Shown here piece after piece: positions 1 to 64,000 of a stretch of 64,000 nucleotides of DNA. Position 1 is the stretch's first letter. Each line of letters opens with the position of its first letter. Source of the DNA: Escherichia coli (GTDB lineage Bacteria > Pseudomonadota > Gammaproteobacteria > Enterobacterales > Enterobacteriaceae). The notes under the pieces are model-generated. The model searched no databases and was not told where the DNA came from. It saw only the letters and a list, made by a program, of their open reading frames with translations. The stretch lies in assembly GCF_044647545.1 (NCBI RefSeq), contig NZ_CP172818.1. One strand, given 5' to 3'. The position numbers and the translations under genes are program-made.

Positions 1-579
1 TGCGCCAACCGCCTGTATGTGCAGAACGGCGTGTATGACCGCTTTGCCGAAAAATTGCAGCAGGCGGTGAGCAAACTGCACATCGGCAACGGGCTGGAGA
101 AAGGCGTCACCATCGGGCCGCTGATCGATGAAAAAGCGGTAGCAAAAGTGGAAGAGCATATTGCCGATGCGCTGGAGAAAGGTGCGCGTGTGGTTTGCGG
201 CGGTAAAGCGGATGAACGCGGCGGCAACTTCTTCCAGCCGACCATTCTGGTGGACGTTCCAGCCAACGCCAAAGTGTCGAAAGAAGAGACGTTCGGCCCC
301 CTCGCCCCACTGTTCCGTTTTAAAGATGAAGCCGATGTGATTGCGCAAGCCAATGACACCGAGTTTGGCCTTGCCGCCTATTTCTACGCCCGTGATTTAA
401 GCCGCGTCTTCCGCGTGGGCGAAGCGCTGGAGTACGGCATCGTCGGCATCAATACCGGCATTATTTCCAATGAAGTGGCCCCGTTCGGCGGCATTAAAGC
501 CTCGGGTCTGGGTCGTGAAGGTTCGAAGTATGGCATCGAAGATTACTTAGAAATCAAATATATGTGCATCGGTCTTTAA
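1..579 (+). CDS. gabD: succinate-semialdehyde dehydrogenase, C-terminal part (5' end lies outside the window)
   Basis: Open frame runs from window edge to stop at 577-579; translation is the aldehyde dehydrogenase C-terminus; immediately upstream of gabT as in the gab operon. Confidence 0.9.
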   Translation, partial: CANRLYVQNGVYDRFAEKLQQAVSKLHIGNGLEKGVTIGPLIDEKAVAKVEEHIADALEKGARVVCGGKADERGGNFFQPTILVDVPANAKVSKEETFGPLAPLFRFKDEADVIAQANDTEFGLAAYFYARDLSRVFRVGEALEYGIVGINTGIISNEVAPFGGIKASGLGREGSKYGIEDYLEIKYMCIGL

Positions 580-592
580 CTGGAGAACGCGA

Positions 593-1873
593 ATGAGCAG
601 CAATAAAGAGTTAATGCAGCGCCGCAGTCAGGCGATTCCCCGTGGCGTTGGGCAAATTCACCCGATTTTCGCTGACCGCGCGGAAAACTGCCGGGTGTGG
701 GACGTTGAAGGCCGTGAGTATCTTGATTTCGCGGGCGGGATTGCGGTGCTCAATACCGGGCACCTGCATCCGAAGGTGGTGGTCGCGGTGGAAGCGCAGT
801 TGAAAAAACTGTCGCACACCTGCTTCCAGGTGCTGGCTTACGAACCGTATCTGGAGCTGTGCGAGATTATGAATCAGAAGGTGCCGGGCGATTTCGCCAA
901 GAAAACGCTGCTGGTTACGACCGGTTCCGAAGCGGTGGAAAATGCGGTGAAAATCGCCCGCGCCGCCACCAAACGTAGCGGTACTATCGCCTTTAGCGGT
1001 GCGTATCACGGGCGCACGCATTACACGCTGGCGCTGACCGGTAAGGTGAACCCATACTCTGCGGGCATGGGGCTGATGCCGGGTCATGTTTATCGCGCGC
1101 TTTATCCTTGCCCGCTGCACGGCATAAGCGAGGATGACGCTATCGCCAGCATCCACCGGATCTTCAAAAATGACGCCGCGCCGGAAGATATCGCCGCCAT
1201 CGTGATTGAGCCCGTTCAGGGCGAAGGCGGTTTCTACGCCGCGACGCCAGCCTTTATGCAGCGTTTACGCGCGCTGTGTGACGAGCACGGGATCATGCTG
1301 ATTGCCGATGAAGTGCAGAGCGGCGCAGGGCGTACCGGCACGCTGTTTGCGATGGAGCAGATGGGCGTTGCGCCGGATCTTACCACCTTTGCGAAATCGA
1401 TCGCGGGCGGCTTCCCGCTGGCGGGCGTCACCGGGCGCGCGGAAGTGATGGATGCCGTCGCACCGGGCGGACTGGGTGGCACCTATGCCGGTAACCCGAT
1501 TGCCTGCGTAGCGGCGCTGGAAGTGTTGAAGGTGTTCGAGCAGGAAAATCTGCTGCAAAAAGCCAACGTTCTGGGGCAGAAGCTGAAAGACGGATTGCTG
1601 GCGATCGCCGAAAAACACCCGGAGATCGGCGACGTACGCGGGCTGGGGGCGATGATCGCCATCGAGCTGTTTGAAGATGGCGATCCCAGCAAACCGGACG
1701 CAAAACTCACCGCCGAGATCGTGGCACGCGCCCGCGATAAGGGTCTGATTCTTCTCTCCTGCGGCCCGTATTACAACGTGCTGCGCATCCTTGTACCGCT
1801 CACCATTGAAGACGCTCAGATCCGTCAGGGTCTGGAGATCATCAGCCAGTGTTTTGCTGAGGCGAAGCTGTAG
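593..1873 (+). CDS. gabT: 4-aminobutyrate aminotransferase (PLP-dependent)
   Basis: ORF track 593..1873, 426 aa; recognised as GabT; position between gabD and gabP. Confidence 0.96.
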   Translation: MSSNKELMQRRSQAIPRGVGQIHPIFADRAENCRVWDVEGREYLDFAGGIAVLNTGHLHPKVVVAVEAQLKKLSHTCFQVLAYEPYLELCEIMNQKVPGDFAKKTLLVTTGSEAVENAVKIARAATKRSGTIAFSGAYHGRTHYTLALTGKVNPYSAGMGLMPGHVYRALYPCPLHGISEDDAIASIHRIFKNDAAPEDIAAIVIEPVQGEGGFYAATPAFMQRLRALCDEHGIMLIADEVQSGAGRTGTLFAMEQMGVAPDLTTFAKSIAGGFPLAGVTGRAEVMDAVAPGGLGGTYAGNPIACVAALEVLKVFEQENLLQKANVLGQKLKDGLLAIAEKHPEIGDVRGLGAMIAIELFEDGDPSKPDAKLTAEIVARARDKGLILLSCGPYYNVLRILVPLTIEDAQIRQGLEIISQCFAEAKL

Positions 1874-1884
1874 CACCGCACCAT

Positions 1885-2020
1885 GCCGGAGGCGACGCTT
1901 TGCGGCTTGTCCGGCCTACGAGAATCCAGGTCGGATAAGGCGTTTACGCCGCATCCGACAATCTGTACGTGAACAGGAATAAATCTATGTCGGCCGGATA
2001 AGGCGGAGCCGCTCTCCGGC
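1885..2020. repeat. REP/BIME cluster (about three REP-like palindromic units)
   Basis: Imperfect palindromes of the GCCGGATAAGGCG...CGCATCCGAC type between gabT and gabP, read directly from sequence. Confidence 0.6.
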
Positions 2021-2109
2021 AAAAAGAACCAATAACAATTAAACGCGTGACCCGACGCGGGAAATGTCGGGGCGCTCTCCCAAGTGACACACTTTCGAGA
2101 GGATTCAGG

Positions 2110-3510
2110 ATGGGGCAATCATCGCAACCACATGAGTTAGGCGGCGGGCTGAAGTCACGCCACGTCACCATGTTGTCTATTGCCGGTGTTATCGGCGCAA
2201 GTCTGTTTGTCGGTTCCAGCGTCGCCATCGCCGAAGCGGGCCCGGCGGTATTACTGGCCTATCTGTTCGCCGGATTACTGGTGGTTATGATTATGCGGAT
2301 GTTGGCGGAAATGGCGGTTGCCACGCCCGATACCGGTTCGTTTTCCACCTATGCCGATAAAGCCATTGGCCGTTGGGCGGGCTATACCATCGGCTGGTTG
2401 TACTGGTGGTTTTGGGTACTGGTTATCCCACTGGAAGCCAACATCGCCGCCATGATCCTGCACTCGTGGGTTCCAGGCATTCCCATCTGGTTATTTTCCC
2501 TGGTCATTACCCTCGCCTTGACTGGCAGTAATTTATTAAGCGTTAAAAACTACGGCGAATTTGAGTTCTGGCTGGCGCTGTGCAAAGTCATCGCTATCCT
2601 GGCCTTTATTTTCCTTGGTGCAGTCGCAATTAGCGGTTTTTACCCTTATGCCGAAGTGAGCGGGATCTCAAGATTGTGGGATAGCGGCGGCTTTATGCCC
2701 AACGGCTTCGGTGCGGTATTAAGCGCGATGTTGATCACCATGTTCTCGTTTATGGGCGCAGAAATTGTCACTATTGCCGCCGCGGAATCTGACACGCCGG
2801 AAAAACATATTGTCCGCGCCACCAACTCGGTTATCTGGCGTATTTCTATCTTCTATTTGTGCTCTATTTTTGTCGTCGTGGCATTAATACCGTGGAATAT
2901 GCCGGGGCTGAAAGCCGTTGGATCTTATCGCTCGGTTCTGGAGTTGCTCAATATTCCCCATGCGAAATTAATCATGGACTGCGTGATATTACTTTCCGTA
3001 ACCAGTTGCCTGAACTCGGCGCTGTATACCGCTTCCAGAATGCTCTACTCCTTAAGCCGTCGCGGTGATGCGCCCGCGGTAATGGGTAAAATCAACCGCA
3101 GTAAAACCCCGTATGTGGCGGTATTACTCTCCACCGGCGCGGCATTTTTAACGGTGGTGGTGAATTATTACGCGCCTGCGAAAGTGTTTAAATTTCTGAT
3201 CGACAGCTCCGGTGCTATCGCCCTGCTGGTTTATTTAGTCATCGCCGTTTCACAATTGCGGATGCGCAAAATTCTGCGAGCAGAAGGAAGCGAAATTCGC
3301 CTGCGGATGTGGCTTTATCCGTGGCTCACCTGGCTGGTCATCGGCTTTATTACCTTTGTGTTGGTAGTGATGCTATTCCGCCCGGCGCAACAGTTAGAAG
3401 TGATCTCCACCGGCTTATTAGCGATAGGGATTATCTGTACCGTGCCAATTATGGCTCGCTGGAAAAAGCTGATAATGTGGCAAAAAACACCCATTCATAA
3501 TACGCGCTGA
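2110..3510 (+). CDS. gabP: GABA permease (APC family)
   Basis: ORF track frame 2047..3510; start placed at ATG 2110 (protein MGQSSQPHELGG..., GAGG-like RBS just upstream); 466 aa. Confidence 0.93.
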   Translation: MGQSSQPHELGGGLKSRHVTMLSIAGVIGASLFVGSSVAIAEAGPAVLLAYLFAGLLVVMIMRMLAEMAVATPDTGSFSTYADKAIGRWAGYTIGWLYWWFWVLVIPLEANIAAMILHSWVPGIPIWLFSLVITLALTGSNLLSVKNYGEFEFWLALCKVIAILAFIFLGAVAISGFYPYAEVSGISRLWDSGGFMPNGFGAVLSAMLITMFSFMGAEIVTIAAAESDTPEKHIVRATNSVIWRISIFYLCSIFVVVALIPWNMPGLKAVGSYRSVLELLNIPHAKLIMDCVILLSVTSCLNSALYTASRMLYSLSRRGDAPAVMGKINRSKTPYVAVLLSTGAAFLTVVVNYYAPAKVFKFLIDSSGAIALLVYLVIAVSQLRMRKILRAEGSEIRLRMWLYPWLTWLVIGFITFVLVVMLFRPAQQLEVISTGLLAIGIICTVPIMARWKKLIMWQKTPIHNTR

Positions 3511-3530
3511 TAATGATCAGGAGTCACACC

Positions 3531-4193
3531 ATGACCATTACCTCTCTGGATGGCTATCGCTGGCTGAAGAACGATATTATTCGCGGTAATTTTCAACCGG
3601 ATGAAAAATTACGGATGAGTTTGCTGACATCGCGTTATGCACTTGGCGTTGGGCCGTTACGGGAAGCTCTTTCGCAACTGGTGGCGGAACGGCTGGTCAC
3701 GGTGGTGAATCAAAAAGGGTATCGGGTGGCGTCTATGTCAGAGCAGGAGCTGCTCGATATTTTCGACGCCCGCGCCAATATGGAAGCGATGCTGGTGAGT
3801 CTGGCGATTGCCCGCGGTGGCGATGAATGGGAGGCAGACGTTCTCGCAAAAGCGCATCTGCTCAGTAAGCTTGAGGCCTGTGACGCCAGTGAGAAAATGC
3901 TTGATGAGTGGGATCTGCGTCATCAGGCGTTTCATACTGCAATTGTGGCGGGCTGTGGTTCTTACTATTTGCTGCAAATGCGTGAACGGTTGTTTGATCT
4001 GGCAGCGCGTTATCGCTTTATCTGGCTGCGGCGAACAGTGCTTTCGGTGGAAATGCTGGAAGATAAACACGATCAGCACCAGACCCTGACTGCGGCGGTA
4101 CTGGCGCGAGATACCGCGCGCGCCAGTGAGTTAATGCGCCAGCATTTACTGACGCCAATTCCCATTATCCAGCAGGCGATGGCTGGCAATTAA
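3531..4193 (+). CDS. csiR: GntR-family transcriptional repressor CsiR
   Basis: ORF track frame 3513..4193; start placed at ATG 3531 with AGGAG RBS at 3519-3523; 220 aa. Confidence 0.9.
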   Translation: MTITSLDGYRWLKNDIIRGNFQPDEKLRMSLLTSRYALGVGPLREALSQLVAERLVTVVNQKGYRVASMSEQELLDIFDARANMEAMLVSLAIARGGDEWEADVLAKAHLLSKLEACDASEKMLDEWDLRHQAFHTAIVAGCGSYYLLQMRERLFDLAARYRFIWLRRTVLSVEMLEDKHDQHQTLTAAVLARDTARASELMRQHLLTPIPIIQQAMAGN

Positions 4194-4643
4194 CTACTCT
4201 TCAGGAATACGCAACACTTGCCCCGGGTAAATTTTATCCGGGCTTTTTAGCATCGGTTTATTCGCTTCGAAGATTTTATTGTACAGATTAGCGTTACCGT
4301 AGACCTGTTTGGAAATGGCACTCAGAGTGTCGCCAGACTTAACGGTATAAAACTGGCTGGCAGTGGCTGGTGTCGCCGTTTTCACCTGATCATCGACACT
4401 GGCAATACCGGAAATATTCCCCACCGCAACAAGGATTTTCTCCTTCGCCTCCTGACTTAAGCCGTCACCCGTGACCGTCGCTTTGCCGTCGGCAATTTGA
4501 ATGTTCACTTTATCGGCATCAGGTATACCGGTTTTGTTCAGATGCTCCTGCACCTTCTTCGCCTGATCGTCTTTATCGTGCTGACCTGTAACCGCGTCCC
4601 AGAGTTTTTCTCCGGCATCTTTCACAAAATTGAACAGACCCAT
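4194..4643 (-). CDS. kbp: potassium-binding protein Kbp (BON + LysM domains)
   Basis: ORF track 4194..4670 minus strand; start placed at internal ATG (4643) with GAGG RBS; LysM-like C-terminus ...[11 protein letters not shown]. Confidence 0.9.
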
Positions 4644-4726
4644 AGCTACCTCATTCGTTAACGGAAACACTCAGAAAGTGTAGCAGAGGAACGCGGCGCG
4701 TTAACGCCGCGGGGGTGAGCACAGGT

Positions 4727-4885
4727 TTAATCGCGGGTTTGCACCCAAAACGCGTGAATCAAACCGGGGATATACCCAAGCAGTGTCAGCAGAATATTAA
4801 TAATGAACGCCCAACCGAACCCTTTACCGAGCAGCACGCCGAGCGGCGGCAGAATGATGGTGATGACGATTCTCCAGAAACCCAT
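4727..4885 (-). CDS. yqaE: small membrane protein YqaE (Pmp3/UPF0057 family), 52 aa
   Basis: Not in ORF track (below 60 aa); hand-translated minus strand: MGFWRIVITIILPPLGVLLGKGFGWAFIINILLTLLGYIPGLIHAFWVQTRD, stop TAA at 4727-4729. Confidence 0.85.
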   Translation of the reverse strand: MGFWRIVITIILPPLGVLLGKGFGWAFIINILLTLLGYIPGLIHAFWVQTRD

Positions 4886-5067
4886 ATGTACTCCCTATAA
4901 GAAAATTACTCATTGTTTAAAAAGAGATTTTATCTCTTAAGCGTAGTAATTTTAGCGGAGCCTGCCAGTTTCAGCTTACGCTTTTACTCTCATTTACGCT
5001 GCTGAGGCTGGTATATGTTGCATTTTTAGTTTAGAGTTTGCTTAATTTAGAAAATACTTAAATAACT

Positions 5068-5367
5068 ATGACTGAACTCGCGCAATTACAGGCCAGTGCC
5101 GAACAGGCAGCGGCCTTATTGAAAGCAATGAGCCACCCTAAACGATTGCTGATTCTGTGCATGCTTAGCGGTTCCCCCGGCACCAGCGCGGGAGAGCTGA
5201 CTCGCATTACCGGACTGAGTGCCTCTGCGACATCACAGCATCTCGCTCGTATGCGGGACGAAGGGCTTATCGACAGCCAACGGGATGCCCAACGCATTCT
5301 ATATTCCATTAAAAATGAGGCGGTAAATGCCATTATCGCCACCCTGAAAAATGTCTATTGTCCGTAA
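5068..5367 (+). CDS. ygaV: ArsR-family transcriptional regulator
   Basis: ORF track 5068..5367, 99 aa; helix-turn-helix ArsR-like sequence; precedes ygaP. Confidence 0.9.
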   Translation: MTELAQLQASAEQAAALLKAMSHPKRLLILCMLSGSPGTSAGELTRITGLSASATSQHLARMRDEGLIDSQRDAQRILYSIKNEAVNAIIATLKNVYCP

Positions 5368-5376
5368 GGAGTCACT

Positions 5377-5901
5377 ATGGCTTTGACAACCATTTCGCCG
5401 CATGATGCACAAGAATTAATCGCACGCGGCGCAAAGTTAATCGATATTCGTGACGCTGATGAATATCTTCGTGAACATATTCCTGAAGCAGATCTGGCTC
5501 CATTATCCGTGCTGGAACAGTCAGGTCTTCCGGCTAAATTATGTCGCGAGCAAATTATATTCCACTGCCAGGCAGGTAAACGCACCAGTAATAACGCCGA
5601 TAAATTAGCAGCGATTGCCGCCCCCGCAGAAATCTTTTTACTCGAAGATGGGATTGATGGCTGGAAAAAAGCAGGATTACCAGTAACGGTAAATAAATCT
5701 CAACCCTTGCCGTTAATGCGCCAGGTGCAGATCGCTGCGGGTGGTTTAATATTAATCGGCGTTATACTGGGTTATACCGTAAATAGCGGTTTCTTCTTAT
5801 TAAGCGGCTTTGTTGGTGCCGGGTTACTGTTTGCAGGAATTAGCGGTTTTTGTGGGATGGCAAGGTTGTTAGATAAGATGCCGTGGAACCAACGAGCTTG
5901 A
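5377..5901 (+). CDS. ygaP: membrane-anchored rhodanese (thiosulfate sulfurtransferase)
   Basis: ORF track 5377..5901, 174 aa; rhodanese domain followed by hydrophobic C-terminal segments. Confidence 0.9.
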
Positions 5902-5906
5902 GAAGC

Positions 5907-5944
5907 GACGCCGGACGCGCCATAGCGGCGGCATCCGGCCTCAG
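5907..5944. repeat. REP-like GC-rich palindrome between convergent ygaP and stpA
   Basis: gacgccggacgcgccatagcggcggcatccggcctcag read from sequence. Confidence 0.4.
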
Positions 5945-5947
5945 TAA

Positions 5948-6352
5948 TTAGATCAGGAAATCGTCGAGAGATTTACCTTCTGCCAGCGCCTGAGCGATTG
6001 GCTTCGGTGTACGGCCCTGACCGGTCCAGGTTTTAGTTTCACCGTTAACATCGGTGAATTTATATTTCGCCGGACGCGGCTGGCGTTTTTTACCAGCGCG
6101 TGGGGCGGCCGCGGAGCTATTACCCAATAACTCTTCCGGGTTAATTCCGTCAGCTTTCATCAGCTCCAGCCAGGTGCTAATTTTTTCCTGGCGCTCTGCC
6201 AGTTCACGCTGCTGCTGTTCTTCTTCTTCACGTCTTTCTTTAGTGACAACCCTGAATTTTTCGAGCATTTCTTCAAGAACGTCAATGGAGAATTCGCGAG
6301 CCATCGCACGGAGGGTGCGAATGTTATTTAAACTTTGTAACATTACGGACAT
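5948..6352 (-). CDS. stpA: H-NS paralogue, nucleoid-associated DNA-binding protein StpA
   Basis: ORF track 5948..6352, 134 aa; recognised StpA sequence ([33 protein letters not shown]...). Confidence 0.96.
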
Positions 6353-7019
6353 AATAAAGAAAACCTTTTAACGCCAAAACAAAAAAGTATTTCGTCGCGT
6401 AGTGTAAGCGATCACTTATTATATTTCCACAAAATTTAATCTATTTACAGTCCTGCGCGAGATTATTTCAGCTGTTATTTTCTGAAACTCTCAGAATAAT
6501 TTCAAGATTATATATTAGCCATTTTGATGAGTAATTTCGGTTATTTGTGAGCAGAGCGGCGCTCTCTGCTCGCTAATTCCGCAAGCCTGACAAAACAAAA
6601 ATGAATAAAAATGCAATTTAACCGAATAAATGGAAACACCCCTCACTGGTGCTTTCTGCTGTCAATGTACATTTTCTGGCATAAAAAATGCTGAAAATGA
6701 CCCGGTCACGACATACACCGAATTCTCTACGCTTATAGCGTTACCTCACCCCCAAACCTTCATGAGTGATAATAAAGGTAAACACATATCCAATTGATTT
6801 AATTAAAAATAAATTATATCGGCATGTAAAAATCCACAATGTACAAAAAACGCGCCGTTACGGAATATTTTATCTACAAAAACAGATTAAATAAAAATTT
6901 TTCACTAATTGATTAGTCATAGCCAGCGATATACGCTATGCGAAAATGCAGATGGCAATGAGATCCACTGCTTTCACCTCCATTAACATCCCATTACGCT
7001 TTTATTAAGGAGCATTAGC

Positions 7020-7469
7020 ATGTTCTCACCGCAGTCACGCTTGCGTCATGCAGTTGCAGATACGTTCGCGATGGTTGTTTACTGTTCTGTCGTGAACATG
7101 TGTATTGAAGTTTTCCTCTCCGGAATGAGCTTCGAACAGTCTTTTTATTCCAGATTGGTAGCGATTCCGGTGAACATCTTAATTGCATGGCCATACGGTA
7201 TGTACCGCGATCTGTTTATGCGCGCAGCACGCAAAGTTAGCCCGTCGGGCTGGATAAAAAATCTGGCGGATATCATGGCTTATGTGACGTTCCAGTCACC
7301 GGTGTATGTGGCGATCTTGTTAGTGGTGGGCGCAGACTGGCATCAGATTATGGCGGCAGTCAGTTCAAACATCGTTGTTTCGATGTTGATGGGGGCGGTT
7401 TATGGCTACTTCCTCGATTATTGCCGCCGACTGTTTAAAGTCAGCCGTTACCAGCAGGTAAAAGCCTGA
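7020..7469 (+). CDS. alaE: L-alanine exporter
   Basis: ORF track 7020..7469, 149 aa; recognised AlaE (YgaW) membrane protein. Confidence 0.93.
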
Positions 7470-7480
7470 CCCTTCTTTTC

Positions 7481-7503
7481 GCGACTGGCATCGCCAGTCG
7501 CGT
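7481..7503 (+). terminator. putative rho-independent terminator after alaE
   Basis: Hairpin gcgactggc-atc-gccagtcgc followed by GTCTTTAA, read from sequence. Confidence 0.5.
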
Positions 7504-7505
7504 CT

Positions 7506-7850
7506 TTAACTGGCTTCGCCAAATAAACCATTCAAATAACGTTCAAGCGCAACACGCGAACTAAAGCCATGTGGGATACCGTAATGCTCATGACGTTCAC
7601 CCGCTAAATAGAGCGGAAATTGCTGGTAATGATCGCAAGTTTTAATATCGGAAGCGGGTTCAGCCAGTGTTGAACTACGTTCTTTTAATGTTGGATGAAT
7701 CACCAGGGCGGTACGTCCCATTCGCGCTTCGCGATTAACATAGACATAATTTTCCCCACGGCGGTAACCATACGCTTTCTGGGTTACCACATCGACAGTA
7801 AAACCGACTTTTTCAAGTACGCGCGCCACCTCGTCTGGTCGTAAATACAT
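7506..7850 (-). CDS. ygaC: DUF2002-family protein YgaC
   Basis: ORF track 7506..7850, 114 aa; conserved position between alaE and ygaM. Confidence 0.88.
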
Positions 7851-8001
7851 ATTTGATCCTCGTTATTATCAACCGCGGGCCTACCTTACCTGATTGCGCA
7901 TTCACAACGCTTTCAGAAAAGTCCATAAAGCCGCGATGAACCTCAGTTAAGAAAATTATGGTCTACACTGAAAATTACATCGAATTCTAATGGGGGATCA
8001 T

Positions 8002-8331
8002 ATGTTTAACCGACCGAACCGCAACGACGTTGATGATGGCGTGCAGGATATCCAGAATGATGTCAATCAATTAGCTGACAGTCTCGAATCTGTATTGAAG
8101 TCCTGGGGCAGCGACGCCAAAGGGGAAGCCGAAGCCGCTCGTAGTAAAGCGCAGGCTCTACTGAAAGAAACCAGGGCGCGGATGCATGGTCGTACTCGCG
8201 TCCAGCAAGCCGCGCGCGATGCCGTTGGCTGCGCGGATTCTTTTGTTCGTGAAAGACCCTGGTGTAGTGTGGGTACAGCGGCAGCGGTGGGTATTTTTAT
8301 CGGCGCACTGTTAAGCATGCGCAAATCGTAG
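8002..8331 (+). CDS. ygaM: ElaB/YgaM/YqjD-family membrane-anchored ribosome-associated protein
   Basis: ORF track frame 7990..8331; start placed at ATG 8002 with GGGGGA RBS at 7992-7997; C-terminal transmembrane anchor. Confidence 0.88.
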   Translation: MFNRPNRNDVDDGVQDIQNDVNQLADSLESVLKSWGSDAKGEAEAARSKAQALLKETRARMHGRTRVQQAARDAVGCADSFVRERPWCSVGTAAAVGIFIGALLSMRKS

Positions 8332-8362
8332 TGCAAAAATGATAATAAATACGCGTCTTTGA

Positions 8363-8390
8363 CCCCGAAGCCTGGCTTCGGGGTTTCTTC
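8363..8390 (+). terminator. rho-independent terminator after ygaM
   Basis: ccccgaagcc-tg-gcttcgggg hairpin followed by TTTCTTC. Confidence 0.65.
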
Positions 8391-8584
8391 ATTATGCCCG
8401 GCAAAAAAACACAAAAATCCCCTACCCCGTTGAGCCATTCATCGGTGGCGTAATCAATCTAAAATTCCCATATCTTGTGTGGTTGAATCTTTTTTCAACT
8501 ACATCTAGTATCTCTGTATCAACAGAGAGACAACCCGACGCGTATCATCGCGCCGTATCTTCATTTTAAACGGAAATACGAATC

Positions 8585-8830
8585 ATGCGCATTACTATTT
8601 ACACTCGTAACGATTGCGTTCAGTGCCACGCCACCAAACGGGCGATGGAAAACCGGGGCTTTGATTTTGAAATGATTAATGTCGATCGCGTTCCTGAAGC
8701 GGCAGAAGCGCTGCGTGCTCAGGGCTTTCGTCAGTTGCCGGTTGTGATTGCAGGCGATCTTAGCTGGTCTGGTTTCCGCCCGGACATGATCAATCGTCTG
8801 CATCCAGCGCCACACGCGGCCAGTGCATGA
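8585..8830 (+). CDS. nrdH: glutaredoxin-like protein NrdH
   Basis: ORF track 8585..8830, 81 aa; CVQC redox motif; first gene of nrdHIEF. Confidence 0.96.
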
Positions 8831-9237
8831 GCCAGCTCGTCTACTTTTCCAGCAGCTCCGAAAATACGCAGCGTTTTATCGAACGTTTAGGGCTGCCCGC
8901 GGTGCGCATCCCGCTCAATGAGCGGGAACGGATTCAGGTAGACGAGCCTTACATCCTGATCGTGCCCTCTTACGGCGGCGGCGGTACGACTGGCGCGGTG
9001 CCACGACAGGTCATTCGCTTTTTAAACGACGAGCATAACCGGGCGTTGCTGCGCGGCGTTATTGCTTCGGGTAATCGCAACTTTGGTGAGGCATATGGCC
9101 GCGCCGGAGATGTGATTGCCCGGAAATGCGGCGTGCCGTGGCTGTACCGCTTTGAACTCATGGGTACGCAAAGCGATATCGAAAACGTTCGTAAAGGAGT
9201 AACCGAATTTTGGCAACGACAACCGCAGAACGCCTGA
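8827..9237 (+). CDS. nrdI: flavodoxin-like ribonucleotide reductase stimulatory protein NrdI
   Basis: ORF track 8827..9237, 136 aa; 4-bp overlap with nrdH. Confidence 0.96.
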
Positions 9238-11354
9238 CGCAGGAAACGATGGATTATCACGCTCTGAATGCGATGCTTAACCTTTACGATAGCGCAGGTC
9301 GCATTCAGTTCGATAAAGATCTCCAGGCAGTAGACGCCTTTATGACGACGCATGTGCGTCCGAACAGTGTGGCCTTCAGTAGCCAGCAGCAGCGCCTGAA
9401 CTGGCTGGTTAACGAAGGTTACTATGATGAAAGTGTCCTTAATCGCTACTCTCGCGATTTTGTCATTACGCTGTTTGCCCACGCGCACGCCAGCGGTTTT
9501 CGTTTCCAGACATTCCTCGGAGCATGGAAGTTTTACACCAGCTATACGTTGAAGACATTCGACGGTAAGCGTTATCTGGAAGATTTTGCCGATCGCGTCA
9601 CGATGGTGGCGCTGACGCTGGCACAAGGCGATGAAACACTGGCGACGCAGCTCACTGATGAGATGCTGTCAGGACGCTTTCAGCCAGCCACGCCAACATT
9701 CCTCAACTGCGGTAAGCAGCAGCGCGGCGAACTGGTTTCCTGTTTTCTGCTGCGTATTGAAGACAATATGGAGTCGATTGGCCGGGCAGTAAATTCCGCA
9801 CTACAACTGTCGAAACGCGGCGGCGGCGTAGCATTTTTGCTGTCGAATCTGCGGGAAGCGGGCGCGCCAATTAAACGTATTGAAAATCAATCTTCTGGCG
9901 TGATTCCGGTGATGAAAATGCTGGAAGACGCATTTTCCTATGCTAACCAACTCGGCGCGCGTCAGGGGGCTGGGGCAGTCTATTTACATGCTCATCATCC
10001 CGATATTCTGCGTTTTCTCGATACAAAACGGGAAAATGCCGACGAAAAAATCCGCATTAAAACACTGTCGCTGGGCGTGGTGATCCCGGATATCACTTTC
10101 CATCTGGCAAAAGAGAATGCGCAGATGGCGCTGTTTTCGCCTTATGACGTAGAGCGAGTTTATGGCAAACCGTTTGCCGATGTCGCCATCAGCGAACGCT
10201 ATGACGAACTGGTTGCCGATGAACGCATTCGCAAAAAATACCTCAACGCCCGTGATTTCTTCCAGCGACTGGCAGAGATCCAGTTTGAGTCTGGCTATCC
10301 GTACATCATGTATGAAGACACGGTTAACCGTGCTAACCCTATCGCCGGGCGCATAAATATGAGCAATCTCTGCTCAGAAATTTTGCAGGTTAACAGCGCC
10401 TCAGAATATGACGAGAATCTCGACTATGCTCGTACAGGCCATGATATTTCCTGCAATCTAGGGTCGTTGAATATTGCCCACACAATGGATTCCCCCGACT
10501 TTGCCCGCACGGTAGAGACTGCCGTACGCGGTTTAACGGCGGTGTCAGATATGAGTCATATCCGCAGCGTGCCGTCCATCGAAGCCGGAAATGCCGCCTC
10601 ACACGCCATCGGTCTGGGGCAGATGAATTTACACGGTTATCTGGCGCGAGAAGGCATCGCTTATGGTTCGCCGGAAGCACTGGATTTCACCAATCTCTAT
10701 TTCTATACCATCACCTGGCACGCACTGCGTACCTCGATGTTGCTGGCGCGCGAACGCGGTGAAACCTTCGCCGGGTTCAAACAGTCACGCTATGCCAGTG
10801 GTGAATATTTCAGCCAATATCTGCAAAGTAACTGGCAGCCGAAAACGGCGAAAGTTGGCGAACTGTTTGCCCGTAGTGGTATTACGTTACCTACCCGTGA
10901 GATGTGGGCGCAGCTGCGCGACGACGTGATGCGCTATGGCATATACAACCAGAATCTCCAGGCGGTGCCGCCAACCGGTTCTATCTCTTATATCAACCAT
11001 GCCACGTCGAGTATTCATCCGATTGTGGCGAAAGTAGAGATACGCAAAGAGGGCAAAACAGGACGCGTTTACTACCCTGCCCCGTTTATGACTAACGAAA
11101 ATCTGGCGCTGTATCAGGACGCTTACGAAATCGGCGCAGAAAAGATCATCGACACCTACGCGGAAGCGACTCGCCATGTCGATCAGGGGCTGTCGCTGAC
11201 GCTGTTTTTCCCCGATACCGCCACCACTCGCGATATCAACAAAGCGCAGATTTACGCCTGGCGCAAAGGTATCAAAACGCTCTATTACATCCGCCTGCGT
11301 CAGATGGCGCTGGAAGGCACTGAAATTGAAGGCTGCGTCTCCTGTGCACTTTAA
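9210..11354 (+). CDS. nrdE: class Ib ribonucleotide reductase alpha subunit
   Basis: ORF track 9210..11354, 714 aa; recognised NrdE. Confidence 0.96.
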
Positions 11355-12323
<969 letters not shown>

Positions 12324-12582
12324 GGGGGTTATTTTCAAAAATATCACTACCCGCTGCAGGGAAATAATTCCCGCCAAATAGCTTTATATCACGCAAATAA
12401 TTTGTGGTGATCTACACTGATACTCTGTTGCATTATTCGCCTGAAACCACAATATTCAGGCGTTTTTTTGCTATCTTTGACAAAAAATATCAACTTTTCT
12501 CGATTTGCTCTCAGCCCTTATATCATGGGAAATTCCGGCGATTTGCTCACATCAATATTCATGCCACATTTGCCATCAGGGG

Positions 12583-12610
12583 TTGCCTCAGATTCTCAGT
12601 ATGTTAGGGT
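12583..12610 (+). promoter_or_regulatory. osmotically induced proU promoter (sigma70-type -35 TTGCCT / -10 TAGGGT)
   Basis: TTGCCT at 12583-12588 and TAGGGT at 12605-12610, 16-bp spacer, about 70 bp upstream of proV; matches the described proU promoter (established knowledge). Confidence 0.6.
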
Positions 12611-12678
12611 AGAAAAAAGTGACTATTTCCATTGGGTAATGTATCGACATAAACAAATAACAGGAATCTTTCTATTGC

Positions 12679-13881
12679 ATGGCAATTAAATTAGAAATTA
12701 AAAATCTTTATAAAATATTTGGTGAGCATCCACAGCGAGCTTTCAAATATATCGAACAAGGACTTTCAAAAGAACAAATTCTGGAAAAAACTGGGCTATC
12801 GCTTGGCGTAAAAGACGCCAGTCTGGCCATTGAAGAAGGCGAGATATTTGTCATCATGGGATTATCCGGTTCGGGTAAATCCACAATGGTACGCCTTCTC
12901 AATCGCCTGATTGAACCCACCCGCGGGCAAGTGCTGATTGATGGTGTGGATATTGCCAAAATATCCGACGCCGAACTCCGTGAGGTGCGCAGAAAAAAGA
13001 TTGCGATGGTCTTCCAGTCCTTTGCCTTAATGCCGCATATGACCGTGCTGGACAATACTGCGTTCGGTATGGAATTGGCCGGAATTAATGCCGAAGAACG
13101 CCGGGAAAAAGCCCTTGATGCACTGCGTCAGGTCGGGCTAGAAAATTATGCCCACAGCTACCCGGATGAACTCTCTGGCGGGATGCGTCAACGTGTGGGA
13201 TTAGCCCGCGCGTTAGCGATTAATCCGGATATATTATTAATGGACGAAGCCTTCTCGGCGCTCGATCCATTAATTCGCACTGAGATGCAGGATGAGCTGG
13301 TAAAATTACAGGCGAAACATCAGCGCACCATTGTCTTTATTTCTCACGATCTCGACGAAGCTATGCGTATTGGTGACCGAATTGCCATTATGCAAAATGG
13401 TGAAGTGGTGCAGGTTGGTACACCGGATGAAATTCTTAATAATCCGGCGAATGATTATGTCCGTACCTTCTTCCGTGGCGTCGATATTAGTCAGGTATTC
13501 AGTGCGAAAGATATTGCTCGCCGGACACCGAACGGCTTAATTCGTAAAACCCCCGGCTTCGGCCCGCGTTCGGCACTGAAATTATTGCAGGATGAAGATC
13601 GCGAATATGGCTACGTCATCGAACGTGGTAATAAGTTTGTCGGCGCAGTGTCTATCGATTCGCTTAAAACCGCGTTAACGCAGCAGCAAGGTCTTGATGC
13701 GGCGCTGATTGATGCGCCGTTAGCGGTCGATGCACAAACGCCTCTTAGCGAGTTGCTCTCTCATGTCGGACAGGCACCCTGTGCGGTGCCCGTGGTCGAC
13801 GAGGACCAACAGTATGTCGGCATCATTTCGAAAGGAATGCTGCTGCGCGCTTTAGATCGTGAGGGGGTAAATAATGGCTGA
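12679..13881 (+). CDS. proV: glycine betaine/proline ABC transporter ATPase
   Basis: ORF track 12679..13881, 400 aa; Walker [10 protein letters not shown]; C-terminal CBS domains. Confidence 0.96.
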
Positions 13882-14938
13882 TCAAAATAATCCGTGGGAT
13901 ACCACGCCAGCGGCGGACAGTGCTGCACAATCCGCAGACGCCTGGGGTACACCGGCTGCTGCACCGACTGACGGCGGTGGTGCTGACTGGCTGACCAGTA
14001 CGCCTGCGCCAAACGTCGAGCATTTTAATATTCTCGATCCGTTCCATAAAACTCTGATCCCGCTCGACAGTTGGGTCACTGAAGGGATCGACTGGGTCGT
14101 TACCCATTTCCGTCCCGTCTTCCAGGGCGTGCGCGTTCCGGTTGATTATATCCTCAACGGTTTCCAGCAATTGCTGCTGGGTATGCCCGCGCCGGTGGCG
14201 ATTATCGTTTTCGCTCTCATCGCCTGGCAGATTTCCGGGGTCGGAATGGGCGTGGCGACGCTGGTTTCGCTGATTGCCATCGGCGCAATCGGTGCCTGGT
14301 CGCAGGCCATGGTTACCCTGGCGCTGGTGTTAACCGCCCTGCTGTTCTGTATCGTCATAGGTTTGCCGTTGGGGATCTGGCTGGCGAGAAGTCCGCGAGC
14401 GGCGAAAATTATTCGTCCACTGCTTGATGCCATGCAGACCACGCCCGCGTTTGTTTATCTGGTGCCAATCGTCATGCTGTTTGGTATCGGCAACGTGCCG
14501 GGCGTGGTGGTGACGATCATCTTTGCGCTGCCGCCGATTATCCGTCTGACGATTCTGGGAATTAACCAGGTTCCGGCGGATCTGATTGAAGCCTCGCGCT
14601 CATTCGGTGCCAGCCCGCGCCAGATGCTGTTCAAAGTTCAGTTACCGCTGGCGATGCCAACCATTATGGCGGGCGTTAACCAGACGCTGATGCTGGCCCT
14701 TTCTATGGTGGTCATCGCCTCGATGATTGCCGTCGGCGGGCTGGGTCAGATGGTACTTCGCGGTATCGGTCGTCTGGATATGGGGCTTGCCACCGTTGGC
14801 GGCGTCGGGATTGTGATCCTCGCCATTATCCTCGACCGCCTGACGCAGGCCGTTGGGCGCGACTCACGCAGTCGCGGCAACCGTAGATGGTACACCACTG
14901 GCCCTGTTGGTCTGCTGACCCGCCCATTCATTAAGTAA
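13874..14938 (+). CDS. proW: glycine betaine/proline ABC transporter permease
   Basis: ORF track 13874..14938, 354 aa; overlaps proV by 8 bp. Confidence 0.96.
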
Positions 14939-14994
14939 CTCTGCACTTGCCCGGTAACGCCGGGCATATCACCCTGCCAAAAAAAGGAATAACA

Positions 14995-15987
14995 ATGCGA
15001 CATAGCGTACTTTTTGCGACAGCGTTTGCCACGCTTATCTCTACACAAACTTTTGCTGCCGACCTGCCGGGCAAAGGCATTACTGTTAATCCGGTTCAGA
15101 GCACCATCACCGAAGAAACTTTCCAGACGCTGCTGGTCAGCCGCGCGCTGGAGAAATTAGGTTATACCGTCAATAAACCCAGCGAAGTGGATTACAACGT
15201 TGGCTACACCTCGCTTGCTTCCGGCGATGCAACCTTCACCGCAGTGAACTGGACGCCACTGCATGACAACATGTACGAAGCTGCCGGTGGCGATAAGAAA
15301 TTTTATCGTGAAGGAGTATTTGTTAACGGCGCGGCACAGGGTTACCTGATCGATAAGAAAACCGCCGACCAGTATAAAATTACCAACATCGCGCAACTTA
15401 AAGATCCGAAGATCGCCAAACTGTTCGATACCAACGGCGACGGTAAAGCGGATTTAACCGGCTGTAACCCAGGCTGGGGCTGCGAAGGTGCGATCAACCA
15501 CCAGCTTGCCGCGTATGGACTGACCAATACCGTGACGCATAATCAGGGGAACTACGCAGCGATGATGGCTGACACCATCAGTCGTTACAAAGAGGGTAAG
15601 CCGGTGTTTTACTACACCTGGACGCCGTACTGGGTGAGTAACGAACTGAAACCGGGGAAAGATGTGGTCTGGTTGCAGGTGCCGTTCTCCGCACTGCCGG
15701 GCGATAAAAATGCCGATACCAAACTGCCGAATGGCGCGAATTACGGCTTCCCGGTCAGTACCATGCATATCGTTGCCAACAAAGCCTGGGCCGAGAAAAA
15801 CCCGGCAGCAGCGAAACTGTTTGCCATTATGCAGTTACCAGTGGCAGATATTAACGCCCAGAACGCCATTATGCATGACGGCAAAGCCTCAGAAGGCGAT
15901 ATTCAGGGCCACGTTGATGGCTGGATCAAAGCCCACCAGCAGCAGTTCGATGGCTGGGTGAATGAGGCGCTGGCAGCGCAGAAGTAA
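14995..15987 (+). CDS. proX: glycine betaine/proline periplasmic binding protein
   Basis: ORF track frame 14947..15987; start placed at ATG 14995 ([14 protein letters not shown]... signal peptide) with AAGGA RBS. Confidence 0.94.
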
Positions 15988-15994
15988 TTTTTAT

Positions 15995-16076
15995 TCGGGC
16001 GGATAAGGCGTTTTTGCCTCATCCGCCGCTCTGTACACAATGCCTGATGCGACGCTGGTGCGTCTTATCATACCTA
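15995..16076. repeat. REP elements (two units) downstream of proX
   Basis: ttcgggcggataaggcg...catccgccg and gcctgatgcgacgctggtgcgtcttatca palindromes. Confidence 0.6.
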
Positions 16077-16178
16077 CAAACCACACCGCACATTTCAACA
16101 ATCTATCTTTCATCCCATATTCATCAACATCCGCTATTATTGATTTCCAGCTTAATCATCACCTGATGAACAAAAATA

Positions 16179-17363
16179 ATGACTAAACCTAATCATGAGC
16201 TTAGCCCGGCGCTGATCGTGCTGATGTCTATCGCCACCGGTCTGGCGGTAGCCAGTAACTATTACGCCCAGCCATTGCTCGACACCATCGCGCGTAACTT
16301 TTCCCTTTCCGCCAGTTCGGCAGGCTTTATTGTTACCGCCGCGCAGTTGGGCTATGCCGCAGGTCTGCTGTTTCTTGTTCCCCTCGGTGATATGTTTGAA
16401 CGCCGCCGCCTGATTGTCTCGATGACCTTACTGGCGGCAGGCGGCATGTTAATCACTGCCAGCAGTCAGTCGCTGGCGATGATGATCCTCGGTACGGCAT
16501 TAACCGGTTTATTCTCAGTCGTGGCACAAATTCTGGTTCCGCTGGCAGCGACGCTGGCTTCACCGGACAAACGCGGCAAAGTGGTCGGCACCATTATGAG
16601 CGGGCTGCTGTTGGGGATCTTGCTGGCACGGACCGTTGCCGGATTGCTGGCGAGTCTCGGTGGCTGGCGAACTGTCTTTTGGGTCGCTTCGGTATTAATG
16701 GCACTGATGGCGCTGGCGTTATGGCGTGGTCTGCCACAAATGAAATCAGAAACCCACCTCAACTACCCACAGTTGTTGGGTTCCGTTTTCAGCATGTTTA
16801 TCAGCAATAAGATCCTGCGCACCCGCGCGTTGCTGGGCTGCCTGACCTTTGCCAACTTCAGCATTCTCTGGACCTCAATGGCCTTTTTGCTTGCCGCTCC
16901 ACCTTTTAACTACAGCGATGGTGTAATTGGTCTGTTTGGGCTTGCGGGAGCTGCCGGAGCGTTGGGCGCTCGTCCGGCGGGCGGTTTTGCCGATAAGGGC
17001 AAATCACACCACACCACAACTTTCGGCCTGCTGCTGCTGTTACTTTCATGGCTGGCTATCTGGTTTGGACACACTTCTGTACTGGCGCTGGTTATCGGCA
17101 TCCTGGTGCTGGACCTCACCGTGCAGGGGGTGCACATCACTAACCAGACGGTAATTTATCGAATTTACCCCGATGCGCGTAATCGCCTGACTGCAGGTTA
17201 CATGACCAGCTACTTTATTGGCGGTGCTGCCGGTTCGCTAATTTCAGCCTCAGCCTGGCAACATGGCGGTTGGGCTGGCGTTTGTCTGGCTGGCGCGACG
17301 ATTGCCCTGGTTAACTTACTGGTCTGGTGGCGAGGTTTTCATCGTCAGGAAGCCGCAAATTAA
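16179..17363 (+). CDS. ygaY: MFS-family transporter, apparently intact 394-aa reading frame
   Basis: ORF track 16179..17363; about 12 predicted hydrophobic segments; position between proX and ygaZ. Confidence 0.85.
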   Translation: MTKPNHELSPALIVLMSIATGLAVASNYYAQPLLDTIARNFSLSASSAGFIVTAAQLGYAAGLLFLVPLGDMFERRRLIVSMTLLAAGGMLITASSQSLAMMILGTALTGLFSVVAQILVPLAATLASPDKRGKVVGTIMSGLLLGILLARTVAGLLASLGGWRTVFWVASVLMALMALALWRGLPQMKSETHLNYPQLLGSVFSMFISNKILRTRALLGCLTFANFSILWTSMAFLLAAPPFNYSDGVIGLFGLAGAAGALGARPAGGFADKGKSHHTTTFGLLLLLLSWLAIWFGHTSVLALVIGILVLDLTVQGVHITNQTVIYRIYPDARNRLTAGYMTSYFIGGAAGSLISASAWQHGGWAGVCLAGATIALVNLLVWWRGFHRQEAAN

Positions 17364-17486
17364 GCAATCAGCAACCGTTTTCGTGGCTTTACACTTATAA
17401 GGGTGTTAAGAAGCCCATCAGTCTGATAAGGTTAAGATATTCATTCAGTCTATTTATAATATTAACAATCGTTAAGCGTACACTCT

Positions 17487-18224
17487 ATGGAAAGCCCTAC
17501 TCCACAGCCTGCTCCTGGTTCGGCGACCTTCATGGAAGGATGCAAAGACAGTTTACCGATTGTTATTAGTTATATTCCGGTGGCCTTTGCGTTCGGTCTG
17601 AATGCGACCCGTCTGGGATTCTCTCCTCTCGAAAGCGTTTTTTTCTCCTGCATCATTTATGCAGGCGCGAGCCAGTTCGTCATTACCGCGATGCTGGCAG
17701 CCGGGAGTAGTTTGTGGGTTGCTGCACTGACCGTCATGGCAATGGATGTTCGCCATGTTTTGTATGGCCCGTCACTGCGTAGCCGTATTATTCAGCGTCT
17801 GCAAAAATCGAAAACCGCCCTGTGGGCATTTGGCCTGACGGATGAGGTTTTTGCCGCCGCAACCGCAAAACTGGTACGCAATAATCGCCGCTGGAGCGAG
17901 AACTGGATGATCGGCATTGCCTTCAGTTCATGGTCATCGTGGGTATTTGGTACGGTAATAGGGGCATTCTCCGGCAGCGGCTTGCTGCAAGGATATCCCG
18001 CCGTTGAAGCAGCATTAGGTTTTATGCTTCCGGCACTCTTTATGAGTTTCCTGCTCGCCTCTTTCCAGCGCAAACAATCTCTTTGCGTTACCGCAGCGTT
18101 AGTTGGTGCCCTTGCAGGCGTAACGCTATTTTCTATTCCCGTCGCCATTCTGGCAGGCATTGTCTGTGGCTGCCTCACTGCGTTAATCCAGGCATTCTGG
18201 CAAGGAGCGCCCGATGAGCTATGA
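17487..18224 (+). CDS. ygaZ: AzlC-family branched-chain amino acid (valine) exporter subunit
   Basis: ORF track 17487..18224, 245 aa. Confidence 0.9.
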
Positions 18225-18549
18225 GGTTTTGCTGCTTGGGTTACTGGTTGGCACGGCGAATTATTGCTTCCGCTATTTGCCGCTGCGCCTGCGTGTGGGT
18301 AATGCCCGCCCAACCAAACGTGGCGCGATAGGCATATTGCTCGACACCATTGGCATCGCCTCGATATGCGCTCTGCTGGTTGTCTCTACCGCACCAGAAG
18401 TGATGCACGATACACGCCGTTTCGTGCCCACACTGGTCGGCTTCGCGGTACTGGGTGCCAGTTTCTATAAAACACGCAGCATTATCATCCCAACACTGCT
18501 TAGTGCGCTGGCCTACGGGCTCGCCTGGAAAGTGATGGCGATTATATAA
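18214..18549 (+). CDS. ygaH: AzlD-family exporter small subunit
   Basis: ORF track 18214..18549, 111 aa; overlaps ygaZ by 11 bp. Confidence 0.9.
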
Positions 18550-18639
18550 CCCACAAGAATCATTTTTCTAAAACAATACATTTACTTTATTTGTCACTGT
18601 CGTTACTATATCGGCTGAAATTAATGAGGTCATACCCAA

Positions 18640-19170
18640 ATGGATAGTTCGTTTACGCCCATTGAACAAATGCTAAAATTTCGCGCCAGCCGCCACGAAG
18701 ATTTTCCTTATCAGGAGATCCTTCTGACTCGTCTTTGCATGCACATGCAAAGCAAGCTGCTGGAGAACCGCAATAAAATGCTGAAGGCTCAGGGGATTAA
18801 CGAGACGTTGTTTATGGCGTTGATTACGCTGGAGTCTCAGGAAAACCACAGTATTCAGCCTTCTGAATTGAGTTGTGCTCTTGGATCATCCCGTACCAAC
18901 GCGACGCGTATTGCCGATGAACTGGAAAAACGCGGTTGGATCGAACGTCGTGAAAGCGATAACGATCGCCGCTGCCTGCATCTGCAATTAACGGAAAAAG
19001 GTCACGAGTTTTTGCGCGAGGTTTTACCACCGCAGCATAATTGCCTGCATCAACTCTGGTCCGCGCTCAGCACAACAGAAAAAGATCAGCTCGAGCAAAT
19101 CACCCGCAAATTGCTCTCCCGTCTCGACCAGATGGAACAAGACGGTGCGGTTCTCGAAGCGATGAGCTAA
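18640..19170 (+). CDS. mprA: MarR-family repressor of emrAB
   Basis: ORF track 18640..19170, 176 aa; recognised MprA/EmrR. Confidence 0.95.
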
Positions 19171-19296
19171 CGCGTCATCTCGCTCAAAAATCCAGATTTA
19201 TAAAAGAAAAAATGACTGGCCAGCATCGCAACATGCTGGCCTTTTTGGCAAGCAGGTCGGCTCAGCCGATGAGTTAAGAAGATCGTGGAGAACAAT

Positions 19297-20469
19297 ATGA
19301 GCGCAAATGCGGAGACTCAAACCCCGCAGCAACCGGTAAAGAAGAGCGGCAAACGTAAGCGTCTGCTCCTCCTTCTCACCTTGCTCTTTATAATTATTGC
19401 CGTAGCGATAGGGATTTATTGGTTTTTGGTACTGCGTCATTTCGAAGAAACCGATGACGCATACGTGGCAGGGAATCAGATTCAAATTATGTCTCAGGTG
19501 TCTGGCAGCGTGACGAAAGTCTGGGCCGATAACACCGATTTTGTAAAAGAAGGCGACGTGCTGGTCACTCTCGACCCGACAGATGCTCGCCAGGCATTTG
19601 AAAAAGCCAAAACGGCACTGGCTTCCAGCGTTCGCCAAACCCACCAGCTGATGATTAACAGCAAACAGTTGCAGGCGAATATTGAGGTGCAAAAAATCGC
19701 CCTCGCGAAAGCACAAAGCGACTACAACCGCCGTGTGCCGCTGGGCAATGCCAACCTGATTGGTCGCGAAGAGCTGCAACACGCCCGCGACGCCGTCACC
19801 AGTGCCCAGGCACAACTGGACGTCGCTATTCAACAATACAATGCCAATCAGGCGATGATTCTGGGGACGAAACTGGAAGATCAGCCTGCCGTGCAACAGG
19901 CTGCCACCGAAGTACGTAACGCCTGGCTGGCGCTGGAGCGTACCCGTATTGTCAGTCCGATGACCGGTTATGTCTCCCGCCGCGCGGTACAGCCTGGGGC
20001 GCAAATTAGCCCAACGACGCCGCTGATGGCGGTCGTTCCAGCCACCAATATGTGGGTGGATGCCAACTTTAAAGAGACGCAGATTGCCAATATGCGTATC
20101 GGTCAATCGGTCACCATCACCACCGATATTTACGGCGATGATGTGAAATACACCGGAAAAGTGGTTGGTCTGGATATGGGCACAGGTAGCGCGTTCTCAC
20201 TGCTTCCGGCGCAAAATGCGACCGGTAACTGGATCAAAGTCGTTCAGCGTCTGCCTGTGCGTATTGAACTGGACCAGAAACAGCTGGAGCAATACCCGCT
20301 GCGTATCGGTTTATCCACGCTGGTGAGCGTCAATACCACTAACCGTGACGGTCAGGTACTGGCAAATAAAGTACGTTCCACACCGGTAGCGGTAAGCACC
20401 GCGCGTGAAATCAGCCTGGCACCTGTCAATAAACTGATCGACGATATCGTAAAAGCTAACGCTGGCTAA
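19297..20469 (+). CDS. emrA: multidrug efflux membrane fusion protein
   Basis: ORF track frame 19285..20469; start placed at ATG 19297 with GGAG RBS at 19287-19290; 390 aa. Confidence 0.95.
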   Translation: MSANAETQTPQQPVKKSGKRKRLLLLLTLLFIIIAVAIGIYWFLVLRHFEETDDAYVAGNQIQIMSQVSGSVTKVWADNTDFVKEGDVLVTLDPTDARQAFEKAKTALASSVRQTHQLMINSKQLQANIEVQKIALAKAQSDYNRRVPLGNANLIGREELQHARDAVTSAQAQLDVAIQQYNANQAMILGTKLEDQPAVQQAATEVRNAWLALERTRIVSPMTGYVSRRAVQPGAQISPTTPLMAVVPATNMWVDANFKETQIANMRIGQSVTITTDIYGDDVKYTGKVVGLDMGTGSAFSLLPAQNATGNWIKVVQRLPVRIELDQKQLEQYPLRIGLSTLVSVNTTNRDGQVLANKVRSTPVAVSTAREISLAPVNKLIDDIVKANAG

Positions 20470-20485
20470 TCCAGAGGTGCGTGTG

Positions 20486-22024
20486 ATGCAACAGCAAAAA
20501 CCGCTGGAAGGCGCGCAACTGGTCATTATGACGATTGCGCTGTCACTGGCGACATTCATGCAGGTGCTGGACTCCACCATTGCTAACGTGGCGATCCCCA
20601 CTATCGCCGGGAATCTGGGCTCATCGCTCAGCCAGGGAACGTGGGTAATCACTTCTTTCGGGGTGGCGAATGCCATCTCGATCCCGCTTACCGGCTGGCT
20701 GGCAAAGCGCGTCGGGGAAGTGAAACTGTTCCTCTGGTCCACCATCGCCTTTGCTATTGCGTCGTGGGCGTGTGGTGTCTCCAGCAGCCTGAATATGCTG
20801 ATCTTCTTCCGCGTGATTCAGGGGATTGTCGCCGGGCCGTTAATTCCGCTTTCGCAAAGTCTATTGCTGAATAACTACCCGCCAGCCAAACGCTCGATCG
20901 CGCTGGCGTTGTGGTCGATGACGGTGATTGTCGCGCCAATTTGCGGCCCGATCCTCGGCGGGTATATCAGTGACAATTACCACTGGGGCTGGATATTCTT
21001 CATCAACGTACCGATTGGCGTGGCGGTGGTGTTGATGACACTGCAAACCCTGCGCGGACGCGAAACCCGCACCGAACGGCGGCGGATTGATGCCGTGGGG
21101 CTGGCACTGCTGGTTATTGGTATCGGCAGCCTGCAGATTATGCTCGACCGCGGTAAAGAGCTGGACTGGTTCTCATCACAGGAAATTATCATCCTCACCG
21201 TGGTGGCGGTGGTGGCTATCTGCTTCCTGATTGTCTGGGAGCTGACCGACGATAACCCGATAGTCGATCTGTCGTTGTTTAAGTCGCGCAACTTCACCAT
21301 CGGCTGCTTGTGTATCAGCCTCGCGTATATGCTCTACTTCGGCGCGATTGTTCTGCTGCCGCAGTTGTTGCAGGAGGTCTACGGTTACACGGCAACGTGG
21401 GCAGGTCTGGCCTCTGCGCCGGTAGGAATTATTCCGGTGATCCTGTCGCCGATTATCGGCCGCTTCGCGCATAAACTGGATATGCGGCGGCTGGTAACCT
21501 TCAGCTTTATTATGTATGCCGTCTGCTTCTACTGGCGTGCCTATACCTTTGAACCGGGTATGGATTTTGGCGCGTCGGCCTGGCCGCAGTTTATCCAGGG
21601 TTTTGCGGTGGCCTGCTTCTTTATGCCGCTAACCACCATTACGCTGTCCGGTTTGCCACCGGAACGACTGGCGGCAGCATCGAGCCTCTCCAACTTTACG
21701 CGAACGCTGGCGGGGTCTATCGGCACGTCGATAACCACGACCATGTGGACCAACCGCGAGTCGCTGCACCATGCGCAGTTGACTGAGTCGGTAAACCCGT
21801 TCAACCCGAATGCCCAGGCGATGTACAGTCAACTGGAAGGGCTTGGGATGACGCAACAGCAGGCATCAGGCTGGATTGCCCAGCAGATCACCAATCAGGG
21901 GCTGATTATTTCCGCCAATGAGATCTTCTGGATGTCAGCCGGGATATTCCTCGTCCTGCTGGGGCTGGTGTGGTTTGCTAAACCGCCATTTGGCGCAGGT
22001 GGCGGCGGAGGCGGTGCGCACTAA
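20486..22024 (+). CDS. emrB: multidrug efflux MFS transporter (14-TMS DHA2 family)
   Basis: ORF track frame 20477..22024; start placed at ATG 20486 (MQQQKPLEGAQ...); 512 aa. Confidence 0.95.
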   Translation: MQQQKPLEGAQLVIMTIALSLATFMQVLDSTIANVAIPTIAGNLGSSLSQGTWVITSFGVANAISIPLTGWLAKRVGEVKLFLWSTIAFAIASWACGVSSSLNMLIFFRVIQGIVAGPLIPLSQSLLLNNYPPAKRSIALALWSMTVIVAPICGPILGGYISDNYHWGWIFFINVPIGVAVVLMTLQTLRGRETRTERRRIDAVGLALLVIGIGSLQIMLDRGKELDWFSSQEIIILTVVAVVAICFLIVWELTDDNPIVDLSLFKSRNFTIGCLCISLAYMLYFGAIVLLPQLLQEVYGYTATWAGLASAPVGIIPVILSPIIGRFAHKLDMRRLVTFSFIMYAVCFYWRAYTFEPGMDFGASAWPQFIQGFAVACFFMPLTTITLSGLPPERLAAASSLSNFTRTLAGSIGTSITTTMWTNRESLHHAQLTESVNPFNPNAQAMYSQLEGLGMTQQQASGWIAQQITNQGLIISANEIFWMSAGIFLVLLGLVWFAKPPFGAGGGGGGAH

Positions 22025-22033
22025 GTACAACTA

Positions 22034-22060
22034 AGCCAGTTCATTTGAACTGGCTTTTTT
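22034..22060 (+). terminator. rho-independent terminator after emrB
   Basis: agccagttca-tttg-aactggct hairpin followed by TTTTTT. Confidence 0.7.
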
Positions 22061-22087
22061 CAATTAATTGTGAAGATAGTTTACTGA

Positions 22088-22603
22088 CTAGATGTGCAGT
22101 TCCTGCAACTTCTCTTTCGGCAGCGCCAGTTCTTCGTTGCTGTTGATGCGCACGTCACGTTCCAGAATGCTACGCGCAATATCCTGCGCTTCCTGCAACG
22201 AGTGCATCTGGTAAGTGCCACACTGGTAGACGTTCAGTTCCGGGATCTGATTCTGATCCTGCACTTTCAGCACGTCTTCCATTGCCGCTTTCCAGGCATC
22301 AGCGACACGCTGCTCATCTGGCGTACCAATCAGACTCATATAAAAACCGGTGCGGCAGCCCATTGGCGAGATATCGATAATCTCTACGCCATTACCGTTA
22401 AGATGGTTACGCATAAAACCAGCAAACAGGTGCTCCAGGGTATGGATCCCTCTTTCTGGCATCACTTCTTTGTTCGGCACGCAGAAGCGCAGATCGAACA
22501 CGGTGATTGCGTCGCCATGCGGGGTGTTCATTGTTTTCGCCACCCGAACTGCAGGCGCTTCCATCCGGGTATGATCGACTGTGAAGCTATCTAACAACGG
22601 CAT
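22088..22603 (-). CDS. luxS: S-ribosylhomocysteine lyase (AI-2 synthase)
   Basis: ORF track 22088..22603, 171 aa; recognised LuxS with HTLEH metal-binding motif. Confidence 0.97.
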
Positions 22604-22671
22604 TTAGCCACCTCCGGTAATTTTTTTAAAAATTTTCTGAACTCTTTCTTCCCAGGCGAGTCTGAGTATAT

Positions 22672-22744
22672 GAAAGACGCGCATTTGTTATCATCATCCC
22701 TGAATTCAGAGATGAAATTTTGGCCACTCACGAGTGGCCTTTTT
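22672..22744 (+). ncRNA. micA: MicA (SraD) Hfq-dependent small RNA
   Basis: gaaagacgcgcatttgttatcatcatccctgaattcagagatgaaattttggccactcacgagtggcctttt matches my recollection of the MicA sequence, with its own terminator hairpin ggccactc-acg-agtggcc + TTTT. Confidence 0.93.
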
Positions 22745-22752
22745 CTTTTCTG

Positions 22753-24336
<1,584 letters not shown>

Positions 24337-24381
24337 TTAATTAGCATAACTGTAATGGTGACCATATGTGCAGGCCTACAA

Positions 24382-24810
24382 TTAGTGCCACCACATCATG
24401 CCCTGAACGGTAGCTGCTGCAACTGCAACATAGCGTAACGCTTTACCAAGGCACAAAAAAAAGATTACCGGTCCCCACGAGATGCGCATCCATCCCGCTA
24501 ACAGACACAGTAAATCGCCAACCACGGGCATCCAGCTTAATAATAGCGTGACTGCACCATAGCGTTTCAGCCAGCCGGTAGCTTTCTCTTGCCAGCGCGA
24601 TGTTTTACGCAATGGAAAGAAACGCCCAAGGATAACGTTAGTTAACCCTCCAAGGCTATTACCCATTGTTGCTGTTAAAACTAAAACCCAGGGATGACTG
24701 ATCCCGGAAAGCAACATTGCCACCAGCACGACTTCGGAGTTGCCGGGTAATAGTGTAGCGCTGAGAAAACTACTGGCAAACAACGAGAAAAGCGATAACG
24801 CTTCACTCAC
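24382..24810 (-). CDS. yqaA: DedA/SNARE-associated family inner membrane protein
   Basis: ORF track 24382..24810, 142 aa. Confidence 0.9.
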   Translation of the reverse strand: MSEALSLFSLFASSFLSATLLPGNSEVVLVAMLLSGISHPWVLVLTATMGNSLGGLTNVILGRFFPLRKTSRWQEKATGWLKRYGAVTLLLSWMPVVGDLLCLLAGWMRISWGPVIFFLCLGKALRYVAVAAATVQGMMWWH

Positions 24811-25373
24811 AGCAAGCGAACATCCACAGCGTCCATGCCTGCTGCACGGGCCGCCTGAATACCGAAATCGGCATCTTCAAAGACCACACACTGCGTCGGT
24901 TGCACGCCCATACGCTGCGCGCACAACAAAAATGTGTCTGGCGCGGGTTTATGGTGTTTGACGTGATCGGCAGCAACGACGGCGTCAAAATAACGGCGTA
25001 ATCCCAGGTGTGCCAGCAATGCCTCAGCGATGGCGCTTTCACTCCCCGTTCCTACAGCCATTGGGCGACGACCATGCCAGCTTTTCACCACTTCAACAAG
25101 AGGAAGCGGCTCGACACTATCCAGCAGCATACTTCTTACTGCTTCTGTTTTTTCACGCGCTAACGCATGCGGGTCGAGATCGGCCTGATTCAGCTCAATA
25201 ATCGCCTGAGCAATACGCCAGGTGGGCGAGCCATTAAGCGCAATCATCGCCTGAACGTCGTACTGAAGACCGTAGTGCCCTAATACTTCGCGCCACGCTT
25301 TACGGTGCGTAGGCTCCGTATCCAGGATTGTGCCATCCATATCAAAAATTAAACCTGCATAACGCTCGTACAT
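24807..25373 (-). CDS. yqaB: HAD-superfamily sugar-phosphate phosphatase
   Basis: ORF track 24807..25373, 188 aa; DxDGT HAD motif near N-terminus (LIFDMDGTILDT); 4-bp overlap with yqaA. Confidence 0.9.
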   Translation of the reverse strand: MYERYAGLIFDMDGTILDTEPTHRKAWREVLGHYGLQYDVQAMIALNGSPTWRIAQAIIELNQADLDPHALAREKTEAVRSMLLDSVEPLPLVEVVKSWHGRRPMAVGTGSESAIAEALLAHLGLRRYFDAVVAADHVKHHKPAPDTFLLCAQRMGVQPTQCVVFEDADFGIQAARAAGMDAVDVRLL

Positions 25374-25512
25374 GGTCTTCTCGCAAGTCGAAAAATATGA
25401 CGCTACTTTAGCGTAATTGCTTGATTTTGTCGCTGATGGCGAAGGAGAAGAAAATTCAGGAAATGGATAAAGTAGTTATTTAGAAATGAGATATTTTTGA
25501 AGGAAATTTTTT

Positions 25513-25538
25513 GGAGAAGATGGTGCATCCGGGAGGAT
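25513..25538 (-). repeat. 26-nt direct repeat of the argQ 3' end region (truncated extra tRNA-Arg unit)
   Basis: ggagaagatggtgcatccgggaggat at 25513-25538 is identical to 25645-25670, which covers the 3' end of argQ. Confidence 0.7.
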
Positions 25539-25652
25539 GACTCACTGGCGTTCGCCCTTCGGGCCGTTGCTGGCCGGCGTTATCCTCCCTGGTGCCTGCG
25601 GTTAATACCGCTACCTCTTCGATATCTTCATTGCTGAAGGTTACGGAGAAGA

Positions 25653-25729
25653 TGGTGCATCCGGGAGGATTCGAACCTCCGACCGCTCGGTTCGTAGCCG
25701 AGTACTCTATCCAGCTGAGCTACGGATGC
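25653..25729 (-). tRNA. argQ: tRNA-Arg (anticodon ACG)
   Basis: Reverse complement is GCATCCGTAGCTCAGCTGGATAGAGTACTCGGCTACGAACCGAGCGGTCGGAGGTTCGAATCCTCCCGGATGCACCA (77 nt, CCA encoded). Confidence 0.95.
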
Positions 25730-25792
25730 ATCGGGAAAATTTATTTTATTGCTGATATTGATACCGCTACTAAAGCCATATCAAGTAAGAGA

Positions 25793-25869
25793 TGGTGCAT
25801 CCGGGAGGATTCGAACCTCCGACCGCTCGGTTCGTAGCCGAGTACTCTATCCAGCTGAGCTACGGATGC
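25793..25869 (-). tRNA. argZ: tRNA-Arg (anticodon ACG)
   Basis: Identical 77-nt tRNA-Arg copy. Confidence 0.95.
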
Positions 25870-25931
25870 ATCGGGAAATTTATTTTACTGCTGATATTGA
25901 TACCGCCACTAAAGCTATATCAAGTAAGAGA

Positions 25932-26008
25932 TGGTGCATCCGGGAGGATTCGAACCTCCGACCGCTCGGTTCGTAGCCGAGTACTCTATCCAGCTGAGCT
26001 ACGGATGC
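25932..26008 (-). tRNA. argY: tRNA-Arg (anticodon ACG)
   Basis: Identical 77-nt tRNA-Arg copy. Confidence 0.95.
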
Positions 26009-26071
26009 ATCGGGAAACTTACTTTACTGCAGATTTTTTGATACCGCCACTAAAGCCGTATCAAGTAAGAA

Positions 26072-26148
26072 TGGTGCATCCGGGAGGATTCGAACCTCCG
26101 ACCGCTCGGTTCGTAGCCGAGTACTCTATCCAGCTGAGCTACGGATGC
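26072..26148 (-). tRNA. argV: tRNA-Arg (anticodon ACG)
   Basis: Identical 77-nt tRNA-Arg copy. Confidence 0.95.
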
Positions 26149-26151
26149 AAA

Positions 26152-26244
26152 TGGCGGTGAGGCGGGGATTCGAACCCCGGATGCAGCTTTTGACCGCATA
26201 CTCCCTTAGCAGGGGAGCGCCTTCAGCCTCTCGGCCACCTCACC
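26152..26244 (-). tRNA. serV: tRNA-Ser (anticodon GCU), long variable arm
   Basis: Reverse complement is GGTGAGGTGGCCGAGAGGCTGAAGGCGCTCCCCTGCTAAGGGAGTATGCGGTCAAAAGCTGCATCCGGGGTTCGAATCCCCGCCTCACCGCCA (93 nt). Confidence 0.95.
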
Positions 26245-26559
26245 ACACGTCTCTTACGAGTGCTTCGAAGAACTTGTTTATCGCTCATCGTCGCTGCGTG
26301 GCGCACATATTACTTTCTGAGACTTATAAGTCAAACAATTTTTCCCACACTTTTATCGTTTGCACACTTCACGCTCAATTAGTCTGTAAAAACGTCAAAA
26401 AGAGTGTTTTATCAACAGAAAAACGGAGGTCTGACAGATAGCAGTAATGCAAAAAAATGGAGACTTAAGTTGAATGAACGGGAGTAAAGCGAAAAGACAA
26501 TGGAGTGAAAGAGAAATTTTGAGGGTGCGTCTCACCGATAAAGATGAGACGCGGAAAGA

Positions 26560-26745
26560 TTAGTAACTGGACTGCTGGGATTTTTCAGCCTGGATACGCT
26601 GGTAGATCTCTTCACGGTGAACAGAAACTTCCTTCGGGGCATTTACGCCAATACGTACCTGGTTGCCCTTTACCCCTAAAACTGTCACGGTGACCTCATC
26701 CCCAATCATGAGGGTCTCACCAACTCGACGAGTCAGAATCAGCAT
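26560..26745 (-). CDS. csrA: carbon storage regulator, RNA-binding global regulator
   Basis: ORF track 26560..26745, 61 aa; recognised CsrA ([48 protein letters not shown]...). Confidence 0.97.
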
Positions 26746-26979
26746 TCTTTGCTCCTTGAAAGATTAAAAGAGTCGGGTCTCTCTGTATCCCGGCATTATC
26801 CATCATATAACGCCAAAAAGTAAGCAATGACAAACACATTACATCTAAGCAGTCATGGCATTACATTCTGTTAAACCTAAGTTTAGCCGATATACACAAC
26901 TTCAACCTGACTTTATCGTTGTCGATAGCGTTAATGCGAATGCCGTGAAGCGAGTCCACGGCATTGCCTGACGCTTATA

Positions 26980-29610
26980 TTATTGCAATTTCGCGCTGAC
27001 CCAGCCTTTCACACTGGCTAACGCTGCAGGTAAGGCCGCAGCATCCGTACCACCGGCTTGCGCCATGTCAGGACGTCCACCACCCTTGCCGCCCACCTGC
27101 TGAGCGACCATACCAATCAGCTCCCCTGCTTTCACACGATCTGTGACGTCCTTAGATACGCCTGCAATCAGAGAAACCTTACCTTCGGCTACCGTTGCCA
27201 GCACGATAATTGTCGACCCCAGCTGATTTTTTAAATCGTCAACCATGGTACGCAACATTTTCGGCTCAACACCGCTAAGCTCGCTAACCAACAGCTTAAC
27301 ACCATTAACATCAATTGCCTTACTGGAAAGATTTGCGCTCTCCTGTGCGGCAGCTTGTTCTTTAAGCTGTTGTAACTCTTTTTCCAACTGACGCGTACGT
27401 TCCAGTACTGAACGCACTTTATCAGCCAGATTATTGCTATCGCCTTTCAGCAGATGCGCGACTTCGCTTAAGCGATCACTGTCTGCATGAACGGTGGCGA
27501 TAGCGCCTTCTCCGGTTACCGCTTCGATACGACGAACGCCTGCAGCAGTACCCGATTCAGAGATGATGCGGAACAGACCAATATCACCAGTGCGGCTGGC
27601 GTGAGTACCGCCACACAACTCGGTGGAGAAATCACCCATGCTCAGCACGCGTACGCGCTCATCATACTTCTCGCCAAACAGCGCCATCGCACCTTTCGCT
27701 TTCGCCGCTTCGAGATCCATGATGTTGGTTTCGATCGGCAAGTTACGGCGAATCTGTGCGTTCACCAGGTCTTCGACCGCACGAATCTCTTCTGGTTTCA
27801 TCGCTTCGTTGTGTGAGAAGTCGAAGCGCAGCACTTTGTCGTTAACCAGTGAACCTTTCTGCGATACATGAGTACCCAGAACCTGGCGCAGCGCAGCGTG
27901 CATCAGGTGCGTTGCGGAGTGATTCAGACGAATACGGGCGCGACGAGCCTCATCAACATCAGCCTGCACAGCGTCGCCCACTTTCAGAGAACCCGTAGCA
28001 AGTTTACCGATGTGACCAATCGCCTGGCCGTATTTCTGAGTATCTTCCACCGCAAAGGAGAAGTTAGCGCCTTTCAGTTCGCCTTTATCACCAACCTGAC
28101 CGCCGGATTCCGCATAGAATGGCGTTTGATCCAGCACGACCACAGCTTCCTGGCCTGCATTGACGGCATCAACCGCTTTACCATCAACAAACAGCGCGGT
28201 CACTTTGCCGTTCAGTTCCAGATGGTCATAGCCTTTAAATTCAGATGCACTGTCAACACGGATCATTGCGTTGTAATCGGCACCAAAGCCGCTGGCTTCG
28301 CGCGCACGACGACGCTGCTCTTCCATTGCTGCTTCAAATCCAGCTTCGTCAACTTTGATGTTGCGCTCACGACAAACATCAGCCGTCAGGTCAACCGGGA
28401 AGCCATAGGTGTCGTACAAACGGAAAGCAGTTTCACCATCCAGCGTATCACCAGAAAGTTTTGCCAGCTCTTCATCCAGCAACGCCAGACCGCGCTCCAG
28501 AGTACGAGCAAACTGCTCTTCTTCAGTCTTCAGCACCTGCTCAACCTGCGCCTGCTGGCGTTTCAGGTCTTCACCCGCAGAGCCCATAACGTCGATCAGC
28601 GGACCAACCAGTTTGTAGAAAAAGGTTTCTTTCGCGCCGAGCATATTACCGTGACGCACTGCGCGACGAATGATACGACGCAGTACATAACCACGGTTTT
28701 CGTTGGACGGCATTACGCCATCCGCGATCAGGAACGCACAAGAACGAATGTGGTCAGCGATTACGCGCAGCGATTTATTGCTCAGATCGGTTGCGCCAGT
28801 GACTTTCGCTACCGCCTGGATCAGCGTGCGGAACAAGTCGATGTCATAGTTAGAGTTAACGTGTTGCAGCACCGCAGCAATACGCTCCAGACCCATACCG
28901 GTATCTACAGACGGCTTCGGCAGCGGTTCCATCGTGCCATCGGCCTGGCGGTTGAACTGCATGAAGACGATGTTCCAGATCTCAATGTAGCGATCGCCGT
29001 CTTCTTCCGGACTTCCCGGAGGGCCACCCCAAATGTGGTCGCCGTGATCGTAGAAGATTTCGGTGCACGGGCCGCACGGACCAGTGTCACCCATCTGCCA
29101 GAAGTTGTCAGATGCGTATGGCGCACCTTTGTTATCGCCGATGCGAATAATACGTTCGCGCGGGATCCCTACTTCTTTTTCCCAGATTTCGTAGGCTTCG
29201 TCGTCGCTTTCATAGACGGTAACCCACAGACGCTCTTTCGGCAGGGCAAACCATTTTTCACTGGTCAGCAGTTCCCATGCAAACTGAATGGCATCGTGTT
29301 TGAAATAGTCGCCGAAGCTGAAGTTGCCCAGCATTTCGAAGAAGGTATGGTGACGCGCGGTGTAACCGACGTTTTCCAGGTCGTTGTGTTTACCACCCGC
29401 ACGCACGCAGCGTTGGGAAGTGGTAGCGCGGGAATAATTACGCTTGTCGAGCCCAAGGAACACATCCTTGAACTGGTTCATCCCGGCGTTGGTAAACAAC
29501 AAAGTTGGGTCGTTATGGGGTACCAGGGAGCTGCTGGCAACTACCTGATGTCCCTTACTATGGAAAAAGTCGAGAAACGCCTGACGGATCTCAGCGGTGC
29601 TCTTGCTCAT
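26980..29610 (-). CDS. alaS: alanine--tRNA ligase
   Basis: ORF track 26980..29610, 876 aa; recognised AlaS. Confidence 0.97.
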
Positions 29611-29738
29611 AATTATCCTGAAATCAAGCTAACGAAATATCGCTACCAGCCGTTGCGTGTCGTTAACCGCCCGGCTGGTAACTGAAAAGTGGGAATAAGA
29701 TAAGTTTTCTTGACTGGGAAGTAAAATCCCGTATGCGT

Positions 29739-30239
29739 TCAGTCGGCAAAATTTCGCCAAATATCCTGGATATCTTCCATCAGATAGCCACGATAGAGCA
29801 GAAAACGCTGGATCTTAACTTTTTCTGAAAAGGCAGTTGGCAAAGGTTCGCCATATTTTCGCGTCGCCTGATCGCGCGCCAGTTCGCACCAGTCGATGTC
29901 ACATTCACGCATCGCTTTTTCTGTCGCTTCGCGGGAAATACCTTTCTGATTCAGTTCCTGACGAATACGCGCAGGTCCATAACCTTTGCGACTACGACTG
30001 GCAATAAAGCGCGCCACAAATCGGCTGTCATCGAGATAGCCATGTTCATGGCACCAGGCGATAACCCGCTCGTAATCTTCTGCCGTAGCATCAATCTCTT
30101 CCGGGCCATTTTTGCCCATAATCGGTGCCGCGAGTTTACGCCGCAGTTCTTGCTCACTGTGATCGCGCACCGCCAGAATGCGTACCGCACGATCCAACAG
30201 GCGAGCATATGCCGGGCGACGGGATGTTGATTCTGTCAT
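29739..30239 (-). CDS. recX: RecA inhibitor RecX
   Basis: ORF track 29739..30239, 166 aa; directly downstream of recA. Confidence 0.95.
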
Positions 30240-30255
30240 GGCATATCCTTACAAC

Positions 30256-30290
30256 TTAAAAAAGCAAAAGGGCCGCAGATGCGACCCTTG
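30256..30290 (-). terminator. hairpin plus U-tract between recA and recX (attenuating terminator)
   Basis: Minus-strand agggtcgcatctgcggccct hairpin followed by TTTTGCTTTTTT; a terminator between recA and recX is described for E. coli (established knowledge). Confidence 0.55.
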
Positions 30291-30307
30291 TGTATCAAAC
30301 AAGACGA

Positions 30308-31448
<1,141 letters not shown>

Positions 31449-31946
31449 TCAAGTGTTTTGTAGAAATTGTTGCCACAAGGTCTGCAATGCATACGCAGTA
31501 GCCTGACGACGCACCGCATCACGGTCACCGCTGAAGCATTCCCGGCGGGTAATACCTTCGCCGCGGGCGGTGGCAAAAGCAAACCAGACGGTGCCGACAG
31601 GCTTCTCTTCACTGCCGCCATCCGGCCCGGCGATACCACTAATAGACACGGCATAATCAGCACGAGCCGCTTTCAGTGCGCCTATCGCCATTTCCACCAC
31701 GACAGGCTCGCTCACCGCGCCATGCTGCGCCAGCGTCTCTTCACGTACGCCGATCATTTGCGCTTTGGCTTCGTTACTGTAGGTGACAAATCCGCGTTCA
31801 AACCAGGCGGAGCTACCGGCAATATCGGTAATCACTTTCGCTACCCAACCACCGGTACAAGACTCAGCAGTTGTTACGGTTGCGCCACGGGCTTTCAGCG
31901 CCTGCCCAACCTGTTCGCTTAACTGCATCAGTTCACTGTCAGTCAT
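31449..31946 (-). CDS. pncC: NMN amidohydrolase (CinA C-terminal domain family)
   Basis: ORF track 31449..31949; start placed at second Met (MTDSELMQLSEQ...); 165 aa. Confidence 0.9.
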   Translation of the reverse strand: MTDSELMQLSEQVGQALKARGATVTTAESCTGGWVAKVITDIAGSSAWFERGFVTYSNEAKAQMIGVREETLAQHGAVSEPVVVEMAIGALKAARADYAVSISGIAGPDGGSEEKPVGTVWFAFATARGEGITRRECFSGDRDAVRRQATAYALQTLWQQFLQNT

Positions 31947-32090
31947 CACAACCTCTGTCAGTCAAAAATTTATGCCGGACAAGATAGCACTTTCGTCAGG
32001 AAGATGGTGTTGGCGTTGCAATTTTACGAGGAGGATTCAGAAAAAAGCTGATTAGCCAGAGGGAAGCTCACGCCCCCCTCTTGCAAATAG

Positions 32091-33176
32091 TTACTGCACG
32101 CGCGCCAGCGCCACGGCTTGTCCTAACTGCCAGACCGCCATTGCGTAATGGGTGCTGTGGTTATAACGGGTAATGGTGTAGAAGTTCGGCAGACCGTACC
32201 AGTACTGGTAACCTGTTCCAACATCCAGACGCAGCAGGCTGGCTTGTTGATGGTTGCCCAGCGGCTGCTGTGGCGTTAAACCTGCCGCGGCAAGTTGTGA
32301 AATGCTGTACCTGGTTTTGAAGCCATTTGGCAAGCCTGGAGCCTGACCGTTTGCCATCACCGCAACCTGATCACCTTTCACCCAGCCGTGCGCTTTGAAA
32401 TAGTTCGCCACACTACCAATGGCATCAACCGGATCCCACAGGTTGATATGCCCGTCGCCGCTGAAATCTACCGCATATTGTTTGTAAGACGACGGCATAA
32501 ACTGTCCGTAGCCCATCGCCCCGGCAAAGGAACCTTTCAGATTGAGCGGATCGTCCTGCTCGTCGCGCGCCATCAGCAGGAAGGTTTCCAGCTCGCCAGA
32601 GAAATACTCCGCGCGGCGTGGGTAGTTAAATGACAGCGTTGCCAGCGCATCGAGGATGCGAGTTTTCCCCATCACGCGTCCCCAGCGGGTTTCAACGCCG
32701 ATAATCCCGACGATAATTTCTGGCGGTACGCCATACACTTGCCATGCGCGATTCAGCGCATCTTCATACTGATTCCAGAAAACCACGCCGTTTTGCACGT
32801 TGTCCGGCGTAATAAATTTTTTGCGATAACGCAGCCATGCGCCGTTCGGACCTGATGGCGGCTTCACCGATGTGGTTGGTGCCTGGTTATCCATCAGCCG
32901 CAGTACCGAATCCAGACGTTTCGCCTGGGAGAGAATTTCCTGCAACTGCTGACGATTGAAACCGTGTTTGTTCACCATTTTGTCGATGAACTGCTGGGCA
33001 TTCGGGTTATTGGCGAAGTCACCGCCCATCTGCATCACATTGTGCTGCGGCTCAAGCAGGAAGCCGCCAGACGGCGTTCCGGTGGTCGTTTCAGTCTCAG
33101 TAGGTTTTGGCTTGCTGCTACAGGCGGCAAGCAACACAAAAAGGGGAAGCAATGTTACATAACGACGCTTGAACAT
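32091..33176 (-). CDS. mltB: membrane-bound lytic murein transglycosylase B (lipoprotein)
   Basis: ORF track frame 32091..33281; start placed at ATG 33176 (MFKRRYVTLLPLFVLLAACSS with lipobox). Confidence 0.92.
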   Translation of the reverse strand: MFKRRYVTLLPLFVLLAACSSKPKPTETETTTGTPSGGFLLEPQHNVMQMGGDFANNPNAQQFIDKMVNKHGFNRQQLQEILSQAKRLDSVLRLMDNQAPTTSVKPPSGPNGAWLRYRKKFITPDNVQNGVVFWNQYEDALNRAWQVYGVPPEIIVGIIGVETRWGRVMGKTRILDALATLSFNYPRRAEYFSGELETFLLMARDEQDDPLNLKGSFAGAMGYGQFMPSSYKQYAVDFSGDGHINLWDPVDAIGSVANYFKAHGWVKGDQVAVMANGQAPGLPNGFKTRYSISQLAAAGLTPQQPLGNHQQASLLRLDVGTGYQYWYGLPNFYTITRYNHSTHYAMAVWQLGQAVALARVQ

Positions 33177-33414
33177 GAGGGGTCCATTTAACAGATTCAA
33201 CCAGGGGCAAGTATGGTAAAGCATCCCGCCCCGCACAAGGAAGCGGTAGTCACTGCCCGATACGGACTTTACATAACTCAACTCATTCTCCTCACTACCT
33301 TCTTTATATAAACTTTCAAAATAAAATATTTATCTTTCATTTTGCGATCAAAATAACACTTTTAAATCTTTCAATCTGATTAGATTAGATTGCCGTTTGG
33401 TAATAAAACAATAA

Positions 33415-34952
<1,538 letters not shown>

Positions 34953-34962
34953 AGGCTGAAAC

Positions 34963-36117
<1,155 letters not shown>

Positions 36118-36122
36118 TTAAC

Positions 36123-36150
36123 AGCGGAGATCCGTTAAGGATCTCCGCGA
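36123..36150 (+). terminator. hairpin after srlD (weak terminator candidate, no clear U-tract)
   Basis: gcggagatcc-gttaa-ggatctccgc perfect inverted repeat. Confidence 0.35.
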
Positions 36151-36162
36151 GACTAATAGAAT

Positions 36163-36191
36163 GCCTGATGCGCTACGCTTATCAGGCCTAC
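36163..36191. repeat. REP element between srlD and gutM
   Basis: gcctgatgcgctacgcttatcaggcctac. Confidence 0.6.
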
Positions 36192-36222
36192 AGGACTTCC
36201 GCCACTACATTAAGGAGAAGTT

Positions 36223-36582
36223 ATGGTATCCGCACTCATCACCGTCGCCGTTATCGCCTGGTGTGCGCAACTGGCCTTAGGCGGCTGGCAAATTTCTCGT
36301 TTTAACCGTGCCTTCGACACACTATGCCAGCAAGGGCGGGTTGGCGTGGGCCGTTCCAGCGGGCGCTTTAAACCGCGGGTCGTGGTCGCCATCGCCCTGG
36401 ACGATCAGCAGCGCATCGTCGACACCTTGTTTATGAAAGGACTGACCGTCTTCGCCCGACCGCAAAAAATTCCCGCAATTACCGGTATGCATGCGGGTGA
36501 TTTACAGCCCGATGTGATCTTTCCCCATGATCCACTATCACAGAATGCTCTATCATTGGCGCTTAAACTGAAACGTGGATAA
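36223..36582 (+). CDS. gutM: glucitol operon activator
   Basis: ORF track 36223..36582, 119 aa. Confidence 0.93.
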   Translation: MVSALITVAVIAWCAQLALGGWQISRFNRAFDTLCQQGRVGVGRSSGRFKPRVVVAIALDDQQRIVDTLFMKGLTVFARPQKIPAITGMHAGDLQPDVIFPHDPLSQNALSLALKLKRG

Positions 36583-36648
36583 TTTCGTTGTGAATGTTAC
36601 TTGCTTGCGAAGTTATCATTTTGAAACCTAAATCAGGTAATCACGCCC

Positions 36649-37422
36649 ATGAAACCTCGTCAGCGTCAGGCCGCCATTCTGGAGTATCTGCAAAAGCAGG
36701 GTAAATGCTCGGTTGAAGAATTGGCGCAATACTTTGACACCACAGGCACAACCATTCGCAAAGATCTGGTCATTCTGGAACATGCCGGAACCGTCATTCG
36801 TACTTATGGCGGAGTGGTGTTGAATAAAGAGGAATCCGATCCGCCTATCGATCATAAAACACTCATCAACACCCACAAGAAAGAGCTGATTGCAGAAGCT
36901 GCCGTTAGTTTTATCCATGATGGCGATTCGATCATTCTTGATGCTGGCAGTACCGTTTTGCAGATGGTTCCCCTGCTCTCGCGCTTTAATAACATCACAG
37001 TGATGACCAACAGCCTGCATATCGTCAATGCGCTATCCGAACTGGATAACGAACAAACTATCCTGATGCCAGGCGGAACATTTCGTAAAAAATCGGCCTC
37101 ATTTCACGGGCAACTGGCAGAGAATGCCTTCGAGCATTTCACCTTCGATAAATTGTTTATGGGCACCGACGGCATCGATCTCAATGCGGGCGTAACCACG
37201 TTCAACGAGGTTTATACCGTCAGTAAGGCAATGTGCAATGCCGCGCGCGAAGTGATTTTGATGGCGGACTCATCAAAGTTTGGCCGTAAAAGCCCCAACG
37301 TAGTTTGCAGTCTTGAAAGCGTCGATAAGCTAATTACCGACGCAGGTATCGATCCAGCGTTTCGTCAGGCGCTGGAAAAGAAAGGGATCGACGTGATCAT
37401 AACCGGAGAGAGCAATGAGTGA
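36649..37422 (+). CDS. srlR: DeoR-family glucitol operon repressor
   Basis: ORF track 36649..37422, 257 aa. Confidence 0.95.
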
Positions 37423-38380
37423 AGCACTACTGAACGCGGGACGTCAGACGTTAATGCTGGAGTTGCAGGAAGCAAGCCGTTTACCGGAACGTCTGGGCGA
37501 TGATTTTGTTCGCGCCGCCAATATCATCCTGCACTGCGAAGGCAAAGTGGTGGTTTCGGGAATTGGCAAATCGGGCCACATTGGTAAGAAAATCGCCGCA
37601 ACGCTTGCCAGCACCGGCACTCCTGCCTTTTTTGTCCATCCGGCAGAGGCATTGCACGGCGACCTGGGGATGATCGAAAGCCGCGATGTGATGCTGTTTA
37701 TCTCTTACTCCGGTGGCGCGAAGGAACTGGATCTGATTATTCCGCGTCTGGAAGATAAATCTATCGCGCTGCTGGCGATGACCGGCAAACCGACGTCACC
37801 GCTGGGCCTGGCGGCGAAAGCGGTGCTGGATATCTCCGTAGAACGCGAAGCCTGTCCGATGCACCTTGCGCCGACCTCCAGCACCGTGAATACCCTGATG
37901 ATGGGTGACGCGCTGGCGATGGCGGTCATGCAGGCGCGCGGATTTAATGAAGAAGATTTTGCCCGCTCCCACCCTGCTGGAGCACTGGGCGCTCGCTTGC
38001 TGAATAAAGTGCATCATCTGATGCGCCGTGATGACGCTATCCCGCAGGTAGCGTTAACCGCCAGCGTGATGGATGCGATGCTGGAACTCAGCCGCACTGG
38101 TCTGGGGCTGGTGGCGGTATGTGACGCTCAACAACAGGTACAAGGCGTCTTTACCGACGGCGATTTACGTCGCTGGCTGGTTGGCGGCGGTGCACTCACC
38201 ACGCCAGTCAATGAAGCGATGACGGTCGGCGGCACCACGTTGCAATCGCAAAGCCGTGCCATCGACGCCAAAGAAATCCTGATGAAACGCAAAATCACCG
38301 CCGCACCGGTAGTGGATGAAAACGGCAAACTCACCGGCGCAATTAACCTGCAGGATTTCTATCAGGCCGGGATTATTTAA
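37415..38380 (+). CDS. gutQ: D-arabinose 5-phosphate isomerase (SIS + CBS domains)
   Basis: ORF track 37415..38380, 321 aa; overlaps srlR by 8 bp. Confidence 0.95.
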
Positions 38381-39891
38381 TCCTTCAGCCCCAGACGTTT
38401 CGCCAACCGATGCAAGTTGGCGACGTCGGTTTCCAGCATCCGTGCGCTGGCAGCCCAGTTGTGATGATTTTGTGCCAGTGCCTGACGAATGGTTTCACGC
38501 TGGAACGCTTCTGTCGCTTCACGCAGGTTTTGCTTAACGATAGGCACCGCCGCCGCTTCTGGCGGCGGCAACGTCACCTCAGGAAAAGCAAAATGTTGCG
38601 CTTCAAGAATCACTTCATCGCCGCTGCGGGTCGCTCTCGCCAGCACCACCGCCCGATGAATAGCATGTTCCAGTTCGCGCACGTTTCCCGGAAAACTGTA
38701 GTGTTGCAGTAAATTTCGCGCCCCGGCACTTAATACCACGCGGGAGAGCCCCAGCCGCAAACGACACTGCTCGCAGAAATACCCCGCCAGCAGAATGACA
38801 TCATCGCCCCGCTCACGCAGCGGCGGCACCGAAAGTGGGAACACGCTCAGGCGATGAAACAAATCGGCGCGGAATCGCCCTGCCAGCACCTCTTCGCGTA
38901 AGTCGCGGTTAGTCGCCGCCAGCACGCGCACATCGACCCGCAAACTGCGGTCATCGCCAACGCGCTGAATATCGCCATACTGCAACACCCTCAGCAGCTT
39001 GGCCTGCAATGCCAACGACAGCTCGCCGATCTCATCGAGAAACAGTGTGCCGTTATCCGCCATTTCAAACTTCCCGCTGCGGTTACTGATAGCGCCAGTA
39101 AACGCTCCTTTCACATGCCCGAACAACTCACTTTCCGCCACACTTTCCGGCAGTGCGGCACAGTTGAGATAGACCAGCGGATTCACCGCCCTTGGCGAGG
39201 TTTCATGAATCGCTTTCGCCACCAGCTCCTTACCGGTTCCCGTCTCACCGCTGATTAAGACGTTGAGATCGGACGCCGCCACAATCTCAATCTCTTTTTT
39301 CAATTGCGTCATGCCTGGCGACAAGCCAATCATCTGCGTCTGTTTCACCGCTTCAAACGGCGCGGCATCGCCCGGCAGCATATTCTGGCTTTCCAGTTGC
39401 TCAATCAGCAACGCATTGCTTAACGCTCCCGCCGCCAGCGCGGCAATCAGGCGTAACTCTTCGTCGCTGAAAACATCGAACTGATCGGGTTGCATCCCGT
39501 CGAGCGTCAATGCGCCGATCAGGTTTTGCCCGGCAAACAATGGCAGACCAACGCAGGCGTGAACCTTCAGACTCTCCTGCCCGGGAATCAAACCGTCATA
39601 GGGATCGGGCAATTCGCTGTCTGCGGGAAAGCGCACCACGTCCCCGGCGCGGGCAATCGCTTCCAGCCGTGGATGCCCTTCCAGCGCAAAGCGTCTACCG
39701 AGTACATCCTTCGCCAGCCCGTCGATGGCAAGCGGAATAAACTGCCGCGAGTCATAACGTAGCAACGCAGAGGCATCACACTCCAGCACCTGACGCAGCG
39801 TGGTGATCAGGCGCTGAAAACGATCCTGATGACCAATCCCACGCTGCAATTCGATGGCGATATTCGCCAGCACATCAACGGAAAAACTCAT
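38377..39891 (-). CDS. norR: sigma54-dependent NO-responsive activator (GAF, AAA+, HTH)
   Basis: ORF track 38377..39891, 504 aa; GAFTGA motif present (KGAFTGA). Confidence 0.96.
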
Positions 39892-39903
39892 CTTTGCCTC
39901 ACT

Positions 39904-39959
39904 GTCAATTTGACTATAGATATTGTCATATCGACCATTTTATTGATAGTCATTTTGAC
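39904..39959 (+). promoter_or_regulatory. three NorR enhancer sites (GT-N7-AC) in the norR-norV intergenic region
   Basis: gtcaatttgac (39904-39914), gtcatatcgac (39925-39935), gtcattttgac (39949-39959) read from sequence; matches the described NorR site consensus. Confidence 0.8.
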
Positions 39960-40014
39960 TACTCATTAATGAGCACAATTTTATTTATAGAGTAAAAACA
40001 ATCAGATAAAAAAC

Positions 40015-40030
40015 TGGCACGCAATCTGCA
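40015..40030 (+). promoter_or_regulatory. sigma54 (-24/-12) promoter of norVW
   Basis: TGGCAC-gcaat-cTGCA with the canonical GG-N10-GC spacing, about 48 bp upstream of the norV ATG. Confidence 0.8.
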
Positions 40031-40077
40031 ATTAGCAAGACATCTTTTTAGAACACGCTGAATAAATTGAGGTTGCT

Positions 40078-41517
40078 ATGTCTATTGTGGTGAAAAATAA
40101 CATTCATTGGGTTGGTCAACGTGACTGGGAAGTGCGTGATTTTCACGGTACAGAATATAAAACGCTGCGCGGCAGCAGCTACAACAGCTACCTCATCCGT
40201 GAAGAAAAAAACGTGCTGATCGACACCGTCGACCATAAATTCAGCCGCGAATTTGTGCAGAACCTGCGTAATGAAATCGATCTGGCAGATATCGATTACA
40301 TCGTAATTAACCATGCTGAAGAGGACCACGCCGGGGCGCTGACCGAACTGATGGCGCAAATTCCCGATACGCCGATCTACTGTACAGCCAACGCTATCGA
40401 CTCGATAAATGGTCATCACCATCATCCGGAGTGGAATTTTAATGTGGTGAAAACTGGCGACACGCTGGATATCGGCAACGGCAAACAGCTCATTTTTGTC
40501 GAAACGCCAATGCTGCACTGGCCGGACAGCATGATGACTTACCTGACAGGCGACGCGGTGCTATTCAGTAACGATGCTTTCGGTCAGCACTACTGCGACG
40601 AGCATCTGTTCAACGATGAAGTGGATCAGACGGAGCTTTTCGAGCAGTGCCAGCGTTACTACGCCAATATCCTGACGCCGTTCAGCCGCCTGGTAACGCC
40701 GAAAATTACCGAGATCCTGGGCTTTAACTTGCCAGTCGATATGATAGCGACCTCTCACGGCGTGGTATGGCGCGATAACCCGACGCAAATTGTCGAGCTG
40801 TACCTGAAATGGGCGGCGGATTATCAGGAAGACAGAATCACCATTTTCTACGACACCATGTCGAATAACACCCGCATGATGGCTGACGCTATCGCCCAGG
40901 GGATTGCGGAAACCGACCCACGCGTGGCGGTGAAAATTTTCAACGTCGCCCGAAGCGATAAAAACGAAATCCTGACCAATGTCTTCCGCTCAAAAGGCGT
41001 CCTGGTCGGCACTTCGACGATGAATAATGTGATGATGCCGAAAATCGCCGGGCTGGTGGAGGAGATGACCGGATTACGCTTCCGTAACAAACGCGCCAGT
41101 GCTTTCGGCTCTCACGGCTGGAGCGGCGGTGCGGTGGATCGTCTTTCCACGCGCCTGCAGGATGCGGGTTTCGAAATGTCGCTTAGCCTGAAAGCCAAAT
41201 GGCGACCAGACCAGGACGCTCTGGAGTTATGTCGTGAACACGGTCGCGAAATCGCCCGTCAGTGGGCGCTCGCGCCGCTGCCGCAGAGCACGGTGAATAC
41301 GGTGGTTAAAGAAGAAACCTCTGCCGCCACGACGGCTGACCTCGGCCCACGGATGCAATGCAGCGTCTGCCAGTGGATTTACGATCCGGCAAAAGGTGAG
41401 CCAATGCAGGACGTTGCGCCAGGAACGCCGTGGAGTGAAGTCCCGGATAACTTCCTGTGCCCGGAATGCTCTCTCGGCAAAGACGTCTTTGACGAACTGG
41501 CATCGGAGGCAAAATGA
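40078..41517 (+). CDS. norV: anaerobic NO reductase flavorubredoxin
   Basis: ORF track 40078..41517, 479 aa; metallo-beta-lactamase-like, flavodoxin and C-terminal rubredoxin (CxxC...CxxC) regions. Confidence 0.96.
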
Positions 41518-42647
41518 GCAACGGCATTGTGATCATTGGTTCGGGCTTCGCCGCCCGCCAACTGGTGAAAAATATTCGCAAACAGGACGCCAGTATTCCA
41601 TTAACTCTGATTGCCGCCGACAGCATGGATGAGTACAACAAACCTGACCTCAGCCATGTTATCAGTCAGGGGCAACGTGCCGATGACCTTACCCGCCAGA
41701 CGGCAGGTGAATTTGCCGAGCAGTTTAATCTGCGCTTGTTTCCGCACACCTGGGTAACGGATATCGATGCCGAAGCCCATGTGGTGAAAAGTCAGAATAA
41801 TCAGTGGCAATACGACAAGTTAGTGCTGGCAACCGGTGCCAGCGCCTTTGTCCCGCCAGTGCCCGGGCGTGAGTTAATGCTGACGTTAAATAGTCAGCAA
41901 GAGTATCGCGCCTGTGAAACGCAACTGCGGGATGCCCGACGCGTGTTGATTGTTGGCGGTGGCTTGATTGGTAGCGAGCTGGCGATGGATTTTTGTCGGG
42001 CAGGCAAAGCGGTCACGCTAATCGACAACGCTGCCAGTATTCTGGCGTCGTTAATGCCACCGGAAGTAAGCAGCCGCTTGCAGCATCGGTTGACGGAGAT
42101 GGGCGTTCATCTGCTGTTAAAATCTCAGTTGCAGGGACTGGAAAAAACAGATTCTGGCATTCTGGCAACGCTGGACCGCCAGCGCTGCATTGAAGTGGAT
42201 GCGGTAATTGCCGCCACCGGACTGCGCCCGGAAACCGCCCTGGCACGACGCGCCGGGCTGACGATTAATCGTGGCGTTTGCGTCGATAGCTATCTGCAAA
42301 CCAGTAATGCCGATATTTATGCGCTGGGCGATTGCGCGGAAATTAACGGTCAGGTATTGCCGTTCCTCCAGCCGATTCAACTTAGCGCAATGGTGCTGGC
42401 AAAAAATCTTCTCGGCAATAACACGCCGCTGAAACTACCGGCGATGCTGGTGAAAATCAAAACGCCGGAATTACCGCTGCATCTGGCAGGCGAAACCCAG
42501 CGTCAGGATTTACGCTGGCAAATTAATACCGAACGCCAGGGAATGGTTGCGCGCGGTGTTGACGATGCTGACCAGCTTCGCGCCTTTGTGGTCAGTGAGG
42601 ATCGGATGAAAGAGGCGTTTGGATTGTTGAAAACGTTGCCGATGTAG
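41514..42647 (+). CDS. norW: NADH:flavorubredoxin reductase
   Basis: ORF track 41514..42647, 377 aa; 4-bp overlap with norV. Confidence 0.96.
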
Positions 42648-42657
42648 GCATGGTTTT

Positions 42658-42682
42658 CTCCCTCGCCCAAAGGGCGAGGGGA
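42658..42682. terminator. GC-rich hairpin between convergent norW and hypF (terminator candidate, poor U-tract on both strands)
   Basis: cctcgccc-aaa-gggcgagg inverted repeat. Confidence 0.35.
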
Positions 42683-42697
42683 CTGTCCGCGCTACTT

Positions 42698-44965
42698 TTA
42701 ACGCTTAGTTACGCCACATCCGCCACTATGCAGCATGCAGGAGCGCGCCGCAGCAATAACCCCCTGCCCCAGAGACAAGCCGCCATCACCCGCCGGTAAA
42801 CTCTGCGGAAAGAGTAATGTGAAATCAGCGAGATAATGCGCCAGGCGTGTACGCAGCAATCGGTTATGAATAACCCCACCGCTAAATACCAGCGTAGTGA
42901 TACCGCGCATCGTGGCCTGCTCACGCATCAACGCGGCAAAACCCTGCGCCAGCGCATCATGAAACGCCCACGCGCGTTGATTAACCGGTGCCTGCCAGTT
43001 CAGCCACTGCTGCCAGAAGGTGGCGAGATCCAGTTGATTGTCCACCAGCGGCATCGTCACCGGATGCGTCACTCCCTGGCTCGAAGCCGCCAGCGCCTCG
43101 AGGGCGCAAGCCGCTTCACCTTCATAACTTAACGTGGCTGGCGCACAGCCCAACGCCGCCGCTACGGCATCGAACAAACGTCCACACGATGATGCCAGCG
43201 GCGCGTTAATTCCACGCTCAATGGCCCGCGCCAGCACGCTCCAGTTTTGCTGTTGCACACTTGCCGTTTCAGGGTAATTCTGCCACTCCGGCACAAAGCG
43301 CAGGCACTGCGCCAGCAGGTTACGCCACGGCTGCTTTGCAGCCAAATCGCCCCCCGGAAGCGCCACCGCAGGCAAGCCGCCCAGGTGTTCACATTCGCGA
43401 TAGTTCACCCGCAGGCACTCGCCGCCCCATAAAGCGCCGTTCTCCCCCATACCGATACCGTCGAGCGTCAACGCAATGACATCACCGCCATCCAGCGGCC
43501 AGTGATGTTCTGCCAGACACGCCGCCGCATGAGCATGATGATGCAGCACCGTTTGCGTCGGCAGATTCATTTCGCGCGCCCACTGGCTGGAGACATAGCC
43601 CGGATGCGCGTCATGCACAACGTATTGCGGAGTGAAATCGTAGATGTTTTGCATCAGGCGTAACGCTTCGCGCCACTGCATCTGGATGCCATCGTCACTT
43701 AAATCGCCCAGATGCTGACTCAACACCGCTTGTTTACCGCGCACCAGGCAGAAGGTATTTTTCAGATCCGCGCCGAGACACAGCACAGGCGGAACATTTT
43801 TAAAGCCTGGAGGCAAAGCCAGCGCATCCGGCACATACCCCCGCGAACGGCGCAGCATTTCGCCGTTTTCGCGCACCACCGAATCATCCATCCGCTGCAC
43901 GATGTCGCGGTTATGTATCAAGAATCCGTCGGCAATCCCCTGCAAATCCGCCAGCGCCTGTTCGTTGCTGATAGCTGGTGGTTTACCGCTCAGGTTGCCG
44001 GAGGTCATCACCAGCGGGCATTGCAGTTCCTGTAACAGCAAATGTTGGAGCGGGTTCGCAGGCAACATCACCCCAACTTCGTTAAGGCCAGGGGCGATAT
44101 CATCACAAAGCTCAGGAACGTATTTTTTATCCACCAGAACAATCGGCGCGGCGGGCGTGGTAAGCAACTGGCGCGCAGCGTCAGGTAAACCGTCAGCCAC
44201 TGGCAACATGACCGCCAGCGGTTTCGCCGGGCGATGTTTGCGTGCCCGTAGTGTCGCCACCGCGTTACTGTTACGCGCATCGCAGGCGAGATGAAATCCG
44301 CCAATCCCTTTGATGGCGACAATGTTGCCCATTTTTAACTGTGCGATAGCCGCCTGTAATGCCGCCTCTTGTTCTGCATGTTCACCATGACTTACCCATT
44401 CAAGATGTGGGCCACACTCCGGGCAGGCCACCGGCTGGGCGTGGAAGCGACGATCGAGCGGGTCACAGTACTCTTTGTCACAAGCCGGACACAGCGGAAA
44501 CGCCGCCATCACGGTAAACGGGCGATCGTAAGGCATGGCGCGAATAATGGTGAAACGCGGGCCACAGTGGGTACAGTTGATAAACGGATAACGATAACGC
44601 CGCTCGCCTGGGGTATTCATTTCGGCAAGGCAAGCAGGGCAAGTGGCGGCATCCGGGACAATTTGCGTATTCATAGTGCCGCCTGTGCTCTGGCGGATAG
44701 TGAACTCAGTGGGCAGTTGTGACCAGATAAACGGCTCACGCTCGACGCTATCAATACGCGCCAGCGGCGGGCAGTGCTGATGCAACTGCACAAGAAACGT
44801 TTCCGGGTCTTCCAGCAGCCGGACTTCTACGCCATCGCCGTCATTACAGACATCGCCGTGAAGATTTAATTGCTGTGCCAGTTGCCAGACAAACGGACGA
44901 AAACCGACGCCCTGCACTTTGCCACGAATACGCAGTTGGACACCGCAAGATGTGTTTTTTGCCAT
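42698..44965 (-). CDS. hypF: [NiFe]-hydrogenase maturation carbamoyltransferase HypF
   Basis: ORF track frame 42698..45037; start placed at internal ATG 44965 ([30 protein letters not shown]... acylphosphatase domain, Zn-finger CxxC pairs); exact start uncertain. Confidence 0.93.
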
Positions 44966-45117
44966 TGAGTTATTCCCGCCATCATGAATTGCGTAACCCG
45001 CCCAGCCGGACACGACAGCGTCGTATCCGGCAATCACAGGTCGGCGATACTGCCCGCTTCGTATTCTACGAATATTTCCGGGAATTCCTTTGATGCCAGA
45101 ACAGTTCTGTAAGATTT

Positions 45118-45645
45118 TTAGAACATCAGCGCCGTACGGCGACGTTTTTCTGCGCTCAGTTGTTCAAGTTTATTACGATCGACACAAATCAGCGCATGGG
45201 TCGGGCAAGCCGCCATACACGCCGGGCCGTCTTCACGATGGTTACAGAGGTCGCATTTATTGGCTTCGGCTTTGTCAGCCCGTACGTTAAGCCCTGCGCC
45301 GCTGTTGCGAATCACCGGACGTACCACCACTTCCATCGCGCCATACGGGCAAGCCACAACGCAGGTTTTGCAACCAATGCAACGTTCCTGCATCACATGA
45401 ACAAACCCTTTATCACGGCTGATAGCACCATTCGGGCAGACGTTAGCGCACGGTGCATCTTCACACTGACGGCAGACTGTTGCCGTAGAAATGTTCACAC
45501 CTTTAATGACATGGATTCGCGGTAAAAAAGTTTCCGGGGTCAGCGATGCACAGTCCTGATTCTCCTGATGAGAAACCACGCACGCCACTTCACAGGTACG
45601 GCAACCAATACATTTACTCGCGTCAGCAATGATGAAACGGTTCAT
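45118..45645 (-). CDS. hydN: 4Fe-4S ferredoxin-type electron transfer protein HydN
   Basis: ORF track frame 45118..45660; start placed at ATG 45645 ([22 protein letters not shown]...). Confidence 0.93.
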
Positions 45646-45793
45646 CAAATTCTCCAGCAATGACAGTTAATGCGCCGATACATTCACAAATCATGCCAGT
45701 TTTTAATTTACTGTTATTTAAAGAAATTAAATTCTGTAATGCAGGAAAAACGATGTCATCGACACTAGTGACGATGACATGTGTTGACAATGT

Positions 45794-46804
45794 TTATTGC
45801 GAAAGAGCAATGAGGGAGCCGCGGCGGATCAGTTTTCCGCTGAAGGTTTTCGGCGGTGAGAAATCCCCGCCATCGAGCATAAAAATCAGCCGTCCAATAA
45901 TTTCCTGAATCATCTCAGTTACCGGAATTTTTACGCTGGAGAGCGCCGGAACGGTGTAGGGGGCAATTGCGATATCATCGAATCCGATAACTGACACCTG
46001 CTCTGGCACCGCTACGCCGCGCTCGTGCAACGCTTTCATCGCACCTATCGCCATATCGTCGTTACTGGCAACTAACGCGCTAAATTTAGCCCCACGTTCG
46101 AGCAACGTTTCTACCCCTTCGGCCCCGCTGGCGGGCGTCCATTTACCGTTAGCGATAAGTTTTTCATTGAGCGCAATACCATGCTGCGCCAGCGCGTCTT
46201 TATACCCGGCAAGACGTTCAACGCTGGTGGGGGAATCCATCGAGCCGGTAAGGAAAGCAATCTCCTGATGTCCGGCGTTTATCAACTCTGCCACGGCGTT
46301 AAAGCTGGTCTGTTTATGATCGCACCAGACGCTATGGCTGCTGTTTTTGCGCAGGCGGCGATTAAGCACCATTATCGGCTGACTGTGTGCGTCAATGATG
46401 TCATCAATCTCATCCACGCTTAAAAAACGCGGGTAAATCATAATGGCGTCGCAGCGCAAATCCAGCAGATACTGAATCGCCTGGCGCTCTTCTTCGGCGC
46501 TGTGTTTACCATCTGCCAATAGCAACTGTCGCCCTTTCTCTTCAGCCATTCGCGCGGCATGAAACAGTAGTTCACTAAAATAAATGCCGTGGTAAAGCGT
46601 GTTGGTCACTACCAGCCCCAGCGTCTGAGTACTCTTCGCCGACAGATTGCGCGCCAGCAAGTTTGGGCGGTAACCGCTCTCTTCTACCGCCTGAAACACG
46701 CGATCTTTAGTCTCCTGGCTGACGTAGCCATTACCTGAAAGCACGCGGGAAACGGTCGCTTTTGAAACCCCGGCGCGCTTCGCCACTTCCAGCATCGTCG
46801 TCAT
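45794..46804 (-). CDS. ascG: LacI/GalR-family repressor of the asc operon
   Basis: ORF track frame 45794..46870; several in-frame ATGs at 46795-46813; start at 46804 (MTTMLEVAKRAGVSKATVSRVL...) chosen, ambiguous by a few codons. Confidence 0.88.
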   Translation of the reverse strand: MTTMLEVAKRAGVSKATVSRVLSGNGYVSQETKDRVFQAVEESGYRPNLLARNLSAKSTQTLGLVVTNTLYHGIYFSELLFHAARMAEEKGRQLLLADGKHSAEEERQAIQYLLDLRCDAIMIYPRFLSVDEIDDIIDAHSQPIMVLNRRLRKNSSHSVWCDHKQTSFNAVAELINAGHQEIAFLTGSMDSPTSVERLAGYKDALAQHGIALNEKLIANGKWTPASGAEGVETLLERGAKFSALVASNDDMAIGAMKALHERGVAVPEQVSVIGFDDIAIAPYTVPALSSVKIPVTEMIQEIIGRLIFMLDGGDFSPPKTFSGKLIRRGSLIALSQ

Positions 46805-46890
46805 CATTTTCATCCCTTTACACGCAATCAACGCAGTGTACTGCACCGTTTGCCGATTGTCCTTGCGCAATCGGCGGGAAAAATATTCAG

Positions 46891-46978
46891 GTGACCGGTT
46901 TCACAAATATAAAAAATGAACAATTAACTCTCTTGCTTATTTAGTGACAACTATTCATGATTTTGTGAAACCGGTTTC
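46891..46978. promoter_or_regulatory. two LacI/GalR-type operator palindromes in the ascG-ascF intergenic region
   Basis: gtgaccggtttcac (46891-46904) and gtgaaaccggtttc (46965-46978), both with a CCGG core. Confidence 0.6.
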
Positions 46979-47062
46979 CTAATTCCGTTTCAGCATCGGC
47001 ATTTTCCGTCACGTCGACTGATAACAACTACATCTACCCTACTGATAACAGGATAAAATCCG

Positions 47063-49953
<2,891 letters not shown>

Positions 49954-49980
49954 GCAACTACCGTCGCACGAACCAGGAAA

Positions 49981-50006
49981 GCCCGATAAGCGTAGCGCAT
50001 CGGGCA
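49981..50006. repeat. REP element downstream of ascB
   Basis: gcccgataagcgtagcgcatcgggca palindrome. Confidence 0.55.
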
Positions 50007-50124
50007 ATCTGGGGTTTGGCATCAGAAAAAAAAAGCTGGTGGCCTGTGCAGGCAGCACTAAGCTCAATAAAAAAGCGCACATCCCTGTTCTGATGTTCAA
50101 TTCCCTGAATTCCTTACTGAAAAA

Positions 50125-50595
50125 CTACTCTTCTTCCACCGCTAACTGCGCGAAGCCGCCGTTCCCTTCCCAGCCTTCCAGACGTTGATAAACGGTTTCC
50201 ACCGCATCTTTAATCGGCTGGGTCATCGGGTAGTAAAAGCCGACGATATCCGGCTGGATGCCGAGGAAAATCACTTCGCCAATGTCTTCTTTCAACTGGT
50301 CGATAAGGTAGTTCAGCGGCATGTTATGGGTAGTCATCATAAACATCTCGGCGATATCATCCGGGTCGATGATGCGGATTTCGCCGGGGTTTAGCCCCAT
50401 ATCCGTGGCGTCAACAATCAGCAGTCGTGTAGGGCGCAGTTCACGGATAGCGACGATGTCGTTTTCCGGTGCGCTACCGCCGTCAATCACCACCCAGTTA
50501 CCTTTCGGTGCGGCGGCGCACTTTTCCGCCAGCAGCGGACCTGCGCCATCATCGCCCATCATGCTATTGCCAACACAGAGTAAAACGTCAGTCAC
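50125..50595 (-). CDS. hycI: hydrogenase 3 maturation endopeptidase
   Basis: ORF track 50125..50595, 156 aa. Confidence 0.95.
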   Translation of the reverse strand: MTDVLLCVGNSMMGDDGAGPLLAEKCAAAPKGNWVVIDGGSAPENDIVAIRELRPTRLLIVDATDMGLNPGEIRIIDPDDIAEMFMMTTHNMPLNYLIDQLKEDIGEVIFLGIQPDIVGFYYPMTQPIKDAVETVYQRLEGWEGNGGFAQLAVEEE

Positions 50596-50998
50596 GCAGT
50601 CTCCTCACCATCAAATAGATGGCGTTTTCCTGATGAATATCATGCAGCATACTTAACAGCATTGTACTCCATTCTTTCTGCTGCGAAGTTTGCGCTGCCC
50701 GGGCTTTATCGAATGCGTTGGCCAGCATCGGCACATGGTTAATGTCGATGACGATCTCACCATATTTCGGCACGCCTTCCATTTTGCGGCGGGCTTCGCT
50801 GCCCGCCTCCAGAGTGGCAATCCATGCCAGATAGTCATCCCACGGGCAGGTAAGTGCCGCTTCCAGGCAATCGATAACCCCAAGGTGGTGACCAATCGCC
50901 AGGCTGTAATAGACCACCTGCTGCGCCTCGGCGGGCGTGGCATCGTTCTCATCAATAAATTTACGGCTCAGTTGACTGAACACCACCTTTTCAATCAT
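50588..50998 (-). CDS. hycH: formate hydrogenlyase maturation protein HycH
   Basis: ORF track 50588..50998, 136 aa. Confidence 0.95.
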
Positions 50999-51762
50999 CG
51001 GATACGCGCCTCTTCAACAACATGATTCAGATGGCTGACAATCTCGTTCAGACGCGGATCGTTTTCCGCTTCCAGCCAGCGTGCAACCTGTTCTTCGCCC
51101 TGCCCTAACTGTGTCAGGAAGTCATCGGCAATCTGACGACCGTAACGATAACCCGCCAGGCGGCGTGCTTCGCGATCCACTTTCACGCGCAGCGGCTGCA
51201 CCATATCGCCATGAAGGATTTCCGCCGGTTGTTCATCCTGCTCACCCGGGCCACGGGCGTGAATTTTCTGCTCCAGCAGGCCGAGCGCCATTGCAAAGCC
51301 GTACAGCGTGGCGGCTGGCGTTGGCGGGCACCCCGGAATGTAGACATCCACCGGGACGATTTTATCCGTACCGCCCCACACGCAGTAGAGATCGTGGAAA
51401 ATGCCACCGCTGTTACCGCAGGCACCGTAGGAGATACAGATTTTCGGGTCCGGCGCGGACTGCCACGCACGCAGCGCAGGGGATCGCATTGCACGGGTGA
51501 CCGCGCCGGTAAACAGTAAAATATCCGCATGACGCGGTGAAGGAACGACTTTAATGCCGAAGCGTTCTGCATCAAACAGCGGCGAAAGCGTGGCGAAAAT
51601 TTCGATTTCGCAGCCGTTGCAGCCGCCGCAGTCCACGCGGTAAACGTAGGCAGAACGTTTGATTTTTTTCAGTAACGACGCCTTCATGCTGGCGATGGAT
51701 TCATCCACCGTCATCGGGACCGGAATGCCGTTGGCGTCACGGGGGCCTAATAAATTGCTCAT
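50995..51762 (-). CDS. hycG: hydrogenase 3 small subunit
   Basis: ORF track 50995..51762, 255 aa. Confidence 0.95.
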
Positions 51763-52304
51763 CAGATGGCCTCTTTCATATGGCGAGTCAGTTCAATACG
51801 GTCGGACGGCACCAGGCATTTCTGGCGCTTACATTCCGGGCAAGTCTCAAAGCTTTCGCGGTGGTTTTCCGCGCGGCTGTCGCCGTTGTGCTTAAGCAGC
51901 GCAATGGCGTAGTCGATCTCTTTCTGGACGGCGAAAGGACGATTGCAGACGCGGCAGTTGCACAGCGCGAAGCGGGACTGTTGCAGGAAGTCTTCTTTCT
52001 TCCACACCGCCAGTTCGTATTCTTGCGACAGCTTAATCGCCGCCGTCGGACAGACTTCTTCACAGCGTCCACAGAAGATGCAGCGCCCGAGATTGAACTG
52101 CCACGCCAGCTCTCCTGTGGCGAGGTCAGTTTCAACCGTTAAGGCGTTTGACGGGCAGGCATTGACGCAGGCCGCACAGCCGATGCACTGCTGCGGGTTC
52201 TGCTCTGGCTTACCACGGAAGTTTTTATCAACCGCAATCGGCTCCAGCGGATAAGACGAGGTCGCCGTGCCGGTTTTGATAACTTTTTTGATAAAGGTAA
52301 ACAT
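51762..52304 (-). CDS. hycF: formate hydrogenlyase 4Fe-4S subunit
   Basis: ORF track 51762..52304, 180 aa; two CxxCxxCxxxCP motifs. Confidence 0.95.
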
Positions 52305-52313
52305 GGCGACTCC

Positions 52314-54023
52314 TTATTTCAGCGGCGAGTTTTTACGCTCAATGCTGTAGCGCTCGAGTTCTTTGTACGGCACCACTTTGCTCTTCTTCTTACGTACATC
52401 GACCACGGTCATGCGGTCGGTACAGGAGTAGCAAGGGTCCAGGCTACCGATAATCAACGGCGCATCGGAAACGGTGTTGCCGCGCAGCATGTAGCGCAGG
52501 GTCGGCCAGTTTGCGTAGGTCGCCGCACGGCAGCGCCAGCGGTACAGCTTCTGGTTGTCGCCGGTCATGCTCCAGTGGATATCGTCGCCGCGCGGCGCTT
52601 CGGCAAAGCCCAGCGCGAAACGGTGCGGAATGTAGGTAAAGCCTTCCACCATCAGCGGGCCGCCCGGCAGGTTATCCAGACCGTAATCGATCATATTCAG
52701 CGCGGTATAGACTTCGTTGATACGCACTTTCAGACGGGAAATAACGTCGCAGCCCTGCTCGCTGTGGACTTCCATTGGCAGCAGGCCATAACCAACAAAC
52801 GGGTGATCGGCACGGGTATCACGGGCGTGACCGCTGGCACGGACCATCGGGCCAACGTTACTGAAGTCGCGAGCGATTTCCGGGTCCAGACGACCAATAC
52901 CGACGGTGCGTTGTTCCATGTTCGGTGTGCTCAGCAGCACATCCACCAGCTCCTGCACTTCACGACGCATCTGTTGTGCCAGCTGGCGGGTCTGGATCAT
53001 GTCGTCTTTCAGCAGATCGCGACGAATCCCGCCGATCAGGTTCAGGCCGTAGGTTTTACGTGCACCGGTAAGGATCTCTGCCATTTTCATGGAGGTTTCA
53101 CGCACGCGGAAGAACTGCATAAAGCCGGAGTCGAAGCCGGTAAAGTGACAGGCGAGGCCGAGGTTGAGCAGATGCGAGTGCAGGCGTTCTACCTCCAGCA
53201 GAATGGCGCGGATCATCTGCGCACGTTCTGGCACCTGAATACCCATCGCGTTTTCCACCGACGTGGTGTAGGCGGTGCTGTGAGCAAAGCCGCAGATCCC
53301 GCACACACGGTCAGAGAGGAAGGTCACTTCGTTGTAACCCATGCGGGTTTCCGCCAGTTTTTCCATGCCGCGATGGACATAGAACAGGCGGTAGTCGGCG
53401 TCGATAATGTTTTCGCCATCGACGAACAGACGGAAGTGGCCCGGTTCGTCAGAAGTGACGTGCAGCGGACCAATCGGCACGACATTGTTTTTCTTGTCGC
53501 CCAGTTCGTTGATGAACTCGTAGGTTTCAGCATCGGTAGTCGGTGCCGGACGCTGACGATAATCCATGCTGTCTTTACGCAGCGGATAAAGTTCATCCGG
53601 CCAGTCATCCGGCAGCACCAGACGACGTTCATCCGGAAGCCCTACCGGAATCAAACCGTACATATCGCGCACTTCGCGCTCGCCCCACACCGCCGCCGGA
53701 ACGCGCGGTGTCACGGACGGATATTCCGGTTTGTTGGCGTCAACTTCGACGCGCACGGTTATCCAGCATTTGGTGCCCTTCTCCATCGACAGCACGTAGT
53801 AAACGGCGTAATGACCATTCAGTTTGCGTTCGTCGTTACCAAACAGCACCGACAGCCAGCCACCCTGCTTGTAATAGAGAAACTCCACCACTTCCGGCAG
53901 GTAGTTTACCTTCACGGTCACGGTCAGCTGATCTTTGGTCTGCCAGGCGTGGTCCAGCACGACGCCCGGAAATGCCTCATTCAGCGCGGCGAGATAATGT
54001 TGACCTAATTTTTCTTCAGACAT
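52314..54023 (-). CDS. hycE: hydrogenase 3 large (NiFe catalytic) subunit
   Basis: ORF track frame 52314..54044; start placed at ATG 54023 (MSEEKLGQHYLAALNEAF...). Confidence 0.95.
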   Translation of the reverse strand: MSEEKLGQHYLAALNEAFPGVVLDHAWQTKDQLTVTVKVNYLPEVVEFLYYKQGGWLSVLFGNDERKLNGHYAVYYVLSMEKGTKCWITVRVEVDANKPEYPSVTPRVPAAVWGEREVRDMYGLIPVGLPDERRLVLPDDWPDELYPLRKDSMDYRQRPAPTTDAETYEFINELGDKKNNVVPIGPLHVTSDEPGHFRLFVDGENIIDADYRLFYVHRGMEKLAETRMGYNEVTFLSDRVCGICGFAHSTAYTTSVENAMGIQVPERAQMIRAILLEVERLHSHLLNLGLACHFTGFDSGFMQFFRVRETSMKMAEILTGARKTYGLNLIGGIRRDLLKDDMIQTRQLAQQMRREVQELVDVLLSTPNMEQRTVGIGRLDPEIARDFSNVGPMVRASGHARDTRADHPFVGYGLLPMEVHSEQGCDVISRLKVRINEVYTALNMIDYGLDNLPGGPLMVEGFTYIPHRFALGFAEAPRGDDIHWSMTGDNQKLYRWRCRAATYANWPTLRYMLRGNTVSDAPLIIGSLDPCYSCTDRMTVVDVRKKKSKVVPYKELERYSIERKNSPLK

Positions 54024-54040
54024 GCTCAAACTCTCTTTAA

Positions 54041-54964
54041 TCACGCCGCCAGCAAGGAGACGAACGCTAAAAATGCAAAGCCAAACCCAGCCCAGGTAAT
54101 GCGCGGAGTAATATCAAGACGCAGACGGGCCATGCTGTTTTCGAACAGCGCGATAACCAGTACGCCGACCACCAGTTTGACGATGGCAATCACCAGTGCC
54201 AGCAGCAGCCCACCGACGGTGAAGGTTTCCATTTGTCCCCACGGAATAAACACCCCGACGAACATCTGCAACACCACCAGCTGTTTCAGGCTGATGCCCC
54301 ATTTCATGACGCCAAAACCGCTGCCGCTGTACTCAGAGAGCGGACCTTCCTGCAACTCCTGCTCGGCTTCCGCCAGGTCGAACGGCAGTTTGCCCATTTC
54401 GATAAAAGTGGCGAACGCACAGGCACAAAGCGCCAGCACCAGCGGGATGCTCTGGCTCAGTGGCCAGTGATAAACGGTGTCGGTGATGTTGCTGATGTTG
54501 GTGGAACCGGCAACCTGTGCGGCGACCCACAGACCAAGCAGCAGCATCGGTTCAACCAACACGCCAAGCATCGCTTCACGGCTCGCGCCGATAGCGGTAA
54601 ACGGGCTACCGGTATCCAGACCAGAAATGGCAAAGAAGAAACGCGCGATGGCGAAGAGATACAGTAAGGTGATCAAATCGCCCAGTTGCGGCAGCGGAGA
54701 ACCCACGGTCACCACCGGCAGCGCAGTGGCGATAGTCAGCATGACGCCCACCATCACATACGGCGTCAGGCGGAACACCCAGCCGGAGGCATCCGGGCCA
54801 ACGCTCTGGCGACCCAGCAGTTTGATAATGTCGCGATACTCCTGCAACACGCCCGGCCCGCGACGGTTATGCAAGCGGGCGCGCGCCACGCGGGTTATAC
54901 CGGAGAGCAGCGGCGCAACGGCAAATAACACCAGCGCCTGAATTAACGGATATAAAACACTCAT
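54041..54964 (-). CDS. hycD: formate hydrogenlyase membrane subunit (NuoH-like)
   Basis: ORF track 54041..54964, 307 aa. Confidence 0.95.
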   Translation of the reverse strand: MSVLYPLIQALVLFAVAPLLSGITRVARARLHNRRGPGVLQEYRDIIKLLGRQSVGPDASGWVFRLTPYVMVGVMLTIATALPVVTVGSPLPQLGDLITLLYLFAIARFFFAISGLDTGSPFTAIGASREAMLGVLVEPMLLLGLWVAAQVAGSTNISNITDTVYHWPLSQSIPLVLALCACAFATFIEMGKLPFDLAEAEQELQEGPLSEYSGSGFGVMKWGISLKQLVVLQMFVGVFIPWGQMETFTVGGLLLALVIAIVKLVVGVLVIALFENSMARLRLDITPRITWAGFGFAFLAFVSLLAA

Positions 54965-54966
54965 TC

Positions 54967-56793
54967 TCAGGCTCCTCGTGAAACAATAATCACCACCAGC
55001 ACCGCCAGTTCAACCAGCGCCATCCGGCGGAACAGCAACGCACTCCCCTCGCACTGCCAGCCCGGCACCAGCGACACCGGATTCAGCCATTTGCGTAGTT
55101 TCAGCACCGGCGCAAACGCCTGTTTCACCGGCATGGCAAAACCGTGAGCGGTAATCACCATTGATTTTTCATGATCGTAGCCGCACACCCAGGCCGCGCC
55201 GCGGGAACGCGACGGCAAACGATCGCCTTTGCAAATCGCCATAATGATGAATGGCAGCAGCGGGCAGGCAATCAGCAGCAACGTGATCATGGGTTGAGAA
55301 ACGGTGGTGTTAGCAGGCTCCAGCGGCAGAGGTACAGCAGCAGAGAGCATCGGCAGTAGCCACGGCGCAGCAACACCGCCAATTACGCAGCAAATCGCCA
55401 GTGCCACTACGCTTACGCTCATCAGGAGCGGCGCACAGGTGGCGTTTTCGGCCTCTTTGGTACGCGGCGCGCCGAGGAAAGTAACGCCATAAACTTTCGC
55501 CATACACATCACCGCCAGCGCACCGGTAATTGCCAGCCCCACGGCAAGCAGCGGCCCGAGAAGACGGGCAACAAACGCGCCACTATTGCTCAGTTTGAAG
55601 AAGGATTGATAGATAACCCATTCCCCGGCAAACCCGTTCAGCGGCGGCAGCGCAGCCATTGCCATCAGCCCGACTAACATGGCGATGGAGATAACCGGCA
55701 TTTTCTTGCCAATACCACCGAGTTTTTCGATATCGCGATGACCGGTACGGAACCAGACGCTCCCCGCCCCGAGGAAAAGCACGCTTTTGAACAGGCTATG
55801 GTTAAGCAGATGGTACAGACCACCAACCAGACCAAGGGCAATCAGCGCCGGTTGTTCGAGCGCGATACCCGTTACGCCAGCGCCCAGCCCCAGCAGGATA
55901 ATGCCGATATTTTCCAGGGTGTGGTAAGCCAGCAGGCGCTGGATGTTATGCTCCATCAGCGCATACAGACCACCGACGAACGCGGTGATCATACCGAGCA
56001 CCAGCAGCGCGATCCCCCACCACAGCGGTGCGTTACCGCCCAGCAGTGACAGGGTTAAAATGCCCAGCAGGCCAATTTTCATGACTACCGTAGAAAACAA
56101 CGCGGCAGCTGGCGCAGAGGCGTTAGCATGTGCCTGCGGCACCCAGCCGTGCAGCGGAATAATCCCTGCCAGCAGACCAAAGCCAATCACACCGAGCAGC
56201 CAGATATCGGAACCGAGCGGCAGCTGTTGCATACGCATATCCAGCAGGCGCAGATCCAGCGTGCCGTAACGCTGCCACAGCAGCCAGCAAGCAATCGCCA
56301 GCAGCAGAGTGCCAAGACGTCCCAGAGCAAACCACAGTTTGCCCTCTTTGCTGTTGCTGGTGAGGAACACCGCACACAGGGCCATGATTTCGGCCATTAC
56401 CACGAACATGCCGAGGTTGCTGGCGATGACGGCACAGACGGCGGCAGCCATCAACATATTGATCTGCAAGCCGTTGCACTTCACCTGCGCGTGGCGATGC
56501 CAGTCAATGTTGTAGAGGCTGATAAACAGACCGCACAGACCGAGCGTAATCAGCCAAATCGCGTTAAGCGGAGAGATTTGCACATCGTAGCTTACCAGCG
56601 ACAGCGCACCGCTCACGCCAACCGCGCCAGTCAGCACTGTGAAGCCCGCGGCTGCCGTATACAGGCCACCCACCGCGCCGCCAATTCCGGCTATCCAGCC
56701 GCTTAGCGCCTTTTGAAAAGAAAAGAGAAATGCCAGAACAGCGGCGGCGACAAACCACGCCACGCCGCTATTGATCAGGGAAATTGCGCTCAT
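54967..56793 (-). CDS. hycC: formate hydrogenlyase membrane subunit (NuoL-like)
   Basis: ORF track 54967..56793, 608 aa. Confidence 0.95.
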   Translation of the reverse strand: MSAISLINSGVAWFVAAAVLAFLFSFQKALSGWIAGIGGAVGGLYTAAAGFTVLTGAVGVSGALSLVSYDVQISPLNAIWLITLGLCGLFISLYNIDWHRHAQVKCNGLQINMLMAAAVCAVIASNLGMFVVMAEIMALCAVFLTSNSKEGKLWFALGRLGTLLLAIACWLLWQRYGTLDLRLLDMRMQQLPLGSDIWLLGVIGFGLLAGIIPLHGWVPQAHANASAPAAALFSTVVMKIGLLGILTLSLLGGNAPLWWGIALLVLGMITAFVGGLYALMEHNIQRLLAYHTLENIGIILLGLGAGVTGIALEQPALIALGLVGGLYHLLNHSLFKSVLFLGAGSVWFRTGHRDIEKLGGIGKKMPVISIAMLVGLMAMAALPPLNGFAGEWVIYQSFFKLSNSGAFVARLLGPLLAVGLAITGALAVMCMAKVYGVTFLGAPRTKEAENATCAPLLMSVSVVALAICCVIGGVAAPWLLPMLSAAVPLPLEPANTTVSQPMITLLLIACPLLPFIIMAICKGDRLPSRSRGAAWVCGYDHEKSMVITAHGFAMPVKQAFAPVLKLRKWLNPVSLVPGWQCEGSALLFRRMALVELAVLVVIIVSRGA

Positions 56794-57401
56794 TTAGCCT
56801 CTCCACTTTGAGCCTGCTGAAACAAGGTGAGATCGCCAAAGTCCGTGTTAAAAGTCAGCTCACGCTTACGTTTGCTGACGCGGGCGATATCGGTGTTATC
56901 CACCAGATGCAGGGCTTTAGTCGGGCACATCCGCACGCAGGCCGGACCTTGTTCATCAAAACTACAAAGGTCACATTTGACGGCGATCGCGCGAATACCT
57001 GGCACCCAGTCAAGCAATGTGCTGACACGCGCCGGAGCAGGCGGTGCCGGTGGCGCTTTCGGGGTATTGGCGTTTGCCGGAATATCCAGCGGACGGCTGC
57101 CGGAAAATTCAATTGCGCCAAACGGGCAGGCGATGCCGCACAGTTTGCAGCTTACGCACAGACTTTCATTCAACTGCACGGCCCCATCAACGCGGGTGAT
57201 GGCGTTAACCGGGCAAACCACCGCACAGGGCGCATCTTCACAGTGGTGACAGAGCTGCGGCGCAGATTCTTTTTCATTGAGCATCACTCGCAGGCGCGGC
57301 ATTGATTGCAGGCCGTGCTGGCGATGCGTCTCTGAACAGGCGGCCTCACAGGTGTGGCAGCCGATACAGAGCGTGGAGTCAGCAATTACAAAACGATTCA
57401 C
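56790..57401 (-). CDS. hycB: formate hydrogenlyase 4Fe-4S electron transfer subunit
   Basis: ORF track 56790..57401, 203 aa; initiation codon read in sequence is GTG (plus-strand cac at 57399-57401) with GAGGA RBS. Confidence 0.95.
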   Translation of the reverse strand: MNRFVIADSTLCIGCHTCEAACSETHRQHGLQSMPRLRVMLNEKESAPQLCHHCEDAPCAVVCPVNAITRVDGAVQLNESLCVSCKLCGIACPFGAIEFSGSRPLDIPANANTPKAPPAPPAPARVSTLLDWVPGIRAIAVKCDLCSFDEQGPACVRMCPTKALHLVDNTDIARVSKRKRELTFNTDFGDLTLFQQAQSGEAK

Positions 57402-57525
57402 CAGGCATTCCTCAGGTGATTGTCATTTTTGACGAAAACATGCCGATGAAATGTCATTTTCGACACTCATCGACACGCCCATCCCCAAACAGGCGTAACG
57501 CCTGCAAAACGGGCAAAGCCTCAGC

Positions 57526-57987
57526 TCATGCTGCCGGGCTTTGTCCCTTTACCAGTTGGCTTAAATTCACCGGCACATTGTTTTCAATGGCGGTGTATAA
57601 GCTGTCGTAAACGCCAGCGATTTTTTCGAGATAGTGTTCCAGAACCTGTTCGCGATCGCGGATGTTGACCTTGCCATCAATCATGCCGTCAATGCTCAGT
57701 TGCGCCTGCGCAATCCGCTGTTTGTCTTCACCCTCTTTCGTTTCGACGTAATACTCGATGGTGTGGCTGTTAAAGCCATCCGCCAGGGTGACGTAAATAC
57801 GAAAATGTTCAAAAAGGACGAAACAGAGTTCTTTGTCCGGCGCGCAGCTCATGGCGTGATGCAGGCGCGCTTTCGATAACGTGATCCCCTGAACCAGCGA
57901 ATTGCAGTAGATGTGCCACTGGTCCTGTAGGCGACGATGCCGCTGTGCGATGTAATCGGCTTTCTCGCTTATTTCCCAAATAGTCAT
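57526..57987 (-). CDS. hycA: formate hydrogenlyase regulatory protein HycA
   Basis: ORF track 57526..57987, 153 aa. Confidence 0.95.
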   Translation of the reverse strand: MTIWEISEKADYIAQRHRRLQDQWHIYCNSLVQGITLSKARLHHAMSCAPDKELCFVLFEHFRIYVTLADGFNSHTIEYYVETKEGEDKQRIAQAQLSIDGMIDGKVNIRDREQVLEHYLEKIAGVYDSLYTAIENNVPVNLSQLVKGQSPAA

Positions 57988-58022
57988 TGTCAGGTTACCC
58001 GTTTAACAGAGATGCCAGCTTT

Positions 58023-58040
58023 AAGCATTTTTTATGCCAA
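58023..58040 (-). promoter_or_regulatory. candidate sigma54 promoter of the hyc operon
   Basis: Minus strand reads TGGCAT-aaaaaa-TGCT with GG-N10-GC spacing, about 35 bp upstream of the hycA start; hyc is known to be sigma54/FhlA-dependent. Confidence 0.6.
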
Positions 58041-58152
58041 CTTTTAATTCATTGTTATTAAAACGATTTTTAAGCTAAAGATGAATTTCGTCGCCGTGTC
58101 GACGTGTCATTTCGACATCATCGACATTATTCACCGCAGGGATAATCAACAC

Positions 58153-58168
58153 TGGCACAATTATTGCT
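58153..58168 (+). promoter_or_regulatory. sigma54 promoter of the hyp operon
   Basis: TGGCAC-aatta-TTGCT, about 30 bp upstream of the hypA ATG. Confidence 0.75.
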
Positions 58169-58198
58169 TGTAGCTGGCAATAGTTAATGGGAGGCGAT

Positions 58199-58549
58199 AT
58201 GCACGAAATAACCCTCTGCCAACGGGCACTGGAATTGATCGAACAGCAGGCCGCAAAACACGGCGCAAAACGCGTAACTGGGGTCTGGCTCAAAATTGGC
58301 GCATTTTCTTGTGTCGAAACCAGCTCTCTTGCCTTTTGTTTTGATCTGGTTTGCCGCGGCAGCGTGGCGGAAGGTTGTAAACTGCACCTCGAAGAACAAG
58401 AGGCCGAATGCTGGTGTGAAACATGCCAACAGTATGTGACGCTACTGACCCAGCGCGTCCGCCGCTGTCCACAGTGTCATGGCGACATGCTACAAATTGT
58501 GGCAGACGACGGTTTACAGATTCGGCGGATAGAAATAGACCAGGAGTGA
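58199..58549 (+). CDS. hypA: hydrogenase nickel insertion protein HypA
   Basis: ORF track frame 58187..58549; start placed at ATG 58199 (MHEITLCQ...) with GGGAGG RBS; CxxC...CxxC zinc motif. Confidence 0.95.
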   Translation: MHEITLCQRALELIEQQAAKHGAKRVTGVWLKIGAFSCVETSSLAFCFDLVCRGSVAEGCKLHLEEQEAECWCETCQQYVTLLTQRVRRCPQCHGDMLQIVADDGLQIRRIEIDQE

Positions 58550-58552
58550 GCG

Positions 58553-59425
58553 ATGTGTACAACATGCGGTTGCGGTGAAGGCAACCTGTATATCGAGGGT
58601 GATGAACATAACCCTCATTCCGCGTTTCGTAGCGCGCCATTTGCCCCGGCGGCACGCCCGAAGATGAAAATCACCGGCATTAAAACGCCTGAATTTACCC
58701 CCAGCCAGACTGAAGAAGGCGACCTGCATTACGGTCATGGCGAAGCGGGCACTCACGCGCCGGGCATGAGCCAGCGTCGGATGCTGGAAGTCGAAATTGA
58801 CGTGCTGGACAAAAATAACCGTCTGGCTGAACGCAACCGCGCGCGCTTTGCTGCCCGCAAGCAACTGGTGCTCAACCTGGTTTCCAGCCCTGGTTCCGGT
58901 AAAACCACCCTGCTGACGGAAACCTTAATGCGCCTGAAAGACAGCGTTCCGTGCGCGGTTATTGAAGGCGATCAGCAAACCGTGAACGATGCCGCACGCA
59001 TTCGTGCTACCGGCACACCAGCGATTCAGGTGAATACCGGTAAAGGCTGCCATCTCGACGCTCAGATGATTGCCGACGCCGCACCGCGCCTGCCACTGGA
59101 CGATAACGGTATTCTGTTTATCGAAAACGTTGGCAACCTGGTATGCCCGGCCAGCTTCGATCTCGGTGAAAAACACAAAGTGGCGGTGCTTTCCGTTACC
59201 GAAGGTGAAGACAAACCGCTGAAATATCCGCACATGTTTGCCGCCGCCTCGCTGATGCTGCTCAACAAAGTTGACTTGCTGCCGTATCTCAATTTCGACG
59301 TTGAGAAGTGCATCGCCTGCGCCCGTGAAGTCAATCCAGAAATTGAAATCATCCTTATTTCCGCCACCAGCGGCGAAGGGATGGACCAGTGGCTGAACTG
59401 GCTGGAGACACAGCGATGTGCATAG
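58553..59425 (+). CDS. hypB: hydrogenase nickel-binding GTPase HypB
   Basis: ORF track 58553..59425, 290 aa; N-terminal CxxCGC motif; GTPase P-loop GSPGSGKTT. Confidence 0.95.
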
Positions 59426-59688
59426 GCGTTCCCGGCCAGATCCGCACCATTGACGGCAACCAGGCGAAAGTCGACGTCTGCGGCATTCAGCGCGATGTCG
59501 ATTTAACGTTAGTCGGCAGCTACGATGAAAACGGTCAGCCACGCGTAGGCCAGTGGGTACTGGTTCACGTTGGCTTTGCCATGAGCGTAATTAATGAAGC
59601 CGAAGCGCGCGACACTCTCGACGCCTTACAAAACATGTTTGACGTTGAGCCGGATGTCGGTGCGCTGTTGTATGGCGAGGAAAAATAA
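59416..59688 (+). CDS. hypC: hydrogenase maturation chaperone HypC
   Basis: ORF track frame 59389..59688; start placed at ATG 59416 (MCIGVPGQ...); 90 aa. Confidence 0.95.
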
Positions 59689-60809
59689 TGCGTTTTGTTG
59701 ATGAATATCGCGCGCCGGAACAGGTGATGCAGTTAATTGAGCATCTGCGCGAACGTGCTTCACATCTCTCTTACACCGCCGAACGCCCTCTGCGGATTAT
59801 GGAAGTGTGTGGCGGTCATACCCACGCCATTTTTAAATTCGGCCTCGACCAGTTGCTGCCGGAAAACGTTGAGTTTATCCACGGTCCCGGTTGCCCGGTG
59901 TGTGTACTGCCGATGGGTAGAATCGACACCTGCGTGGAGATTGCCAGCCATCCGGAAGTCATCTTCTGTACCTTTGGCGACGCCATGCGCGTACCAGGGA
60001 AACAGGGTTCGCTGTTACAGGCAAAAGCGCGCGGTGCCGATGTGCGCATCGTTTACTCGCCGATGGATGCGTTGAAACTGGCGCAGGAGAATCCAACCCG
60101 CAAAGTGGTGTTCTTCGGCTTAGGTTTTGAAACCACCATGCCGACCACCGCCATCACTCTGCAACAGGCAAAAGCCCGCGATGTGCAGAATTTTTACTTC
60201 TTCTGCCAGCACATTACGCTCATCCCAACACTGCGCAGTTTGCTGGAACAGCCGGATAACGGTATCGACGCGTTCCTCGCGCCCGGCCACGTCAGTATGG
60301 TGATTGGCACTGATGCCTATAATTTTATCGCCAGCGATTTTCATCGTCCGCTGGTGGTGGCTGGTTTCGAACCGCTTGATCTACTGCAAGGCGTGGTCAT
60401 GCTGGTGGAGCAGAAAATAGCGGCCCACAGCAAGGTAGAGAATCAGTATCGTCGGGTGGTGCCGGATGCCGGTAACCTGCTGGCGCAACAGGCGATTGCC
60501 GATGTGTTCTGTGTCAACGGCGACAGCGAATGGCGCGGCTTAGGCGTGATTGAATCTTCTGGTGTACACCTGACGCCGGATTATCAACGATTCGATGCCG
60601 AAGCGCATTTCCGCCCGGCACCGCAGCAGGTCTGCGATGACCCGCGCGCACGTTGTGGAGAAGTATTAACGGGCAAATGTAAGCCGCATCAATGCCCGCT
60701 GTTTGGTAACACCTGTAATCCTCAAACCGCGTTTGGTGCGCTGATGGTTTCCTCCGAAGGAGCGTGCGCCGCGTGGTATCAGTATCGTCAGCAGGAGAGT
60801 GAAGCGTGA
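59688..60809 (+). CDS. hypD: hydrogenase maturation Fe-S protein HypD
   Basis: ORF track 59688..60809, 373 aa. Confidence 0.95.
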   Translation: MRFVDEYRAPEQVMQLIEHLRERASHLSYTAERPLRIMEVCGGHTHAIFKFGLDQLLPENVEFIHGPGCPVCVLPMGRIDTCVEIASHPEVIFCTFGDAMRVPGKQGSLLQAKARGADVRIVYSPMDALKLAQENPTRKVVFFGLGFETTMPTTAITLQQAKARDVQNFYFFCQHITLIPTLRSLLEQPDNGIDAFLAPGHVSMVIGTDAYNFIASDFHRPLVVAGFEPLDLLQGVVMLVEQKIAAHSKVENQYRRVVPDAGNLLAQQAIADVFCVNGDSEWRGLGVIESSGVHLTPDYQRFDAEAHFRPAPQQVCDDPRARCGEVLTGKCKPHQCPLFGNTCNPQTAFGALMVSSEGACAAWYQYRQQESEA

Positions 60810-61816
60810 ATAATATCCAACTCGCCCACGGTAGCGGCGGCCAGGCGATGCAGCAATTAATCAACAGCCTGTTTATGGAAGCCTTTGCCAACCCATGGCT
60901 GGCAGAGCAGGAAGATCAGGCCCGTCTTGATCTGGCGCAGCTGGTAGCGGAAGGCGACCGTCTGGCGTTCTCCACCGACAGCTACGTCATCGACCCGCTG
61001 TTCTTTCCTGGTGGCAATATCGGCAAGTTGGCGATTTGCGGCACCGCGAACGACGTAGCGGTCAGTGGCGCTATTCCGCGTTATCTCTCCTGTGGATTTA
61101 TCCTTGAAGAAGGATTACCGATGGAGACGCTGAAAGCCGTTGTGACCAGCATGGCAGAAACCGCCCGCGCGGCAGGCATTGCCATCGTTACTGGCGACAC
61201 TAAAGTGGTGCAGCGCGGCGCGGCAGATAAACTGTTTATCAACACCGCTGGTATGGGCGCAATTCCGGCGAATATTCACTGGGGCGCACAGACGCTAACC
61301 GCAGGCGATGTATTGCTGGTTAGCGGTACACTCGGCGACCACGGGGCGACTATCCTTAACCTGCGTGAGCAGCTGGGGCTGGATGGCGAACTGGTCAGCG
61401 ACTGTGCGGTACTAACGCCGCTTATTCAGACGCTGCGTGACATTCCCTGCGTGAAAGCGCTGCGTGATGCCACCCGTGGTGGTGTAAACGCGGTGGTACA
61501 TGAGTTCGCGGAAGCCTGCGGTTGTGGTATTGAAATTTCAGAAGCGGCACTGCCGGTTAAACCTGCTGTGCGCGGCGTTTGCGAACTGCTGGGACTGGAC
61601 GCCCTTAACTTTGCCAACGAAGGCAAACTGGTGATCGCCGTTGAACGCAACGCGGCAGAGCAAGTGCTGGCAGCGTTACATTCCCATCCACTGGGAAAAG
61701 ACGCGGCGCTGATTGGTGAAGTGGTGGAACGTAAAGGTGTTCGTCTTGCCGGTCTATATGGCGTGAAACGAACCCTCGATTTACCACACGCCGAACCGCT
61801 TCCGCGTATATGCTAA
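60806..61816 (+). CDS. hypE: hydrogenase maturation carbamoyl dehydratase HypE
   Basis: ORF track 60806..61816, 336 aa; C-terminal ...PRIC. Confidence 0.95.
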   Translation: MNNIQLAHGSGGQAMQQLINSLFMEAFANPWLAEQEDQARLDLAQLVAEGDRLAFSTDSYVIDPLFFPGGNIGKLAICGTANDVAVSGAIPRYLSCGFILEEGLPMETLKAVVTSMAETARAAGIAIVTGDTKVVQRGAADKLFINTAGMGAIPANIHWGAQTLTAGDVLLVSGTLGDHGATILNLREQLGLDGELVSDCAVLTPLIQTLRDIPCVKALRDATRGGVNAVVHEFAEACGCGIEISEAALPVKPAVRGVCELLGLDALNFANEGKLVIAVERNAAEQVLAALHSHPLGKDAALIGEVVERKGVRLAGLYGVKRTLDLPHAEPLPRIC

Positions 61817-61889
61817 TAAAATTCTAAATCTCCTATAGTTAGTCAATGACCTTTTGCACCGCTTTGCGGTGCTTTCCTGGAAGAACAAA

Positions 61890-63968
61890 ATGTCATATAC
61901 ACCGATGAGTGATCTCGGACAACAAGGGTTGTTCGACATCACTCGGACACTATTGCAGCAGCCCGATCTGGCCTCGCTGTGTGAGGCTCTTTCGCAACTG
62001 GTAAAGCGTTCTGCGCTCGCCGACAACGCGGCTATTGTGTTGTGGCAAGCGCAGACTCAACGTGCGTCTTATTACGCGTCGCGTGAAAAAGACACCCCCA
62101 TTAAATATGAAGACGAAACTGTTCTGGCACACGGTCCGGTACGCAGCATTTTGTCGCGCCCTGATACGCTGCATTGCAGTTACGAAGAATTTTGTGAAAC
62201 CTGGCCGCAGCTGGCCGCAGGTGGGCTATACCCCAAATTTGGTCACTATTGCCTGATGCCACTGGCGGCGGAAGGGCATATTTTTGGTGGCTGTGAATTT
62301 ATTCGTTATGACGATCGCCCGTGGAGTGAAAAAGAGTTCAATCGCCTGCAAACATTTACGCAGATCGTTTCTGTCGTCACCGAACAAATCCAGAGCCGCG
62401 TCGTTAACAATGTCGACTATGAGTTGTTATGCCGGGAACGCGATAACTTCCGCATCCTGGTCGCCATCACCAACGCGGTGCTTTCCCGCCTGGATATGGA
62501 CGAACTGGTCAGCGAAGTCGCCAAAGAAATCCATTACTATTTCGACATTGACGATATCAGCATTGTCTTACGCAGCCACCGTAAAAACAAACTCAACATC
62601 TACTCCACTCACTATCTTGATAAACAGCATCCCGCCCACGAACAGAGCGAAGTCGATGAAGCCGGAACCCTCACCGAACGCGTCTTCAAAAGTAAAGAGA
62701 TGCTGTTGATTAATCTCCACGAGCGGGACGATTTAGCCCCCTATGAACGCATGTTGTTCGACACCTGGGGCAACCAGATTCAAACCTTGTGCCTGTTACC
62801 GCTGATGTCTGGCGACACCATGCTGGGCGTGCTGAAACTGGCGCAATGCGAAGAGAAAGTATTTACCACTACCAATCTGAGCTTACTGCGCCAGATTGCC
62901 GAACGTGTGGCAATCGCTGTCGATAACGCCCTCGCCTATCAGGAAATTCATCGTCTGAAAGAACGGCTGGTTGATGAAAACCTCGCCCTGACCGAGCAGC
63001 TCAACAATGTTGATAGTGAATTTGGCGAGATTATTGGCCGCAGCGAAGCCATGTACAGCGTACTTAAACAAGTTGAAATGGTGGCGCAAAGTGACAGTAC
63101 CGTGCTGATCCTCGGTGAAACTGGTACAGGTAAAGAGCTGATTGCCCGCGCGATCCATAATCTCAGTGGGCGTAATAATCGCCGCATGGTCAAAATGAAC
63201 TGCGCGGCGATGCCTGCCGGATTGCTGGAGAGCGATCTATTTGGTCATGAGCGTGGGGCTTTTACCGGTGCCAGCGCTCAGCGCATTGGTCGTTTTGAAC
63301 TGGCGGATAAAAGCTCACTATTCCTCGATGAAGTGGGCGATATGCCGCTGGAGTTACAGCCGAAGTTGCTGCGTGTATTACAGGAACAGGAGTTTGAACG
63401 TCTTGGCAGCAACAAAATCATTCAGACGGACGTACGTTTAATTGCCGCGACTAACCGCGATCTGAAAAAAATGGTCGCAGACCGAGAGTTCCGTAGCGAT
63501 CTCTATTACCGCCTGAACGTATTCCCGATCCACCTGCCGCCACTACGCGAGCGTCCGGAAGATATTCCGCTGCTGGCGAAAGCCTTTACCTTCAAAATTG
63601 CCCGTCGTCTGGGGCGCAATATCGACAGCATTCCTGCCGAGACGCTGCGCATCCTGAGCAACATGGAATGGCCGTGCAACGTGCGTGAGCTGGAAAACGT
63701 CATTGAGCGCGCGGTATTGCTAACACGCGGCAACGTGCTGCAGCTGTCATTGCCAGATATTGCTTTACCAGAACCTGAAACGCCGCCTGCCGCAACGGTT
63801 GTCGCCCAGGAGGGCGAAGATGAATATCAGTTGATTGTTCGCGTGCTGAAAGAAACCAACGGCGTGGTTGCCGGGCCTAAAGGCGCTGCGCAACGTCTGG
63901 GGCTGAAACGCACGACTCTGCTGTCACGGATGAAGCGACTGGGAATTGATAAATCGGCATTGATTTAA
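61890..63968 (+). CDS. fhlA: formate hydrogenlyase transcriptional activator (sigma54-dependent)
   Basis: ORF track frame 61854..63968; start placed at ATG 61890 (MSYTPMSDLGQQGLFD...); AAA+ sigma54-interaction domain with GAFTGA motif. Confidence 0.95.
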   Translation: MSYTPMSDLGQQGLFDITRTLLQQPDLASLCEALSQLVKRSALADNAAIVLWQAQTQRASYYASREKDTPIKYEDETVLAHGPVRSILSRPDTLHCSYEEFCETWPQLAAGGLYPKFGHYCLMPLAAEGHIFGGCEFIRYDDRPWSEKEFNRLQTFTQIVSVVTEQIQSRVVNNVDYELLCRERDNFRILVAITNAVLSRLDMDELVSEVAKEIHYYFDIDDISIVLRSHRKNKLNIYSTHYLDKQHPAHEQSEVDEAGTLTERVFKSKEMLLINLHERDDLAPYERMLFDTWGNQIQTLCLLPLMSGDTMLGVLKLAQCEEKVFTTTNLSLLRQIAERVAIAVDNALAYQEIHRLKERLVDENLALTEQLNNVDSEFGEIIGRSEAMYSVLKQVEMVAQSDSTVLILGETGTGKELIARAIHNLSGRNNRRMVKMNCAAMPAGLLESDLFGHERGAFTGASAQRIGRFELADKSSLFLDEVGDMPLELQPKLLRVLQEQEFERLGSNKIIQTDVRLIAATNRDLKKMVADREFRSDLYYRLNVFPIHLPPLRERPEDIPLLAKAFTFKIARRLGRNIDSIPAETLRILSNMEWPCNVRELENVIERAVLLTRGNVLQLSLPDIALPEPETPPAATVVAQEGEDEYQLIVRVLKETNGVVAGPKGAAQRLGLKRTTLLSRMKRLGIDKSALI

Positions 63969-64000
63969 CAGATGTGTTATACTCGATCAACATTCAATGA

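Follow-up and report, generated by a model that had tools for sequence, protein, structure and literature searches.

The 211-bp interval between hycA and hypA is a control region of the formate regulon that is already known and serves two divergent operons, and both its two back-to-back sigma-54 promoters and its FhlA block, a cluster of TCGAC repeats, have already been described. It is likely that this proximal block acts first of all as the enhancer of the hyc operon and, with less certainty, that the main enhancer of the hyp operon is a second, distal array located between hycA and hycB. The accepted picture of hyc-hyp control is left unchanged by the present results. They refine it by a conserved core within the block (58100-58126), a conserved IHF-like core (58045-58057) and the second FhlA array (57421-57475).

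The hyc-hyp region sets how hydrogenase 3 and the Hyp maturation proteins are expressed in response to formate, and it is a target in hydrogen-production engineering. As expression of hypABCDE-fhlA also sets the level of FhlA, the region is part of a textbook autoregulated sigma-54 circuit. The formate regulon of K-12 was reportedly worked out in the Böck laboratory, by Lutz in 1990, Schlensog and Hopper in 1994 and Leonhartsberger in 2000. In the following, sigma-54 occupancy, the dependence on FhlA and IHF and the FhlA matrix are taken from published papers, whereas the sequence elements were identified here, together with their departure from chance, their conservation and their geometry. 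All positions refer to the window, i.e. the whole stretch of 64,000 nucleotides of Escherichia coli DNA that was analyzed. The features of the locus are as follows:

57421-57475, distal FhlA array in the hycA-hycB gap, composed of TGTCATTTTTGACG (57421-57434) and TGTCATTTTCGACACTCATCGACA (57452-57475)
57526-57987, minus strand, hycA, formate hydrogenlyase regulator, first gene of the hyc operon (annotation)
57988-58198, hycA-hypA intergenic control region, 211 bp, between the annotated hycA and hypA
58024-58039, minus strand, P_hyc, TGGCAT-N5-ATGCT, predicted start at about 58013 (sequence; OS27 in K-12)
58045-58057, minus strand, IHF-like core, TAATTCATTGTTA, the reverse complement of WATCAANNNNTTR with one mismatch
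58089-58126, proximal putative FhlA enhancer (UAS) with its conserved core at 58100-58126 (six YGWCR half-sites, matrix, conservation)
58153-58168, plus strand, P_hyp, TGGCAC-N5-TTGCT, predicted start at about 58179 (sequence; OS28 in K-12)
58199-58549, plus strand, hypA, first gene of hypABCDE-fhlA (annotation)
61890-63968, plus strand, fhlA, after hypE, annotated as formate hydrogenlyase transcriptional activator

The hycA-hypA interval and its sigma-54 promoters

According to the annotation, positions 57988-58198 comprise the whole gap between hycA and hypA, no more and no less. The annotation also places fhlA last in the hyp operon, behind hypE, as had been proposed from the sequence; its coordinates were obtained by shifting the annotation by the offset from the genome-match search. 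A 1.3-kb query around the region showed 100% identity with many E. coli chromosomes. With this query the region was found in 5425 of 5426 complete genomes, where hycB, hycA, hypA and hypB are annotated. Compared with K-12 MG1655, only four of the 211 bp differ. One difference (58034) affects the hyc -24 hexamer, which reads TGGCAT in the window strain and TGGCAC in K-12 MG1655, and the remaining three (58050, 58063 and 58064) are all located in the A/T-rich spacer. No differences occur in the TCGAC block and in P_hyp. The K-12 region represents the same locus: its FhlA half-site block and its distal array are identical to those of the window, the same two sigma-54 sites are found 128 bp apart, and there is no structural difference.

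The original prediction described one sigma-54-type element facing each operon. The element facing hypA, TGGCAC-N5-TTGCT at 58153-58168, is present exactly as described. Its sequence (TGGCACAATTATTGCT) is a perfect match to TGGCAC-N5-TTGCW with the GG and GC doublets 10 bp apart, and it is a sigma-54 promoter confirmed in EcoCyc. The element facing hycA had been placed at 58023-58040, which is correct within one base, as it runs on the minus strand from 58039 to 58024 (TGGCATAAAAAATGCT). The form given for it, TGGCAT-N6-TGCT, is better written as TGGCAT-N5-ATGCT. In this notation it becomes visible that the diagnostic GG-N10-GC spacing is retained, with the -24 GG at 58038/58037 and the -12 GC at 58026/58025. 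The sigma-54 pattern TGGCAYNNNNNWTGCT occurs three times in the window, compared to 0.17 expected occurrences.

Both promoters are supported by binding data. ChIP-seq of sigma-54 in E. coli MG1655 yielded the sites OS27 (hycA, TTGGCACAAAAAATGCT, minus strand) and OS28 (hypA, CTGGCACAATTATTGCT, plus strand), both of which are marked as promoters confirmed by experiment in EcoCyc; with starts predicted 19 bp beyond the motif centre, transcription would begin 26 bp ahead of hycA and 20 bp ahead of hypA (PMC4591121). The motif centres of OS27 and OS28 are 128 bp apart, and the same spacing separates the centres in the window (58032 and 58160). As OS27 is a confirmed promoter in EcoCyc, the objection that the minus-strand element might not be the hyc promoter does not hold. 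In Salmonella LT2 the same promoter pair was detected by ChIP-chip, here 114 bp apart, and the sigma-54-dependent transcripts of the hyc/hyp pair were credited to FhlA, in agreement with microarray data (PMC3844500). Furthermore, a gSELEX peak (2848650) is located in the same spacer (PMC8743547). The -24/-12 doublets of both promoters are conserved in 80 Enterobacteriaceae sequences, in which those of P_hyc appear as GCA and TGCCA. The stretches 58013-58039 and 58153-58179 form a 27-nt inverted repeat with 78% complementarity that reaches the start-site region GCTGGCA. The extension of this repeat beyond -12 is not conserved outside Escherichia.

Further sigma-54-like elements were observed in the window. 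The 16-mer TGGCATAAAAAATGCT, identical to the hyc -24/-12 element, is also present at 6677-6692 (plus strand) in the alaE-stpA region; the ChIP-seq tables of sigma-54 sites in E. coli have no entry with this sequence for that copy. Additional elements are located at 12551-12566 (minus strand) and at 40015-40030 (plus strand). The sequence TGGCATGAATATTGAT corresponds to OA04, a site published as 'intergenic antisense', and TGGCACGCAATCTGCA to the norV promoter site OS25 (both PMC4591121). A sigma-54-like candidate within hycA, TGGCACATCTACTGCA (57918 to 57903, minus strand, in hycA sense orientation), was rejected. It overlaps the conserved codons Trp-His-Ile-Tyr-Cys and is not an independent feature, because its GC doublet is retained only in sequences that encode the Cys by TGC, which reflects a coding constraint.

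The proximal block and the distal array

The TCGAC-repeat block, which had been announced at about 58090-58127, is real and denser than expected by chance. The quoted sequence gtcgccgtgtcgacgtgtcatttcgacatcatcgaca spans 58090-58126, whereas the base at 58127 is a t. The block can be described by a self-complementary pentamer, YGWCR (for instance TGTCA, CGACA or CGTCG), copies of which start at positions 58089, 58097, 58100, 58105, 58113 and 58122. These half-sites follow one another at start-to-start distances of 3-9 bp, which are 8 and 9 bp within the conserved core. Six YGWCR pentamers within 40 bp constitute the window maximum and the densest cluster of the 64 kb; none of 200 shuffles reached this value, for a pentamer that was defined after inspection of the sequences. 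Pairs of the form YGWCR-N4-YGWCR occur 14 times in the window, compared to 5.3 expected. The density scan nevertheless has independent value, because it recovered the enhancer of hydN as the second-densest cluster. The features of the hydN locus are:

45118-45660, hydN open reading frame
45698 to 45683, minus strand, hydN-hypF sigma-54 promoter, an exact match to the hydN ChIP-seq motif of K-12 (PMC4591121)
45750-45793, hydN half-site cluster, abutting the end of ascG, second-densest YGWCR cluster of the window

The hydN cluster is located 52-95 bp upstream of the hydN -24 T and belongs to an independent FhlA-dependent operon, the third FhlA-dependent unit in the window. In K-12, the half-sites of fdhF lie about 70-90 bp upstream. 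Like that of hyc, the enhancers of hydN-hypF and fdhF are thus YGWCR clusters 50-95 bp upstream of a sigma-54 -24 element, and they belong to the same regulon with the same activator. In contrast to the hyc-hyp block, which is situated between two promoters and has an IHF-like core on one side only, the hydN-hypF and fdhF promoters are unidirectional.

The window was also analyzed for FhlA sites with the 14-column count matrix given in Table 2 of PMC7658346, covering both strands and about 128,000 positions. This matrix is said to be built on sites that were characterised by Schlensog in 1994 and Leonhartsberger in 2000 (PMC7658346). Scores of at least 16 were obtained at only two positions, of which one belongs to the block and the other to the hycA-hycB gap. 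The best match of the window is TGTCGAAAATGACA at 57452-57465 in the distal array with a score of 17.48 (maximum possible 17.61), followed by TGTCGATGATGTCG at 58113-58126 with 16.19; since the matrix was derived from E. coli sites, these matches are partly circular. The motif scan that had been suggested as a check therefore places the second-best match to the published FhlA matrix in the block. Rebuilding the 13 training sites of the matrix by integer programming on K-12 sequences was infeasible. The third-best match (34493-34506) is located within an open reading frame of 319 amino acids and is probably due to chance. A review gives a 16-bp FhlA consensus, CATTTCGTACGAAATG (PMC4987338). In a Hamming scan with this consensus the block matched 9 of 16 positions and many unrelated sites scored higher, so that it does not discriminate. 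Secondary statements describe binding of FhlA upstream of fdhF and hyc (PMC11291172), and footprint coordinates of FhlA for hyc/hyp were not found in the open full-text literature. The matrix score, the half-site density and the conservation together support the view that the block is an FhlA-type enhancer and a putative FhlA-binding region, in line with the plausible UAS of the original prediction.

Two other interpretations of the block have to be considered. It is hardly credible that the TCGAC repeats are chance palindromic words, or a hairpin or terminator-like element, without any role in activator binding. A simple terminator scan does pick CGTCGCCGTGTCGACG with a T-containing tail at 58089-58104, but this one site compares to 1.1 sites expected in shuffled sequences, which is chance level, and an Rfam search gave no family match. 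Moreover, the block is located upstream of both predicted starts, so it is transcribed by neither of the sigma-54 promoters. Chance words are at odds with the pentamer density, which was unmatched in the shuffles, with the recurrence of a 22-nt module 653 bp away, and with a cross-genus conservation that falls on the half-site positions and not on the spacers. Conservation and recurrence effectively refute this interpretation. Very improbable, too, is binding of the block mainly by another regulator, either HyfR or ModE, which has been described as a secondary activator of hyc. HyfR is a paralogue of FhlA, so it might recognise similar sites. However, the half-site pattern is common to the enhancers of hydN and fdhF and the hycA-hycB array, that is to the FhlA regulon, and the FhlA-site matrix scores the block near its maximum. 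As for ModE, no A/T-rich palindrome of the ModE type was identified inside 58089-58126.

The module that recurs is the 22-nt core of the block (58105-58126). It is repeated at 57452-57475 on the same strand with two insertions of 1 nt. Allowing up to three edits, no other match to this core was found in the window; with four edits a single unrelated match appeared (20133), and shuffled sequences gave none at up to four edits. Within the distal array, GTCATTTTTGACGAAA is invariant in 78 sequences, although the remainder of the spacer between hycA and hycB is variable (67 to 146 bp). The distal array scores higher and is better conserved than the proximal block, and its conservation might partly reflect its place 10-30 nt before the ribosome-binding site of hycB. 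Schlensog et al. in 1994 and later reviews from the Böck laboratory reportedly located FhlA binding in the hycA-hypA spacer as well as between hycA and hycB, and assigned the latter to hyp. The distal array at 57421-57475 would accordingly be the hyp UAS published by Schlensog et al. in 1994. In the length-variable part of the hycA-hycB spacer, just after hycA, a hairpin (CAGGCGTAACGCCTG, 57490-57504) is present, which occurs only in Escherichia.

Conservation across Enterobacteriaceae and the IHF-like core

Species-representative genomes were scanned with HycA, which yielded 80 loci (L009-L088) from Escherichia, Salmonella, Citrobacter, Enterobacter, Klebsiella, Raoultella, Kluyvera, Kosakonia, Lelliottia and other genera. 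All 80 loci harbor a divergently oriented hypA, with a spacer of 191-226 bp. The alignment of these spacers contains several conserved islands. Near P_hyc these are the hyc -12/-24 doublets and an adjoining TAA-N4-TTGAT, followed by the island of the block, GAC.TGTCATTTCG.CA...YGWCA (58100-58126), and, towards hypA, by the hyp -24/-12 element and the Shine-Dalgarno sequence of hypA. The core at 58100-58126 is kept in Salmonella, Klebsiella and about 20 other genera, and the conservation that had been named as a test of the prediction is therefore observed. Conservation is poor in the left third of the block (58087-58099), which some genera possess and others lack as a unit of 10-12 bp. The cross-genus footprint thus picks 58100-58126 as the bases of the block that matter.

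Read on the opposite strand, the conserved TAA-N4-TTGAT corresponds to the IHF core WATCAANNNNTTR. In the window this core matches 12 of 13 positions, is located between the enhancer and P_hyc and is adjoined by an A/T-rich tract (58058-58078). Among 79 orthologues, the core is found at a fixed offset of 5-6 bp from the hyc -24 element, perfectly in 26 and with one mismatch in 29. These 55 of 79 orthologues with at most one mismatch compare to a background of 50 matches in 128,000 positions, and a perfect core occurs only once on both strands of the whole 64 kb. The sequence at 58045-58057 therefore displays the pattern of a candidate IHF site, comprising the core, the A/T-rich 5' flank and the position between enhancer and promoter. 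In 1994, Hopper et al. reportedly located an IHF site at hyc, in the stretch that separates the enhancer from the promoter.

IHF-assisted sigma-54 promoters of the glnHp2, pspA and nifH type have the order enhancer, IHF site and promoter. The order common to such promoters, in which the enhancer is followed by an IHF bend and the -24/-12 element, can be read from the sequence here as well. The hyc promoter differs from this type in that its IHF core is only 5-6 bp away from the -24 element and, in the copy of the window, carries one mismatch. IHF is listed as an activator of both hyc and hyp (PMC2636881).

Assignment of the arrays to the two promoters

The block had been proposed as a UAS common to both operons. 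With respect to the hyc start, the block is located at about -85 to -113, its conserved core at about -87 to -113 and the full set of six half-sites at -76 to -113. The distance from the block to the hyc -24 T, which is downstream of it, is 59-87 bp, and the IHF-like core and the A/T tract are situated in between. With respect to the hyp start, the core is located at about -53 to -79, which is 27-53 bp from the hyp -24 T, with nothing in between. An enhancer position of about 80-130 bp upstream of the start, which is regarded as canonical, is thus found for P_hyc but not for P_hyp. The distal array (57421-57475) is located about 700 bp upstream of P_hyp. As the geometry is canonical for hyc only and the block lies close to hyp, the claim of a shared UAS is only partly supported. 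For hyc it is supported by the canonical position and the IHF-like core; for hyp, with the block at -53 to -79, it is not supported, and the second array at 57421-57475 had been missed. The proposal of one UAS for the two operons is unproven and probably incomplete. Based on the geometry and on the earlier literature, we infer that the proximal array serves hyc and the distal array hyp.

In a different interpretation, the single block is a bidirectional FhlA enhancer of both P_hyc and P_hyp, and the distal array is accessory or serves something else. This is possible but doubtful. The block sits between two FhlA-dependent sigma-54 promoters and adjoins P_hyp in 80 of 80 species. In the genera compared, the array is separated from the hyp -24 element by 46-48 or 57-59 bp only, and from the hyc -24 element by 44, 55-58 or 66-67 bp, and this quantised spacing is compatible with a face-of-helix constraint towards both promoters. 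However, the indels could equally have arisen when entire half-site units, themselves spaced 8-10 bp apart, were gained or lost. The block is also asymmetric, with a canonical position and an IHF core for hyc alone, and it is nearer to P_hyp than the corresponding enhancers are at hydN, fdhF or hyc. In addition, a second and better conserved array exists, and the literature reportedly assigns hyp to this distal array. Geometry and quantised spacing are thus compatible with one enhancer for both promoters but provide no proof.

Between genera, the hyc-hyp spacer differs in length by steps of about 10-12 bp, both to the left and to the right of the FhlA array (L009-L088). These spacing counts rest on a handful of independent indel events. 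Steps of about 11 bp fit a helical-phase constraint towards both promoters, which is suggestive, not decisive; either helical phasing or a turnover of half-site units may lie behind them. The restricted spacing between the block and the hyp -24 element could mean helical phasing and a real role of the block at hyp.

With the proximal block as hyc enhancer and the distal array as main hyp enhancer, the region would function as follows. In the resting state, sigma-54 RNA polymerase would occupy the back-to-back promoters P_hyc (leftward) and P_hyp (rightward) as an inactive closed complex. FhlA, encoded at the end of the hyp operon, would bind the array of YGWCR half-sites at 58089-58126. By analogy, the formate-bound AAA+ oligomer of FhlA would contact the closed complex at P_hyc via a DNA loop. 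A bend induced by IHF and centred near 58060 would aid the formation of this loop, and ATP hydrolysis would open the promoter. P_hyp also depends on FhlA, with 57421-57475 most likely as its main enhancer, and a contribution may come from the proximal block, whose distance to the hyp start is only about 50-80 bp.

A further variant, in which the proximal array is bidirectional, phase-locked to both promoters and cooperates by looping with the near-identical array of the same orientation 653 bp away, is unlikely. If true, one FhlA assembly bracketing hycA, the gene of an FhlA antagonist, would control hyc and hyp together.

Back-to-back sigma-54 promoters are also known from zraP/zraSR, where they are about 130-150 bp apart, similar to those of hyc and hyp. 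The sites of ZraR (HydG) reportedly lie between the divergent zraP and zraSR promoters and are common to both (Leonhartsberger, 2001). In contrast, the hyc-hyp array is off-centre, 81 bp from the motif centre of hyc and 47 bp from that of hyp, and has a second array 650 bp away. The motif centres of zraP and zraS are 154 bp apart (PMC4591121, Table 1).
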